From an uncultured delta proteobacterium (GTDB taxonomy: Bacteria > Desulfobacterota > Binatia > Binatales > Binataceae), in contig CAVQEQ010000004.1 of NCBI GenBank assembly GCA_963711565.1, positions 800,001-864,000 on the forward strand: 64,000 nucleotides of DNA, in the 5' to 3' direction. Each line of letters begins with the position of its first letter. Position 1 is the first letter of the stretch. A program made the position numbers and the translations under genes. Below the pieces are notes generated by a model, which was given only the letters and a program-made list of their open reading frames with translations, searched no databases and was not told where the DNA came from. Shown piece after piece: positions 1 to 64,000 of the stretch.

Positions 1-1
1 C

Positions 2-3000
2 GAGGACATTCCCGGCTGGCGGGTCCGCCGTTTTGCAGTGGTCGGCCATTTTGCCTTCGCGCGCCTCGTTATGTTCCAAGATCTCGAAGAAACACGTTGG
101 CCAGATGGCATCGGGATAATCGGCAATCCAGTTGTTGCCGAGCTCTTCGCCGGTCACGGCGCAGTCGGAGACGCTTTTTTCGCTGAAGACTACGAAGTTG
201 ACCAGCCTTCGATAGCGGCCAAGGTCCCGCTCCTGATTACTGACGCGGATTCTTCTCAGTTCAGCGCGATCGTCGATGTGATGGACGGCAAAAATCTTGC
301 GATTAAGGGACCACCCGGCACTGGAAAATCTCAGACGATCACAAACATCATCGCGGCAGCGCTCGCCAGCGCCAAGACGGTGTTGTTCGTAGCGGAAAAG
401 ATGGCCGCGCTCAACGTCGTGAAAGACCGACTCGAAAAGGCGGGACTCGGACATTTCTGCCTCGAACTCCATTCCACAAAGTCGCGGAAAACTGATCTTC
501 TGCAATCGTTAGAAAGACGATTGGACATACAAGGAAAAATGCGCGCGGAAGGTGAGTTGTCGGGCGCCCTGAAGGAGCTTGAACGCACGCGCGACCAATT
601 GTCCGATTATGCAGCAACGATCAACCGCTCCTTCGGCGCTTCTGGCAAAACGATACATGGAATCTTGTGGTCTGAGCAGCGAACACGTGACAGTCTCGAT
701 GGGCTTCCGGACGCGCTCAACGCTATCGAGCTTGTCGGCGCAAAAGACATGACGCGCCACGACCACGACGCCCTCGCTGACAAGCTGGAGGTTTTGGCCG
801 GAGCCTACGCGGAAGTCTCTGCGGCCGGCGATGTTGCAGATCATCCCTGGTACGGCATTCGTCAACCGCTCGACTATTTTGCGCGCGAACGTTTCGTGGA
901 GGACGTGAAGGGGCTCTCCGATGCACTGTGCCAGCTTGCCGGCACAGTTGAGGCGATAGCCACCAGCGTCGAATCCCCGGTCTCCGACACGGTAGGAGAC
1001 GCTCAAGACTTGGCGGAGGCGCTGAAGCGGCTGCCGGGCCCAGCAGCGGATATCGACCTTGAACTATACCCAGCAGTGCAAGATGAAAAATCATTCGCGT
1101 CACTGGAAGCATTCCAGAGGAATCAGACCGCGTGGCTGGACGCAGGGCGCCGAATTGCCGAATCCGTTCTTGATCTTGACGCGGTTGCGCACCGCATTAG
1201 CGAGCTGGAGACAGCAGCGTCGCTCGCAGGCCAGATCGATCTTGATGACAAGCTGGTCCGTTCGCTTCAAGAACAGGCTGTGACGTTTTCTGCAGAAGCC
1301 AGCCTAGTCGAGCGCACGAGCGCTTTCGGTATCCGCCTAGCCGAAGCGATCGGCATCGAGAAACCAACGACTGTTAGCCAAGTCCGAAAACTGCTGGCGT
1401 GCGCGAACCATGCCGCGTCGCTCGCATCCGACTTAAGGTCATTGCGCGAGCCCGGCCTTTTCGACGAGGCCGCATTGCACCTTCTTGCTGAAGGCGATGC
1501 TCGGGCCCGAGCGCTTCAAAGTAAGCTGACTTCGCTTTCAGGCCGGCTCGCCGTCGGACTAGATGGCCAAGCGCACGAGTGGCGCGGCCATGCCCAAGCA
1601 CTACGTGCAGCAACTTTCCCCTCTCGGCTCTGGCGAAAAGACGTGCGACTCGCGAAGCATCGCTACAAAGGGCTCATGCGTGTGCAGGCCAAGCCGAAAC
1701 TGTTTGATATCGCGAACGACTTTGAGGCCATCGCCGAATGCATCGAACTCTCCTTCAGCCTCAGTTCCGACGTTGGCCTCCAGGGGGTTTGTGGACGCCA
1801 CTTCCGCGGCCACGAGACACCATTTGACCGCCTTATCGCGGTCAACACCTATGCAATTTCTGTCAAGCGGACCTATGGCGCAGGCGACGCTATCGACAAT
1901 CGCATACGCGAGGCGCTTCTCCATTCAGCCCCCGATGATCTAACTCGGGTTGCTGCCCTCAGCGAAGATCCAGCGGCCGCTGTCGTCGCGCAGGCTCTCG
2001 ATACCTTCAGCGATCCGAGCGCTGACTTGGTCGAAAGTCTTAATACGCTGACCGTTCGTGCTGCGAAAACGGCGGAACTCGGCCGCCATGCGCAGTCTGT
2101 CGGCCTGAAACCAGACCTGCTGATCGGAGATATCAAAGCCGTTGCCCAAGCCGCTGCGGCACGGCTTGCAGCGGAGAACGCGATCGCCTCGAACCAAAGA
2201 GCGCGCGAACTCTTGGGCGCACGATGGCACGGACCACAAAGTGATCGGACCCTGGTTTTGCAAGTTCTCCAAGCAGCATCCGACGTGGATCAGGCGATGT
2301 TACCTTCCACGGTAAGGCGATACCTTTACCATGCAGAGCGCGACACCCGCATTGCGCAGCTCAAGATTCTGCAAGCAAAGATGGATGAAGCTTTAGGTGC
2401 GCTCCAAGAAAACTGGCGGAACGCAACCCAACGAGGAAACATAGACGAGATAGCTTTCTTCGGCTCCTCAATTCGCGACCTCGCGATTGGTAAAGGTACT
2501 ACACGCATCGCGCGAGCGCTCGATGCGCCTGACCAACTAGTGGCCTGGACGGCGTGGCTGGTCGCGCGCCAAGACTGCTTTGAGAATGGGCTCGGCGGCA
2601 TCATCGAAGCGTTCGCGAGCCAACCGCTTGCCTCGCCCCGCCTATCGGCGGCTTTGGACCGCGTCTTTTGGCGCACGCTGGCCCGCGCGGCGCTCGCGGA
2701 ACATCCGGTTCTAGCTCGCTTTCGCGGCCTCCAACTCGAAAATGCGAGAGAACGATTTCGTCGCCTCGACGAGGAAATCATCCAACTGCAGCGGAAATCA
2801 CTTGCCGCTGAGCTCTGTCGTCGGCCCATCGATCAAGGCTACAAGGGCGACTACCGCAGATACGATACTGGTCGCGTTTTAATAAATCACGAAATCGGGA
2901 AACAGAAGCGCCACATACCAGTGCGCGAATTGCTGGACCGGGCTGGTCGTGCGATCCAGCAGATGAAACCCTGTTTCATGATGTCACCGCTTTCGGTTGC

Positions 3001-4264
3001 GCAGTTTTTGAAACCAAGAGGGCTTAGCTTCGACCTCGTGCTCATAGACGAGGCCTCACAGATGCGTCCCGAAGAGGCTCTCGGTGCTCTAGCTCGCGGC
3101 GGACAACTGGTGGTCGTCGGGGATCCCATGCAATTGCCGCCAACTTCCTTTTTCGATCGGGGTGACCGCCTTGTTGAAGACGAAATTGACGAAGAGGAAA
3201 TAGTCGACAACGAGTCGATTCTGGATTTAGCGCTGGCGGAGTTCCGGCCGTCACGTTCATTGCGCTGGCATTACCGGTCGCGCCACGAGAGTCTGATCGC
3301 TTTTTCGAATCGGCAGTTTTACAACGACCTGATCGTTTTTCCGTCACCGCTTGACCCGGACCGCGACAAGAGAGATCCGAGACTCGGAGTTTATCATCAC
3401 TTTGTAGCAGGCAAGTACAAAGGTCGCGTCAACATCGAAGAAGCGCAGCACGTTGCTGAGGCCGCGACTGCGTTCATGGCCGCCGAACCTGACAAGTCTC
3501 TCGGGATCGTTACGCTGAACCAAACCCAGCGTGACGTATTGCTCGAGGAGCTGGAGCGGCTCGTGCCGCGCGAGCGATCGGCGCAAAAATATATCGAGCG
3601 TTGGGAAGACACGCTGGAACCTTTCTTTGTGAAGAACCTTGAGAATGTGCAAGGCGACGAGCGCGACGTCATATTCATTTCGACCGCCTACGGCCCAGAC
3701 GCAGTAACCGGTGTGGTAATGAACCGGTTCGGCCCCATAAATGGAAAACACGGGCATCGGCGCTTGAATGTACTGTTCACGCGCGCGAAGGACCGCGTCG
3801 AAGTCTTCACTTCAATGCGGCCGAGCGACATCAGAACAGACGAGGCCTCCCAGCTTGGCGCGCGTACGCTCAAGGCATATCTGGAATACGCCGAGACCGG
3901 CAAACTCGATGCCGGAGCGACCAGTGGACGCGAGCCCGATTCCGAGTTCGAGGAACTCGTGAGGGACCGATTGCAGGAGAAAGGTTTCGAAGTCGTCCCA
4001 CAGGTTGGAGTAGCAGGCTATTTCATCGATCTGGCGGTTAAGCATCCAAAGCGTAGCGGCTTCGTCCTCGGAATCGAGTGCGATGGCGCTGGCTATCACT
4101 CAAGCCGCTCCGCTCGCGACCGGGACCGGCTCCGTCAGCAAGTATTGGAACGGCTGCAGTGGAATATCTACCGGGTTTGGTCAACCGACTGGTTTCAGAA
4201 TCCAGCTCAAGAGTTTCGCAAACTACTGACCCATTTGGATCGTCTCGTTAGCGAGATAGCCTGA
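2..4264 (+). CDS. Large SF1 (DNA2/NAM7-like) helicase with C-terminal Vsr/REase-like nuclease domain; DUF4011/Hhe-type defence protein, 5'-truncated by the window
   Basis: Frame is open from base 2. Motifs GPPGTGKSQT, DEASQ, VGDPMQLPP, LRWHYRSRHESLIAFSN, NVQGDERD, RRLNVLFTRA. C-terminal FIDLAV..GIECDG..YH..ARDRDRLRQ..W..YRVWSTDW. Confidence 0.9.
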   Translation, partial: EDIPGWRVRRFAVVGHFAFARLVMFQDLEETRWPDGIGIIGNPVVAELFAGHGAVGDAFFAEDYEVDQPSIAAKVPLLITDADSSQFSAIVDVMDGKNLAIKGPPGTGKSQTITNIIAAALASAKTVLFVAEKMAALNVVKDRLEKAGLGHFCLELHSTKSRKTDLLQSLERRLDIQGKMRAEGELSGALKELERTRDQLSDYAATINRSFGASGKTIHGILWSEQRTRDSLDGLPDALNAIELVGAKDMTRHDHDALADKLEVLAGAYAEVSAAGDVADHPWYGIRQPLDYFARERFVEDVKGLSDALCQLAGTVEAIATSVESPVSDTVGDAQDLAEALKRLPGPAADIDLELYPAVQDEKSFASLEAFQRNQTAWLDAGRRIAESVLDLDAVAHRISELETAASLAGQIDLDDKLVRSLQEQAVTFSAEASLVERTSAFGIRLAEAIGIEKPTTVSQVRKLLACANHAASLASDLRSLREPGLFDEAALHLLAEGDARARALQSKLTSLSGRLAVGLDGQAHEWRGHAQALRAATFPSRLWRKDVRLAKHRYKGLMRVQAKPKLFDIANDFEAIAECIELSFSLSSDVGLQGVCGRHFRGHETPFDRLIAVNTYAISVKRTYGAGDAIDNRIREALLHSAPDDLTRVAALSEDPAAAVVAQALDTFSDPSADLVESLNTLTVRAAKTAELGRHAQSVGLKPDLLIGDIKAVAQAAAARLAAENAIASNQRARELLGARWHGPQSDRTLVLQVLQAASDVDQAMLPSTVRRYLYHAERDTRIAQLKILQAKMDEALGALQENWRNATQRGNIDEIAFFGSSIRDLAIGKGTTRIARALDAPDQLVAWTAWLVARQDCFENGLGGIIEAFASQPLASPRLSAALDRVFWRTLARAALAEHPVLARFRGLQLENARERFRRLDEEIIQLQRKSLAAELCRRPIDQGYKGDYRRYDTGRVLINHEIGKQKRHIPVRELLDRAGRAIQQMKPCFMMSPLSVAQFLKPRGLSFDLVLIDEASQMRPEEALGALARGGQLVVVGDPMQLPPTSFFDRGDRLVEDEIDEEEIVDNESILDLALAEFRPSRSLRWHYRSRHESLIAFSNRQFYNDLIVFPSPLDPDRDKRDPRLGVYHHFVAGKYKGRVNIEEAQHVAEAATAFMAAEPDKSLGIVTLNQTQRDVLLEELERLVPRERSAQKYIERWEDTLEPFFVKNLENVQGDERDVIFISTAYGPDAVTGVVMNRFGPINGKHGHRRLNVLFTRAKDRVEVFTSMRPSDIRTDEASQLGARTLKAYLEYAETGKLDAGATSGREPDSEFEELVRDRLQEKGFEVVPQVGVAGYFIDLAVKHPKRSGFVLGIECDGAGYHSSRSARDRDRLRQQVLERLQWNIYRVWSTDWFQNPAQEFRKLLTHLDRLVSEIA

Positions 4265-4335
4265 ACCTCGATACCGCCCACGCCTCCGCTAAAAAAGCTT
4301 TCTGAAGAAAATCGGAGCATGCACTCTCTTGCGAA

Positions 4336-4680
4336 CTACAAGAGTTCGCGGATTTCCAGAAAGCGAGCCTTCGCCTCCGGCCAGGTCGGGTACGGTCCAT
4401 AACAAAGCAGTCGACACTGCGCTTCGTACTCTGCACCAATAACCTCTTCCAACTCCGAGGGCGGAGAGAGCACATCGCTCCGCGCGAAGCTCTTTTGTCC
4501 GGAGGAAAGTAGCCTTCCGCGAAGTGAGTTCGGCTGACCAAGTCGTAGTCCTTCTTGATGCTTGCGACTGATCAGACTTGAGCATTGCGAGCACTTCTGG
4601 CTTGTCCGATAGCTGATAGAGATCGTAGTAGTGACGGGCATAGCTGCCGAGCCCTCTGTATGGACCAGCCAGCTCGCAAA
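4336..4680 (-). pseudogene. 3' fragment of an AbiEii-family nucleotidyltransferase, frameshifted
   Basis: GSYARHYYDLYQL in one frame, then LVSRTHFAEGYFPP and EYEAQCRLLCYGPYPTW in two other frames. No N-terminal half and no AbiEi partner. Confidence 0.6.
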
Positions 4681-5146
4681 CCGCAGCGCGTAGTCGGCGT
4701 TCCTGTGCACATCCGCGTCTGCGTCGATCAATGCCCGGACCTTGCTCGGCATGGCCCAGATGGCTCTCAGTCATCAGCTCAAAATCAAGCTCGAAATATG
4801 TCCATGGACTTTTTGATTTGGTGCGATCCGTTTCAGTTGAAGGCGCTGAAAGCTGCACCAGCTTTGACCGGATCGTCAAGATGATTCCACATACGCACCA
4901 AACGTAAAGGGAGCGCCTGTCCCGAGCTGAAAAGGCGTCACTTCGTGGCAGTTACCCTCCATAAACCACTGCCAACTTGGCGGGCCACTAGACGTTTCTG
5001 GACACGCAGTTTGCGTCCATCGTCTGTCTGTCATTATGAGCGTTGCTCGCTTAGAATGCCGCTGCCCACCCCGAGGGGGGAGAGAGTGGCGCGTTTCGGT
5101 CGTCTCAGCGCTGAGGTCCAGCGGTTTCGAACAAGGGAGGTATTGT

Positions 5147-6364
5147 ATGCGGCGCACTCTACCGGTGTTGTGTATCATCGTAGACTTGCTCTTTCCACTC
5201 GGTGCGCACGGCCAGCCGACCCCCGCACCGAGGCTTCTCACAGTTGTGCTTTATCCCTTCATCCCCGAATACCCCACTGTTCAAGCCGAATTGAAGAAGG
5301 GGTTTGAAGCACAGCACCCGGACATCGCTGTTAATTTCCCTGATCTAACCTCCAACTATTACGATTCGACGAAGGCCAATTATATTGGCGCCACCTCGGC
5401 CGACGTTTACGAACTGGACTCGGTATTTCTCAAGGACTTTGTGAAGAAGGGACTAATCAAACCTTGGCCGCCCAATGTTCTCTTGCCGGAAGACCAACTC
5501 GTCAAAAACGCAGTCGCAGGTTCAAAAGTGAATGGCATTCGCTACGGGGCGGCTCATTGGCTGTGCGGGAATTTCTTATTTTTCAAGAAGGCAGACGCCG
5601 CGTTTGCTGGTGTGACGCGGTTGAGCGATTTGGAGAAGTTGATCGGCGTCTCTAATCGTCCGGCCGGCCGCGGACTCGCTGTTGATATGAAGGGCAAGAG
5701 CACTCTAGGTGAATTCGACCTCGAAACCGCCTTCGATCATTACGGAGATTGGCAGAAGGCGCATCAGCACTTGAACTCTATCGATCCGATCCTCGAATAC
5801 GACCTGGTTCGCCTTATCGACCTTTGCGATCCGGGGATGTGCAGAAACGGTGATTATCATAGCAACGATCCCGACATTTACGCGAGATTGTTCGATGATC
5901 AGAAGGCTCGCGTTTTACTGGGGTACTCGGAAGGACTCCACCCTGCTTTGGTTGAAAGCGCCCAATGTAAGCCGGGGATCCAGTGCCTCAAGGACGGCGA
6001 TATCGATGTGGTTGGATTTCCATCGGATGATAACGGCCGACACCAGATGTCATGGGTAGACTCTTATGTTCTCGATCGCGGCTCTGATCGACAGCGAACA
6101 GCCGATGCCGCCGCATTTGTGCAATATATGCAGTCAGACGAAGTCTACAAGATGATTCTGCTACACAGCGGACTCGCTCCAGCTTATCTGTTGCCGGCTA
6201 AGGCGTTACTGTATCAGGATCCCGAAGTTATCCAGGCAGCTCACCTCTATCCCCAACTCAAGACTTTAATCGAAGACGCCGAGGTTCCGTCTGAAGTTGG
6301 ACTGAACGACGAGCTAAGAGCTCGAGGTATGCAACTCGATCGCCAATTATCCTGCAACCCGTAG
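5147..6364 (+). CDS. Thiaminase I (thiamine pyridinylase, BcmE-like), probably secreted
   Basis: GGGAGG RBS at 5135-5140 and signal-peptide-like N-terminus. Colinear motifs LTVVLYPFIP, DVYELDSVFL, YGAAHWLCGNFLFF (catalytic Cys), LLGYSE (catalytic Glu) and PAYLLPAK match recalled Paenibacillus thiaminase I motifs. Confidence 0.85.
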   Translation: MRRTLPVLCIIVDLLFPLGAHGQPTPAPRLLTVVLYPFIPEYPTVQAELKKGFEAQHPDIAVNFPDLTSNYYDSTKANYIGATSADVYELDSVFLKDFVKKGLIKPWPPNVLLPEDQLVKNAVAGSKVNGIRYGAAHWLCGNFLFFKKADAAFAGVTRLSDLEKLIGVSNRPAGRGLAVDMKGKSTLGEFDLETAFDHYGDWQKAHQHLNSIDPILEYDLVRLIDLCDPGMCRNGDYHSNDPDIYARLFDDQKARVLLGYSEGLHPALVESAQCKPGIQCLKDGDIDVVGFPSDDNGRHQMSWVDSYVLDRGSDRQRTADAAAFVQYMQSDEVYKMILLHSGLAPAYLLPAKALLYQDPEVIQAAHLYPQLKTLIEDAEVPSEVGLNDELRARGMQLDRQLSCNP

Positions 6365-6501
6365 AACTAACAGATTCGCGCTCTTATAAAGAATCTCGGG
6401 GGATCATCAGCCTGAAACCGAGGTAAGACTGATCGTCACAGCGCGTAGCGCCGCAATAAGGCCCGATGGCAGAGGCCTCGTTGACTCGAAAGGAAAATCG
6501 G

Positions 6502-6969
6502 ATGAGCGAAGAAATGCATATGAGCACGCCGGAACTTAACACTCGCTGGATTGCAGACCGATTGTCGCCATGGATTCAGTGGTCTCGGCGAAGCGAGTTC
6601 AGCCCGCTCGGTTGGATGCTCCCGGGCGTTTACCTCCTTGCGCACCTCGAGTCTTTGCCGGACACCGTTGATCCGACTGACGAGAGAATCATCTACATCG
6701 GCGAGACTCACGCCCTCGACCAAGCTCTGAAATTCCGCTGGCAGGCATTTCACCAAGGAGCCTTCAAACTCGGAAATGGACCTCATGCCGGAGGTAACAC
6801 ATATCATAAGACGTTCGGCGCCTCCCGCGAGAAGGAACTTTGCGTGAGCGCGCTAGCATTGAAACTCGATCCGCCTTTGCGTTCTGCATTCATCCTAGCT
6901 GCGGAGCGCCTGCTGATTTGGCAGTTTGTCCTGAAACATGGTCGTCTGCCTAGGTGCAACAAGGAATAG
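6502..6969 (+). CDS. Stand-alone GIY-YIG nuclease-like protein (start uncertain, 6466-6520)
   Basis: PGVYLL...IIYIGET..LKFRW pattern, with a downstream conserved Glu (AAERLLI). Confidence 0.65.
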   Translation: MSEEMHMSTPELNTRWIADRLSPWIQWSRRSEFSPLGWMLPGVYLLAHLESLPDTVDPTDERIIYIGETHALDQALKFRWQAFHQGAFKLGNGPHAGGNTYHKTFGASREKELCVSALALKLDPPLRSAFILAAERLLIWQFVLKHGRLPRCNKE

Positions 6970-6996
6970 CCGACCAGAACACGACTCCGAACGAGC

Positions 6997-7968
6997 CTAC
7001 GAAATTACGCCCAGGTCGAAGGGCGCACCCCAGATGGCATCGAGATTGCCGGCCTTGGACCAAAGGGTTTTAATGTCAGACGCGCTCCGCCACAAGCTTG
7101 AATTGTCGCTCGGGCAGGCGAGCATTCGTCGATAGATCTCGCGGCAAAGCGCCTCGGCTTGGTGAAGCCTCGCGACCACTGTCTTCTCAGGAACGGTCCC
7201 TGAAATGTGCGCCTCCTTCCAGTGCTCATGATGTTCGAATTTGTTTCGCAACCTGTACATCTCTTTGAGCGTTGCAACAGTTTCTGTGCCTCCGGAATCG
7301 GTCACGAGTCTTTTCCCATATGAAGCAAACTTATCTGCGCCAAACGCATCGGACGGCAGAAAAGACTCGATCGCCCTCACGAACTGATGCATCCGCACGT
7401 CGTATCTATCGGTGCGAGTCCGGCAGCCGTCCAGGAATGCGCTCAGACCGGAAATGAAACGCCAATAGGCCAGATCCTTTTTCGAGTTCTCTATGTGATC
7501 CTGTCTCACTCGCTCGAGGCGGTCGGCAAACCGGCTCGCGGACCGGAAATTCTCCAACGTCAGAGGCGACGGAGGCCGCCCGCCTTCGCGATGCATCTTG
7601 GGAAAGAATGTCTGCTGCTCGTCCATTGCTGCGCTGATCCGGCCGCCGAGATGAGCTCCCGCGAGACGATAAGCTTTCGTGTATCCGACGCCTCCCGAGA
7701 CAACGAGGCCGTAAAAGAGATTTTCGACGCGCTGTGGAAGCGATTCGTTTTCCGGCTCGGCGTGTGTCATCGGCAGAGGAGCCCGTCGCGTTGCAAAGAG
7801 CACGAAGCTTGTTCGTCCGAGCCGCTCTCGTTCCTGCGGTCCCAACTCTGCACACACGTCCGGATCGACCGGCAGGTGCCAAGATGCCCAAGAGGAGCGA
7901 CCGAGGTCCAGGCTTGCAGGGCCGAATTCCTTAACGCGCGGCATCGGAAATAGTGCCTCGAATGCCAA
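6997..7968 (-). CDS. HEPN-domain (ApeA-like) putative RNase; N-terminus possibly disrupted
   Basis: RxxxxH motif MYRLRNKFEH, preceded by RMHQFVRAIESF. 323-aa ORF with TTG start. Confidence 0.65.
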   Translation of the reverse strand: MAFEALFPMPRVKEFGPASLDLGRSSWASWHLPVDPDVCAELGPQERERLGRTSFVLFATRRAPLPMTHAEPENESLPQRVENLFYGLVVSGGVGYTKAYRLAGAHLGGRISAAMDEQQTFFPKMHREGGRPPSPLTLENFRSASRFADRLERVRQDHIENSKKDLAYWRFISGLSAFLDGCRTRTDRYDVRMHQFVRAIESFLPSDAFGADKFASYGKRLVTDSGGTETVATLKEMYRLRNKFEHHEHWKEAHISGTVPEKTVVARLHQAEALCREIYRRMLACPSDNSSLWRSASDIKTLWSKAGNLDAIWGAPFDLGVIS

Positions 7969-8054
7969 GCAGGCAAACCTGTCGCCGGCGCCGAGTGGAG
8001 AACTTGCCGATTCAGATACAGTTTTTCATGTGAACATTTTAGCGCGACTGTTCC

Positions 8055-8119
8055 TTCCAGCCTCCCCTATGGGGCCGCTTGGCTTGTGAGGCCCCATAGC
8101 GGAGGCCACACAACTGGAA
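8055..8119 (+). promoter_or_regulatory. Strong hairpin leader upstream of the methylase pseudogene
   Basis: GCCTCCCCTATGGGGCC...GGCCCCATAGCGGAGGC, extended by TTCCAG/CTGGAA, ending 11 nt before ATG 8131. Confidence 0.5.
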
Positions 8120-8130
8120 AAGAAAACCAG

Positions 8131-8790
8131 ATGATAGCCCCGAATCGAACCGACCATTCACTCGACACCGTCCTGCACGGCGACTGCGTCTCGCTCATGA
8201 GCGGCCTAAACGCCGAGAGCATTGACTTCATTCTCACCGATCCGCCGTATCTCGTAGACTATTGCTCACGCGACGGCCGCCGCGTCATCAACGACGACAA
8301 TGACGCATGGCTCGCACCCGCTTTCGCCGAGATGTTCCGTCTTCTTAAAGACGGTACATTCTGCCTCAGCTTCTAGGGCTGGAACAAAGCCGATGTCTTC
8401 ATCTTCGCCTGCCGGGCCGCGGGCTTCGCGCTCGCCGGCAACTCGTCTTTCGTAAGCGCTACAGTTCTTCTTCAGTTCGACTCCTCCGTTGCCAGAACGA
8501 GCAAGCCTATCTGCTTTGCAAGGGGCAGTTGCCGCATCTCATCACCGATTTCCGATGTCATCGATTTTCCGTACGCGGGAAACACGCTGCACTCCCACGC
8601 AAAAGCCGACCGCGGCTTTAGAGCCGCTGATCTGCGCGTTCTGCTCCTTGGACGGGGTCGTCCTCGGTCCATTCTCCGGCTCAGCCTTCACTCTGGTCTC
8701 CGCTCAGAAGGCGGTCGGCGCTACATCGGGATCGAGCTGAACCGGGCGCGCTATATGACGGCTTGCCTTCGCCCCAACCAGTCCGACCCC
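8131..8790 (+). pseudogene. N6/N4 DNA methyltransferase (plasmid/ICE leading-region type), inactivated
   Basis: GDCVSLM, DFILTDPPY, in-frame TAG at 8374-8376 (F*GWN), then frameshifted H-PTQKP, PFSGS and RYIGIEL. Confidence 0.85.
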
Positions 8791-8830
8791 TTACCTCCGA
8801 GATTCCGCGCTATGACTAAGAGCCTTTCCG
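8562..8830 (+). repeat. Direct repeat copy 1 (~270 bp; 3' end of the methylase)
   Basis: Aligns by eye with 10258-10513, including a long exact stretch CGGGAAACACGCTGCACTCCCACGCAAAAGCCGACCGCGGCTTTAGAGCCGCTGATC. Confidence 0.9.
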
Positions 8831-8974
8831 CTGATGCCCCGTCTCAAAATTGTGTGCGCACCTTGTCTGCTCCGCTATGGCGAAAGACTCGCTCGCTGTA
8901 CTAAAAGATATCCGGCTGACTGAGTCTGTTGAATTGCCACCGCGCAAGACGATGGTAAATTGGTTGATCACTTT

Positions 8975-9703
8975 ATGAAGATAAAGACCGCGATAAAATC
9001 AGCGTGGACGTACTGCGACCAAACAGTCAGAGCTAGCTTCCGACTAACATTCACCAAGGCAAACGTGAAAGCATTAGTCGCCATCGGCTGCTTCGTTTTC
9101 GTTATAGTCACAACGGCGTACCTTCTGATCAAATGCGTGTGGAATCTTTGGTCAAATGTGGTAACGGACCAAGAATTTCTTATATTCAGCGTGCTTGCGA
9201 GCGGCTTTATCATTTTTCTATGTTCTTGTTCAGAACTCGCTATAGCGAATACCACCGATACGGAGATAGAAAAATGGAATGAAAAGAACCCGAACCATCC
9301 GAGATGGAAGGACTATCTCCGAATAGTCAAGGAGCAAAAAGCCCTTCTGAATATTACAGTCATTTTGGCGAATGCCATAGCAGCGATTGCTATGACGGAA
9401 CTAGTAGTCAAATCGCTGAATCAGCAAGACGATTTTCTTGTAAGCTTTCACGCACCGCTTGTTGGATGGACGCTCTTCACTCTAAAGGCGCCAGATGCGT
9501 TCACTACTATCGGAGCAACGGTAATACTATTTGGAGCGGCTGAATTATTACCGAAACAGATTGCTATGAGGATGAAGGTGAGAGCTACTATAAGGCTGTG
9601 TTGTTGGATAGTGCCACTTGGAATCGTGTTCTTTCCTGTTGCTTACGGCGTGATTGGGCCTCTACGACTGCTTGGGTTTAAGGACGAGGAGATCGGGAGT
9701 TAG
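8975..9703 (+). CDS. DUF21/CNNM transmembrane-domain-only protein (no CBS pair)
   Basis: FLCSCSELAI, ITVILANAIA, ILFGAAELLPKQIA motifs. Several TM helices. Ends right after the TM domain. AT-rich. Confidence 0.7.
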   Translation: MKIKTAIKSAWTYCDQTVRASFRLTFTKANVKALVAIGCFVFVIVTTAYLLIKCVWNLWSNVVTDQEFLIFSVLASGFIIFLCSCSELAIANTTDTEIEKWNEKNPNHPRWKDYLRIVKEQKALLNITVILANAIAAIAMTELVVKSLNQQDDFLVSFHAPLVGWTLFTLKAPDAFTTIGATVILFGAAELLPKQIAMRMKVRATIRLCCWIVPLGIVFFPVAYGVIGPLRLLGFKDEEIGS

Positions 9704-10126
9704 AGCGACCGAACGAAAGCCGGAAGAGCTCAATAGTTTGTATGCTTCGCTAAGAGGGGCGGTATTTGCTTCGAACGTCCCTGCATAAAATTCGCGCTTG
9801 CTTTGCGGAGCGAATTTATTTGGCTCGGGCAAATACACGATTAGGTCAAATTTGTTTGGCTGCCCGTTGACCCGATACCAAATTGCGCCCTTGATCTCTC
9901 CCACTTTCGCTTCGATGATAGTACTTCCGTCTTGCTTTTTTGTCGTTAGTGTCGCGCCTCGCGTTTCGACTTGCTCGTTTTTGAGCAGCATCCAGCGCCC
10001 TCGCGGAATGATGGCGAGACCCAACCAAGTTTTTATCCGATCTCCGAGACCTTGGGGAGTCGGTCTTGATCCTTCGGGAAGCTGCTGCACTGCAACGCTT
10101 TCGTTTTCGTTTGAAACGGGTGCCAA
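9662..10126 (-). CDS. Hypothetical protein, convergent with and overlapping the DUF21 gene
   Basis: 154-aa ORF in AT-rich DNA with GGGAG upstream of the TTG start. Confidence 0.55.
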   Translation of the reverse strand: MAPVSNENESVAVQQLPEGSRPTPQGLGDRIKTWLGLAIIPRGRWMLLKNEQVETRGATLTTKKQDGSTIIEAKVGEIKGAIWYRVNGQPNKFDLIVYLPEPNKFAPQSKREFYAGTFEANTAPLSEAYKLLSSSGFRSVALTPDLLVLKPKQS

Positions 10127-10257
10127 AGCAATTACTCCCTGCGAGAGATTATACCTTCGTAACGGAAATTACACTAGAAGAAAAGCGGGCAAGTTCAGGA
10201 GAGAACAGCGGCTTGAATTTTCAGATTAAGCGATAACAAAGGGGGGGCCAATAACTA

Positions 10258-10513
10258 CGATTTTCCGTGCACGGGAAACACGCTGCACTCCCACGCAAAA
10301 GCCGACCGCGGCTTTAGAGCCGCTGATCCGCGCGTTCTGCCCCTTGGACGGGGTCGTCCTCGATCCATTCTGCGGCTCAGCCTCCACTCTGTCTCCGCCC
10401 AGGAGGCTGGTCGGCGCTACATCGGGATCGAGCTGGACCGCACGGCTTGCCTTCGCCTCAATCAGTCCGACCCCCCTATCTCCGAGATGCTGCGCCATGA
10501 CTGAGAGCCTTCC
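10258..10513 (+). repeat. Direct repeat copy 2 (methylase 3' fragment)
   Basis: Diverged copy of 8562-8830 with small indels. Confidence 0.9.
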
Positions 10514-10873
10514 GGCGCCCCTCTCGACAGTCACGAATTCTGCGAATTTCCCTGACAGCCAAGTCGACGTCGAATCGCGTCCCAACCATCCCACCTTCAC
10601 GTTTTTTCCTCCGCCAATCATGCGTTCTTCTTTCAGCTCTATCAGAAGACCGCACCATCAATTGCATCCTCGATCTTCGCGTACCTTGCATCCCACTCCG
10701 GCATTTCTGGGCAACGTCTGGCGACCTCACCACGGTATCCCCGCGCTTCCGCACTGCGTTTGTGGCAGCGTGGGAGATTTCCCACCGTGGCTCGCCCTTC
10801 CGTTGCCAAGGCCCCGCCGTCGGTTCACGTCTAGGCCGCATTGGGCGGTCTCCTGAAACTGAAAGGAACTATC

Positions 10874-11198
10874 ATGACTACGATCGCAAAATTGATGAAG
10901 CAAAAAGACGGCGGCTTCATCGGGATCCTCTCCGCCATTTCCGTGCGCGCGCGAAAAATCGCTCTCGCGCCGGTCGAGGGCGACGGCGATAAGGCCCCCA
11001 TTTACTGCGTCCTCCTCGAAGACATGGAGATCGGAGCCGCTTGGAGCCGCGAGGCGAAGTCCGGCAATGAGTACCACCTTGGTCAAGCTCGACTGCCCGC
11101 TGCTCGCTCAGCCCATCTTTTGTGTCCTGGTCAAAGACCTTTATCCCGACTTTACCTTGGAATGCGATCGGCCGAACCGCCGATCCAAGAAGTCATAA
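10874..11198 (+). pseudogene. DUF736-family protein with a 1-nt frameshift
   Basis: MTTIAKL..DGGFIG..DKAPIY..EIGAAWSRE..GNEY, then shifted frame TLVKLDCPLLAQPIFCVL. AAAGGAA RBS. Confidence 0.75.
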
Positions 11199-11221
11199 CC
11201 CTTAAATCGCGGTCTAAATCC

Positions 11222-11254
11222 TGCGGCCTCGACTTAACCTGAGGCCGCATTTCT
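11222..11254 (+). terminator. Probable intrinsic terminator after DUF736
   Basis: TGCGGCCTC-10 nt-GAGGCCGCA followed by TTTCT. Confidence 0.5.
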
Positions 11255-11478
11255 CAAATCTAGAAAATCATGAACCAGAAATCGGTGACGAGTCTACTCG
11301 ACAGCATCGACTTCGATGCCGTGGAGCCAAGCTCGCTTTGGGCGCTCGCCGCCGAAAGAGTGAACACTCCCCTCAAGCCGCGCGCTCGGCGTGAGAAAAA
11401 CCAGGGGATGTCCGCTTCGGAGTATCGATACAATTCCGACGCTTGCATTTCTCTCTGGAGTGTGCAAGATACTCGCTC

Positions 11479-12585
11479 ATGAAGCCCCAGCAGCAAACTC
11501 TGTCGGTGCGAATATCGGACGCGCTACGGCGACGCCTGGAGAACTATCGGCATCTGCTGCCGAAGACGGTCAATAGCGACGGCGAGGCCTCGATCTCCGA
11601 GGTTGCAAAGTTCTTTCTGGAGAGCGCTCAGGACGACAATATTGAGGCAAGCGAACTAGTGAGCCGGCCGACCGAAACCTTGCTCAACATCCGCCGCAAG
11701 TGGGAGCGCCAGCAAAGCTTCTCCCGACCGGAGTGGTTGGCGCTCGCCTACTACGTGCAGAGCGGTTGCGAGCAACATTCGGAAAACCCCGATCTGCCAA
11801 CGGCGGAGTCGTACGCGAGCCTCCTAGAGGCTTTCGTTGCGTTGCATTCTCTCAGGATCGGCAAGAACCCGGAAGCCGACCACTATTACCTCGGTAATCT
11901 TGAGTCCCGCGTCGTGGCACCGGGTTCGAATGGAGACGAGCCGGTGGGTTCGGAGGCGGTATCCAAGGCCGCGCGCGGCATCGCCCGTCAACTCAGAGAG
12001 TCACCGGCGTCGACGCCCAAGCCAGTCGCCGTTGGACGCAACCTCTACGTGGTCTTGCGGGACGAGCGGCTCAGAGGAGTCGAGGCCCTGAACCAAGCGC
12101 TGCGGCCCTTCCTGCCTGCGCTGTTTCGGATCGCCGCACGCGGTCATTATCTGCGCGAGAAGCGCCCGGTGCGCGAACAGCGCCGCGCCGATTTCAGTGG
12201 CCTGCGCCCACCTCATGCGCCGCCGGTAGTGGTCGGAGATTTCCGGCTTTCAACCGCGATTGATGAGACCAACGAGTTCTCTATGCTGTTGGACTTGCAG
12301 CCGTACCGTGTGCTCTATCCGCTTGAGCCGTATCCGGTAATTCGCGACTTTGCCACGATGCTTGGAGCGCTCAAGCCCGGCGAGCAGTGGAGAGGCCAGG
12401 AGTTCTTTGGCTACGCCGACCGGACGGGAGCGTCGTTCCAGTTTCGCCGCCGGAGCAATGGGATCACGCTCTCGTTTTCGAACGAGGAATGGCGGGCGCT
12501 CGGAGAGTTGGTGAATAAAGGTCTGCAACTGCCAGAACTGCAACCTGCTTTGGAGGACGCATTGCTGGCATACGGTGAGATCTAA
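11479..12585 (+). CDS. Hypothetical protein with an N-terminal ribbon-helix-helix-like DNA-binding segment
   Basis: TLSVRISDALRRRLE...SISEVAKFFLE. 368 aa, upstream of xis-int. Confidence 0.7.
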   Translation: MKPQQQTLSVRISDALRRRLENYRHLLPKTVNSDGEASISEVAKFFLESAQDDNIEASELVSRPTETLLNIRRKWERQQSFSRPEWLALAYYVQSGCEQHSENPDLPTAESYASLLEAFVALHSLRIGKNPEADHYYLGNLESRVVAPGSNGDEPVGSEAVSKAARGIARQLRESPASTPKPVAVGRNLYVVLRDERLRGVEALNQALRPFLPALFRIAARGHYLREKRPVREQRRADFSGLRPPHAPPVVVGDFRLSTAIDETNEFSMLLDLQPYRVLYPLEPYPVIRDFATMLGALKPGEQWRGQEFFGYADRTGASFQFRRRSNGITLSFSNEEWRALGELVNKGLQLPELQPALEDALLAYGEI

Positions 12586-12691
12586 TTGTCGATCGCGATG
12601 CGCTGCGGATGACTCGGCTGTTGGCGCTGGTTGAGGACAAGCGCGATGCTGGAATGAACTCTCAAAAAATCAGCACAGGGAGTTGAGTGCC

Positions 12692-12943
12692 ATGGATCAG
12701 CCGAGAGAAGACGAACGCGAGAGTCGGGTCGAGAGCGAGAGTGAATATGTGACCGTTCCCCAACTCGCCAAGAAGATCCACCTGAGTCCCAAGACGGTTT
12801 ACAACTGGATTCGATTCGGAGACATTGGCGAAGAAGACGGCATCTTCGATGTGCACGGGCGAATGCTGATCCACTGGCCAACCTTCCACAAGCGCCAATT
12901 CAAACCACTGCGACGGCCAAACGGTGCCCTCCGAGCAAACTGA
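12692..12943 (+). CDS. Excisionase-like helix-turn-helix protein
   Basis: YVTVPQLAKKIHLSPKTVYNWIRFG. Lies immediately upstream of the integrase. Confidence 0.75.
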   Translation: MDQPREDERESRVESESEYVTVPQLAKKIHLSPKTVYNWIRFGDIGEEDGIFDVHGRMLIHWPTFHKRQFKPLRRPNGALRAN

Positions 12944-12955
12944 GGAGCGAAGCCA

Positions 12956-14233
12956 ATGGCGTGGCTGGAAACCGTCAGCAAGGACGGCAAGAAGTATCTC
13001 CGGATAGGGTTCAAGCTGCCCGGTCATAGCGGTAAGTTCCGGGAGCCGCTTGGCCTCGAGGACAATCGCAGAAATCGGGCGCTGGCGAGGATACAGGTTC
13101 AGAAAGCGATTGAGCGCGAAATCGCCACAGGCACCTTCGACTACGGCAAACGCTTCCCTGACAGCCCTCGGGTGAAGCGCCTCGGATTGCAGACCGACGA
13201 GCCGATCACACTCGGCGAATTTGGCGAGAAGGTCTGGCTGGTCGAGCGCCGCGCAAGCCGGATTAAGCGCTCAACGCATCTCTCGTACGTGGACGTTTTT
13301 CGCACGCACATTCAATCGGCCAAAATCGCGACGATGCAGCTTCGCGAAATCAAGGTCAGCGACATCAACGCATTCAAGCTCGACTTGAACGCCAAGAAGA
13401 CGAAGACGGGCCGTCCGCTCGGTGCTCGCCGCAAGATGATGGTGCTACGCGAGTTGGGCGCAATCCTCAAGCTCGCGCGTCAACTGGATCATGTCGACAA
13501 AGACCTGATGTTCTACGTCAACAAGAGCTTCGCCGACGAGTCGATCATCGAAGACGCGCCGGGTGAGAAACTAAGTCCGTTCAGCGCGGACGAAGTGGGA
13601 CGAATCCTGGAATCCGCTTCGGAGGACGATCCGTCACGATGGGAGCGCAGGCTGCTTGAGGTGTCATTTTTCACCGGCATGCGCCGCGGTGAGGTCTTTG
13701 GGCTAAGATGGTCGAACGTGTTTTTCGAGCGAGGCGTGATCGCGGTACGACGGAGTCTCACGCTTCATGGCGAGAGCTCACCAAAGACCGCAAGAAGCAT
13801 CCGGGATATCGAGATGTTACCGCGCGTGCGCAACGCACTGCTCGAACAACGGCGGTGGGTGACAGGAAGGTTCGAGCTGGGGAGCGAGTTCGTGTTTCCT
13901 AACGGAGCGGGCAGCACGCTCGAAGTGCACAACTTCAGCTTTCGTGTTTGGCCCAGGATCGTAAAACAGGCCGGAGTTCCGTATCGCGCCTTCAAACAAA
14001 CCAGACACACCTTCGCCACGCTGATGCTTCAGCAGGGCGCGCCGCTCGATTGGTTGCAGCGTCAGATGGGTCATGAGGATCTGGAGACCCTCATCAAGCA
14101 CTACTGGAAGTATATCAATCCGCAACGGCTGGGTTCGGACGTTGTCGAGCGGCTGGAGCAGCTCGGAAGAGCCGCGAGCCTTGCACAGAATGCCCAACTT
14201 ATGCCCAACTCGACCGACGCATCAAAAAAATAG
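12956..14233 (+). CDS. Tyrosine recombinase/integrase with N-terminal arm-binding domain
   Basis: TGMRRGE (R), SPKT (K), KQTRHTFAT, QMGH, IKHY (Y). GAGGAG RBS. Confidence 0.95.
   Translation: MAWLETVSKDGKKYLRIGFKLPGHSGKFREPLGLEDNRRNRALARIQVQKAIEREIATGTFDYGKRFPDSPRVKRLGLQTDEPITLGEFGEKVWLVERRASRIKRSTHLSYVDVFRTHIQSAKIATMQLREIKVSDINAFKLDLNAKKTKTGRPLGARRKMMVLRELGAILKLARQLDHVDKDLMFYVNKSFADESIIEDAPGEKLSPFSADEVGRILESASEDDPSRWERRLLEVSFFTGMRRGEVFGLRWSNVFFERGVIAVRRSLTLHGESSPKTARSIRDIEMLPRVRNALLEQRRWVTGRFELGSEFVFPNGAGSTLEVHNFSFRVWPRIVKQAGVPYRAFKQTRHTFATLMLQQGAPLDWLQRQMGHEDLETLIKHYWKYINPQRLGSDVVERLEQLGRAASLAQNAQLMPNSTDASKK
14190..14210 (+). repeat. Tandem 10-bp direct repeat; candidate integrase arm-type sites
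   Basis: ATGCCCAACT at 14190-14199 and 14201-14210 (11-bp period), about 85 bp from the tRNA. Confidence 0.6.
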
Positions 14234-14295
14234 GCAGAAATTGAACTTCGAAAAGGCCGCTATCCTCATGATATTACTAGCTAAACTCGAAATGT

Positions 14296-14372
14296 GCGCC
14301 CGTAGCTCAACTGGACAGAGCATCAGACTTCGGATCTGAGGGTTGGGGGTTCGAATCCCTCCGGGCGCGCCA
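14296..14372 (+). tRNA. tRNA-Arg, anticodon UCG
   Basis: Acceptor stem GCGCCCG/CGGGCGC, anticodon arm TCAGA-CTTCGGA-TCTGA, T-arm GGTTCGAATCC, encoded CCA. 77 nt. Confidence 0.95.
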
Positions 14373-14381
14373 CGCAATTCG

Positions 14382-14414
14382 TTGACAGCCGCTAACGTAA
14401 CTATATACAGTTAC
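14382..14414 (+). promoter_or_regulatory. hicAB promoter with overlapping palindromic operator
   Basis: TTGACA (14382)-18 bp-TACAGT (14406). Inverted repeat GTAACT-N6-AGTTAC at 14397-14414. ATG 5 nt after the -10. Confidence 0.7.
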
Positions 14415-14416
14415 AC

Positions 14417-14656
14417 ATGGACCGCTTGGGGAAACTGTTGGCGGCTGCTCGGAACAGTCCTAACGGTCTTTCATTCAAGGATTTTGAAGCCCTGCTAAAG
14501 CAAGCGCGCTGGAAATTCGATCGGCAGAAAGGCAGTCATCAAATCTGGTACTCGCCGAAAAATTCTTTGATTTCTATCCAATCGCGAGGCGGAAAGGCTA
14601 AGGGCTATCAGGTCAGGCAATTCCTCGACGTGTTCGACAGAGAATCCAATGGCTAA
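14417..14656 (+). CDS. hicA: HicA-family toxin
   Basis: 79 aa with RQKGSH and KGYQVRQ motifs. Overlaps the antitoxin gene. Confidence 0.85.
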   Translation: MDRLGKLLAAARNSPNGLSFKDFEALLKQARWKFDRQKGSHQIWYSPKNSLISIQSRGGKAKGYQVRQFLDVFDRESNG

Positions 14657-14996
14657 GCAAAGAGAGAGCGCGCGTTTCGACGGCTACGCGGTTGAGCTGT
14701 TCCTCGACGAAGACAACGACTGGCTGGCTCATCTGGTCGAGCTCCCTGGGATTTCGGCATTCGGCCCGACCCCCGAGAAGGCGCTTAAGGAGCTCAACGT
14801 CGCTTGGGCGGCGGCCAAGGAATCCTATGCGGCTCGTGGCGTCGAAATTCCCGCAGCGCCGGCGCGGCGGCAGTACCGCGGCATCTTCCAGGTGCGCATC
14901 GACCGTCGCGTCCATCGTGCACTCGCGATCGAGGCGGAGCGCGCGGGCGTCAGCTTGAATGCGTTGGTCGCGGAGAAGCTGGCGAAGAGTGTGTAG
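14649..14996 (+). CDS. hicB: HicB-family antitoxin with RHH domain
   Basis: ELPGISAFGPTPEKAL and GIFQVRIDRRVHRALAIEAERAGVSLNALV. Confidence 0.9.
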   Translation: MAKQRESARFDGYAVELFLDEDNDWLAHLVELPGISAFGPTPEKALKELNVAWAAAKESYAARGVEIPAAPARRQYRGIFQVRIDRRVHRALAIEAERAGVSLNALVAEKLAKSV

Positions 14997-15010
14997 TCTT
15001 CCTGGGTTAC

Positions 15011-15847
15011 TCAGAGCGGGATGGCAGTCCTGAACAATATGAACCGGCCCAGCATTTCGCCTACCAGGACCGACATTACTGCGATGTAGAGGAGGCCGGT
15101 TGCGGCCATCGTTTGCGGGATTTTCAGCGTCTGCCAGCACATCCAGACCAGCACGATCGTCGCGACTGGGCCCAGTATCAAGCGAACTGCGAGCAGTCCA
15201 AGGTGCGAGGCGAATAAGTCATTCACCGCCGCGGCCGCGCCGGCGCTGCCGAGTATCGCGGGGAGTCCGATCGCGAGGCCGAGCGCGATCAGGTCCGCGA
15301 CCAGCACGATCCCCAGCAGCCTGATGTAGGTACGCAGGTAATCGACCGGCATGTCGAGGTCGATGAGGTACCAGTGGCCGAATAGCATCGCGCCGGTCAC
15401 CAGTCCAAGCACCAAAGCCGAGGTAATCGCGGTGAGGGCGTACGCGACCGCCGCGATCGCGCCGAACCCAGGCGGCATCAGGAGCGTCACGTTGGCAATC
15501 AGCGCGACGAGGCCGAGCCCGAGGCCGAGCGCGTAGGCTCGCGAGCGGAGGAGGCCGTTTTCGGTCCAAAGCGTGTAGAGATAGACGGCGACGGCGACGC
15601 TCGACAGGGTCCACAGCGCGGACGCTGTCCACAACGACGCCGCGCCCGGTCCCACGGACGCGCCGCCACGCAATGCCAGCAGTCCGAGGCCGATCGCGGT
15701 CGTAATCGATGCGGCCAGGTAAACCGCCGCGCTCGATTTGTAAAAGCCCCGCTCGACGTTGAAGAAGGGTGGAATCGCAAGCGCGAAGATCCCGCCCCAG
15801 GCGAGTTCTCCGAAGACGAGGATGAAGCAGGCGGCGAATCTGGTCAC
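15011..15847 (-). CDS. Multi-pass membrane protein
   Basis: About 8 hydrophobic helices. MLFGHWYL and QTMAATGLLY motifs. Confidence 0.75.
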   Translation of the reverse strand: MTRFAACFILVFGELAWGGIFALAIPPFFNVERGFYKSSAAVYLAASITTAIGLGLLALRGGASVGPGAASLWTASALWTLSSVAVAVYLYTLWTENGLLRSRAYALGLGLGLVALIANVTLLMPPGFGAIAAVAYALTAITSALVLGLVTGAMLFGHWYLIDLDMPVDYLRTYIRLLGIVLVADLIALGLAIGLPAILGSAGAAAAVNDLFASHLGLLAVRLILGPVATIVLVWMCWQTLKIPQTMAATGLLYIAVMSVLVGEMLGRFILFRTAIPL

Positions 15848-16000
15848 GCCGGAATACTACCGGTCAACGCTGACCGCGAACACTATCGCGACGCTTGCCC
15901 TGTCGTGCCATTCGATGAAATAAAAGTGAGCCGCGCGTGACCAGTCGCGATTAGACATCTGGCGCGTTGGGACTATAATTGAACCAGATCGAAGGGACCG

Positions 16001-16450
16001 ATGGGGAACAAGATGCGTTCATCGAAAATTCTAACCTGGTTGGCGATTGGGCTGGCTCTCTGGATTTCCGGTTGTGCCGCCGCTCGCGAAGAGGAAGTGC
16101 AGAAGCAGCAGGTCTTCGAGCATCGCGTTGACATGGCGCACATCTGGGTAACCACGGAAGGGCCGCCCGCGGGCAAGCCGTACTCGGAGCTTGGTGACGT
16201 GACTTATACCGAGCCGTTTACGCCTGACGCGATCGACGAGGCGAAGATCAGCGACAAGCTGAAAGCCATGGCGTTTGCAAAATGGCCGGACACGATCGAC
16301 GCGATCGTCGACGAGAATCAGACCACTTCAGCTGACGGCTCGCAGATCACGGTCACGGGCAAGGCGATCAAATACGACTCGTCGGTTGATCGCGACGCGT
16401 TGCATCATATGAACGAGAACATGGTCGCGTCGCCGACGGAAAATCAGTAG
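16001..16450 (+). CDS. Putative lipoprotein
   Basis: Lipobox-like ISGC after a hydrophobic segment. AAGGGA RBS. Confidence 0.7.
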   Translation: MGNKMRSSKILTWLAIGLALWISGCAAAREEEVQKQQVFEHRVDMAHIWVTTEGPPAGKPYSELGDVTYTEPFTPDAIDEAKISDKLKAMAFAKWPDTIDAIVDENQTTSADGSQITVTGKAIKYDSSVDRDALHHMNENMVASPTENQ

Positions 16451-16550
16451 CGGCTCGCGATATAGTGTGAGAAGGCGGGCGTGTTGCGGAAAATCTTCCG
16501 CGATGCGCCCGATTCTATTTTGACGGCCTGCGCATGAAGGAGAACCGCCG

Positions 16551-16901
16551 ATGATGACGCGGCTGATTCCGAACATCTTCTACAGCAGCCTGGGCGACGG
16601 ACTCGATCTCTTCGTGACCTGTCTCGGCTTCAAGGTGCTTCACCAGGACGACGCGCTGGCGATCGTCGAACGCGACGGCGCCAAGGCCTACATTGTCGAG
16701 AGTGCGGAATTTGCGGCGAAGGATCGCCCGCAAATCACGATCGAGACCGATACGATCGACGATCTGTATCGCGAGATCAGTTCAAAAGCGCCGGCGATGC
16801 TTCATCCCAACTCGAATCGTGTCGAGAAGAAGCCGTGGGGCGCGCGCGAGTTCGCGGTCCGCGACAAGACCGACGTTTGCGTGGTGTTTCGGCAGTTCTA
16901 G
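16551..16901 (+). CDS. VOC/glyoxalase family protein
   Basis: KKPWGAREFAVRD. AAGGAG RBS. Confidence 0.8.
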   Translation: MMTRLIPNIFYSSLGDGLDLFVTCLGFKVLHQDDALAIVERDGAKAYIVESAEFAAKDRPQITIETDTIDDLYREISSKAPAMLHPNSNRVEKKPWGAREFAVRDKTDVCVVFRQF

Positions 16902-16912
16902 CTTTGGAAGAT

Positions 16913-17182
16913 TCAGGCGGGCGCCGACTCGGCCAGTAGGCCGTCGAGCTTGCCGGAGTCGTTGAGCGCCTTCAATTCGTCGAAGCCGCCGACAATCTTG
17001 CCGTTGATGAAAATTTCGGGGACGGTGCGGCGTCCGCCGGACATCTCGATCATCTTCGCGCGCAACTCGTCGTCGTCGGTCACGTCGATTTCATCGAACG
17101 CGATGCCCTTGCTCTTGAGCAGGCTCTTGGCCCGCGTGCAGAAGGGGCAGTAGGTGGTGGTGTAGAGTTCGACTTTCGCCAC
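16913..17182 (-). CDS. grxC: Glutaredoxin 3
   Basis: CPFC, RRTVPEIFI, VGGFDEL. GTG start with GAGG upstream. Confidence 0.9.
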   Translation of the reverse strand: MAKVELYTTTYCPFCTRAKSLLKSKGIAFDEIDVTDDDELRAKMIEMSGGRRTVPEIFINGKIVGGFDELKALNDSGKLDGLLAESAPA

Positions 17183-17242
17183 GGCGTACCTCGCTGCAGC
17201 CATTGTTATCCGCGCGAGAACCTCTGTCCAGCGTTCAATCCG

Positions 17243-17926
17243 CTAGCGAGTGTCGGCGTACATCCGTTTGAGGCGAGCTGGCGGCACGCCCGCCAGGTAC
17301 ATCGCGCGAATCAGCCACATCCGGACGATGGTGCGCGCGACACCGTCGCGGCTCCATCGCCGCGCGGAGGTGGTCACGCGGGAGCGCAGGCACGCGACGC
17401 GGCCCGCGCGCTTAAGGCGTCGCGAGAACTCGAGGTCTTCGCATAGCTCGAGATCGGGAAAGCCGCCGAGGTTGTCGAAGACGTCGCGCCGTACGAAGAT
17501 CGCTTGGTCGCCGGTGCCGGTGCGGCTGATTCGCGAGCGGATGCTGATCATCGCGCCGATGACGCGATAGGGCAGCGCGCTCGCGTCGAGCTCAACGTCG
17601 AAGCGTCCGCCGACCACCGCGGGATCGGAGAGTGCAGACGCGATGTCCGCCGCAAACGTCGATGGCACGATCGTATCTGCGTGCACGAAAACCAGTGCGT
17701 CGCCGTGCGATGCGCGCGCGCCCGCATTCATCTGGCGCGCGCGGCCGCGCGATGCGCTGATCACCGCGTCGCACAACGGCCGCGCCGTCGCGACGCTCGC
17801 GTCGGTGCTGCCGCCGTCAACCACGACGATCTCGGCGTCGGGAGCGCCGCGGCGAATTGCGTTCAGCGTGCCCGCAATCGCGGCCGCTTCGTTGAGCATC
17901 GGCACGATTGCGGAAAGTTTGTTCAC
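17243..17926 (-). CDS. Family 2 glycosyltransferase (TIGR04283-like)
   Basis: VDGGSTD, GRARQMNAGA, FVHADT, GDQAIFVRR, ED, TTSARRW. Confidence 0.85.
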   Translation of the reverse strand: MNKLSAIVPMLNEAAAIAGTLNAIRRGAPDAEIVVVDGGSTDASVATARPLCDAVISASRGRARQMNAGARASHGDALVFVHADTIVPSTFAADIASALSDPAVVGGRFDVELDASALPYRVIGAMISIRSRISRTGTGDQAIFVRRDVFDNLGGFPDLELCEDLEFSRRLKRAGRVACLRSRVTTSARRWSRDGVARTIVRMWLIRAMYLAGVPPARLKRMYADTR

Positions 17927-17938
17927 CCTTTCAAAAAA

Positions 17939-18607
17939 TCAATCGACGGGAGGATTTACGAGTGGCGCGGAATTCGGCGTGGACGAATCGCCCTTGATGA
18001 TAACCTGGCGGCCCTGAATTTCGAGACGGCCCTGCTGGAAGAGCGCGATCGCGTGCGGGAAGATGCGATGCTCCTGCTGGAGGATCCGCGCCGCGAGGCG
18101 TTGTTCGTCGTCGCCGGACAGCACGGGCACAGCGGCTTGCACGATCACCGGGCCGGCATCGACGCCGGGCGTGACGAAGAAAACAGTGCATCCCGCTATT
18201 TTGACGCCGTATTCGATCGCGTCCTTCGGCCCGTGAATGCCGGGGAATGACGGCAGCAGGCTGTTGTGAATATTCATGATGCGGCCGGGAAACGCGTCGA
18301 TCATCACGGGGGAAAGCAGGCGCATGAAGCCCGCCAGCGCGACCAGCTCGACTGAGCGGTCGCGCAGCGCGGCAAGGACGGCGCGGTCGAAGTCCTCGCG
18401 TGACGGAAATTTGCGATGGTCGATGACGGCCGTCTCGATTCCGTGGCGGCGCGCGCGCTCGAGTCCCTGCGCGTCGGCGCGATTGGAGATGACGAGACGA
18501 ATTTCCGCCTTGAGATCGCCGCGCAGAATCGCGTCGATGATAGCCTGCAGGTTGGTGCCGGAGCCGGAAATCAGGACGCCGAGTTTGACCGTCGGATTTT
18601 CCGCCAT
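17939..18607 (-). CDS. purN: Phosphoribosylglycinamide formyltransferase
   Basis: ISGSGTNLQAI, LAGFMRLL, NIHNSLLPSFPG, VDAGP, EH. Confidence 0.95.
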   Translation of the reverse strand: MAENPTVKLGVLISGSGTNLQAIIDAILRGDLKAEIRLVISNRADAQGLERARRHGIETAVIDHRKFPSREDFDRAVLAALRDRSVELVALAGFMRLLSPVMIDAFPGRIMNIHNSLLPSFPGIHGPKDAIEYGVKIAGCTVFFVTPGVDAGPVIVQAAVPVLSGDDEQRLAARILQQEHRIFPHAIALFQQGRLEIQGRQVIIKGDSSTPNSAPLVNPPVD

Positions 18608-18630
18608 CGAATTAGCCGTTGCTCAATCGC

Positions 18631-19665
18631 TCAGCGAATCGACACTCCGCGCTTGCCGCGCGTGACTTCGCCGACAACATAGGCCGCAAATTCGCGGCGG
18701 CGCAAATGAGCTACGACGCGGTCGGCCTCGCGCGCGGGCGCAATCGCGACCATCCCGAGGCCATTGTTGAAGGCGCGATCCATCTCGGCGCGATCGATTT
18801 TGCCGAGACGCTGGAGCAGGTCGAAGATCGGCGGCGTCGGCCAACTTCCGCGTTCGACGATTGCGCGGGTGTTGTTAGGCATTACGCGCGGGAGGTTTTC
18901 GAGCACGCCGCCGCCGGTGATGTTCGCGAGGCCGTTTATCTTGAAGCGCTCGAATAATTCGACGACGACCTTCGCGTAGATGAGCGTGGGACGCAGAAGT
19001 TCTTCGCCGAGCGTACATCCGAGGTCGTCTATATGCGCGCCCAGCTTGAGTTTCGCGCGTTGAACGACGCGGCGCACCAGTGAAAAACCGTTGGAATGAA
19101 GTCCGCTCGATGCAAGTCCGATCAGCACGTCGCCGGCGCGCACGTTCGACGGCTCGGGAATTCGTGCGCGCTCGACGATGCCGACGGCGAAGCCGGCGAG
19201 GTCGTACTCGCCGGGCTTGTACAAGCCGCTGAGCTGCGCGGTCTCGCCGCCGACCAGGCTCATGCCCGCTTGATCGCATCCGCGGGCGACGCCCTTGACG
19301 AGAGCGAGAGCGATTTTCTTTTCCAATTTGCCCGAGCCGATGTAATCGAGAAAGAACATTGGGCGCGCCGCATGGCAGATGATGTCGTTCACGCACATCG
19401 CGACGCAGTCGATGCCGACGGTGTCGTGACGCCCGGTCTGAAAGGCGATCATCAGCTTGGTGCCGACGCTGTCGGTGCCGGCGACCAGCACCGGCGCGCG
19501 CATCTTGCGGGCGCCGTTGAGTCCAACCAGCGCGCCGAAGCCACCGACGCCGCCGATCACGTGCGCGCCGGAGGTGGTCTTTGCAATTGAGCCGAAGAGC
19601 GGAATCAGACTCTGCTTCAGCGCGATATCGACACCGGCGTCTTTGTATGTCATCCCGGACGCCAT
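18631..19665 (-). CDS. purM: Phosphoribosylformylglycinamidine cyclo-ligase
   Basis: TYKDAGVD, GTDSVGTK, GIDCVAMCVND, GGETA, SSGLHSNGFSL. Confidence 0.95.
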   Translation of the reverse strand: MASGMTYKDAGVDIALKQSLIPLFGSIAKTTSGAHVIGGVGGFGALVGLNGARKMRAPVLVAGTDSVGTKLMIAFQTGRHDTVGIDCVAMCVNDIICHAARPMFFLDYIGSGKLEKKIALALVKGVARGCDQAGMSLVGGETAQLSGLYKPGEYDLAGFAVGIVERARIPEPSNVRAGDVLIGLASSGLHSNGFSLVRRVVQRAKLKLGAHIDDLGCTLGEELLRPTLIYAKVVVELFERFKINGLANITGGGVLENLPRVMPNNTRAIVERGSWPTPPIFDLLQRLGKIDRAEMDRAFNNGLGMVAIAPAREADRVVAHLRRREFAAYVVGEVTRGKRGVSIR

Positions 19666-20240
19666 CAGTTTGATTTCCTCCGCCGCGCCAGCATCGACGC
19701 GCGGAAGGCGCGCTCGCCGTTTGGAAAACTGACGGGGCCCTCCCCATATTCTTCGATCTCTAAGCCGCCGGCGAGCGCGCGAAGCTCACCATGACCGAGG
19801 AGAAAGCGCGGGTCGCGCGGATGGCCGAGCGCGGCCTGGTCAATCAGGAAGGTGTCGGCGAGCAGAACGCCGCCGGGCCGGAGAGCGCGCTCGAATTTCG
19901 GGAAGAGCGCGCGGTCGAGGAAATTGATATTCACGATAGCGTCGAACGATTCGTCCTTGAGATGAAAGCTATCCAAGTTTGCGACCACGGGCCAGATGGC
20001 CAGTGTCGCGGTTTGCGCGGTCGCGGCGAGAAAGCGCATCGCCTCGGCGGAGTAATCGACCGCGATGACCCGCCCGCCCGCTCGCGCGAGCGCGAGTGCG
20101 TGGCGTCCGCGACCGGCGGCGAGGTCGAGGACGACGCCGCGTGGAATTCGCTCGAGCATCGCAGTAAGGAACGGCTCGGCATCACCTGCATGTTTGCCGC
20201 GATGGCGCTCGTCCCATTCTGCGCGTTGCGGTTCGCTCAT
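19665..20240 (-). CDS. Class I SAM-dependent methyltransferase (TehB-like)
   Basis: VLDLAAGRGRHA, LRPGG. ATG 20240 overlaps the comF stop. Confidence 0.85.
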   Translation of the reverse strand: MSEPQRAEWDERHRGKHAGDAEPFLTAMLERIPRGVVLDLAAGRGRHALALARAGGRVIAVDYSAEAMRFLAATAQTATLAIWPVVANLDSFHLKDESFDAIVNINFLDRALFPKFERALRPGGVLLADTFLIDQAALGHPRDPRFLLGHGELRALAGGLEIEEYGEGPVSFPNGERAFRASMLARRRKSN

Positions 20241-20983
20241 AGGACGCGGGCTAGGGTGAAGACGTTGACGCTGGTCGCGCCGGCGGCGAGGAGGACGCGG
20301 GCGCATTCGTTGACGGTGGCGCCTGTGGTCATTACGTCGTCGATGAGGAGGATGCGGCGGTTCTTCACGCGGTTGGGGTTTGGGACGGAGAAGGCGCGGC
20401 GGACGTTTTTGATGCGCTCGTCGTGATGTTGCGCGGTTTGCGGCGGGGTGAAGCGGCGGCGGGACATCGCGGTGGTGTCGAGCGGGAGATTGAGGCGGCG
20501 CGCGACTTCCTCGGCCAGCAGGGCGGCCTGGTTGAATCCGCGCCACCACAAGCGGCGCCAATGCAGGGGGACGGGTATTACAATGTCGTAATCGTTTGCC
20601 GACAGTGGAAGGTTGTCGCCCAGGTATTCGATCAGCGCGCGGCCGACTGATTGATCGAGGCCGTATTTGTGGCGGCGAATCAGCGCGGGGAGGCTGCCGG
20701 GTTCGTCTTCAGCCGTGGTTCGATAGCGTGCGATCGTCCGCGCGATTCGGTAACGCGGCGGATGCGCGAGGCATCGCGCACATTGCCTCGCGTCACTGGT
20801 GGCCGACTCGAGCGGGCCGCCGCAGACTTCGCAGCGCGGATTCGGTACCAGCTCGACGCGCGCGACGCATCGCGCACAAACGCGCCGCCCGGGTTCAGAG
20901 GCGAGCGGCGTTCCGCACGCGGCGCATCGCGGGGGATACAGGAAGTCGAAGACGGTCGAGAACCTTTGGGCGAGCGCGGGCAT
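20237..20983 (-). CDS. comF: ComF-family protein (double zinc ribbon plus phosphoribosyltransferase domain)
   Basis: Four CxxC pairs, PVPLH..RGFNQA, LIDDVMTTGAT. Confidence 0.9.
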   Translation of the reverse strand: MPALAQRFSTVFDFLYPPRCAACGTPLASEPGRRVCARCVARVELVPNPRCEVCGGPLESATSDARQCARCLAHPPRYRIARTIARYRTTAEDEPGSLPALIRRHKYGLDQSVGRALIEYLGDNLPLSANDYDIVIPVPLHWRRLWWRGFNQAALLAEEVARRLNLPLDTTAMSRRRFTPPQTAQHHDERIKNVRRAFSVPNPNRVKNRRILLIDDVMTTGATVNECARVLLAAGATSVNVFTLARVL

Positions 20984-21042
20984 ATATGATTGATGCGTCC
21001 GACAGCGCCCAAACTCAAGGGGGTTGTGGTATAGAGAAGAGC

Positions 21043-22257
21043 ATGAGCGGGCCGCTTGACGGGATCAGAATTATGGACTGGACGATCTGGCAGCAGGGGC
21101 CGGTCGCGACGCAGATGCTCGCCGACCTGGGTGCCGAGGTGATCAAGATCGAGGAGCGCGAGCGGGGCGACCCTGGGCGCGGAATCACGGCGGTCGCGGG
21201 TAGCGGGACGGTCAAGAGCGGACGCAACTATTATTTCGAAGCGAACAACAAGCACAAGAAAAGTATCGCGCTGAATTTGAAGCAGCCGGCGGCGCGCGAG
21301 ATCGTGCATCGACTGACCGCGCGCAGCAACGTCTTCGTGCAGAATTTTCGCAAGGGCGTCGCGAAGCGGCTGGGGCTCGGCTACGCGGACCTCGCCGTGC
21401 ACAACCCGCGGCTAATCTACGCGAGCGCGTCCGGCTACGGTCCCGAAGGCCCGGACAGCGGTGAGCCGTCGTTCGATTATCTCGGGCAGGCGCGATCCGG
21501 AATCATGAACGCGATTGGCAGCGGCACGACGACGCCGACGTATGTTTACGGCGGGATTGCCGATCAGATGGGCGCGGTCATGCTGGCCTACGGAGTGCTG
21601 GCGGCGTTGTTCGCGCGCGAGCGGACGGGGATCGGGCAGGAAGTGGACGCGTCGCATCTGGGATCGATGATGGCGCTACAGGGGCTTAACGTCGTCGCGC
21701 GAACGATCATGGGCAAGGAGTTTCCGCGCAACACGCGCGCCAACGCTTACAATCCGCTGTGGAACCATTATCGGTGCGCCGACGACAAATGGATTTCGCT
21801 GGCGATGCTGCAGCCCGATCGCTACTGGAGAGATTTCTGCGAAGTTCTCGGCAAGCCGGAACTAATCGCCGATCCGCGCTTTGCCGAGGTCAAAATCCGC
21901 GGCAAGAACTCGGCCGCGCTGATTGCGATATTCGACGATGTTTTCGCGACGCGTCCGCGCGACGAGTGGATGCGAGTGCTCAAGGGCCGCGGCGATTTCA
22001 TCTACACGATCGTGAATTCGGTGTCCGACCTGCCCGATGATCCGCAGGTCCGGGCCAACGATTACGTCGTCGATTACAATCATCCCGCGCTCGGCAACCT
22101 GACGCTGCTGGGGATGCCGGTGAAGTTGAGCGCGACGCCGGGCGAGCCGCGCGGCCATGCGCCGGAACTCGGCGAGCATACCGAGCTGCTGCTGACCGAG
22201 ATGCTCGGCTACTCGTGGGACGATGTCGCGCGGCTGCGCGAGGCCAATGTGATTTGA
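21043..22257 (+). CDS. CaiB/BaiF family III CoA-transferase
   Basis: GPLDGIRI, LADLGAEVIKIE, NFRKG, GYGPEGP, IAD, APELGEHT. Confidence 0.9.
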   Translation: MSGPLDGIRIMDWTIWQQGPVATQMLADLGAEVIKIEERERGDPGRGITAVAGSGTVKSGRNYYFEANNKHKKSIALNLKQPAAREIVHRLTARSNVFVQNFRKGVAKRLGLGYADLAVHNPRLIYASASGYGPEGPDSGEPSFDYLGQARSGIMNAIGSGTTTPTYVYGGIADQMGAVMLAYGVLAALFARERTGIGQEVDASHLGSMMALQGLNVVARTIMGKEFPRNTRANAYNPLWNHYRCADDKWISLAMLQPDRYWRDFCEVLGKPELIADPRFAEVKIRGKNSAALIAIFDDVFATRPRDEWMRVLKGRGDFIYTIVNSVSDLPDDPQVRANDYVVDYNHPALGNLTLLGMPVKLSATPGEPRGHAPELGEHTELLLTEMLGYSWDDVARLREANVI

Positions 22258-22276
22258 ATCATGGGGAGATGATGCG

Positions 22277-22687
22277 ATGGCGATAACAGGGACACTCGAG
22301 GATCGCGAAGAAGTACGCGTGCTGCACGCGCGCTACTGCCTGACGATCGACAGCGGCCGCTACGACGAATGGATCGATTGCTTCACCGAGGACGGCGTCT
22401 TCGAGAGTCCGCGCTTCGGCAAATGCGGTGGGCGCGACGGGCTCAAGCGATTTACGGCGCAATACAAGGAGTCGCTCGGCGGCGCCCAGGTGCTGCACGT
22501 AGTCGCCAATCCGGCGTTCGATCTCGACGGCGACAGCGGCAGCGGCACCTCCTACTTCCTCTATTATCACTGCAAGGAAGGCAGGGTGCAGCAATCGACG
22601 GTGGGCTACTACACCGACAAGCTGCGCAAAACGTCAGCCGGGTGGCGCTTTGCGAGCCGCCAGGTGACGATCCTGGGGCATCACTGA
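22277..22687 (+). CDS. SnoaL-like / NTF2 family protein
   Basis: DREEV..L.ARYC..ID, FTEDG, GYYTDKL..GWRF. Confidence 0.85.
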   Translation: MAITGTLEDREEVRVLHARYCLTIDSGRYDEWIDCFTEDGVFESPRFGKCGGRDGLKRFTAQYKESLGGAQVLHVVANPAFDLDGDSGSGTSYFLYYHCKEGRVQQSTVGYYTDKLRKTSAGWRFASRQVTILGHH

Positions 22688-22754
22688 GAGTCGCGCACTG
22701 GACCGGGGCTACCACTCTGTTAGGCTTTTACTCATGACAGGCCGAGGACAAATT

Positions 22755-23261
22755 ATGGATCAATCGACAGGTGAGCTGATCGAGCGGCTATCGCGGCTGG
22801 AAATGCAGCAGGCCAAACTCCAGCGCAGCAACAAGCATCTGCGGATGATGACCGGCGCGATAGTGCTGGTGTGCGGCGCGCTGATCACGATGGCACAGAC
22901 GAGTTCCGTCGTGCCCGATACCGTGGAAGCGCAGCAATTCCTGCTGCGCGATAGCAGCGGCAAGTTGCGTGGCGCGATGGGCGTGTTGTCCGACGGCGCG
23001 GTTGGGCTGAATTTTTCCGACACCAACGGCCGTACCCGGCTGACCGTCGATCTTGCTGCGAACGGCACGCCCGGCGTGGACCTCTACGATCAGGACGGCA
23101 AGGTACGCGCGACGATGGCGCTCGGGGATGCGGGCGAACCCGGACTCGGTCTGTTCGGTCCCAACGGCAATCTGCGAACCAGCCTTGATGTTCCGGCGGC
23201 CAAGACACCCGGCCTGGCGTTCTACAAGGACGACGGCAAGCCGGGGTGGGGAGTTCCCTGA
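22755..23261 (+). CDS. Hypothetical protein (coiled coil, TM helix, ~22-aa beta-type repeats)
   Basis: Repeats LRDSSGKLR / FSDTNGRTR / LYDQDGKVR / LFGPNGNLR. GAGGA RBS. Confidence 0.7.
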   Translation: MDQSTGELIERLSRLEMQQAKLQRSNKHLRMMTGAIVLVCGALITMAQTSSVVPDTVEAQQFLLRDSSGKLRGAMGVLSDGAVGLNFSDTNGRTRLTVDLAANGTPGVDLYDQDGKVRATMALGDAGEPGLGLFGPNGNLRTSLDVPAAKTPGLAFYKDDGKPGWGVP

Positions 23262-23262
23262 C

Positions 23263-23646
23263 ATGCGCTCCAAGGGAAGATTATTCAGTCCGGGTCGTAC
23301 GATAGGAGCAGCCTTGATACTGGGAGTGATCGCATTCGGCGCCAGCGGCTGCTATGACTCCGGCGGCTACTATGGCGGCGGCTACCCTTCGTATGGCTAT
23401 GCACCGTACTCATATGGCTGGGGTGGGGGCTGGGGAAATGGCTGGGGCTATAATCCCGGCTTCGACGTTCACCATTCGTGGGAAGGACATTACGGCGACG
23501 CCGGGCATCATACTGCCTTCTACCATAGTGGCGGCGGCGTTGCGGTTGGGCATGAGGGCGGTGGCGGCGGTTATCACGCTGCTGGTGGAGGCGGCGGTGG
23601 GCACGCCGGCGGCGGTGGCGGAGGCCACGGCGGCGGCCACAAGTGA
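23263..23646 (+). CDS. Gly/Tyr/His-rich putative lipoprotein
   Basis: Signal ending in ASGC, followed by a low-complexity G/Y/W/H tail. Confidence 0.65.
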   Translation: MRSKGRLFSPGRTIGAALILGVIAFGASGCYDSGGYYGGGYPSYGYAPYSYGWGGGWGNGWGYNPGFDVHHSWEGHYGDAGHHTAFYHSGGGVAVGHEGGGGGYHAAGGGGGGHAGGGGGGHGGGHK

Positions 23647-23673
23647 TGTTCTCTTAATCGCCCGCAAAGACAA

Positions 23674-23711
23674 GCGGCGCCGGATCGCGATACGATCCGG
23701 CGCCGCATTTT
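23674..23711. terminator. Hairpin terminator between convergent genes
   Basis: GCGGCGCCGGATCG-CGATA-CGATCCGGCGCCGC followed by ATTTT. Confidence 0.7.
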
Positions 23712-23730
23712 CGTCTAGCTGATTACTGCG

Positions 23731-25665
23731 TCAGAAGGCCGCGTACCATGGCACTTCGTGCGGATTCTGCACTTCCCAATTGATATTGAATTCCTGCAGC
23801 AACGTGCCATCTGAGTGAGACAGCGCGAGCTTGGCGTTCTCGAGGTCAACCTCCGCCTGCACCTGGTTGCCTTCGGCGCTCACTTCCTCTTCCTGGAATT
23901 GCAGCAGGTCGTGCGTCGTCGCCAGGCCGACGCGGAACCTGATTTGCTCGTCATGCAGCGACTGGCGAGCGTAGTAAGTCGCCGACGCGGTCGCGTATGC
24001 GCGCTTGTAGTCGGCGTACAGATTGGCGATGGAGCTCTCGACGTTGACGACGGCCTGCGACAGCGCGGCTCGATACAGCACGCGCTGCTGTTCGTATTGC
24101 ACGCGCGCCTGCGCCAGAGCCGAGCGCGCCACGGCGTTGTCCAGCGGCATCTGGAACGTCAGCACAGCGGCGTAGTTGTAGTAACTGAACCCCCACAGGC
24201 GATCGAGTGCGTCGCCGTAGATTCCGCCGAACGGGAGTTTGTTGCCGGTCAGCGGCGTTGTTGCCGTCGAAGGCGTACAGTTTCCGGTCGGCAACCCGCT
24301 CAAGGTTGGCAGGCAAGGCGCGGTTCCAGAAGTGGAAGTGAGGCCGAATTGCGCGCCGAGGTTGAGCTGCGGCAGAACCTGGTTCTCCGAATACTTCACC
24401 TGCAGTAACGCGTTGCGAATCGCCTCGCGCATACTGCCCAGCGACGGCACATACTGCACCGCGAGTTCGAGCGCGCGTTCTTCATCGACGGTGACTTGCT
24501 CCTGGGGATTGGGGCGAGTGAGCGGCTGGATTTCCTCGGGGATGAACGTGCCGTAGGGATTGAGCATCACGTCCTGACGGAGCTGGCTGCGGGAATTTTT
24601 CAGATTGGCCTCGGCGGTGTACACGTTGGCTTCAGAAGTGGCGGCGGCCGATTGCGCTTCCTGCAAATCGATGGGCGCGAGAGTGCCGACCTTGACGCTG
24701 ATCGCGTTCTGGCGCACCAGGTCGAGATTGAAGCGCAGGGCCGCGCGCGCGACTTCGAGATTTTCTTCGGACAGCACGACGTTCCAGTAATCGCCGCCAA
24801 TTTTCTGCACGAAGTCCTGCAGCGCCTGGCCGTAGGTCCATTGCGCCTGCTTCTGACCCGACTCCGCGATCCTGACGTTGATAGTCGCGAATTGCCACCC
24901 GAAGTTCTGCAGCAACGGCTGTGAGAGCGAGAGCGCGAGGGTAGGCGCGTAGGACGGATTGACGCCGGCGAAGAGAGAATTCGACAGCGAGCGATCGTTG
25001 TTGAAAGTCACGCCCCAGGTTCCGTTGGTGATCGCGGAAACTTTGTTGATACCGAAATTCCAATCGTAAAATTTCTGCACGTACGCGGTGCCGCCGCCGG
25101 TCTCGAGCGAGGAGGTGACGGGCACCACAGTCTTCTCGATATCACCCTGCGCGGTAAGATTCGGATCGAAGGTGCCGTTGGCCTGCCTGACAGTCTCCAT
25201 CGAGGCTACCGGGTCGAGTTGCGAGGCCTTCAGCGACGGGTTGTTCTGGATCGCGATATAGATGGCCTCCTTGAGGGTGAGGCCGCGCGCGGTGGAATCT
25301 TCGGAGCGCAGGTAGCGCTCGCTGATCACGTTGTCGGGCGCGACCTGGGTGCTCGGCGACCATTGATGCGCGAAGATGCGCGGCAGGTTCAAGAAGTCAT
25401 CGTGATGCTCGAACTGGTTCGAGTCGCTCGGCGGCACGCTGGCGTGCGGCGGCGTCTGCGGCCCCACCGGCGTGGATTGCATCTGGATCGGTCCGGTCAG
25501 ATCGGGCGGCGGCAGCGGCGTGGTCGGCAGCGTGCCGGTGACCTTCAACGGATTCGACGGATTCGGACTCGTAGTAGTCAAATCCTGGGCTAATCCGGAA
25601 CGAGTTCCGATCAGCAGCATGGAGACGGTCAGTATTGCTAACAAAACGGATTTACTTCTCGACAT
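23731..25665 (-). CDS. TolC-family outer membrane efflux protein
   Basis: Signal peptide, LTLKEAI..AIQNNP, LSQPLL, two helical/beta repeats, RVGLATTHDLL. Confidence 0.85.
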   Translation of the reverse strand: MSRSKSVLLAILTVSMLLIGTRSGLAQDLTTTSPNPSNPLKVTGTLPTTPLPPPDLTGPIQMQSTPVGPQTPPHASVPPSDSNQFEHHDDFLNLPRIFAHQWSPSTQVAPDNVISERYLRSEDSTARGLTLKEAIYIAIQNNPSLKASQLDPVASMETVRQANGTFDPNLTAQGDIEKTVVPVTSSLETGGGTAYVQKFYDWNFGINKVSAITNGTWGVTFNNDRSLSNSLFAGVNPSYAPTLALSLSQPLLQNFGWQFATINVRIAESGQKQAQWTYGQALQDFVQKIGGDYWNVVLSEENLEVARAALRFNLDLVRQNAISVKVGTLAPIDLQEAQSAAATSEANVYTAEANLKNSRSQLRQDVMLNPYGTFIPEEIQPLTRPNPQEQVTVDEERALELAVQYVPSLGSMREAIRNALLQVKYSENQVLPQLNLGAQFGLTSTSGTAPCLPTLSGLPTGNCTPSTATTPLTGNKLPFGGIYGDALDRLWGFSYYNYAAVLTFQMPLDNAVARSALAQARVQYEQQRVLYRAALSQAVVNVESSIANLYADYKRAYATASATYYARQSLHDEQIRFRVGLATTHDLLQFQEEEVSAEGNQVQAEVDLENAKLALSHSDGTLLQEFNINWEVQNPHEVPWYAAF

Positions 25666-25891
25666 TCGAACGAACCTCCTTGGTACCTGTCGCCATCACA
25701 CGCGATGGCCCGCCACTTCAGCACGCCGATAATCCGATTCGACTGAGCGGTTGGGATCGATTTGCCGCGTCGAATCAAGGCGAAGAGCTTGCGCGGCGCC
25801 AATCCGGTCGCGATTATAGCCAAGGCGGCCGGGCTTGTCTTGCAAAATCGAAAGCGGCCGGAGTTCTTCGCGAGTTACAGTTGGAGATGCC

Positions 25892-26452
25892 ATGCGCGCT
25901 GTCAGACGGATAATCGCAGTACTCATCGTGTCCCCGATCCTTATGCTTGCGCTAAGTGAGTCAAGACTCTCGCGCCAACCGTTCGCCCAAGTTACCGCAG
26001 CGCCGGGTCCGGTGACACTGACTGCACCGGTCGCTCCCGGTCAGCCGCAGGCCTTCTCGACGATCGGGGCGCTGCCTTCACTCGCGCCGGCGCCGGGGAC
26101 AGTGCCGCTCGGGGTTGCGTCCGCCGCGCCGTCGCCGCGCGCATTTCGATGCAGCTGTGCGACGCCGGGAACCTGGACCGAGTGGGTGGGCATCGTCTCG
26201 TCATCGAGCTATTTTCTCGCCAGCCAGGCCGCGAAGACTCAGTGCGCCGACTACATCATCAACGCGAACGCGCCGTCGCCGTACATACCGCCTGAGGGAT
26301 CCACGGCGAACCAGCAAAGGCCGACGATTTATGATGGCGAGGCGTTTACGCAGCGCTCGCAGGTGGCGACCTCGGTGGGGCAGTCGTTCCTCGAGCAACG
26401 TTCGACCGAGGCGTTGCTGCAGACTCAATGCACCCAATGCGCGTGTAACTGA
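25892..26452 (+). CDS. Hypothetical secreted Cys-containing protein
   Basis: GGAGA RBS, hydrophobic N-terminus, CSC...C...CTQCAC. Confidence 0.6.
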   Translation: MRAVRRIIAVLIVSPILMLALSESRLSRQPFAQVTAAPGPVTLTAPVAPGQPQAFSTIGALPSLAPAPGTVPLGVASAAPSPRAFRCSCATPGTWTEWVGIVSSSSYFLASQAAKTQCADYIINANAPSPYIPPEGSTANQQRPTIYDGEAFTQRSQVATSVGQSFLEQRSTEALLQTQCTQCACN

Positions 26453-26458
26453 CGCGGG

Positions 26459-27355
26459 CTAATCGATCATCGTCTGCAAATCGGTGGGAATAGGCGCGGT
26501 CACTTTGACGTGACCGACCGCCGGCGAGTCGAACGCCACATCGCATAGATGCAGCCAGAAGCGTCCGTGCGGAAGCGACTCGCTCGCGGGGCCGCCGTAG
26601 AGAGTGTCGCCAACGATAGGATGGCCGAGGCTCGCCAGGTGCACGCGAATCTGATGGCGGCTGCCGGTCTTCGGCGCGATTGACAACAGCGTGAATTCAA
26701 CGACGCGGCGGATCGGCTCGACCACAGTGATCGCGGCGCGGCCTGCGCGTTTCGGATTCGTGCTCGACGGATCGCCGACGATCATCTTGCGCGCATTCTT
26801 GGCATGATGTGCGATCGGCGTATCGATCTCGGTCTTGCGTTCGACGAAGCCGGCGACGAGCGCTTCGTAGCGCCGCGCGATACGTCCGGCGCGAATCGCG
26901 TCGCGCAGTTTTTCAAACGTCCCGCGATTGCGCGCGATCAGCAGAGCGCCGGAAGTGCCGTTGTCCAGCCGATGCAGCAAGCCGCCTTCGAGCGGCTTCT
27001 CGCCAACGGTCGCAACATCGGGGAACCGCGCGACGACGGCGTTCATCACAGTGTCGCGCTCGTCGGCATTCAGCGGATGGCACGGCATGCCGCCAGGTTT
27101 GTTGACGACGATCACGCTCGCGTCTTCGTGGATAACCTCGAGCGCGAGGTCGGCATTCGGCTCGATTACGGCGCGTCGATTCGTCGCCGCAACTTCAACT
27201 CGATCCTCGGCGCCGACGACTTCACTTTTCTTCGAGCGCCGCCCGTTGATTCGCACCAACCCGCGTTCGACCAGTTCCTGCGCCACGCGCCGCGACGGCG
27301 CGAAACCGGTGCGCACGAGGTAGTGATCGAGGCGTTCCTTTGATTCGTCGGGCAA
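26459..27355 (-). CDS. RluA-family pseudouridine synthase with S4 domain
   Basis: RLDHYL, VNKPGG, HRLDNGTSG, TGSRHQIRVHL, GDTLYG. Confidence 0.9.
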   Translation of the reverse strand: MPDESKERLDHYLVRTGFAPSRRVAQELVERGLVRINGRRSKKSEVVGAEDRVEVAATNRRAVIEPNADLALEVIHEDASVIVVNKPGGMPCHPLNADERDTVMNAVVARFPDVATVGEKPLEGGLLHRLDNGTSGALLIARNRGTFEKLRDAIRAGRIARRYEALVAGFVERKTEIDTPIAHHAKNARKMIVGDPSSTNPKRAGRAAITVVEPIRRVVEFTLLSIAPKTGSRHQIRVHLASLGHPIVGDTLYGGPASESLPHGRFWLHLCDVAFDSPAVGHVKVTAPIPTDLQTMID

Positions 27356-27361
27356 GTGGCT

Positions 27362-28234
27362 CTAGTGCTCCCAGACCAGCTTGGGGTTTTGCTCCCAGGG
27401 TCGAACCTGGAGGGTCCAGCCGGATAGTTGCGGGTAAAACTTGCCGCCGGCTGCGTCGCACGCTTGCCTGGTGGCGATCGAACCGTTGAAGCCGAACTTC
27501 GTCCCGTCCACCGTCTTCTTGTCGGTACTGCGAGCCGGGAGGCACAGATTAACGTCTCGATGCCATCGCGCGACGCTCAGCGGGACGAGCTGGTCGAGCT
27601 GATCTTCGCCGGTGTCATTCTGATCGATGTAGGTCGCCCCGACCAGCTTGTAGCCGCCGTCAGAAGTCGGCTGGTAGAGCAACGAAGTCGGATCGCTGAT
27701 ACTGAACGCGCTCTTCGGATCGCTCGAGCGCTTCCAGAAGCCGACCTCGGGAACTTTGAATTCGGGATGAAACGGTTCGAAGCCGTCGGCCTCGGCGATG
27801 CGATAGTCCTGGTATTTGGCGAGCGCATGCTGAAGATCCGTCACGAGGGACGCCGCGCGCGCTTTGTCCGCGTCGTTCTCGGGCCGCAGGTCGGTGTACT
27901 CGATGTGCAGCGACATATTCTTCAGGTCGAGGCCGTGTAGTCGCGCAAAAAACAACTCGGCGTAAGTGATCCGCAAGAGTCCGACGGCGAAGGTGGCGGT
28001 TAGAAAGGCGAAGAACCATCTGCGGGATTTCCTGAACGCGTCCAGGTGCTCGGGAGCGATCTCATGCTGCCAGCGAGTATTGAACGGCAGGAACGACAGC
28101 AGGTTCACTCTGACCGAGTAGAGCCGCCGAATCTTGTTCGGAGGAGCAGTCTTCGTCAAGCCTACCAGAAAGACCAGAAACAAAACCGGCATGCTGAACG
28201 AATCGACTAGGTCGAGCAGTCTGACGAGGTTCAT
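27362..28234 (-). CDS. Hypothetical membrane-anchored protein
   Basis: Two N-terminal TM segments. KYQDY..A.ADGF, PTSLLY, GYKLVGA, PLSVARWH. Confidence 0.7.
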   Translation of the reverse strand: MNLVRLLDLVDSFSMPVLFLVFLVGLTKTAPPNKIRRLYSVRVNLLSFLPFNTRWQHEIAPEHLDAFRKSRRWFFAFLTATFAVGLLRITYAELFFARLHGLDLKNMSLHIEYTDLRPENDADKARAASLVTDLQHALAKYQDYRIAEADGFEPFHPEFKVPEVGFWKRSSDPKSAFSISDPTSLLYQPTSDGGYKLVGATYIDQNDTGEDQLDQLVPLSVARWHRDVNLCLPARSTDKKTVDGTKFGFNGSIATRQACDAAGGKFYPQLSGWTLQVRPWEQNPKLVWEH

Positions 28235-28283
28235 CGGAGTGCCACGACCGCAACGCGTATCGGCTGCACTACGACTATTCTCT

Positions 28284-28451
28284 CTACTTGCTCGCGGCGG
28301 CGCTGGTCGGAGTCGTGGCCGGCGGACGATTGTACACTGAGAATTGAGCAGTCGCGGCGTACAGCAGAATCCCGAGCAGGATTGCTGCCGTGAGAATATC
28401 CACGAAGCCGAGTTGCGTTGCGCCGCGCGCCATACGATTGAGTCGCCGCAT
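28284..28451 (-). CDS. Small single-TM protein (55 aa)
   Basis: AAGGAG RBS, basic N-terminus, hydrophobic helix. Confidence 0.55.
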   Translation of the reverse strand: MRRLNRMARGATQLGFVDILTAAILLGILLYAATAQFSVYNRPPATTPTSAAASK

Positions 28452-28474
28452 TCGTTCTCCTTCCCGTCTCACCA

Positions 28475-31396
28475 CTATACTCCGGCCGCCGTGCGCAAAG
28501 CCGAACGGACCTGGCGGCCGCGCTCGGGTAATCCGAACAAGCGCCGCAACTCGCGGCCGGTCTCGGACTTCTCGCACGCCGCGATGTCCAGCGGAGAACC
28601 TGTAGCCACGACGCGGCCGCCCTCGTCGCCGCCGCCCGGTCCGAGGTCGATTACGTAATCGGCGTTCGCGATGAACTCGAGGTTGTGCTCGATCACGACC
28701 AGCGTGTTGCCCTCGGTGACCAGCCGGTTGAGCACTTTGATCAGGCGCTTGATGTCGGTCGAGCTGAGGCCGGTGGTCGGCTCGTCGAGGATGAACATGC
28801 GCGGCAGATGCTTGCCGTCTTCGCCCGCCGGCGCGGGTTCGAGATCGGACAGCAGAAAGCGCGCGAGCTTGAGGCGCTGCGCCTCGCCGCCGGACAGCGT
28901 CGAGGTGGTTTGCCCAAGGCGAATGTAGCCGAGGCCGACCGCAATCAGAGCGTCGAGCCGCTTGACGATCGCGGGGTGATGGATGAAAAACGCGCGCGCG
29001 TCCTCGACGGTGAGATCGAGCACCTGGTTGATGCTGTAGTTGCGCAGTTTGATCGCGAGAATATGGCTCTGGAAGCGGCGGCCGTCGCACGCGTCGCATT
29101 TCACTTCGAGGTCCGCCATGAAATGCATCTCGATCGTGACGGTGCCGGTGCCGCTGCACTTTTCGCAGCGCCCGCCCGTGACGTTGAACGAAAAATGCCG
29201 CGCCTGCACGCCCAGCCGCCGCGCCTCGGGACTCGCGGCGAACAGCTTGCGGATTTCGTCGTAGATTTTCAGATAGGTTGCCGGATTCGAGCGCATCGAG
29301 CGCGTCGGCAATTCCTGCCCCATGTGCACCATCTCGCCGATCAGCTCGAGGCCGTCGATATGGTCACACTCGCCCGGCTCGGCCGAGGTGTTGCCCGAGC
29401 GGCGCAGATAATTGTTGTAGAGCACGTCCTCGACCAGCGTCGATTTTCCCGATCCGGAAACGCCCGTCACGCAAATCATGCGACCGGCCGGGAGGGCAAC
29501 GTCGAGGCCGGCGAGGTTGTGCTCGCGCGCGCCGACGATTCGAATCGCGGGATCGCGCTTGGAGAATTTGTGCTGCTTGGCAATCGCGCGCATCAGCAGC
29601 ACGCGTCCCGGCGACGACGCCATGCTGTCGAGCGTCGCCTTCGCCGGCGGCCCCGAGTAGGTCAGCTCGCCGCCTTCGCTGCCGCCGCCGGGACCAAGCT
29701 CGACGACGTGATCGGCGCCCGCGATCATCGCGGGATCGTGTTCGACGACGACCACCGTGTTGCCGAAGTCGCGCAGGCTGTAGAGCACCGCGAGCAACCG
29801 CCGCGCGTCCGCCGCGTGCAGTCCGACAGTAGGCTCGTCGAGCGCATACAGCGTCCCGACCAGCACGCTGCCGAGCGCGCTCGCGAGATGAATTCGCTGC
29901 GCCTCGCCGCCCGACAGCGTGCGCGCCTGCCGCTCGACGGTCAGGTAGCCGAGGCCGACCTCGACCAGGTAGCTGACGCGATTGCGCAGTTCGCGCATTA
30001 CGACCGCCGCGCGCGTCGCGACTTCGGGGATCGATTGGATCTTGTCGAGCCACGCGACGAGGTCGCGAATCGCGAGCCGTCCGATGTCGGCGATCGAACG
30101 GCCGTCCACCAGCACGTTGAGCGCCTCGGCCTTCAGCTTGGCGCCGCCGCATGCGGGACAGGTGACGAAGCGGCGATACTTCGCGAGCAGAATCCGCACG
30201 TGAGTCTTGTAGCGCCGGCCTTCGAGCCACTTGAAGAAGCCGCGCACGCCCGGCCACTTGTCTTCGTCCCACTTCGCGCGCGGACCCTCGTCGCCGTCGA
30301 GCAGCCAGGTGCGCTCCTCGTCGGTCATCTCGCGAAACGGCGCCGACGCGCGGATTTTCCTGCGCCGCGCCAGCTTCAGCATCCACTCGTTCATCTCGCG
30401 ATAGGCCGGCGTGCGCCACGGCGCGACGAGCCCGTTGCGCATCGAGCGGCTGTGATCCGGAATCACCTTGTCGAGATCGAGCTCGACGGTGCGGCCGAAG
30501 CCTTCGCATTCGGGACACGCGCCGATTGGGCTGTTGGAGGAAAACAGCGCTGTGGTCGGCTCGGCAAATGCGGTGGCGCAGCGCGAGCAGTTGAAGCGAC
30601 GGTCGAAATCGAGCGCGCCGACGCTATGTGTGTTGCCGTTGTCGCGCTCGACGCGCACGGCGCGCGCGCGCCCGCCGCCCAGGTAAAAAGCCTTCTCGAG
30701 CGCCTCGCGCACGCGCTCGATCTCGCCTTCGCCGCCGCTGACCGAGATGCGATCGACGACGACCATCATCGTGCTGTCAATCGGCGGCTGCTGCGATGTC
30801 CCGTTCTGCGCTTCAGCCGCGATCGCGCGCGCGGCGAGTTCCGCGGTTTCTGTGATCGCATCGTTGGCATAGATGCGATGGTATCCGTTCTGAATCAGGT
30901 AGCCGGCCGCGTCGGGGATCGAGCGCGAACCCGCCTCGAACGGCGCGAGGATAACGTAGAGTCCGGGTGCCGCGAGGATTTGCGCGCCGGCACTCTCGAC
31001 GCTGTCGCGGCTGACCTCGCCGCCGCACTTCGGACAAACGGTGCGTCCGACCGTCGCGAACAGCAGCCGCAGGTAGTCGCTGATTTCGGTGACGGTGCCG
31101 ACCGTCGAGCGCGCATTCTTGATGGTGTTTTTCTGGCGCAGCGCGAGCGCCGGCGGAATCTCGGAAATCGAATCGACGTCCGGCCGTTCCATCCGTTCCA
31201 GGAACAGCCGCGCATACGTCGAGAGGCTCTGCACGTAGCGCCGCTGCCCCTCGGCATAAACGGTGTCGAAGACGAGACTCGACTTGCCCGAGCCGGAGAC
31301 GCCGGTGACGACGGTCAGTTTGTCGCGGGGAATTTCGAGCGAAATATCAGCCAGGTTATGAGTGCGCGCGCCCCGGATACTGATTGAGCGATCCAA
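28475..31396 (-). CDS. uvrA: Excinuclease ABC subunit A family
   Basis: Two GVSGSGKS Walker A motifs, two LSGGEAQR, two LDEPT, zinc-finger CxxC pairs. Confidence 0.9.
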
Positions 31397-31412
31397 GCTT
31401 GCTCCCAGCTGC

Positions 31413-31634
31413 TTACCGCGGGTCTGCGATCGGGCGCGCTTTTTTCTTGCGCTCGCCCGGATATTCGTCGGCCACTTTTGCGTACAACTCGGCGAGCTGG
31501 ACGTCGAACTTCGCCTGGATGCGCCGGGTTTCGGCTTCGCGTTCGGCCGTCGGGAGTGGAGCGAGCTTGCCCAGCTCCTCTTCGAGCCGTTGCATCAGGC
31601 GATTTCGCGCCACGAGGTATTCGTATCCGTTCAT
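31413..31634 (-). CDS. Small helical hypothetical protein
   Basis: GAGG upstream of ATG 31634. Typical codon usage. Co-oriented with uvrA. Confidence 0.6.
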   Translation of the reverse strand: MNGYEYLVARNRLMQRLEEELGKLAPLPTAEREAETRRIQAKFDVQLAELYAKVADEYPGERKKKARPIADPR

Positions 31635-31725
31635 AGGCGCCAAAACCTCAAAGTTCAAAGATCAGAATTATATGTTATCCTGCAACGAGCGAACAGCCCG
31701 GCGCCTCGCCGCCGAGCGCGCAGAT

Positions 31726-32514
31726 GTGGATATCCATATTGAATTATCATCCGAATCGCGCGTCGAAATTCTTCGCGCGTGGCCCGATGTCTCCATCTGC
31801 CACGGCTTCATCGGGCGCGTTGGCGGCGTCAGCACGGGCGCGTTCGCCGCGATGAATCTTTCGTATTGGGTTGGCGATGACGAACGCGCTGTCGATACGA
31901 ACTGGCAGCGCCTACGTCGCGAGGTGCCGGCGCTCGAGATCGTCGCGCGGTTGAACCAGGTGCATGGCAATGTCGTTCACGCGGCGACTCGTGATACTGC
32001 AGGACTGCGGCCGGCGGGTGATGGGATTGTCACGGCAGAGCCCGGCGTGATGCTCGGAATATTTACGGCCGATTGCGTGCCGATATTGATGGTCGATGCG
32101 AAACGCAGAATAGCCGGCGCGTTGCATGCCGGATGGCGCGGCGTTATCGCGGACATCGCTCGCGTGGGCGTCCACGCGATGGTCCAGCTTGGTGCTCGCG
32201 CGTCGGACATTCGCGCGGCGATGGGTCCGTCGATCGGTCCATGCTGTTTCGAGGTTGATGCTCAGCTTGGCGAGCGATTCGGCAATGAGATCGAGGGCGC
32301 GCGGAATCATACGAGGGCAGGGCGTCCCGGCAAGGCGTTCATCGACTTGCGCGCTATCGTGCACGACCAGCTTGAGAGGGCGGGACTCGCGGCTGCGAAT
32401 ATCGCGAGCGTCGGCCCATGCACTCGATGCGGCTCCGATCGGTTTTTCTCGCGGCGCGCAGCTGGCGGCAAGACTACAGGCTTGCAGATGAGCTTTGTCG
32501 GCTTCTCCGCATAG
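31726..32514 (+). CDS. pgeF: PgeF/YfiH purine nucleoside phosphorylase family (start approximate)
   Basis: QVHG, TADCVPIL, HAGWRG, GPSIGPCCFEV, CT..FFSRR. Confidence 0.9.
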   Translation: MDIHIELSSESRVEILRAWPDVSICHGFIGRVGGVSTGAFAAMNLSYWVGDDERAVDTNWQRLRREVPALEIVARLNQVHGNVVHAATRDTAGLRPAGDGIVTAEPGVMLGIFTADCVPILMVDAKRRIAGALHAGWRGVIADIARVGVHAMVQLGARASDIRAAMGPSIGPCCFEVDAQLGERFGNEIEGARNHTRAGRPGKAFIDLRAIVHDQLERAGLAAANIASVGPCTRCGSDRFFSRRAAGGKTTGLQMSFVGFSA

Positions 32515-32518
32515 CAGT

Positions 32519-32677
32519 ATGCCGCAACGCAAAGTAAAGAAGCATCGCGCGGGTGGGTTGATCGCGAAAATCCGCAAGCCGATGGCGCCGCCGTCGAAAA
32601 CGATCGAAGACCCTACCAAGTACAAGCGCGAGCGCGAGCTGGAAAAACTCCGCCGCGAGAGAGATTCAAATGAGTAA
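32519..32677 (+). CDS. Small highly basic protein (52 aa)
   Basis: Starts 4 nt after the pgeF stop. KIRKPMAPPSKTIEDPTKYKRER. Confidence 0.6.
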   Translation: MPQRKVKKHRAGGLIAKIRKPMAPPSKTIEDPTKYKRERELEKLRRERDSNE

Positions 32678-32723
32678 TGTGCGCGTTGGAACGGAGGCGG
32701 AATCTTGGTCGCTCTCTCTCTTG

Positions 32724-33014
32724 TGTCATCCTGACCAAGCAAGCAACGCGAAGGATTGCGGACAGCGGCGCACGACCTTCTGTCATCCTGACAAAGCGAG
32801 CGACGCGAGCGGCAGGAAGGATCTCGGACAGCGGGGCGCAAGCGCCGCCGGTTCCGGTTTTGCGTTGCTGCATCCGATGAGAATCTGGCGGCTCGCACGA
32901 CGATATCAGGAGAGGAGCGCTGCGCGATTCTCAGAAACCGGTGCCGGCTTCGCTGACGCGAAGCTGTCCGAGATCCTTCCTGCCGCTCGCGTTGCTCGCT
33001 TCGTCAGGATGACA
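32724..33014. repeat. Palindromic MITE/REP-like element (32781-33014) plus a partial extra left arm (32724-32766)
   Basis: 52-bp near-perfect inverted arms TGTCATCCTGAC...GGACAGC (32781-32832) and GCTGTCC...GTCAGGATGACA (32963-33014). Confidence 0.85.
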
Positions 33015-33091
33015 AACTGGCGGTTGCTCGCTTCGGCGACAATATCGGGATCACGCGCGCTTCCTCTTACACGGAGAGGAGACCGACGCTG

Positions 33092-34198
33092 ATGCCCACA
33101 CCCATCACCGGACAGATTCGCGTTGGACTTATCGGCGCCGGGCTTATCGGCCAGTTGCATTCGATGATGATCCGCTACGTCGCCGACCGCACCGAGCAGA
33201 GCGCGCGCGTCGTGTCGGTCGCCGACGTGTCGCATCGCGCGGCGGAACAGCTCGCGGCAAGATGGCAGGGCGCGCGCGCTTTCGAATCGGCCGAAGAGAT
33301 AATCGCGGATCCGTCGATCGACGCGGTGTGGATCTGCACGCCGACCGCGATGCATCGCCAGATCTGTATCGCTGCCGCGCGCGCCGGCAAGCATGTTTTC
33401 TGCGAGAAGCCGCTCGCGATGACCGCGGCGGAAGCATCCGAGATGGCAGCCGCGATCAAAGCGTCGGACGTGGTGAGCCAAGTCGGCCTCGTGCTGCGAT
33501 TTTCGCCGGTGTACAACGTCGTCAAGGCGATGTTCGAGGAGGATGGCGTCGGCAAGCTGCTTAGCGTCGCGATGCGCGACGATCAGGACTTTCCGATTCG
33601 CGGTTCGCATGCGAGCGCGTGGCGCAACGACCCGTCGCTGACCGCGGGCGGCACGTTGATCGAGCATAGCGTGCACGACTTCGACTTGTTGACGTGGATG
33701 TTTGGTTCCGTCACGAGCCTCTACTGCCGCACGCGCAACGTGAACGGCGCCGACGGAGTCGAGGACTTCGGCGCGACCTCGATGGAATTTGCAGGCGGCT
33801 GGCACGGCCAGCTCACGTCGATTTGGCATCGGATGACCGCGCGCGCGAGCAATCGCAGGCTTGAAGTTTTCGCCGAGAACTTGTTTGCTGCGTCCGACGC
33901 CGATACGCTCGGTCCGATCGTTTTTCAGCGCGGGTCCGGCGCCCAGGAAGAGACGATTGCGGCCGACGTTGTGATGGCGAAGTACACCGAGAAGATTTTG
34001 CGCGAGCGTCCGTACCTCGCACCGATGAAGGATCGCCTCACGATTCCGTACGCCGCCGAGGATGCGACCTTTATTGCCGCGCTCAAGGGACTGTGTGAAC
34101 CTGATCCGGAATTTGCGGCGGGAGTGGCGGCGCAGCGTATAGTGGAGGCGGCTTACGAGTCGGCGCGAACGGGCGAATCGGTGCAAGTCAAAAGTTAA
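33092..34198 (+). CDS. Gfo/Idh/MocA oxidoreductase
   Basis: GLIGAGLIG, HVFCEKPLA, GGTLIEHSVHDFD. Confidence 0.9.
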   Translation: MPTPITGQIRVGLIGAGLIGQLHSMMIRYVADRTEQSARVVSVADVSHRAAEQLAARWQGARAFESAEEIIADPSIDAVWICTPTAMHRQICIAAARAGKHVFCEKPLAMTAAEASEMAAAIKASDVVSQVGLVLRFSPVYNVVKAMFEEDGVGKLLSVAMRDDQDFPIRGSHASAWRNDPSLTAGGTLIEHSVHDFDLLTWMFGSVTSLYCRTRNVNGADGVEDFGATSMEFAGGWHGQLTSIWHRMTARASNRRLEVFAENLFAASDADTLGPIVFQRGSGAQEETIAADVVMAKYTEKILRERPYLAPMKDRLTIPYAAEDATFIAALKGLCEPDPEFAAGVAAQRIVEAAYESARTGESVQVKS

Positions 34199-34231
34199 AG
34201 CGTTACTTTAAACGAGGATGCGGGCCAGTTC

Positions 34232-35341
34232 ATGATCGATTTTGAACTCAGCGAAGAACAACAGATGATCCGCGACAGCGTCGGGGCGTTCGCGCGCGAG
34301 AAGATTCGTCCCGCTGCGCGGTCCGCCGACGAAAGCGGCGCGATTCCCGCGGCGATTGTCGCGGAGGCGTGGCAGTTCGGATTCGTCAGCGGCGCGATCC
34401 CGGAGAAATTCGGCGGCGGCGGTGACGTGCGCTCGGCGGTGACCGGCGCGATCGTCGCGGAGGAGCTCGGCTTCGGCGACATCTCGATTGCGCTGCACGT
34501 GCTGGCGCCGCGGCTGTTCGCGTTTCCGATCGTCGAGATGGGCACCGACGAGCAGCGCGCGAAATACTTGAAGCGATTCGCCGGCGCCGATTTTGCCGCC
34601 GCGACCGCGGCCGTGATGGAGCCGCGCTTCGATTTCGATCTCTCCGCGCAGCAAGTCTCGGCCAAACGCGACGGTGCGGGATACGTCCTGAACGGCGGCA
34701 AGTGTTACGTGCCGCTCGCGGCCGAGTCCGACTCTATACTCGTCTATGCGGCGACTGATGCGTCTAAAGGTTTTGCGGGTGTGGACGGTTTTATCGTTCC
34801 GCGCGGCGCGGCGGGCCTGACGATTTCCGAGCGCGAGAAGAACATGGGCCTCAAGCCGCTCGCGACGTACGAGTTGACGCTGAAGGATTGCCGCGTCGCC
34901 GCCGATGCGCGACTCGGCGGTGACAAGGGAATCGATTTCTCGCGCCTGATGAGCGAGTCGCGAGTCGCGTTCGCCGCGATGGGCGTGGGCGTGATGAATG
35001 CGGCGTTCGAGTACGCGCGCGACTACGCGAAGGAGCGCAAGGCGTTCGGTGTGCCAATCGCGACCAAGCAGGCGATCGCGTTTATCCTCGCCGACATGGC
35101 GATCGAGATCGACGCGGCGCGCCTGCTGGTGTGGGAGGCGGCCTATGAGCTCGACAAGGGCCGCGATGCGCTGAAGGCAAGTTACCTCGCGAAGAATTAT
35201 GTTGCGAATAGCGCGCTCAAGGTGACGGACAACGGCGTGCAGGTGCTGGGCGGCCACGGCTACATCCGCGAGCATCCGGTCGAGATGTGGCTGCGCAACG
35301 CGCGCGGATTTTCCGCAATCGAAGGAATCGCAACGGTCTAA
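34232..35341 (+). CDS. Acyl-CoA dehydrogenase
   Basis: MEP, LNGGK, MGLK, RKAFG..Q, QVLGGHGYIREHPVE. Confidence 0.9.
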   Translation: MIDFELSEEQQMIRDSVGAFAREKIRPAARSADESGAIPAAIVAEAWQFGFVSGAIPEKFGGGGDVRSAVTGAIVAEELGFGDISIALHVLAPRLFAFPIVEMGTDEQRAKYLKRFAGADFAAATAAVMEPRFDFDLSAQQVSAKRDGAGYVLNGGKCYVPLAAESDSILVYAATDASKGFAGVDGFIVPRGAAGLTISEREKNMGLKPLATYELTLKDCRVAADARLGGDKGIDFSRLMSESRVAFAAMGVGVMNAAFEYARDYAKERKAFGVPIATKQAIAFILADMAIEIDAARLLVWEAAYELDKGRDALKASYLAKNYVANSALKVTDNGVQVLGGHGYIREHPVEMWLRNARGFSAIEGIATV

Positions 35342-35364
35342 TTGGCCGCGACGGAGATAAAATC

Positions 35365-36597
35365 ATGATCGATTTTGAACTCGAACCAACAATTCTGAGC
35401 CGGCTGCAAATGTTCCACGCCGTTTCGGAGCACATGATGCGTCCCATCTCGCGCGATTGCGACGAGCATGAGCACACCAAGCCGACCCAGTTCTACGAGT
35501 CGATGTGGTCGGCGTCAGCCGCGGCCGATATCCAGGTCGGCAACGACCGGAGCAAGAAGGCCGACGGCGCGGCAGCATCGGCGCCTCGACGCGCCAACCT
35601 GATGACCGTGCTCAGCACCGAGGAGTTGTGCTGGGGCGACGCCGGGCTGTACCTGTCGACGCCCAACTCGGGACTCGGCGGCGCGGCGGTGATGGCGGCG
35701 GGAACGCCCGAGCAGAAGGAGCGCTTTCTCAAGCGCTTCAAGGAAGGTAAGCCGAAGTGGGGCGCGATGGCGATTACCGAGCCCAGCTTCGGTTCCGATT
35801 CGTCGCAGGTCACGACCACCGCGACTCGCGACGGCGACCATTGGGTGATCAACGGCACCAAGATTTTCTGCACCGCCGGCGAGATGGCGGCCGAGAAGTC
35901 CGACGGCTTCGTCGTCGTGTGGGCGACGGTCGATAAGAGCGCGGGACGCCCCGGCATCAAGCCGTTCGTCGTCGAGCACAACACACCCGGCATGACGGTG
36001 GCGAGAGTCGAGAACAAACTCGGCATCCGCGCGTCCGACACTGCGGCGCTAATCTTCGACAATTGCCGGATTCCGCTGGACGCTCTGCTCGGCAGCGCCG
36101 AGGTGCGCAAGGAGGGCGGCTTCAAGGACGTGATGGCGACCTTCGACGCGACGCGGCCGATCGTTGCTGCGATGGCGATTGGAGTAGGGCGCGCGGCGCT
36201 CGACTTCGTGCGCGACTTTCTCAAGCAGCAGAACGTGCCCGTCCGCTACGGTATCTCGCCGCGGCGTCTGACCGCCGTCGAGCGCGATTTCATGGAGATG
36301 GAAGTGCAACTGCAAGCTGCGCGGCTGCTCACGTGGCGGGCGGCGTGGATGCTCGATACGGGCAAGCGCAACAGCCTCGAGGCCTCGATGGCGAAGGCGA
36401 AGGCGGGACTCGCTGTTACGCTGATCACACAGAAGGCGGTCGAGTTGCTCGGGCCGTTAGGCTACTCGCGCAAAATACTGGTCGAGAAGTGGATGCGCGA
36501 TGCGAAGATCAACGACATCTTCGAGGGCACGCAGCAGATCAACATGATAATTATCGCGCGCCGAATCCTGAACTACAGCAGCAAGGAATTGAATTAA
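35365..36597 (+). CDS. Acyl-CoA dehydrogenase
   Basis: AITEPSFGSD, INGTKIF, KLGIRASDT, EKWMRDAKINDIFEGTQQI. GGAGA RBS. Confidence 0.9.
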   Translation: MIDFELEPTILSRLQMFHAVSEHMMRPISRDCDEHEHTKPTQFYESMWSASAAADIQVGNDRSKKADGAAASAPRRANLMTVLSTEELCWGDAGLYLSTPNSGLGGAAVMAAGTPEQKERFLKRFKEGKPKWGAMAITEPSFGSDSSQVTTTATRDGDHWVINGTKIFCTAGEMAAEKSDGFVVVWATVDKSAGRPGIKPFVVEHNTPGMTVARVENKLGIRASDTAALIFDNCRIPLDALLGSAEVRKEGGFKDVMATFDATRPIVAAMAIGVGRAALDFVRDFLKQQNVPVRYGISPRRLTAVERDFMEMEVQLQAARLLTWRAAWMLDTGKRNSLEASMAKAKAGLAVTLITQKAVELLGPLGYSRKILVEKWMRDAKINDIFEGTQQINMIIIARRILNYSSKELN

Positions 36598-36621
36598 AAT
36601 GCGAGGCTCCACGCCCCGCAT

Positions 36622-37194
36622 TTAGTAGAACCACTTGCCGTTGTCCCAGCGGAAAATTTCCGTGGTGTGGGTGTCGCTGACGGTCTTGGGCGCCGCGTGC
36701 CGGGCCTCGTCCTCTGACTTGCCGACGATGTAGTAGACGAATTCCTCGTACGAGATCTTTCCGATCGAATAGCCGTCTTTGGACTGATGCGATTCGCACT
36801 CGGCTATCTTGCCGTAGCCGGTGTAGGTCGCGGTCTCGAAACCTTCTTTCAGGACGAACTGCAAATTCGACAGATTATTAACCTCGCGGTCGTGCAAATC
36901 CTGCCCCCAATGTTTGCAAAAGTCCGGAAACAGTGCCGATGCCTTCTTAAATTCGATGTCGCGCTTGATCCGGTCGGGCGTGATCTTCGCAATCAGTTTT
37001 TTGACCTCTTGCCGCAGGGTCTTCTTCGCCGCCGGTGAAGCCATTGCCCCCGGAACTGCCGCGCTATCGGATGCTGGAGCGGATGATACCTCCGCACCCT
37101 CTTGCGGTTGCGCGCGCCCCGGCGACGCCACCAGCATCGCCGCCAATGCGAACGCCGCGACCGCTCCAATACCCATCGTTCGTATAAACGTCAT
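36622..37194 (-). CDS. Hypothetical secreted protein (start uncertain)
   Basis: Signal-peptide-like segment ending GRA|Q, then a two-Cys globular domain. Confidence 0.6.
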   Translation of the reverse strand: MTFIRTMGIGAVAAFALAAMLVASPGRAQPQEGAEVSSAPASDSAAVPGAMASPAAKKTLRQEVKKLIAKITPDRIKRDIEFKKASALFPDFCKHWGQDLHDREVNNLSNLQFVLKEGFETATYTGYGKIAECESHQSKDGYSIGKISYEEFVYYIVGKSEDEARHAAPKTVSDTHTTEIFRWDNGKWFY

Positions 37195-37258
37195 AGCGAT
37201 GGACTCTATAGCAAAAATCAGCGTCATCGTCAGCCTTTCGCAAAGAGAGGTGTCGCGC

Positions 37259-37294
37259 AAAAAAAGGCCGCAGCCCCATAACGGGACTGCGGCC
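37259..37294 (-). terminator. Intrinsic terminator of OmpA copy E
   Basis: GGCCGCAGTCCC/GGGGCTGCGGCC stem plus T7 on the minus strand. Confidence 0.85.
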
Positions 37295-37323
37295 GGTTGT
37301 GGACGTTGCAATCGCGGTCCGGC

Positions 37324-38004
37324 TTACTGTTCGGGCACCAGTTCGACGCGGCGGTTCTGAGCGCGGCCCTCAGCCGTTCTGTTGGTCGCGACGAAGCCGG
37401 TCTTGCCGTAGCCGTGCACCCTCAACTGGAGCACGTTGATTCCGCCGTTCATCAGGTAATTCGCAACGGCGTTGGCTCGATACTCGGAGAGCCTCTTGTT
37501 GTATGCGTCGTTGCCGATCCAGTCGCAGTAACCGTTCACGTTGATCACGGTGTTCGGATTGGCCTTTAGAGTAGGAATGGCTTCATCCAGCACGGCCGCA
37601 TCGCCCGGACGGATGATCGCCTTGTTGAAGTCGAAATGCACTCCGCGCAGCACCAGCTTCGGCGGTGGTGGAGGAGGTGGTGGCGGCGGTGGCGGAGGCG
37701 GCGGTGGAGGAGGTGGTGGCGGCGGCGGTGGCGGCGGATTCGGCGCCAGCAGGTAACCGATCGTGCCGCCGATTAGCGCGCCCCCGACGACTCCCACAGG
37801 ACAACCGATCTCATAGCCCTTGCCGGTACCGCTTAGTCCCGCGGCAAGTCCGCATCCCAGGCCTGCGCCGGCAATTGCGCCGTCAACCGATCCCCACCCC
37901 GCGTAGTATTTCTGCTCTGGCGTCCACGACGCGCATGACGAAGCCGTAAATAAAACGACAATCGCAAGTGCGCCTACCCAACTTTTCCGCTTATGCACTA
38001 GCAC
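37324..38004 (-). CDS. OmpA-domain lipoprotein E: glycine zipper, Pro26 linker (most diverged C-terminal domain)
   Basis: Lipobox ASSC, VHFDFNK, GYCD, LSEYRA, RAQNRRVEL. True start may be GTG 37998. Confidence 0.9.
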   Translation of the reverse strand: MLVHKRKSWVGALAIVVLFTASSCASWTPEQKYYAGWGSVDGAIAGAGLGCGLAAGLSGTGKGYEIGCPVGVVGGALIGGTIGYLLAPNPPPPPPPPPPPPPPPPPPPPPPPPPPKLVLRGVHFDFNKAIIRPGDAAVLDEAIPTLKANPNTVINVNGYCDWIGNDAYNKRLSEYRANAVANYLMNGGINVLQLRVHGYGKTGFVATNRTAEGRAQNRRVELVPEQ

Positions 38005-38045
38005 CCCTCCCTGGGATTCAAGCCGTTCCAGAATTTAGCACCCGA

Positions 38046-38124
38046 ATTGTGTCATTTTTGGGTATCTAGGTCTATTAGCGGACGAAGCGATTACCTAACA
38101 CGGGATTCGTAACCGTTCGTTCAC
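38046..38124 (-). promoter_or_regulatory. Sigma70-type promoter plus upstream direct-repeat box (copy E)
   Basis: TAGACC-17-CACAAT, and GTGAA-N6-GTTAC about 35 bp upstream of the -35. Conserved in four intergenic regions. Confidence 0.65.
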
Positions 38125-38127
38125 CAG

Positions 38128-38165
38128 AAAAAAGCGGCCGCAGCCCCTCGAGGGGACTGCGGCCG
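38128..38165 (-). terminator. Intrinsic terminator of OmpA copy D
   Basis: Same stem family as 37259-37294, plus a T-tract. Confidence 0.85.
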
Positions 38166-38193
38166 GTTACAAGCGTGTCAGTTCTGTTCCGAC

Positions 38194-38874
38194 TTACTCG
38201 TTAGGCACCAGCTCGACGCGACGATTCTGGGCGCGGCCCTCGGCCGTGTCGTTGGTGGCGACGAAGTCAGTCTTGCCGTAGCCGTGCGGAATCAACTGGC
38301 TCGACGGGATCCCAGCTTTCACCAGGTAGTCCACGACCGCATCCGAGCGCCGATCGGACAGCTTCAGGTTGTATTCCTCACCGCCGATCGCGTCGCAGTA
38401 GCCGTTGACGCCGATCGTCACGTTCGGATTGGCCTTCAGAGTCGATGCGGCCTCATCCAGCACGGCGGCATCACCCGGCCGAATCTTCGACTTGTTAAAG
38501 TCGAAATGCACACCGCGCAGCACCAGCTTCTGCTTGACCGGCGGCGGCGGAGGCGGTGGCGGAGGAGGCGGTGGTGGTGGCGGAGGAGGCGGCGGCGGTG
38601 GCAGAGGTTTAGGCGCCAGGAAGTAGCCGATCGTGCCGCCAATCAGAGCGCCGCCAACCACGCCGGTCGGGCATCCAATCTCGTAGGCTTCGGCGGAGTG
38701 ACCTTTATCCTGGGTGGCTGCAATTCCGCAACCGAGTCCGCCGCCCAGGAGCGCGCCGGCGCCCGCTCCGTAAAGCGTGTACTCCTTCTGCTCAGGCGTC
38801 CATGACGAGCATGACGAGACAGTGAGGAGCACGGCGCACGCCACTGCCGCAATCCAATTCTTCGATTTAAGCAT
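38194..38874 (-). CDS. OmpA-domain lipoprotein D: glycine zipper, Pro21 linker
   Basis: Lipobox VSSC. OmpA C-terminal domain motifs. GGGAGG RBS. Confidence 0.9.
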   Translation of the reverse strand: MLKSKNWIAAVACAVLLTVSSCSSWTPEQKEYTLYGAGAGALLGGGLGCGIAATQDKGHSAEAYEIGCPTGVVGGALIGGTIGYFLAPKPLPPPPPPPPPPPPPPPPPPPPPVKQKLVLRGVHFDFNKSKIRPGDAAVLDEAASTLKANPNVTIGVNGYCDAIGGEEYNLKLSDRRSDAVVDYLVKAGIPSSQLIPHGYGKTDFVATNDTAEGRAQNRRVELVPNE

Positions 38875-38922
38875 TAAGACCCTCCCAAGTTACGAAGACA
38901 TCTCCGAAGGTAAACTCCCCAA

Positions 38923-39002
38923 ATTCTGACATTTTTGGAAAACCAGGTCCATTGAGGCACCCAAGCCGTCTTATACCGCCTGACCCGTAACAGCTCGTTT
39001 AC
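38923..39002 (-). promoter_or_regulatory. Promoter plus direct-repeat box (copy D)
   Basis: TGGACC-17-CAGAAT and GTAAA-N6-GTTAC. Confidence 0.65.
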
Positions 39003-39006
39003 AAAG

Positions 39007-39042
39007 AAAAGCGGCCGCAGCCCCTCGAGGGAACTGCGGCCG
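39007..39042 (-). terminator. Intrinsic terminator of OmpA copy C
   Basis: CGGCCGCAG stem plus T-tract. Confidence 0.8.
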
Positions 39043-39069
39043 ATTACTAGCGTTGTCAGTCTCGGCGAC

Positions 39070-39765
39070 TTACTCGTTAGGCATCAGCTCGACGCGGCGG
39101 TTTTCAGCGCGACCCTCGGCCGTGTCGTTGGTGGCAACGAAGTCAGTCTTGCCGTAGCCGTGCGGAATCAACTGGCTCGACGGGATTCCGGCGTTCACCA
39201 GGTAATCCACGACCGCATTCGCGCGCCGATCGGATAGCTTGAGGTTGTATTCCTCACCGCCGATCGCGTCGCAGTAGCCGTTGACGTAGATCGTCACGTT
39301 CGGATTCGCCTTCAGAGTTGATGCGGCCTCATCAAGAATTGCGGCATCACCCGGACGAATCTTCGACTTGTTGAAATCGAAATGCACTCCACGCAGCACC
39401 ACCTTCTGCTTGACCGGCGGCGGTGGAGGCGGTGGCGGAGGTGGCGGCGGAGGTGGAGGTGGTGGCGGCGGTGGCAGCGGTTTCGGTGCGATCAGGTAGC
39501 CGACGGTGGCGCCGATCAGTGCGCCGGCGCCGACTCCGACCGGGCATCCGATCTCATAAGCCTTGGCACCCTGCACGCCCACGCCACCATGTCCGGACGT
39601 CGCTGCGGCAATTCCGCAGCCGAGTCCGCCGCCGAGGAGCGCACCGGCGCCCGCTCCGTATAACGTGTACTCCTGCTGCTGTGGCGTCCAATTAAACGCG
39701 CACGACGAGAGCATCAGAAGAGCGACGCTCGCAAATCCGCCCACCCAATTTTTCCACTTGTACAC
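39070..39765 (-). CDS. OmpA-domain lipoprotein C: glycine zipper, Pro20 linker
   Basis: Lipobox LSSC. OmpA C-terminal domain motifs. Confidence 0.9.
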   Translation of the reverse strand: MYKWKNWVGGFASVALLMLSSCAFNWTPQQQEYTLYGAGAGALLGGGLGCGIAAATSGHGGVGVQGAKAYEIGCPVGVGAGALIGATVGYLIAPKPLPPPPPPPPPPPPPPPPPPPPVKQKVVLRGVHFDFNKSKIRPGDAAILDEAASTLKANPNVTIYVNGYCDAIGGEEYNLKLSDRRANAVVDYLVNAGIPSSQLIPHGYGKTDFVATNDTAEGRAENRRVELMPNE

Positions 39766-39815
39766 TAGAGCCCCTCCCTGAGTTTCAGCCGACCCCGCAA
39801 ATTAAAACTCCGTGG

Positions 39816-39895
39816 ATTGTGCCACTTTTGGGAAGGCAGGTCTATTGAGGAACAAATCGGTTCGGATAGCGTCACGTTCGTAACAGTTCCTTCAC
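39816..39895 (-). promoter_or_regulatory. Promoter plus direct-repeat box (copy C)
   Basis: TAGACC-17-CACAAT and GTGAA-N6-GTTAC. Confidence 0.65.
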
Positions 39896-39933
39896 AAAAA
39901 AGCGGCCGCAGCCCCTCGAGGGGACTGCGGCCG
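39896..39933 (-). terminator. Intrinsic terminator of OmpA copy B
   Basis: Identical to the copy D terminator. Confidence 0.85.
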
Positions 39934-39961
39934 GTTACAAGCGTGTCAGTTCTGTTCCGAC

Positions 39962-40639
39962 TTACTCGTTAGGCACCAGCTCGACGCGACGATTCTGGGC
40001 GCGGCCCTCGGCCGTGTCGTTGGTGGCGACGAAGTCAGTCTTGCCGTAGCCGTGCGGAATCAACTGGCTCGACGGGATACCGGCTTTCACCAGGTAATCC
40101 ACGACCGCGTCCGAGCGCCGATCGGACAGCTTGAGGTTGTATTCCTCGCCACCGATCGCGTCGCAGTAGCCGTTGACGTTGATCGTCACGTTCGGATTGG
40201 CCTTCAGAGTTGATGCGGCCTCATCCAGCACGGCGGCATCACCCGGACGAATCTTCGACTTGTTGAAGTCGAAATGCACTCCGCGCAGCACCAGCTTCTG
40301 CTTGACCGGCGGAGGCGGTGGCGGCGGAGGAGGAGGCGGTGGAGGTGGTGGTGGCGGCGGAGGCGGTGCCGGTTTCGGCGCCAGCAGGTAACCGTTCACA
40401 GCGCCGATCAGCGCGCCCATCACGACGCCAGTGGGGCATCCGATCTCATAACCCTTGGCGGAGCCACTTACTCCCGCTGCAATCCCACAACCCAGGCCGC
40501 CGCCGATGAGCGCGCCGGCAGCCGCTCCGCCCGCAGTGTATTCCTTCTGCTCCGGCGTCCACGACGCGCATGACGAGACCGTCAGCAGCACGGCGATCGC
40601 TCCAGCGCCAATCCAATTTTTCCAACTAATCACTAGCAC
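39962..40639 (-). CDS. OmpA-domain lipoprotein B: glycine zipper, Pro20 linker
   Basis: Lipobox VSSC. OmpA C-terminal domain motifs. True start may be GTG 40633. Confidence 0.9.
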   Translation of the reverse strand: MLVISWKNWIGAGAIAVLLTVSSCASWTPEQKEYTAGGAAAGALIGGGLGCGIAAGVSGSAKGYEIGCPTGVVMGALIGAVNGYLLAPKPAPPPPPPPPPPPPPPPPPPPPVKQKLVLRGVHFDFNKSKIRPGDAAVLDEAASTLKANPNVTINVNGYCDAIGGEEYNLKLSDRRSDAVVDYLVKAGIPSSQLIPHGYGKTDFVATNDTAEGRAQNRRVELVPNE

Positions 40640-40680
40640 CCTCCATCAAGTTCAAGTTAGTCCGGAATCAAACGCTGCTA

Positions 40681-40759
40681 ATTCTGCCTTTTTTTGGACG
40701 CTGGGTCTATTCACGCGTCGAGCAGGTCTGTTACGCGGGGCTCGTAATAGTGCCGTAAT
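40681..40759 (-). promoter_or_regulatory. Promoter plus direct-repeat box (copy B)
   Basis: TAGACC-17-CAGAAT and ATTAC-N6-ATTAC. Confidence 0.6.
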
Positions 40760-40770
40760 CGGCAGGATAC

Positions 40771-40811
40771 AAAAAATGCGGCCGCAGCCCCCTTGACGGG
40801 ACTGCGGCCGC
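40771..40811 (-). terminator. Intrinsic terminator of OmpA copy A
   Basis: GCGGCCGCAGTCCC stem plus T6. Confidence 0.85.
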
Positions 40812-40840
40812 TTTACAGACAATCTCAGTCTCGGCCCGGC

Positions 40841-41554
40841 TTACTCATTCGGTACCAGTTCGACGCGGCGGTTCTGAGCGCGACCCTCAGCCGTGTCGTT
40901 GGTGGCAACGAAGTCAGTCTTGCCATAACCGTGCGGGATCAACTGGCTCGACGGGATTCCGGCTTTCACCAGGTAATCCACGACCGCATCCGAGCGCCGA
41001 TCGGACAGCTTGAGGTTGTATTCCTCGCTGCCGATAGCGTCGCAGTAGCCATTGACGTTGATCGTCACGTTCGGATTGGCCTTCAGAGTCGTTGCGGCCT
41101 CATCCAGAACGGCGGCGTCACCCGGACGGATGATCGACTTGTTGAAGTCGAAATGCACACCGCGTAGTACCAACTTCTCCTTTACCGGCGGCGGCGGAGG
41201 AGGCGGTGGAGGCGGCGGCGGAGGAGGTGGCGGCGGTGGAGGAGGCGGCGGTTGGATTACTTCGTCGCAGAGGTAGTGGCCCGCTAGCGCGCCGACCAAG
41301 CCGCCTGCGGCTGCTCCGCCCAAGCCCGCCCATACGCGGGAATCATTGCTGCTGTTCGATTTCCCTTGGGTATTGTCAACGATGACGATGCCTGAAGCGG
41401 CACCGATACCCGCTCCAAGTGCGCCACCGACGGCCGCGCATATTCCCCACGATCGTGGCTGCTCCAGATATGCGCAACCGCTCATGCTGGACGCGAATAG
41501 CGCCGCGCCAGCGATGGCAACGACCGCATTCAAAAGCCTTGATTTCAGTCTCAT
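40841..41554 (-). CDS. OmpA-domain lipoprotein A: glycine zipper, Pro22 linker (distinct N-terminal domain)
   Basis: GAGGAGGAG RBS, lipobox MSGC, OmpA C-terminal domain motifs. Confidence 0.9.
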   Translation of the reverse strand: MRLKSRLLNAVVAIAGAALFASSMSGCAYLEQPRSWGICAAVGGALGAGIGAASGIVIVDNTQGKSNSSNDSRVWAGLGGAAAGGLVGALAGHYLCDEVIQPPPPPPPPPPPPPPPPPPPPPPVKEKLVLRGVHFDFNKSIIRPGDAAVLDEAATTLKANPNVTINVNGYCDAIGSEEYNLKLSDRRSDAVVDYLVKAGIPSSQLIPHGYGKTDFVATNDTAEGRAQNRRVELVPNE

Positions 41555-41821
41555 GAACTCCTCCTCACCCAAGAGCGTCTACGCGCGGAAGTGAACCCCT
41601 CACTTGCCCCCGAACGGCGAACCCATGTGCAAACGGGTATCCCCACCCAATTGACGGGGAAATATAGTTATATTTGTAACAGGAATGCAACACGTCCGGG
41701 GGGTGCAAGGCGAGATTTCTGCCCAGAGACTGGCTGGCGTCGCTGCGGCGAAGCCCGGTCGACCTGTGGATAAGTGTCGCTGAATTTGTTCCGGTTACCC
41801 GGTAAGGCGGGGCTGATACGA

Positions 41822-41857
41822 CGCTCCGAACTCCCGCGAAAGATGGAGTTCGGAGCG
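41822..41857 (-). terminator. Hairpin downstream of 41873-42352
   Basis: CGCTCCGAACTCC...GGAGTTCGGAGCG. No clear T-tract. Confidence 0.45.
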
Positions 41858-41872
41858 GTCATTCGAGTCGAA

Positions 41873-42352
41873 TCAGTTATGGTGATGATGCTTCTGCGCA
41901 GGGATTGCTCCTGCTTCGTTTGCTCCAGCCACCGGCTCGTGCTCTGCATAGGTACCCGGATGCGGCGCGACCTCGGCATGATTCTGGGCCCATTCGGGAT
42001 GATCATGCGCCCACTCTGGATGGTGCTCGTTCACCCAGTTGGGGTCGTGCGCATGCCACCAGTTCTCGTCGCGCCATACGTGACCCGAATCGTAGGCCCC
42101 GACGCCGTGCTGGGCGAGCCTCTTGTATTCGTTGGGATGGTTCTGCATGAACGTCTGCAATTCAGGATGCTCATCGCGGAATTGCTTGTTGTAAAGCAGC
42201 GACGGATCGGCGCGTACTTTAGCAGCCAAGTCCGGATGCGCATTGAGAAACTTGTCCATTTTCGGGCCCATCTCCTGCGCCATCGCCACCGATGTTATCG
42301 CGGTCGCGAGCAGAATAATCGCGCCGGCTAGCAAGGTTTTAGGATGCTTCAT
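41873..42352 (-). CDS. Secreted His/Pro/Trp-repeat protein
   Basis: AGGAG RBS, signal peptide AMA|Q, repeated (F/W)xxxHP units, C-terminal HHHHN. Confidence 0.8.
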   Translation of the reverse strand: MKHPKTLLAGAIILLATAITSVAMAQEMGPKMDKFLNAHPDLAAKVRADPSLLYNKQFRDEHPELQTFMQNHPNEYKRLAQHGVGAYDSGHVWRDENWWHAHDPNWVNEHHPEWAHDHPEWAQNHAEVAPHPGTYAEHEPVAGANEAGAIPAQKHHHHN

Positions 42353-42840
42353 GTCTGATTTCTCCTGGTTCTCGACTCTGTTCTTGTTAGGCGCTAATCG
42401 CCCGCATTATATCCCAGCAATCAACCGAGTGCACTCTTACTCTTCTGCTACGATAACTTCATGCATCTCGCAAAGAGAGTACGCCGCAGCCAGATTTCGG
42501 TTGCTGTCCACATCGACGCGATCGGAGGTTCAGACGGGTTCTGGGGATGAACTATTCAGCCTGACCCGGCCCGACTTTTCTGTGCTATTCTTATGCGATG
42601 GAAAACGGACAGCCGTCAGCATGTCCCATAGTCACCCGGCTCGTTCGGAGTGGGTTCGGCGCCAGCTTGCGAAAAAAGCATTTTCGACGGAACGAAGCTA
42701 CCGATGGTAGTCTAGTCGTCACCAGACTACCACATACGGTACAACTGCGACTTGTTCCCCCGTCTATCGGTTTCCACAACTTGGATTGACTGCCCGCTAA
42801 TTCCGCGAAAAGCGCGATCCTGCTACAGTCGTTTTTTTCC

Positions 42841-45051
42841 ATGCTTTCACTAGCTCGCGGTAAAGAGGGAAGTTTCAAGCTGGTCTCGGGCTACAAGCCC
42901 GAGGGCGACCAGCCGACTGCGATCGAATCGATCGTCGCCAATCTCAACGACAAGGTGCCGCATCAGGTACTGCTCGGCGTCACCGGCTCGGGCAAGACGT
43001 TCACGATGGCCAACGTGATCGCGCGCGTGAACCGGCCCACGCTCGTGATGGCGCCGAACAAGACGCTCGCCGCGCAGCTCTACAACGAGTTCAAGAGCCT
43101 GTTCCCCGAAAACGCGATCCGCTACTTCGTCTCGTATTACGACTACTACCAGCCCGAGGCGTACGTGCCCTCGACCGACACCTTCATCGAGAAAGACGCG
43201 AGCATCAACGACGAGATCGACAAGCTGCGGCACTCTGCAACGAAGGCGCTGCTCGAGCGCAACGACGTGCTGATCGTGGCGTCGGTCTCGTGCATCTACG
43301 GCCTCGGCGAGCCCGAGGTGTACTTCGAGATGCTGGTGTTCCTCGAAGAGGGACAGACCATCGACCGCGACAAGATGCTGCGCAAGCTCATCAACATCAT
43401 GTACGAGCGCAACGACTACGACTTTCATCGCGGGACGTTTCGCGTGCGCGGCGACACGGTCGAGATTTTTCCCGCCTACGAAGAGCAGCGCGCGGTGCGA
43501 GTCGAATTTTTCGGCGACCAGGTTGAGGCGATGTACGAAATCGACGCGCTGCGCGGCAAGGTGATCCGCAAGCTGCAGAGCATCGCGATCTACCCCGCAT
43601 CGCATTACGTGACGACCTCCGATCGGATGGAAATCGCGGTGCGCGACATCCGCGCCGAACTTAAGGATCGCCTCGAGTTCTTCCGCGCAGAGAATAGGCT
43701 GCTCGAAGCCCAGCGTCTCGAACAGCGCACGATGTACGATCTCGAGCTGTTGGCCGAGATGGGCTTCTGTCCGGGAATCGAGAACTATTCACGCCATCTG
43801 ACCGGCCGCTCGCCCGGACAGGCGCCGCCGACGCTCCTCGATTACTTCCCGAACAACTCGCTGTTCTTCATCGACGAGAGTCACGTAACGGTTCCGCAAA
43901 TCGGCGGGATGTATCGCGGCGACCGCTCGCGCAAGTCGGTGCTGGTCGATTTCGGATTCCGGCTGCCGTCCGCGCTCGACAATCGCCCGCTCAATTTCGA
44001 GGAATGGGAATCGCACATCGTGCAGGCCGTCTATGTCTCTGCGACGCCCGGCGACTACGAGCAGCAGAAATCGGGCGGCCTCATCGTCGAGCAGCTCATT
44101 CGCCCGACCGGACTTATCGATCCGCAAATCGAAGTGCGCAAGGCCGGCACGCAGGTCGATGATCTGCTCGAGGAAATTCACAAGCGCGTCGCCGTCAACG
44201 AGCGCGTGCTGGTGACCTGCCTCACCAAAAAGATGGCTGAGGATCTGACCGACTACTACCACGACCTCGGCATCCGCGTGCGCTACCTGCATTCCGACAT
44301 CGAGACGATCGAGCGCGTCGAGATCATCCGCAGCCTGCGCAAGGGCGACTTCGACGTGCTGGTCGGAATCAATCTGTTGCGCGAAGGCCTCGACCTGCCC
44401 GAGGTGTCGCTGGTCGCGATTCTCGACGCCGACAAGGAAGGCTACCTGCGTTCGGCGCGTTCGCTGATTCAGACGACGGGCCGCGCCGCGCGCCATATCA
44501 ATGGTCGCGTGATCATGTACGCGGACACGATCACGAAATCGATGGAGCATGCGATTGGCGAGACCAATCGCCGGCGCGCCAAGCAGGTCGCATACAACGA
44601 GCAGCACGGCATCACGCCCACGTCGATTGTCAAGGCAATCGACGCGTCTCTGGTCGAGATGTACTCGCCTGAATGGGCCGTGGTCCCGGAAATCGGCGAC
44701 GACAAGCGCGAGGAGGAGTTCATCCCGGCGCACGAGCTGCCCGATCGAATCACCGAACTGCGGCAACAGATGATGGAGGCGGCGGAAAAGCTCGACTACG
44801 AGCGCGCCGCCGACCTGCGCGACCAGATAAAAAAGCTCGAGCGCCACGCCTTCGGCATGGATCAGCCGCGCCACCCGGTGCAGCCATCGCTGCCGCCGGG
44901 CTCAGCGCATCAACGCCCGAGTATTGAAAAGGGCATTCCGGTAAAAACCCGCGGCCGCCGCGGCGCGGGCGCCGCAACCGGCGCGGCGCCAGGCGCGATA
45001 CGCCCCGTCAAACAAAGCAAGCTCAAGCTGATCCCCGACGCGCCGAAGTAG
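42841..45051 (+). CDS. uvrB: Excinuclease ABC subunit B
   Basis: [46 protein letters not shown] domain. Confidence 0.97.
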
Positions 45052-45091
45052 CAGTAGCGCCTCACTTGGCAGAGACTCCGCGAGGAGAACG

Positions 45092-45460
45092 ATGACCTTC
45101 AACGGGATATGTCTGGTGACCAAGGACGTGAAGCGCTCTCGACTGTTCTACGAAGCGGTGTTGCGAACTTCGTTCAAAGGTGATGACGCTTTTGCCTGGA
45201 TCGAAGCTGCTCGTGGAAATTTCTCGATCTTCAGCGTTCAGGGAATGGAAGAAATGGCTCCCGGCTCGATGGATGGAGCCGGGCACGGAAGCTTCACGAT
45301 CGAATTCGAGGTCGAAGATGTCGATCTGGAGTTCGGGCGACTGAAGGCTGCGGGCGTAGAGTTCGTCAAGGAACCAACGACGCAATCCTGGCGCCGCCGA
45401 TCGGTCTGGTTCCGCGATCCTGATGGAAATATCGTGAACTTCTACAAGTCTCTGGTTTGA
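45092..45460 (+). CDS. VOC/glyoxalase family protein
   Basis: IEFEVEDVD, PTTQSW, WFRDPDGN. GAGGAG RBS. Confidence 0.85.
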   Translation: MTFNGICLVTKDVKRSRLFYEAVLRTSFKGDDAFAWIEAARGNFSIFSVQGMEEMAPGSMDGAGHGSFTIEFEVEDVDLEFGRLKAAGVEFVKEPTTQSWRRRSVWFRDPDGNIVNFYKSLV

Positions 45461-45575
45461 AGAAACCACTGCGACACAGCTGTCTAAGATGGGGATCGCA
45501 TCGGGTGCGATGCGTTCGCGCTCGTCGGTCGAGTCTGACCTTCATTCGCATAAGATGCGGCGCTGACGGGAGTGA

Positions 45576-46580
45576 ATGCAGCCTGTGACCAGACGACGAT
45601 TTCTTGCATTGGCGGCGCGCGTTGGTGCGATCGTTTCGATGACCGCAGGGAAGGCGCTTGCGGCGATCGCGCCGTCCGGCGGGATGCAGTATCGGACGCT
45701 GGGCCGCACGGGCGCGAAGGTCTCGCTCATCGGGGTCGGCGGTTACCATATCGGCCAGCCGAAGGACCCGCGCGACGGTATCGCGATTATCCGCAGCGCG
45801 ATCGACAACGGCGTGACCTTCATGGACAACTCGTGGGATTACCATCTCGGCGACAGCGAAATCAGGATGGGCAACGCGCTGCGAGACGGTTATCGCGACA
45901 AAGTCTTCCTGATGACCAAGGTCGATGGGCGCACGCGATGGACAGTGGACTGGCAGCTCGACGAGTCATTGAAGCGCTTGCAGACCGACCACGTCGATCT
46001 GCTGCAGATTCACGAAGTGATCCGCGACAACGATCCTGATCGCGTCTTTGGAAAGGACGGGGCGATCGAAGCGCTGCTCGCGGCGAAGAAAGCCGGCAAG
46101 ATTCGCTTCTTCGGATTCTCGGGGCATAAGACGCCGGCGATGCTGCTCAAGATGATCCGGCTCGCCGATCAATATGGCGTCACCTTCGACACGGTGCAGA
46201 TGCCGCTCAACGTGATGGACGCGCATTACGACAGCTTCCAGCAGAATGTGCTGCCGGTCGCGCTGGAAAAGAACATGGGCGTGATCGCGATGAAGTGTTT
46301 CGGCGACAATTTCATTTTGCAGAGCAAAACTGTCACGCCGCTCGAGGCGCTGCATTACACGATGAACCTCCCGATAAGTACGCTGGTCGTCGGATGCGAA
46401 TGGATCGGGTATCTGCAGCAGGCGCTGGACGCAGTGCGGACATTTCGGCCGCTCAGTGAGACTGAGGTGGCGGCTATCCTCGCGAAGACGGCAGAGGCTG
46501 CGAAAGGCGGCCAGTTCGAATACTACAAGACGCGCGACACGTTCGACGGCACGTCAAGGAATCTGAAGTGGCTCGGCTGA
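45576..46580 (+). CDS. Aldo/keto reductase with twin-arginine-like leader
   Basis: TRRRFL, YRTLGRTG, DNSWDY, TK, SLKRLQTDHVDLLQIH. Confidence 0.9.
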   Translation: MQPVTRRRFLALAARVGAIVSMTAGKALAAIAPSGGMQYRTLGRTGAKVSLIGVGGYHIGQPKDPRDGIAIIRSAIDNGVTFMDNSWDYHLGDSEIRMGNALRDGYRDKVFLMTKVDGRTRWTVDWQLDESLKRLQTDHVDLLQIHEVIRDNDPDRVFGKDGAIEALLAAKKAGKIRFFGFSGHKTPAMLLKMIRLADQYGVTFDTVQMPLNVMDAHYDSFQQNVLPVALEKNMGVIAMKCFGDNFILQSKTVTPLEALHYTMNLPISTLVVGCEWIGYLQQALDAVRTFRPLSETEVAAILAKTAEAAKGGQFEYYKTRDTFDGTSRNLKWLG

Positions 46581-46589
46581 TGCGAATAG

Positions 46590-48424
46590 TCAGCGACTAT
46601 TGGCGCGTGGCGGAAATGATATTGGAATGAGATTCGTGCGATGGACTATTGGCGCGGACGCCGCCGGTGCTGAACCCTTGAACGCTGCCTGCAGCGCGTA
46701 ATATCCGGCGCGCGGCGTCAGCACGTCGGCGCCGCCGTTCAACGATCCAGCGCCGTCATAGGAAGTGAGCACGGGAGCGTCAGGCCGGCGGCCGGGGCCT
46801 GGCGCGACTGACATCAGCCCGAACCATTCCTCGTCCCAGTACGACGCAAAGCCACTGCCCGCCTCGCCGAACGGAAACTTGCTTTGCTCGATCGTCGTGT
46901 CGTGCGACGACCAGGATCTGGCAGGCGCGCAGCTTCCTTCCACCATTCATCCTGGAACTCGAACACGTAGCCGCCCGACAGAATGCCGCCGCCAGCGGTC
47001 GATAGCGTCGAGTGAGGTCCGTAGATGTCGGATGCGATCTGTTGAATCAGTTTGGCCGCGCGATATCCCGGCGCGCCGCGGAACTCACCGGGCGCAGCGG
47101 CGCTCGCGCTTACCCATTGCGGATTCGGCGGCGGCGGCGGCTGTCCGTCGCGAGTGCGAATCGAAGCGGGCGCGCCCCATTCGGTCAGAACAATCGGCTT
47201 GGGAACGGGATTGGGTTGTTCGGTCCCCGTACCACCGCCGTTCGTGTAGTGGCCGTCAACTATCCAGTGCTTGAAGTTCGCGACCTCTTCGGTCTCGGGC
47301 TTGCGATAGGCGTTGAAGCCCCAGACGTCGAGCGCGTAAATGTCGGCGGGATACGCTCGCCGCCGATGCGCCGACTTGCAGTCGGGACCGGGATTACTGC
47401 CGCTGGGATCGACGCAGACTGGAACCGTGCGGCCGCCGGGATGCGCGTTGGCGATGTCTTTGAAAGTGACCAGCGGTTGCAGGAGCATCGGCGCTTCCGG
47501 CGGTGGATAGTCGGCGAACGCCGTCATCGTCAGTTTGCCCGGTGCGTAGCGCTTCACGACGGCGCCGAGCGAATTGAGATATTGCCAATAATCAATGTAC
47601 CGGTCGGTGCCGCGCGCGAATGGCATGTTGGTTTCATTGCCAATAGCAAATCCGAGTACTGCGGGATGATAACCGTAACGCTGCGCCAGCCACTGAGTAG
47701 TGCGCTCGAGATACATGCGTGCGTCGTGCGCCGACGCGGAATCGGGATTGGTGCTCGGAAAGGCGGACCACGGATCGACCGATACGCCGATGACTACGTA
47801 AATCGGGTTGACGCCATGATTCCAGCACAGGTCCAGGAATTGATCGCCGCCGTCGTGCGCCGGCCATTGCGCGAAACCGGCGGGCGCCGTTGTCGCGCCG
47901 AAGCGGACTCGCGGACTCACACTCCAGTCGAGCGTGTTCCATTTCGCATAGTCGGCCGGCACCATCGGAACCCATTTCCACCAGGCGTAGGTGCGGATGC
48001 TGTTGGCGCCGAGTTGACGGACGAGCCCGTCGGGAAGATCGGCGCCCGTTTCGATGTCGTTGTAGGTCGTGCCCCACAGATCGCGCATCCAGATTGGCGC
48101 GTAAGTGAGATGGGCGGGATCGCCCCAGAAATAATCCGAGCCGGGAATCGTCGCGGCGGCGTCGTTGATCGGGCGCGGCGAGTAATCGACGCCCTTGATG
48201 ACGAAGGGGACTGGCGCGCCTCCGTTCAACGACAAGAGGATGGTTTTGCGATCGCTCGCAACTGACCACCGACTCGTCGATGAATCGGGCGCAAGCAGAT
48301 TCGTCGAGAATGCGTCACTGGCGCTGAACGCGATCGCGAGGGCGATAGCAAATGCAAAAACGCGGGCGTACCCGTAGCCGGCATCGGTGGCCCCTGAATG
48401 AATCAATTCGACGCGTCCCCTCAA
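46590..48424 (-). pseudogene. Secreted clan GH-A glycoside hydrolase (GH2/GH72-like) split by a 1-nt frameshift near 46938
   Basis: IKGVDYSP, LGANSIRTY, FAIGNE, LTEWG, GGYVFEFQDEWWK. The C-terminal DEEWFGL lies in the adjacent frame (46590-46946). Confidence 0.7.
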
Positions 48425-48571
48425 TCACACAAAGAAGCAAGCGATATACCCTCATTCGCGCCTTGTTTCCAACGCGTCGATCGAATGATTCGTACAATCG
48501 ACAATCAGATGCTGCCGTCGTGAGCAGCACCCTGCGGTTTGATGATTGAGATTCGGCCGAGCTGTTGCGGA

Positions 48572-49042
48572 CTAGAAAGGGATGTCTTCGTCGTCCATCG
48601 GCGCGACGTCGTCGCCCGCGCCGCTACCGCCGCCTGTGGGTGCGCGATTGCGAGCCGCGCCGCCGCCGCTAAAGTCACCTGCATCATCTGTCATCGGAGC
48701 GCCGCCGCGTGAACTCAGGAATTGCGTGCGCATCGCGACAATCTCGGTGACTTTGCGTTTGCCGCTGCCGTCCTTGGCTTCGTATTCGCGGTAGGAAATT
48801 CGCCCTTCGACGTAAACCGGGCTGCCCTTCTTGAGGTACTGCGCGCAGGCCTCGCCCTGTTTGCCCCACACTATTATGTTGTGCCAGTCGGTGCGCTCCT
48901 GCCGAGCCCCGCTCTTGTCCATGAACGAGTCCTTGGTCGCGATCGAAAAGCTTGTGACCGACGAGCCCGAGTTGGTGAAACGAGTTTCGGGATCGCGCCC
49001 GAGATTGCCGATGAGAATTACCTTATTTACCGACGCCGCCAT
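48572..49042 (-). CDS. ssb: Single-stranded DNA-binding protein
   Basis: SVNKVILIGNLGRDPE, TDWH, VYVEGRI, DDEDIPF. GAGGTG RBS. Confidence 0.97.
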   Translation of the reverse strand: MAASVNKVILIGNLGRDPETRFTNSGSSVTSFSIATKDSFMDKSGARQERTDWHNIIVWGKQGEACAQYLKKGSPVYVEGRISYREYEAKDGSGKRKVTEIVAMRTQFLSSRGGAPMTDDAGDFSGGGAARNRAPTGGGSGAGDDVAPMDDEDIPF

Positions 49043-49179
49043 CTTCGCCACCTCATGCTCCGAAAACTAGCCCCCACCCGTTCTCAAGGCAAGCCAGCGT
49101 GTTAGTTCGTTGCACAGCGCCTTTCGCAGCCCAATTATCACCGATATAATCCGGCTCGGTGCGGAGGCAGGACAGGGCG

Positions 49180-50856
49180 ATGGCGGCAAGCACTTCCACG
49201 ACCGCGCCGGTCCGAGTCGTGGCCCTTGGCGGGCTCGGCGAGATCGGCCTCAACTTGATGGCGATCGAATGCGCCGGGCGCGCGATCGTGATCGATTGCG
49301 GCGTGATGTTCCCCGACGAGCCGGCGCTCGGGCTGGGAACCTATATCCCCGAGATGGTGTGGTTCGAGCGCAGCCGCGTCGCGGTCGAGGCGGTCGTCCT
49401 CACGCACGCCCACGAGGATCATATCGGCGCACTGGCGCATCTGCTGCGCCGCTTCAACGTTCCCGTTTACGGTACTGATATAACGCTCGCGTTCACGCGG
49501 CGGCGCCTCGCCGACGCGGAGTTCGACGATCCGGTAGATCTGCGGACGATCACGCCGCGCCAGACTTTCGAGGCGGGACCCTTCACGGTCGAGCCGATTC
49601 GCGTTACGCATTCGACGCCCAACTCGATCGCGCTCGCGATTCGCACGCCGGCGGGAATCATAGTTCATAGCGGCGATTTCAAGATCGACGATGCGCCCGT
49701 GGACGGCCAGATGTTCGATCGCGAGCGCTTTGCCGAGCTGGGCGCGGAGGGCGTCGCGCTGTTGCTGTCGGATTCGACCAACGTCGAGCGTACCGGCAGG
49801 TCGGGCTCGGAGAGCTCGCTCAAGCCCGTGTTGCGCGAGCTCACGTCGCGCGCACGCGGCAGATTTTTCTTGTCGGCCTTTTCATCGCATCTGCATCGGA
49901 TTCGCCAGTTTGTCGAAGTCTCGCGCGAGTTCGGCCGCCGCGTCGTTCCGCTCGGGCGCGCGATGGCGGAGAGCGTGCGGCTCGGTCTCGAGACCGGCCA
50001 GCTTCCATTTGCCCGCGCGATGTTCGTAGAACCGGGCGAGGCGGAGTTTCTCGACGGCAATCGGCTGAGCTACCTGACCAGCGGCAGCCAGGGTGAGCCG
50101 CTGTCCGCGCTGGCGAAGATCGCTGGCGATGCGCACCCGCGCGTTCGTATCGAGCATGGCGACGTGGTGGTGCTGTCGTCGCGCTTCATCCCTGGCAACG
50201 AGCGCACGATCAACACGTTGGTGAATCGTCTGTATAAGCAGGGCGCCGACGTGGTTTACGACGCGGTCGCTCCCGTCCACGTTTCAGGGCACGCCAGCCA
50301 GGACGAGCTGACGGAGATGATCGCGCTCACGCGCCCGCGGCACTTTGTTCCGATTCATGGCGAATATCGTCATCTGAGCCGGCACGTCGCGCTCGCGATC
50401 GCGGCGGGAATTCCGGAGCAGAACTGCTTCCTGCTCGAAGATGGCGATTCGCTGATTCTCAACGGTGGTGGTGGCGACGCGCGTCGCGGATCGACAGTCG
50501 AGGCGGGCCGTGTTGCGCTCGATGTCGTGGACGGCGGCGATCCGGCGGTGGTCGGCGAGCGCCGGGTGCTCGCGCGCGACGGCACGGTTACGGCGGTGGT
50601 GGTCCTCTCCGCGAAAACCGGACGCATCGTTGCCGGCCCGGATCTACTATCGCGGGGGTTGGTGAGCGGCGACGGAACTTCGGCGCACATGCGGCGCGCG
50701 AAAGAGGAACTGACGCGGCGCCTGGACGCGCTCGGCGGCCCGCTGCATGCGAACGATTCCCGCGTGAAGGAAGAGATCGTGCGCGCGATCCGGCGTTACT
50801 TCAGCGACGAGCTCGGCAAGCGGCCGTTGGTGATTCCCTACGTGACGGAGGTCTGA
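49180..50856 (+). CDS. rnj: Ribonuclease J
   Basis: LGGLGEIG, THAHEDHIG, THS, GDFK, DSTN, GSQGEP, HVSGH, PIHGE. Confidence 0.95.
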   Translation: MAASTSTTAPVRVVALGGLGEIGLNLMAIECAGRAIVIDCGVMFPDEPALGLGTYIPEMVWFERSRVAVEAVVLTHAHEDHIGALAHLLRRFNVPVYGTDITLAFTRRRLADAEFDDPVDLRTITPRQTFEAGPFTVEPIRVTHSTPNSIALAIRTPAGIIVHSGDFKIDDAPVDGQMFDRERFAELGAEGVALLLSDSTNVERTGRSGSESSLKPVLRELTSRARGRFFLSAFSSHLHRIRQFVEVSREFGRRVVPLGRAMAESVRLGLETGQLPFARAMFVEPGEAEFLDGNRLSYLTSGSQGEPLSALAKIAGDAHPRVRIEHGDVVVLSSRFIPGNERTINTLVNRLYKQGADVVYDAVAPVHVSGHASQDELTEMIALTRPRHFVPIHGEYRHLSRHVALAIAAGIPEQNCFLLEDGDSLILNGGGGDARRGSTVEAGRVALDVVDGGDPAVVGERRVLARDGTVTAVVVLSAKTGRIVAGPDLLSRGLVSGDGTSAHMRRAKEELTRRLDALGGPLHANDSRVKEEIVRAIRRYFSDELGKRPLVIPYVTEV

Positions 50857-50861
50857 ACCCC

Positions 50862-53096
50862 ATCGCGCGCAAGGAGAAAACCGTCATCGAGCTGCATCCG
50901 CCGGCCGTGGTTGAGGAAATCTCGATTGCGCAAGGTCCGGGCGGCCGAATCGCTCGCGAGCTTTTTTCACTGGCGCTGCTGGCCCTCGCGGCGTTCGGCA
51001 TCGTCAGCCTCGTCAGCGTCGATATCGGGCGGAGTCCCAACCTCGGCGGTCCGGTCGGCGCGGCGATCGCGGCGATGCTCGGCGGTGTTATCGGATACGA
51101 ATCGTACACGGCGATGATACTGGTTGCGTTGCTGGCGCAGCGCATATGGACCGGCGCGGGAATCGCGACGATAGCGCGCGAGATTGGCGGCGGCGCGCTT
51201 CTGATTCTCGCGCTCGCGACGGCGGGTGCGTTGTGGAATCTGCAGGACGCCAGGATGGGCGGCGAAGTGGGCGTGAATGTCGCCACTCAGCTCAACGACT
51301 CGATCAGCGTCGCGGGCGGCTTAATCGCGGTCGCGCTCGGATTTATCTGCGGGCTTGCATTGATGCTCAGGCGGGCGCCGACTGAGTTGCTCGCCGGAGT
51401 CGCCAATAAGATTCGCCCGCGCTCGCGCCGTGAAGAATTCGAACTTGCAGACGGCGCGCGAATTCCGTTCTCGCTGAGCGAAGGCGACGAAGTCGAAATT
51501 GACAACGACGGCGTCAACGGCCGGCCGACGCCGCTCAAGGTTAAGCTGCTCGATCTTCGCGAGAAGCGCGACAAGGTGGCAGCGTCGAAGCCGCGCCAGA
51601 AGGGCGCTTTCAAACTTCCGCCGCAGTCGCTGCTCGATCTGCCGCCCGCCGAGCATACGCAGGTGGACGAGGGCCAGCTCGAGCGGAGCGCGCGCGTGCT
51701 CGAGCAGAAACTCGCGGACTTCGGCGTCGAGGGGCGCGTCGTTGAGGTACAGCCCGGCCCGGTCGTCACGATGTACAAATTCGAGCCGGGCTCCGGAATC
51801 AAAGTCAGCCAGATTGTAAATCTGGCGGACGATCTCTCGATGGCTCTTAGAGCGGCCGCCGTGCGAATCCAGGCGCCTGTGCCGGGAGAGGCTGTGGTCG
51901 GGATCGAAGTGCCGAACAAAAAACGCGAACGCGTTTTCCTGCGCGAGATTCTTGAAGCGGACGAATTCTCCGCCGCGCAAAGCCAACTCACGATTGCGCT
52001 CGGCAAGGATATTGCGGGCCTGCCCGTGGCGGCCGACCTCGCCAAGATGCCTCATCTGCTGATCGCCGGCGCAACTGGAACGGGCAAGTCGGTTTCGCTC
52101 CACACGATGATCGCGTCGATTCTCTTCAACGCGACCGCCGACGACGTGCGCCTGATTCTCGTCGATCCGAAGATGCTCGAGTTGTCGGTGTACGAAAATA
52201 TTCCGCATCTGCTCGTGCCGGTCGTCGTCGATCCGCAGAAGGCCGCGTCCGCGCTGCTGTGGGCGACGCAGGAGATGGAGGGCCGCTACCTGCGGATGCG
52301 CGAGCTGGGCGTCCGCAATATCGACGGCTACAACCACGCGCTCGCGTCGGGCGCGTCGCTTGCGCAGCTCAAGATGGCGGGGCAGAGCGCGCCGGCGTCG
52401 GACGATCCCAATCAGCCGGCGGTCGGCGCGATCGAGCATCGCAAGCTGCCGAAGATCGTCATCGTCATCGACGAGCTGGCCGACTTGCTGCTGAGCGAGG
52501 GCAAGACCGTCGAGCGCGATATCACGAGGCTGGCGCAGAAGGCGCGCGCCGCCGGCATCCATCTTATACTCGCGACGCAGCGGCCGTCGGTTGACGTGAT
52601 CACCGGCCTTATCAAGGCGAACCTGCCGGCGCGAATCTCGTTGCAGGTGACCTCGCGCGTCGATTCGCGCACGATTCTCGATTCGATCGGCGCGGAACGC
52701 CTGCTCGGCGCGGGCGATATGCTGTTCATGCCGCCCGGCAGCGCGAAGCTGCGCCGCCTGCACGGGCCGTTCGTCGGCGAGCATGAGATTCGCAAGCTCA
52801 CCGATTTCCTGCGCGAGCAGGGCGCGCCCGAGTACCGCATGGAAATCCTCGACACCAAGCCGCCCGGCGAGGAGGGCGCCGACGGACTCGGTGGCGAGGC
52901 GCAGGACGAGATGTATGATGAGGCGGTGCGAATCGTGATGGAGACCAACCAGGCGTCGATCTCGATGATCCAGCGGCGCCTTCGAATCGGCTACAATCGC
53001 GCGGCGCGGATGGTCGAGCAGATGGAACGCGAAGGAATCGTGATGCCCGCCGACGGCGCCAAGCCGCGCGAAGTCCGCCTGCACAGCGCCCGATGA
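50862..53096 (+). CDS. ftsK: DNA translocase FtsK (start ATC 50862 or GTG 50907)
   Basis: N-terminal TM segments, PGPVVT, PHLLIAGATGTGKS, DELADL, ATQRPS, gamma domain IQRRLRIGYNRAAR. Confidence 0.95.
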   Translation: MARKEKTVIELHPPAVVEEISIAQGPGGRIARELFSLALLALAAFGIVSLVSVDIGRSPNLGGPVGAAIAAMLGGVIGYESYTAMILVALLAQRIWTGAGIATIAREIGGGALLILALATAGALWNLQDARMGGEVGVNVATQLNDSISVAGGLIAVALGFICGLALMLRRAPTELLAGVANKIRPRSRREEFELADGARIPFSLSEGDEVEIDNDGVNGRPTPLKVKLLDLREKRDKVAASKPRQKGAFKLPPQSLLDLPPAEHTQVDEGQLERSARVLEQKLADFGVEGRVVEVQPGPVVTMYKFEPGSGIKVSQIVNLADDLSMALRAAAVRIQAPVPGEAVVGIEVPNKKRERVFLREILEADEFSAAQSQLTIALGKDIAGLPVAADLAKMPHLLIAGATGTGKSVSLHTMIASILFNATADDVRLILVDPKMLELSVYENIPHLLVPVVVDPQKAASALLWATQEMEGRYLRMRELGVRNIDGYNHALASGASLAQLKMAGQSAPASDDPNQPAVGAIEHRKLPKIVIVIDELADLLLSEGKTVERDITRLAQKARAAGIHLILATQRPSVDVITGLIKANLPARISLQVTSRVDSRTILDSIGAERLLGAGDMLFMPPGSAKLRRLHGPFVGEHEIRKLTDFLREQGAPEYRMEILDTKPPGEEGADGLGGEAQDEMYDEAVRIVMETNQASISMIQRRLRIGYNRAARMVEQMEREGIVMPADGAKPREVRLHSAR

Positions 53097-53127
53097 ATGT
53101 TTCCTCTCCCGGTCTGAACAACTCAGC

Positions 53128-53814
53128 ATGAACAGAATTTCGAATGCCCTTATTCCTGCGATCGCGCTGCTGCTCGCCATCGCCGCCCCCGCGCATTCCG
53201 AGACGATGGCTCCGGCTAGTCCGCCCGTCAGCAAAGACCTGAAACAGGTACTCGATCGCCTGCAACGTCACTACCGCGACACCAATTCGTTCTCGGCGAA
53301 GTTCAGCGAGGAGGTCACCACCGTCGGCGCGCCGGCACGCAAACGTCAGGGCACGGTTTCATTTCGTAAGCCCGGACGCATGCGATGGGAGTTTGAGGAT
53401 CCCGAAAAGCAAACGATTGTCAGCGACGGCGAGACACTCTACAGCTACGATCCCGATCTCAATCAGGTCGTGGAGACTCCGTTAAAGCAGGCGCTCAAGT
53501 CGAGCAGCGCAACGTCGTTCCTGCTCGGAATCGGCAATATCAACCGCGACTTCAAGGCGTCGTTCGCGAATCCCGCGACGCCGTCCGGTCTCATCGATCT
53601 GATCCTCGACGCGAAAACCGGCGGCTACAAGATCGAGGTGGGCCTCGATCCGCAGACGTACAATCTCGTGACGTTGACGCTTACCGACCAGCTCGGCGAC
53701 GTGACCAGAATCGACTTCAGCGACATCCATGACAATGTGGAACTGCCCGATTCGATTTTCGCTTACAAGGCGCCGGCCGGCGCGGACATCGTAACGGCGC
53801 CTGCCTCGCCCTGA
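53128..53814 (+). CDS. lolA: Outer-membrane lipoprotein carrier LolA family
   Basis: KPGRMRWEF, IVSDGETL..YDPDLNQV. Canonical position after ftsK. Confidence 0.85.
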   Translation: MNRISNALIPAIALLLAIAAPAHSETMAPASPPVSKDLKQVLDRLQRHYRDTNSFSAKFSEEVTTVGAPARKRQGTVSFRKPGRMRWEFEDPEKQTIVSDGETLYSYDPDLNQVVETPLKQALKSSSATSFLLGIGNINRDFKASFANPATPSGLIDLILDAKTGGYKIEVGLDPQTYNLVTLTLTDQLGDVTRIDFSDIHDNVELPDSIFAYKAPAGADIVTAPASP

Positions 53815-53924
53815 CGATCTGATACACTAAAAGCACGGTCGACGCGCTGAAGCCTCGGCCGCGATTGCCTCGCAGGTATGCGACGGGTATTTTTAAAAGC
53901 CCCTTAAGTTTCCCGGTTTTGTTA

Positions 53925-55265
53925 ATGGAAAAAGTTCACCTGCTCACCCTTGGATGCCCCAAGAATCTCGCCGACAGCGAGTTGATGCTTGGCGCGCTGA
54001 CCTCGGCCGGGTTCGAGATTACGCTCGATCCCGAAGAGGCGCAGGTGCTACTGGTGAATACTTGCGCGTTTATCGAGGCGGCCAAGAAGGAATCGATCGA
54101 CGCGATTCTCGAAGCGGCGGAGGTCAAGAAGCGCGGCTTCGGCAAGCGGCTGGTGGTCGCGGGATGTTTGTCTCAGCGCTACGCGACCGAGCTTGCCGCG
54201 ACGATGCCCGAGGTTGACGTGTTCGTGGGCACCGGCAACTTCCTGGATCTGCCCGAGCTGCTGCGGCGCACCGAAGCGCCCGAGTCGCGGCCGATTCCGT
54301 ATGCCGGCGCGGCTCATCTGCTGCCGACCTCGGCAATCCCGCGCGTCAAGACCGGAGATTTCTTCACGTCTTACTTGAAGATTTCCGAAGGCTGTAATCA
54401 CAAGTGCGCCTTCTGCATCATCCCGAAGATTCGCGGACTGCATGAGAGCCGCCCGCTCGCCGATCTCGTCGCCGAAGCGCGCAACCTCGCGGCCGGCGGC
54501 GTTCGCGAGATCAACTTGATCGCGCAGGATTTGACCGCATACGGACGCGACCTCGACCGGCCGTCTTCGCTGGCGCAATTGCTGCGCGAACTTTCGACTA
54601 TCGACGATCTCCGCTGGATTCGCCTGCTCTACTGCTATCCGAATTTCGTCACCGACGAGCTGCTCGATGCGATCGCGGAGCTGCCGAAGGTCGTCAAGTA
54701 TATCGACATGCCGTTGCAGCATGCCGACGACATGGTGCTGCGCGCGATGCGTCGCGAACGCTCGGGCGCGGCACTAGTCAAGCTGCTCGACCGCGTGCGC
54801 GATCGGATCCCGGGCGTCGTGCTGCGCACGTCGTTCATCGTCGGCTTCCCCGGCGAGACCGACGCCGCCTTCGAGCGCCTGGTGGATTTTGTCCGCAATG
54901 AGCAGTTCGATCGCGTCGGAGTGTTCACCTACTCGCGCGAAGAAAATACCGCCGCCTACGACATGTCGGACCAGGTGCCCGAGCGCGTCAAGCGCGCGCG
55001 GCGGGCGCGCCTGATGGCGACGCAGTCGGAAATTTCTCTCGCGAAAAATCGCGGATTGATCGGGCGCGAAGTCGAGGTGCTGGTCGAAGGTCCGATGCCG
55101 GGACGATCGACGCGGCTGCGCGCGCGGACCTCGGGCCAGGCGCCGGAAATCGACGGCTCGGTTTTTCTTGCGGGCGACGCGGAGCCGGGTGAGTTCGTCC
55201 GCGCGCGTATTGACAAGGCGCTCAGTTACGATCTGCATGCAACGGTCGCAGGCGCGGCCGCCTAA
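53925..55265 (+). CDS. rimO: Ribosomal protein S12 methylthiotransferase
   Basis: LGCPKNLADSE, NTCAFI, GCL, EGCNHKCAFCIIP, WIRLLY, APEIDG. Confidence 0.93.
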   Translation: MEKVHLLTLGCPKNLADSELMLGALTSAGFEITLDPEEAQVLLVNTCAFIEAAKKESIDAILEAAEVKKRGFGKRLVVAGCLSQRYATELAATMPEVDVFVGTGNFLDLPELLRRTEAPESRPIPYAGAAHLLPTSAIPRVKTGDFFTSYLKISEGCNHKCAFCIIPKIRGLHESRPLADLVAEARNLAAGGVREINLIAQDLTAYGRDLDRPSSLAQLLRELSTIDDLRWIRLLYCYPNFVTDELLDAIAELPKVVKYIDMPLQHADDMVLRAMRRERSGAALVKLLDRVRDRIPGVVLRTSFIVGFPGETDAAFERLVDFVRNEQFDRVGVFTYSREENTAAYDMSDQVPERVKRARRARLMATQSEISLAKNRGLIGREVEVLVEGPMPGRSTRLRARTSGQAPEIDGSVFLAGDAEPGEFVRARIDKALSYDLHATVAGAAA

Positions 55266-55287
55266 TATATTTGGAGTCTTAAATTAG

Positions 55288-55740
55288 ATGGCGAAGAATC
55301 CAGTTGCCGCGAACCGAAAGAAGTTCCTGGCCAAAGTGCGCGAACAACTGCTGGACACCAAGACCAAACTGCTCGGCGAGATCGATTCCGAGATGCGCGC
55401 CGAACGCGAAGGCAATAAGGACGAGGGGATGGACACCTACGACCTCGCGTCCGAGGAGCGCGATCGCGAGATCAACTTCATCCTGTCCGACCGCGAACGG
55501 GTCAAGCTCAAGCAAATCGACGACGCGCTCGAGCGCCTCGATGACGGCAGTTACGGCGTCTGCGAGTCGTGCGGATTGGAGATCGCCGAGGAACGCCTCG
55601 AAGCGATGCCGTTCTCGCGCTTGTGCCGGGATTGTCAGCAGGACGAAGAGCGCGAGGCAAAATCGCAGCGGCGACTCGACGACGAGCCCAATGCATATCG
55701 CAAAGTGGGTTCGACCGACGCCGACGACGATAGCGTCTAG
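55288..55740 (+). CDS. dksA: DksA/TraR C4 zinc-finger protein
   Basis: Coiled coil with DTYDLA (DxxDxA), and YGVCESC...RLEAMP...CRDC. Confidence 0.85.
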   Translation: MAKNPVAANRKKFLAKVREQLLDTKTKLLGEIDSEMRAEREGNKDEGMDTYDLASEERDREINFILSDRERVKLKQIDDALERLDDGSYGVCESCGLEIAEERLEAMPFSRLCRDCQQDEEREAKSQRRLDDEPNAYRKVGSTDADDDSV

Positions 55741-55858
55741 CCCCGGCGGCCATTGTTTACCGCGCTGCCCAAAACAGTCATCCTGATCAGAACATTTGCG
55801 CAAGATTCGCGGTCCTTAACGATCGTCAGGATCGCGGGGACGGGGCATCAGCCAGTTA

Positions 55859-56791
55859 ATGAGAATATTTTCCGACATTGATAACGACGGATCTGCCGAT
55901 CCAGCCGGCGTTCGCGAGCGCATTCGCGCCAATCTTTCCGGCGTCGGCGCGACGCTCGCGCTTGCGAGTGTTCGTGGCGGTGTCGGCAAGAGCATGCTCG
56001 CCGTGAACGTCGCGGCGGCGTTGGCGATGAAAGGACGCAAGGTCGTGATCGTCGATGCGGACCTGAATTCGCCCAGCATCAGCGCGATGCTCGGCATGAA
56101 ACCGCAGCGGCGGCTCCCGATGATCGAAGGAGTCGAGCCGGCTGCGGGACCGCATGGCCTGCGCGTAGTTTCGAGCGATCAGCTTCCCGGCGGTGAGGCG
56201 CCGCCGATCAGCTTTGTGCAGGATTACGATCAGGCCGACGGCAACGGCGCCGAGCCGTTCGCGCCGGCCCCGACACGTCCCGCTGAACTGAGCTATCGCG
56301 AGGCGCTGAGCCGAATCCTCTCGCACTCACAACTCGGAAGCGTCGATTTGCTGATAATCGATCTCGCGACCGGCCTCGATCGTTTATCCACGCTTGCGTC
56401 GATGGTCACTCTCGATGGTGTGCTCCTTCTGACTCATCCGTCGGCACAGGACACGAACGCCGCACGGAATGCGATGAAGATTGGACGCGCGATCGGCGCT
56501 CCGATAGTTGGCATCGTCGAGAACATGGTCGGCTTCAACTGCGATGGATGCCGCGCGGTTCGCCCGCTATTTCCGGAGGGCGATCTCAATGGAATCGCGC
56601 GCGAGGCAGCGGTGCCGATAGTCGGACGGCTCGCGTTTGAACCGCGGCTTGCGGACACCACCGATCGCGGTGTCCTGTTCGTGCGCGAGTACGTCGCTAC
56701 GCCTACCGGCAAAGTGCTCGCGGATGTTGCCAATCAGATAGATGCGATGATGATCGCGTCGCGCACGCGCGCGGCAGACACGCTCGGTTAG
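55859..56791 (+). CDS. Mrp/NBP35 (ApbC)-like P-loop ATPase, divergent
   Basis: SVRGGVGKS, DADLNSPS, GIVENM..CDGC. Confidence 0.8.
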   Translation: MRIFSDIDNDGSADPAGVRERIRANLSGVGATLALASVRGGVGKSMLAVNVAAALAMKGRKVVIVDADLNSPSISAMLGMKPQRRLPMIEGVEPAAGPHGLRVVSSDQLPGGEAPPISFVQDYDQADGNGAEPFAPAPTRPAELSYREALSRILSHSQLGSVDLLIIDLATGLDRLSTLASMVTLDGVLLLTHPSAQDTNAARNAMKIGRAIGAPIVGIVENMVGFNCDGCRAVRPLFPEGDLNGIAREAAVPIVGRLAFEPRLADTTDRGVLFVREYVATPTGKVLADVANQIDAMMIASRTRAADTLG

Positions 56792-56800
56792 CGCCGAACT

Positions 56801-58591
56801 TCAATCCGAATCGGAGTCGTCGTTCTCGTCGGCCGTCGTCAGCACGGAGTCGGCGACGCGTGAATATTCAAACATCCCGGAACCGCGATTAGCACCGATG
56901 CAGAAGCTCGCGAAGCCGAGTGACGTGTAGATGCGCGACTGCTCGGGCCCTGGGCGCGACAGCGGAATGAAGCATTCGACACTGCCGTCGATTTTGCACG
57001 ATGATCCGTCGGGGCGCGTCAACGACGCGTAAATGCGATGCGGCGGTTCTTCGACCGAAGGAGTCTCGATCGTGAGATCGCGCAGCTCGCACGGCGACCA
57101 TCCGCCGGCGTCGAGAATCCTCGCGCTCTGATTCGGCGTCGCGTCGTCGATTGCGATCGAGCGCGCTTCGAGCGCATGCGGCACGGCTTCATCTTCGAAG
57201 CACGCCCAGATCATCCGGCGCGCCGTGAATTTCTGCGGACCCAGTCCGGTAAACGACATTCCCGCGCGCGCAAATCCGTTGATCGTCCGCGCGACGCCCT
57301 GGATGCAAACCTTTCCCGAGACTCGGCCAAAAGCAACGCTCGACGACAGCGCGTCCGCGGCAGTGCCTGACGAAGTCAGGATCCGGTCGAACTCGAACTC
57401 ACCGCCGGCGCGATCGATTTCGAAGCGCATCTCGACCTCCGCGTTGCCGTCGAGCCGCCCGGAAGCCAGAGCGCGCTCGATGCTCAAGTACGCGGTGGCG
57501 TCGGGCACAATCACGGCGGGTCCGCGGAAAGCGAGTACGATCGATTCGCCCTCGCGCCGCAGCGAGAGCGGACCGTGAGTGACGGCGCCGGCGGAACGGG
57601 TCGGACGGCCTTCGGCGGTGAATAGTGCCGCGCGATGGCCATCGAACAGCATCATGATTCGCGCGCCCATGCCCGCGCCACCAACGTCGAAGCTCGCCAT
57701 CGCGCCGAAGTGCGCCGCAGGATCGTAAAATTCGATCCCGATACGGCCGGGCGCCGCGATTGTCCCCGCCGCACCAATTTCCGATTTAACGACGGGCGGC
57801 CGCGGCGCGCGATTTATCACGTTCGCGGAACGAATGACATGTGGATCGCCCTTTCCTGAAAAAGCTTCGGTGATCGCGTCTTCGCATCGCGCGCGCAACT
57901 CGCCCGGCATCCTGAGCGCGACCGACAGTTCGAGTTGGGCCGCATCGACGACCCCGCTCATCGCGATTTCAGAAATCGATCTCAGCGGCGCGTTCGGACT
58001 CTCGCGATGCCGCGCGGTGAAGGCCTGCAGCAGGTTCTGCAAACCGCCGCCCGGGTAGCGCATGCCGTAGGTCGGCTTGATTCCGTGCCTCTGCAGGCGT
58101 TCGGCGAGCCCGGCAAGGGGACCGTTGATAAAATCGTCGCATGCAGAGACGCAAGCGGAACCCGGCGGCCGCAGCTCGCCGCCCGAGTTTCGCAGTCCCA
58201 GCCCGAAGTCGAGGCGCGGCTCGATAATGTTCCAGCCATGGATGAGCAGCACTGTGACGCGCGCGTGACGCGCGACGATCGCGGCGACGCGATCCGCGAT
58301 CATCTCGAGTAGCCACGGTGCGTGCTCGATTATTTGCGAGAGGCGGTTGCAGTCGAGCCGATTGCGATCCATCGCGACGTTGATCAGCGCCGATGCGCCG
58401 AGCCGCGTCGCCAGTCCGCGCGTGATGTCCGCGGTATGAAGATCGTTGACCTTGGGATTGAGCAGCGAGCGCGTGCGCGGCTCGGCGCGGCCGCCGTGCG
58501 GCGCAATCAGGAGCAGGGGAGAATCGGCATCTATAACCTCGAGCCACGACTCGGAGGCTGCGGTTGCGGTATGAAGCCCGGATTCAGGCAT
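56801..58591 (-). CDS. Two-domain hypothetical protein: N-formylglutamate-amidohydrolase-like N-terminal domain plus beta-rich C-terminal domain
   Basis: LLIAPHGG, NDLHT, LDCNR, LIHG, QLE. C-terminal GSGMFEY. Confidence 0.65.
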   Translation of the reverse strand: MPESGLHTATAASESWLEVIDADSPLLLIAPHGGRAEPRTRSLLNPKVNDLHTADITRGLATRLGASALINVAMDRNRLDCNRLSQIIEHAPWLLEMIADRVAAIVARHARVTVLLIHGWNIIEPRLDFGLGLRNSGGELRPPGSACVSACDDFINGPLAGLAERLQRHGIKPTYGMRYPGGGLQNLLQAFTARHRESPNAPLRSISEIAMSGVVDAAQLELSVALRMPGELRARCEDAITEAFSGKGDPHVIRSANVINRAPRPPVVKSEIGAAGTIAAPGRIGIEFYDPAAHFGAMASFDVGGAGMGARIMMLFDGHRAALFTAEGRPTRSAGAVTHGPLSLRREGESIVLAFRGPAVIVPDATAYLSIERALASGRLDGNAEVEMRFEIDRAGGEFEFDRILTSSGTAADALSSSVAFGRVSGKVCIQGVARTINGFARAGMSFTGLGPQKFTARRMIWACFEDEAVPHALEARSIAIDDATPNQSARILDAGGWSPCELRDLTIETPSVEEPPHRIYASLTRPDGSSCKIDGSVECFIPLSRPGPEQSRIYTSLGFASFCIGANRGSGMFEYSRVADSVLTTADENDDSDSD

Positions 58592-59323
58592 TCAGATCGA
58601 CGCGGTCCGATTGGACTTTAGCGCGGCCCGCGCCTGGAGCACGAATGACGCAATGAAATAGTAAGCGATGTAACTCAGTCCGGCCCACAACATTATTCGG
58701 TTCACGATCGGCAGCATCAGCAGCGATGCGATCGTCAAAAATCCCCAGATGATTCCCAGCGTGAGCGTGATCGGGCGGAGCGGCACGGTCCGATTTGGAT
58801 AGATATATTTGAGCGGCATGAACACCATCACGCCGAGGATCAGAAGCACGGCGACGTTGAAGCCGGTGCCGCTGCCGAGACAGTAAAGATAAAACGCGAC
58901 GAGGTTCCAGTAATTCGGAAAGCCGAGGAAGTAGTGGTCCGGCGTTTTGGCTTCGGTATGGCAGAAGCCGTAAACGCTCGCGAGCATCACGAAGCACGCC
59001 AGCGCCAGGCCCCATCGCGAATCCGGGATGATCCCGGCCTCGAGCATCAGGAACACCGGCGCTACGGTGTAGGTCAGATAGTCGACGATATTGTCGAGCA
59101 GCGCGCCGTCGAAGGTCGGCACTCGAATCTTGACCATCAGCCACCGCGCGAGCGGGCCGTCGCTGCAATCGATGATCGTCGCCGCACCCATCGCCAGGAA
59201 CGACGCGCGGAAGTCGCCGCGCGAGGCGAAGAAGATCGCGAGCAGGCCAAGCGCCGCGCCGAGAGCGGTATATAGATGTACGCCCCACGCGCAGGCCGTG
59301 AGAAATTTCTGCCGTGGGACCAT
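58592..59323 (-). CDS. pcs: Phosphatidylcholine synthase-like CDP-alcohol phosphatidyltransferase
   Basis: AWGVHLYTALG, IDCSDGPLAR, DGALLDNIVDYLTY, DHYFLGFPNYWNLV. Confidence 0.8.
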   Translation of the reverse strand: MVPRQKFLTACAWGVHLYTALGAALGLLAIFFASRGDFRASFLAMGAATIIDCSDGPLARWLMVKIRVPTFDGALLDNIVDYLTYTVAPVFLMLEAGIIPDSRWGLALACFVMLASVYGFCHTEAKTPDHYFLGFPNYWNLVAFYLYCLGSGTGFNVAVLLILGVMVFMPLKYIYPNRTVPLRPITLTLGIIWGFLTIASLLMLPIVNRIMLWAGLSYIAYYFIASFVLQARAALKSNRTASI

Positions 59324-59360
59324 CCGCGGCAAACTTCCGGCTGCGCCTGATGAGGTCAAG

Positions 59361-59900
59361 TCATTTGTCCGGCTTATAGTCGCGCGGCCCGAAGTACTCT
59401 TCGAGCACCGTCATGAACGGTCCGCATGCGCGATTCTTTTTCACGAGCTTCATCGCTTCTTCGAGAGACATTTGCCGATATGCGCGCAGAAACGCAATCG
59501 CCAGCGTCGGTGCGCGATTCATCCCGGCGTTGCAATGAAGATATACGCGCGAGCCGGAACCGACCAGGTCGCGAAGATCGTGCAGCGCCACTTCGAGCCG
59601 CTCGGCCATCGCGTCGGCGCTGCCATCCTGGATGGGCGTCCGCACGTAGTCGATTCCCTGCGCGTCATACGCCGCGCTCAGTTCCTTGTTGTCCAAGCCG
59701 TTCATGCGCAGATCGTCATCGTCTTGCAGATTGTGGACCGCGGTGATCCCGTAGGTGTCCTTCAGCCACGGGATATCGGCTTGACCGGGATACTCGCCGA
59801 CCAGCAATTCGTCTGAAATCACGCTGACCGACGGACGCCGGCCGCCCCGAGTCGGGCGCGGCGCGTGGTCGGCACGTTTGCTGAACCAATCAACCATCAT
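59361..59900 (-). CDS. Dual-specificity protein/lipid phosphatase family
   Basis: PIQD acid loop and VYLHCNAGMNR (CX5R). Confidence 0.85.
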   Translation of the reverse strand: MMVDWFSKRADHAPRPTRGGRRPSVSVISDELLVGEYPGQADIPWLKDTYGITAVHNLQDDDDLRMNGLDNKELSAAYDAQGIDYVRTPIQDGSADAMAERLEVALHDLRDLVGSGSRVYLHCNAGMNRAPTLAIAFLRAYRQMSLEEAMKLVKKNRACGPFMTVLEEYFGPRDYKPDK

Positions 59901-59981
59901 CCAAATGTAACCATCCGGCGGGCAAGTATTCCAGCGTCAGCTTGAGTGCCGGAGATGCGGCAGCGTTGGCGCGGGCGGGCA

Positions 59982-62900
59982 TCACGCTTTGGCGCGACCG
60001 CGAGGCAGCCCGGGCGAGTGATCGATTTTGGCACGCGACTGCGTAGCCGGCTGGATGTCACTCGACACCGCAGCATCCGTGTCGGAGGTCAGCGGGAAAC
60101 TCTTGCGCCTGCCGGAAAGCGCGATTACCGCGCTGCGCATCAGGTCGGCGATATTGCGATAGGCTCCAGCGCCTTCGGAACTCTGTGCGATTTCACGAAG
60201 TTTGCTCGCGGCGATCACGCGACCGATGCGGACTTCCACCGGATGACGCCGCGGAACGAGGCTGCCCTTGCCGATCACGTCGTGAGTCCCGCGAATCAGC
60301 ACCGGCAACACGTCGCATCGGCTGCGCAGCGCCAGGAATCCAGCTCCGCTCTTGAATTCGTGAATCTCGCCGTCGGCCGAGCGCGTGCCCTCGGGAAACA
60401 TCAGGACGCTTCGCCCCTGCGCCAGCTCGGCGAGCGCGTCTTCGAGCGATTCGAGCTGCGCGCGTTCGCGATCGAACGGCATCATTGACGTAAAATTTGC
60501 TGCGAGAAAACGGCGCGCCGGCGTGTTAAAGAAATAATCCTTGGCGGCGAGCACGCGGATGTCGTCGCCAATCGCGCCGAGCGCGTAACCGACCAAGCTG
60601 AAATCGAGATGGCTCGAATGGTTCGCGACGACGATGAAGTTGCGATTGGCCGGGATGTTGCCGCGCCCGAGGATCTTCGGCTTCAGCCATCCTTCGAAAA
60701 TTGCGCGCTCGGCGCCGCGCACCGCGAAGCGGCCGAGCCACTCAAGCGGCGCCGGCAAGCGCACGGTGTAGGGTTCGGCGAACTTCGCGTAGGACGGCAT
60801 GCGCGGCCGTCCGTTGCCGCCCGGCTGGCTCGCGAGGAGTTGCAGGTCGGCGACGGTGCGCAGGTCCGCGAATTCCTCCGGCGCAATCTCGCGGCTTGCG
60901 CGCTGGCCGATCAGCTCGCCGATTTCCGCAAGTGCGAGCGAGTCGAGGCCCAGGTCCTCGATCAGCCGCGTCGCCGGCGTGATGTTGATCGGCTCGGTGG
61001 CAATTGACGTGAGCGCCTCGGCGAGCCAGGTCTCGACCTCGGAACTGGCGTTGTCGGTTTCCTTGTTTACATCGCTCGCGCGAACGTCAAGCATCCGCCG
61101 CAGTATCGCGGATACGTCGGTGCGTTTGATCTTGCGGGTGCGGGTGCGCGGTAGTTCGGCGTCGGTGAAGCGGAGGATCCGGATTCGCTTGTGCGCGCTG
61201 AGTTCGCGCGCCACCTTGTCGAAGTCGCTGCGCAAACGGTCTTCCACCGCGCGGCGGCTCTCTCCGCGCGCGTATGCGGGCACGACCAGCGCCGCGACCT
61301 GCTCGCCCTGGCCGACTTTCAGACCAACCACCGCCATCTCTTTCACAAATTCCGAACGACCGTAAATTTCTTCCAGCTCTTCGATGTAGATGTTGTTGCC
61401 GCCGGAATCGACGATGACTTCCTTCGCGCGGCCGACGATGTACAAACGTCCCTCGTCGTCAAAACGTCCGAGGTCTCCGGTGTGAAGCCATCCGTCGCGC
61501 AAAACCTCGGCGGTGGCGGCCTCGTTGCGATAGTAACCCGCCATCACGTTCGGCCCGTGCGCGACTATCTCGCCGATCGATCCCGTCGCGGGCGCGAGCT
61601 TGATCTCGACGCCGTTCAGTGGCCGTCCAACAGAACCGACTTGCAGCGGCTCGTCGGGTCGCGCAGTGGATAGCACCGGCGCGCCTTCAGTCAAGCCGTA
61701 ACCTTCGAGCAGCGGGATTCCGATGTCGTTGAAAAACTCGGCCACGCGATGAGGCAGCGCCGAACCGCCGCTGACGGCGAGCCGCAGCCGCCCGCCCAGC
61801 GCGGAATGAACCTGCCGAAAAACGATCGAGCCGAAGTTGAGACCCGAATTCGTGTCGAGCCGGCGATTGAGATCGCGCAGGTTGTCGAAGGCGGCATGAA
61901 AGAAAGGACCGCGCGCTTCGACTTCATCGACGATCCGCCGATGCACCGCCTCCCACACCGCCGGCACGCCAATCAGCGCGGTGGGGCGAACGTCGGCCAG
62001 CGTGCGCGAAAGCGTCTTCGCGTCGACCTCGAGCGGGTAGACGATAGTCGCGCCGCTAGCCAGCGGCAGCAGCATCCCGCAGGTAAACTCGAACGCGTGA
62101 TGCAGCGGGAGCAGCGACAACACAACGTCGTCGGCGCCAAGCACGAAGACTCGCGACAGCATCGCGATTTCGGCGGCGAAGTTGGCGTGCGACAACATCA
62201 CGCCCTTGGGCGTGCCGGTGCTGCCGGAGGTGAACAGTATCGACGCGAGCGCCTTTCGCTCGGGCGGCGCCGGGGGAGTCTTCGCGTCGCCACGCAAAAT
62301 AAACGGGCGCGCGAGTTCGGCGAGATCGAGCTCGATGAGTTTCGGGTGAGCGTCGCCAAGCGTCGAGCCGAGCCGTTTGTGAACTGCGTTCGAGCGCAAT
62401 ACGGCTGCCGGTTCAGCGATCTTCCAGATGGGCGCCAGCTCTTCGGCGGAAATCAGCTGGTCGAGCGGCACGGCGATCGCGCCGGCGCATAGAATCGCGA
62501 AGTAGCCGAGCACCCAATCGGGCGAGTTCTCGCCGATGAGAAGGACGCGATCGCCCGGTTTGATTCCGCGCGTCGCGAGCAGCAGCGCCGCGCGATGCGC
62601 CCGGTCGCGCAGCTCGCGATAGGTAATCTGCGTCTGCTCGCCTGACGGCCTCCGCGCGATCGTCGCGACTCGAGAGCCGTAGCGGTCGGCGGCGCGATCG
62701 AGCATATCGACGAGGCTGCGATGACGCGGCAGCGACTTTGCCCTACCGCGGGTGTGGAGATCGAGCTGCGGGAAGATATGGCGGCGCAGGCCCGGCAGGT
62801 GAATGTTGATCCAGTAGTCGTGCCAATCGATCAGGTCGGGACGGAACGGATGCCGCTCGGCGTCGGCCGGCTTGAGCGACGCGTAAAGCGCGCGAATGTT

Positions 62901-63998
62901 GCTCGCGTGAAAAGTATAGACGAGCTCCTGGATATACGGGCGATAGACCTCGACCAGCTCGCGCGCGAGGTCGGTGTTCTCCTTGAATTTATCGATGCTG
63001 CTTTCGATCTTCTTCGCGCGCTGATTTTCCTCGCCGACCACGCTGCGCGCGAACGCCGCCGCTTGTTTGAGAATATGCGGAAGCGTTTCGCTGGCGAGGT
63101 CGTAGGTGTTTTGCGACACGACGACCGCTTCCAGATGAGGCCCCAGCCAGCGCATCGTGCCGCCGTCCTTGCGATGCTCGCGGCGATTGCTGAGCGCGGT
63201 CAGCTCGACCAGCCGCCGCATCGGCAGCGGATTACGATCCGACGTGCATAGCTGGTAGATGGGCTTGTGCTTGCGCGACAGCAGTGCGCCGAGAATCGGA
63301 ATCATCGCGTGCGCGGCGAGATCGACCGGGATCACGTCGAGCACCAAGTCGGCCTTGGCGGGATAAAAGCGATAGCCGCGGCCCGCGAGATAAGTCAGCG
63401 GCGCGCTGGTGTTGACGCCCTGGTTCCATCCGGGGAACGGATCGCGCAGCGCGCTTTCTATAATCGCCGGGCGCACGACCGCAACGTTTAGCTTGTCACG
63501 ATGCGCCAGCACCAATTGTTCGCCGAGACTTTTGGTATAGCTGTAGGTATTCGGCCATCCCCAGGTCTGCGCGCGCTTGCAGCCAACGTCCTTGAGGCGT
63601 TCCTCGACCCATTGCTTGCGCCGATGTTCGATGGCGGATTCGCGCGGAGCGTCGGCATCGCCGTCGTGATCGTGGAACTCCGCATGACGCAGTTGATCGC
63701 GCGACTCGGCCTGCACACGCTGGATGGCTGCCAGCGCATCGCTAATCTCGCGCTCGAGGCGAAACGACTTGCGTCCACTGGGACTCCAGTTCTCGGGGAT
63801 GTCGTCTTCGTAGCGATGGCCGTCGGCACTGCCCGCGACGTAGCACGTTAACACATGCATCATCGCGGCGCCGAGTTTGCGGCAGAACTCGATCACGTTG
63901 GCCACGCCAGTCGTGTTGACCTCGATCGCTTTTTCCAGCGACGCCTCGAAGTTCACCAGCCCCGCGCTATGCACGACCGCGTCGAGGCTGCCCGGCTT
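59982..63998 (-). CDS. Multidomain acyl-reductase / adenylation / ACP / acyltransferase (ElbD-like ether-lipid synthase), 5'-truncated by the window
   Basis: WGWPNTYSYTK and VRPAII (FAR); FTSGSTGTPKG, EGYGLTE and LHTGD (adenylation); DLGLDSL (ACP); NHSSHLD and FPEGTRS (PlsC). Confidence 0.9.
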   Translation of the reverse strand, partial: KPGSLDAVVHSAGLVNFEASLEKAIEVNTTGVANVIEFCRKLGAAMMHVLTCYVAGSADGHRYEDDIPENWSPSGRKSFRLEREISDALAAIQRVQAESRDQLRHAEFHDHDGDADAPRESAIEHRRKQWVEERLKDVGCKRAQTWGWPNTYSYTKSLGEQLVLAHRDKLNVAVVRPAIIESALRDPFPGWNQGVNTSAPLTYLAGRGYRFYPAKADLVLDVIPVDLAAHAMIPILGALLSRKHKPIYQLCTSDRNPLPMRRLVELTALSNRREHRKDGGTMRWLGPHLEAVVVSQNTYDLASETLPHILKQAAAFARSVVGEENQRAKKIESSIDKFKENTDLARELVEVYRPYIQELVYTFHASNIRALYASLKPADAERHPFRPDLIDWHDYWINIHLPGLRRHIFPQLDLHTRGRAKSLPRHRSLVDMLDRAADRYGSRVATIARRPSGEQTQITYRELRDRAHRAALLLATRGIKPGDRVLLIGENSPDWVLGYFAILCAGAIAVPLDQLISAEELAPIWKIAEPAAVLRSNAVHKRLGSTLGDAHPKLIELDLAELARPFILRGDAKTPPAPPERKALASILFTSGSTGTPKGVMLSHANFAAEIAMLSRVFVLGADDVVLSLLPLHHAFEFTCGMLLPLASGATIVYPLEVDAKTLSRTLADVRPTALIGVPAVWEAVHRRIVDEVEARGPFFHAAFDNLRDLNRRLDTNSGLNFGSIVFRQVHSALGGRLRLAVSGGSALPHRVAEFFNDIGIPLLEGYGLTEGAPVLSTARPDEPLQVGSVGRPLNGVEIKLAPATGSIGEIVAHGPNVMAGYYRNEAATAEVLRDGWLHTGDLGRFDDEGRLYIVGRAKEVIVDSGGNNIYIEELEEIYGRSEFVKEMAVVGLKVGQGEQVAALVVPAYARGESRRAVEDRLRSDFDKVARELSAHKRIRILRFTDAELPRTRTRKIKRTDVSAILRRMLDVRASDVNKETDNASSEVETWLAEALTSIATEPINITPATRLIEDLGLDSLALAEIGELIGQRASREIAPEEFADLRTVADLQLLASQPGGNGRPRMPSYAKFAEPYTVRLPAPLEWLGRFAVRGAERAIFEGWLKPKILGRGNIPANRNFIVVANHSSHLDFSLVGYALGAIGDDIRVLAAKDYFFNTPARRFLAANFTSMMPFDRERAQLESLEDALAELAQGRSVLMFPEGTRSADGEIHEFKSGAGFLALRSRCDVLPVLIRGTHDVIGKGSLVPRRHPVEVRIGRVIAASKLREIAQSSEGAGAYRNIADLMRSAVIALSGRRKSFPLTSDTDAAVSSDIQPATQSRAKIDHSPGLPRGRAKA

Positions 63999-64000
63999 GA

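What the first reader, a model, noticed from the sequence alone, without database searches (positions are those of the whole stretch)
37259..41700. Five tandem, independently transcribed OmpA lipoproteins with 20-26-residue pure polyproline spacers: a candidate tunable outer-membrane/peptidoglycan tether set
Seen: five paralogues, each with lipobox, glycine-zipper domain, an uninterrupted Pro run (26, 21, 20, 20, 22, counted from DNA) and an OmpA C-terminal domain. Four C-terminal domains are nearly identical, while signal peptides and the loop between the zipper helices vary. Each gene has its own terminator, so this is not an operon. Mixed Pro codons indicate selection on the protein rather than a microsatellite. 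Known: OmpA C-terminal domains bind peptidoglycan; polyproline II rises about 0.31 nm per residue, giving roughly 6-8 nm; such runs depend on EF-P. Inference: a family of rigid molecular-ruler tethers, with variable loops possibly exposed and differentially expressed.
Basis: partly seen in the sequence, partly recalled or inferred. Interest (0 to 1): 0.72.

Follow-up and report, generated by a model that had tools for sequence, protein, structure and literature searches.

The report
Fixed-length polyproline envelope tether array
Five side-by-side genes in an uncultured soil bacterium encode proteins with a nearly constant-length proline spacer that likely tie the outer membrane to the cell wall at one fixed distance while their differing heads likely do different jobs, a new variant of a known protein type that would offer a simple test of how envelope spacing is set.

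Summary
There are five intact minus-strand genes, each with a lipobox, a glycine-rich hairpin, a Pro run (26/21/20/20/22) and an OmpA_C domain, and each with its own terminator and predicted promoter. Independent DNA runs cover all four gene junctions. The relatives' record titles point to Candidatus Binatus.

'Tunable' is not supported. The hairpin-to-OmpA_C spacer is 32-35 residues in all five copies and 33.5±1.5 in 66 genus copies.

The membrane head is what differs. Head types recur across species under purifying selection (loop dN/dS 0.03-0.13). Each head carries either an inner or an outer cysteine pair (66 of 66). C domains are homogenised within genomes (p=5e-5; control p=0.10).

This genome has Pal but no detectable Lpp or barrel OmpA. 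Spacer length is family-specific across the class (means 24-48 residues), but Pal and TolA lengths do not co-vary with it.

Best reading: YiaD/Pba-like outer-membrane-to-peptidoglycan tethers with one fixed semi-rigid spacer and specialised heads. They fall below both family cut-offs. Lipidation, membrane crossing, wall binding and any ruler role are inferred. New variant of a known kind; moderate interest.

The parts
37266..37294 (-). intrinsic-terminator-like hairpin after c1
37324..37998 (-). c1: lipobox Cys 37933-37935; head type B with outer Cys pair; Pro26 at 37660-37737; divergent 'last-slot' OmpA_C at 37327-37656
38046..38074 (-). sigma70-like promoter motif of c1 (two hexamers 17 nt apart); TTAC box at 38108-38113
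   Evidence: predicted, motif derived from these copies
38135..38165 (-). terminator-like hairpin after c2
38128..38310 (.). 183-nt tract identical to 39896-40078 (3' end of c2 and c4 plus terminator): likely gene-conversion tract
38194..38874 (-). c2: lipobox Cys 38809-38811; head type B with outer Cys pair; Pro21 at 38539-38601; OmpA_C at 38197-38526
38923..38951 (-). promoter motif of c2; TTAC box at 38986-38991
   Evidence: predicted
39012..39042 (-). terminator-like hairpin after c3
39070..39765 (-). c3: lipobox Cys 39700-39702; head type C (longer His/Gly loop) with outer Cys pair; Pro20 at 39415-39474; OmpA_C at 39073-39402
39816..39844 (-). promoter motif of c3; TTAC box at 39879-39884
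   Evidence: predicted
39903..39933 (-). terminator-like hairpin after c4
39962..40633 (-). c4: lipobox Cys 40568-40570; head type B (the 9-member cross-species clade) with outer Cys pair; Pro20 at 40307-40366; OmpA_C at 39965-40294
40681..40709 (-). promoter motif of c4; TTAC boxes at 40743-40748 and 40754-40759
   Evidence: predicted
40778..40811 (-). terminator-like hairpin after c5
40841..41554 (-). c5: lipobox Cys 41474-41476; head type A with inner Cys pair, first gene of every syntenic array examined; Pro22 at 41186-41251; OmpA_C at 40844-41173
41649..41692 (-). 44-nt element, nearly invariant upstream of type A genes; likely the promoter region of c5
41765..41773 (-). perfect DnaA-box 9-mer (consensus recalled) at a conserved distance upstream of the first gene

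Best explanation
The five genes encode likely outer-membrane lipoproteins whose glycine-rich hairpin is predicted to sit in the membrane and whose OmpA_C domain likely grips peptidoglycan, joined by a proline spacer of nearly the same length in every copy that would act as a semi-rigid strut, with the copies differing in their membrane heads, which likely pick different protein or lipid partners.

Shown: the architecture; the constant spacer (32-35 aa); conserved head types; mutually exclusive Cys pairs; homogenised C domains; one promoter-like motif and one terminator per gene.

Inferred: lipidation and Lol delivery; insertion of the hairpin across the membrane with the loop outside; a disulfide staple; binding to meso-diaminopimelate (mDAP); a polyproline II strut of about 6-8 nm; partner choice by the heads; and that the family stands in for Lpp and barrel OmpA in this lineage. 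The array would expand and contract by unequal recombination (1-5 copies), with conversion keeping the wall-binding module uniform.
For: Spacer length: 33.5±1.5 aa (29-36) in 66 intact copies of 83 hits. The standalone paralogue type, which shows no significant conversion with the array, has 33-36. Pro-codon third positions among 9 orthologues agree at 0.43 against 0.37 by chance, so the DNA turned over while length stayed. Hairpin-less paralogues have 28-34 aa from Cys to domain.

Wall binding: the Asp and the Arg 15 residues later are present in 66 of 66. This matches the D262/R277 pair mutated in E. coli OmpA (PMC11648852, passages). The C domain matches OprF, Pal and YiaD structures.

Membrane head: AlphaFold gives a two-helix hairpin (H6-34, H40-65; mean pLDDT 81.5). 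Each copy has two uncharged stretches of at least 21 and 19 aa.

Host machinery: lolA, lnt, lpxC and dapF are present. No Lpp or OmpA-barrel match was found, while the E. coli control rang. All 11 PF00691 hits are accounted for without a barrel.

Heads: they mostly group by type across genomes; A is not resolved from D, and C and F are not resolved. Loop dN/dS is 0.03-0.13 in four array types.

Conversion: A versus non-A/D C domains are closer within a genome (0.274) than across genomes (0.354; p=5e-5), with control p=0.10.

Geometry: simulated inner-leaflet-to-wall distance with Lpp is 8.3±2.1 nm (PMC8824477, passages). Loss of Pba widens the polar periplasm and raises vesiculation (PMC7947798, passages).
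Against: No biochemical or imaging data exist for these proteins.

Pal linker length does not track the spacer across 6 families (rho 0.09, p=0.87). TolA length trends the wrong way across 5 families (rho -0.7, p=0.19; 16 of 36 loci parsed). In family f3 the spacer ranges from 29 to 61 aa, and one locus carries both a 29 and a 59, so a strict ruler is not class-wide.

Single-copy loci exist (G006, G019), so multiple heads are dispensable in some species. The negative correlation between Pro and non-Pro residues (r=-0.59) partly reflects simple Pro-to-Ala substitutions. Conversion could itself equalise spacers inside an array. The genome is 94.9% complete, and the Pfam Lpp model is narrow (1 of 14 controls rang), so a divergent Lpp may be missed. 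Long polyproline is only semi-rigid (recalled).
Confidence: 0.55

Rival explanations
1. Gene dosage: the copies are redundant tethers multiplied to make more protein, since long Pro runs slow translation. Head differences are tolerated history.
For: Copy number varies from 1 to 5 at the same locus. C domains are converted. C-domain codon bias is high (72nd-97th percentile against a ribosomal-protein reference). The single EF-P has Asn at its loop tip and no EpmA over cut-off.
Against: Loops of each type stay conserved between species whose synonymous sites differ at 0.55-0.9, and conversion has not erased the heads. Type A always holds the first slot, with its own regulatory region. A distinct C-domain clade sits in the last slot in 7 of 8 cases.
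Confidence: 0.2
2. The heads are exposed loops kept diverse by phages or predators, so each cell can change its surface by expressing different copies.
For: Loops differ in length and charge between types. Head types are shuffled between slots and C-domain classes. Each gene has its own promoter-like motif.
Against: Loop dN/dS is 0.03-0.13 within array types, and in three of four types it is lower than in the rest of the head. The four internal promoters share one motif. No phase-variation switch was looked for with a dedicated tool; none was noticed by eye. Ancient balancing selection is not excluded.
Confidence: 0.1
3. One reading: a set of rulers of different lengths that tunes envelope spacing by differential expression.
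For: Pure Pro runs differ (20-26). Spacer length differs between families of the class. Geobacter shifts between Lpp and Pba anchors with ionic conditions (PMC13442872, passages).
Against: Total spacers in this genome are 33, 33, 32, 32, 35 and 33. Means per head type span only 31.8-34.8, about 1 nm at most.
Confidence: 0.05
4. The polyproline is merely a protease-resistant, non-folding linker. Its length only needs to be long enough, and its purity is lineage drift.
For: Interrupted Pro/Ala/Thr linkers serve in most other families and in 25 distant hairpin-OmpA representatives (longest run 1-11). There is no co-variation with Pal or TolA.
Against: The range is narrow (29-36) across 66 copies, including the non-converted paralogue. 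The proteome otherwise has no run above 5 Pro. Pure runs also occur in families f8 (median 28) and f3 (up to 41).
Confidence: 0.1

Closest known systems
Pseudomonas aeruginosa Pba (PA1041), NCBIfam NF053612
   Same: Lipoprotein with an OmpA_C domain; best or second-best NCBIfam hit for all five, extending into the N-terminal part for c3-c5. Pba binds mDAP and tethers the outer membrane (PMC7947798, passages).
   Different: Scores are 101-131 bits against a cut-off of 250. The Pba paper's main text has no occurrence of 'proline' or 'glycine'. Here there are a pure Pro20-26 spacer and six paralogues.
E. coli YiaD, NCBIfam NF053611 (glycine zipper/OmpA-like lipoprotein)
   Same: Same domain order: lipid anchor, two-helix glycine zipper, OmpA_C. 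YiaD is proposed to link outer membrane and wall (PMC8824477, passages; 10.64898/2025.12.22.696046, passages).
   Different: Scores are 116-123 bits against a cut-off of 175, with the best stretch limited to the C domain. YiaD is described as a low-copy-number protein. The Cys-paired heads and polyproline spacer are features of the Binatus set.
SlyB / YfgH glycine-zipper outer-membrane lipoproteins
   Same: Helical hairpin with GxxxG repeats. SlyB forms transmembrane rings round beta-barrel proteins (PMC12408116, passages; the primary paper was not read). SlyB and YfgH do not substitute for each other (10.64898/2025.12.22.696046, passages), a precedent for specialised heads.
   Different: SlyB and YfgH are not described there with an OmpA_C domain. 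The structural match is middling (7OJF, Z 6.2, rmsd 3.4, 56 aligned, rank 6).
Braun's lipoprotein Lpp
   Same: A rigid element between outer membrane and wall that is proposed to act as a brace and dictate width (PMC8824477, PMC11648852, passages).
   Different: Lpp is a coiled-coil trimer bound covalently to the wall. Here the spacer is polyproline and binding is predicted to be non-covalent; no homology.
Barrel OmpA
   Same: Bilayer-spanning anchor plus OmpA_C. An inner-leaflet lipid anchor alone did not replace the barrel (PMC11648852, passages).
   Different: The anchor here is a predicted alpha-helical hairpin, and the linker is polyproline rather than a disordered segment.

Membership tests
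OmpA_C domain (PF00691) | HMM score above gathering cut-off and matching fold | tested here: met
   74-90 bits against 27.2; Foldseek E 2.8e-10 to OprF C domain
OmpA_C domain (PF00691) | Asp/Arg pair 15 residues apart used for wall binding | tested here: met
   66 of 66 copies; sequence level only
OmpA_C domain (PF00691) | actual binding to mDAP peptidoglycan | not testable with these tools
   needs a binding assay; dapF is present
YiaD family (NF053611) | lipobox with Cys | tested here: met
   ASSC, VSSC, LSSC, VSSC, MSGC; +2 residue A, S or T in 66 of 66; motif only, and the 66 were selected by this motif
YiaD family (NF053611) | two-helix glycine zipper between lipobox and OmpA_C | tested here: inconclusive
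   Hairpin predicted and 6-11 GxxxG motifs, but Pfam zipper models are below cut-off for the five; PF13488 at E<=0.001 in 16 of 92 homologues
YiaD family (NF053611) | curated score cut-off 175 | tested here: not met
   116-123 bits
Pba/PA1041 family (NF053612) | curated score cut-off 250 | tested here: not met
   101-131 bits
Pal (TIGR02802) | score cut-off 125.35 and location beside tolB | tested here: not met
   67-82 bits; a separate pal lies beside tolB on C1
SlyB-like ring-forming zipper proteins | hairpin fold like SlyB | tested here: inconclusive
   Z 6.2, rmsd 3.4, 56 aligned, tied with unrelated hairpins; single-sequence model, pLDDT 68.9
SlyB-like ring-forming zipper proteins | oligomeric ring enclosing lipids or barrels | not testable with these tools
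   needs cryo-EM or native mass spectrometry
Lpp (PF04728) | coiled-coil sequence family | tested here: not met
   no match in the five proteins or the genome; E. coli control rang

The most novel reading that the evidence does not exclude
In Binatus and kin, an alpha-helical membrane hairpin plus a pure polyproline strut plus OmpA_C does the jobs of both barrel OmpA (bilayer-spanning fencepost) and Lpp (rigid brace). The number of prolines then encodes outer-membrane-to-wall distance per lineage (family mean spacers of about 24 to 48 residues). The conserved head types, stapled by inner or outer disulfides, would form SlyB-like rings that anchor different outer-membrane clients to the wall.
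Probability: 0.2. Interest if true: 0.72.

Novelty: new variant of a known kind. Interest (0 to 1): 0.42.

Why it matters
How bacteria without Lpp set and hold the outer-membrane-to-wall distance is open. A polyproline spacer is the simplest possible ruler: one codon adds about 0.3 nm (recalled). The natural series found here (family means 24, 29, 30, 33.5, 39 and 48 residues) can be expressed in laboratory E. coli lpp/ompA mutants to ask directly whether a non-covalent tether can brace as well as pull. The array also shows modular evolution, with conserved heads and converted tails. It is also a natural test substrate for an EF-P type whose loop tip is Asn. If the ruler test fails, this is an ordinary expansion of a known tether type.

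Tried and rejected
Assembly artefact: rejected (copies differ at 13-82 of 330 C-domain nucleotides).

Microsatellite: rejected.

Operon: disfavoured. A promoter-like motif was found before 27 of 36 non-type-A copies, all 109-113 nt from the lipobox Cys, against a shuffle mean of 0.16. The pattern was derived from these genes and relaxed after a stricter one found 17 of 36. The generic sigma70 scan found 0 sites.

Homo-tetramer prediction of the c2 head: no answer (score 0.03, mark 0.42); not used either way.

Foldseek on the c5 head: nothing at E<=0.001.

Co-variation of the spacer with Pal and TolA: no support.

EarP search: uninformative, as no control rang.

The first codon-bias attempt had an empty reference set and was redone.

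RNA runs: contigs only, selected by this stretch, and possibly containing DNA. Near-identical pieces lie on c1, c2, c3 and c5. No clean c4-specific piece was among the 26 of 195 rows shown, which proves nothing. Copies cannot be ranked.

The DnaA box as a uvrB element was considered, but an intervening gene separates them in most loci.

Literature: none of 10 searches listed a paper on these Binatota proteins, on a polyproline spacer in a zipper-OmpA lipoprotein, or on such an array. The library lacks most subscription papers. I saw listings and 'find' passages only, with no whole text and no supplements.

Rows dropped: 17 of 83 hits (frameshifted, hairpin-less, other N domain) and 15 of 101 (14 barrel-like by eye, 1 hairpin-less).


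Full report
OBSERVATION. The window is G000:C4:800001-864000 of a 4-contig, 94.9% complete genome. Close relatives carry record titles and names of Candidatus Binatus/Binataceae, and the nearest Atlas clusters are mostly Binatota. Five minus-strand ORFs lie between 37324 and 41572, called c1 to c5 from left to right. Each has a lipobox, a Gly-rich segment, a Pro run of 26, 21, 20, 20 or 22 and an OmpA_C domain. C domains c2-c5 are 90-99% identical; c1 is 71-74% identical to them. A sixth paralogue with Pro20 stands alone on contig C3. These six are the only ORFs with 6 or more consecutive Pro among about 4126 crudely called ones. The runs use CCG, CCA and CCT, never CCC (0 of 109, against 26% genome-wide), and no codon repeats more than 4 times. 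Avoiding long C tracts prone to slippage is my inference. DNA runs from two studies cover all four junctions at flank-like depth.

TRANSCRIPTION UNITS. Each gene is followed by a strong hairpin and T-run. A sigma70-like motif precedes c1-c4 and 27 of 36 non-type-A copies in the genus at a fixed distance; the shuffle mean is 0.16, and the pattern was derived from these genes. A TTAC box lies about 40 nt further upstream in 20 of those 27. The first gene has a different, nearly invariant 44-nt element and a perfect DnaA-box 9-mer in 14 of 19 type A genes; the genome holds only 17 such 9-mers. RNA contigs match c1, c2, c3 and c5 but cannot show level or strand. C-domain codon bias ranks at the 72nd-97th percentile.

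COMPARATIVE ANATOMY. Of 20 loci fetched from relatives, 18 share neighbours with the window (uvrB, two hypothetical genes, acyl-CoA dehydrogenases) and hold 1-4 copies. Two further loci hold 5. Among 66 intact copies of 83 hits, the distance from the end of helix 2 to OmpA_C is 33.5±1.5 aa; in this genome it is 33, 33, 32, 32, 35 and 33. The longest Pro run (c1) is offset by loss of flanking residues, so the set is not tunable. Hairpin-less paralogues have 28-34 residues from Cys to domain, with interrupted Pro. This fits both ends of the hairpin facing the periplasm (inference).

HEADS AND TAILS EVOLVE DIFFERENTLY. The head tree mostly groups sequences by type across genomes. Types D and E and a 9-member B clade are well supported; A is not resolved from D, C and F are not resolved, and the columns are few. 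Type A is first in all 19 syntenic arrays, frameshifted in one. Every head has exactly two non-lipid Cys: an inner pair in 34 and an outer pair flanking the loop in 32. In the models the paired Cys sit symmetrically about the turn; a disulfide is inferred, not measured. Loops are under purifying selection: dN/dS is 0.07 (B), 0.03 (D), 0.09 (C), 0.13 (A) and 0.34 (standalone S); for E it is undefined because synonymous sites are saturated (groups of 3-9). C domains often group by genome instead. A versus B/C/E/F copies differ by 0.274 at fourfold sites within genomes against 0.354 after permutation (p=5e-5; 12 genomes, 21 pairs), whereas A versus the standalone gene shows no such effect (p=0.10). 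Two of 11 genomes went against the trend in the paired test. c2 and c4 share 183 identical bases over the gene end and terminator. A separate C-domain clade (8 rows, SH-aLRT 100) lies in the last slot in 7 cases and carries heads B, C or E, so heads and tails have been exchanged. That crossovers fall in the Pro codons is plausible but not shown.

HOST CONTEXT. The genome has lolA, lnt, lpxC, dapF, four L,D-transpeptidase-family matches and tol-pal. It has no match to Lpp or the OmpA barrel. Its 11 OmpA_C hits are the six paralogues, Pal, a ZorB and three other predicted lipoproteins. Other families of the class do carry barrel-like OmpA with Pro-rich linkers (judged by eye). There is one EF-P, with Asn at the loop tip and no EpmA over cut-off. 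Asn-tip EF-Ps are known, and their modification is unresolved (PMC6544042, passages).

ACROSS THE CLASS. The same architecture scored in 75 of 100 genomes from other families at E<=1e-36, a count that includes barrel forms. Spacer means were f7 24.3 (n=7), f9 29.3 (19), f10 30.1 (10), f13 30.6 (5), Binatus 33.5 (66), f8 39.0 (20) and f3 48.1 (11, range 29-61); 72% of the variance lies between families. Kin are not independent, loci were the best hits of a Pro-containing profile, and 9 f8 loci were picked for their Pro runs. Of 12 (CCN)16 loci fetched, all from f8, 9 were this protein type. So pure runs are not unique to Binatus, but 25 more distant representatives had runs of only 1-11. Pal and TolA lengths did not co-vary with the spacer, which counts against a simple class-wide ruler, though the Pal linker is likely flexible (own knowledge).

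MECHANISM. Inferred steps: Lol delivers the lipoprotein to the outer membrane; the stapled hairpin inserts, perhaps oligomerising as SlyB does (PMC12408116, passages); the Pro run forms a polyproline II strut of about 6-8 nm (0.31 nm per residue, recalled); and OmpA_C binds mDAP through the Asp/Arg pair conserved in 66 of 66. The length fits the 8.3±2.1 nm simulated for E. coli with Lpp (PMC8824477, passages). OmpA function needs a bilayer-spanning anchor coupled to the wall (PMC11648852, passages), which a hairpin could supply. I put this fixed-strut, specialised-head reading at 0.55, dosage at 0.2, surface variation at 0.1, inert linker at 0.1 and tunable rulers at 0.05.

COMPARISON AND VERDICT. 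The proteins work like YiaD and Pba but fall below both NCBIfam cut-offs, so they are not filed as members. The new features are the pure constant spacer, the two Cys classes, conserved heads on converted tails and lineage-specific lengths. Ten literature searches listed no description. Novelty: new variant of a known kind.

Noticed in passing
window 41765-41773 (-): A perfect DnaA-box 9-mer (consensus recalled) lies 286-301 nt upstream of the lipobox Cys in 14 of 19 type A genes; the genome has only 17. It may couple the first gene to the replication cycle.
   Followed up: partly
window 41649-41692 (-): A nearly invariant 44-nt element upstream of type A genes, containing a TTAC half-site shared with the internal promoters; regulator unknown.
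   Followed up: partly
L156:1303-1866 (G000:C4): The only EF-P has Asn, not Lys or Arg, at the loop tip; no EpmA over cut-off.
   Followed up: partly
window 53281-53766 (+): lolA lies about 12 kb from the array in the same window.
   Followed up: no
window 36622-37311 (-) and 41873-42352 (-): Two hypothetical, probably exported proteins without a Pfam or NCBIfam family over cut-off flank the array, and are syntenic in most relatives.
   Followed up: partly
G000:C1:467247-468141 (L157): Three tandem small glycine-zipper lipoprotein-like genes without OmpA_C, plus two more elsewhere.
   Followed up: no
L155 (G000:C4:21739-25053): Low-GC Zorya type I-like defence genes (ZorA, ZorB, ZorC matches).
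   Followed up: partly
L063, L065, L070 and P0141: The same OmpA_C module (82-89% identical in the three loci) is fused through a Pro-rich linker to an unrelated exported domain with no Pfam match in P0141.
   Followed up: partly
L189, L191, L193 (family f3): Homologues with uninterrupted Pro runs of 36, 41 and 32. Family f3 genomes also hold up to 7 Pal-like matches.
   Followed up: partly
L040, L031, L032, L033: Several relatives have frameshifted array copies, probably assembly indels; they were left out of the counts.
   Followed up: no
L042 (G020:C20): A second, non-syntenic two-gene array with its own head type F in one relative.
   Followed up: no
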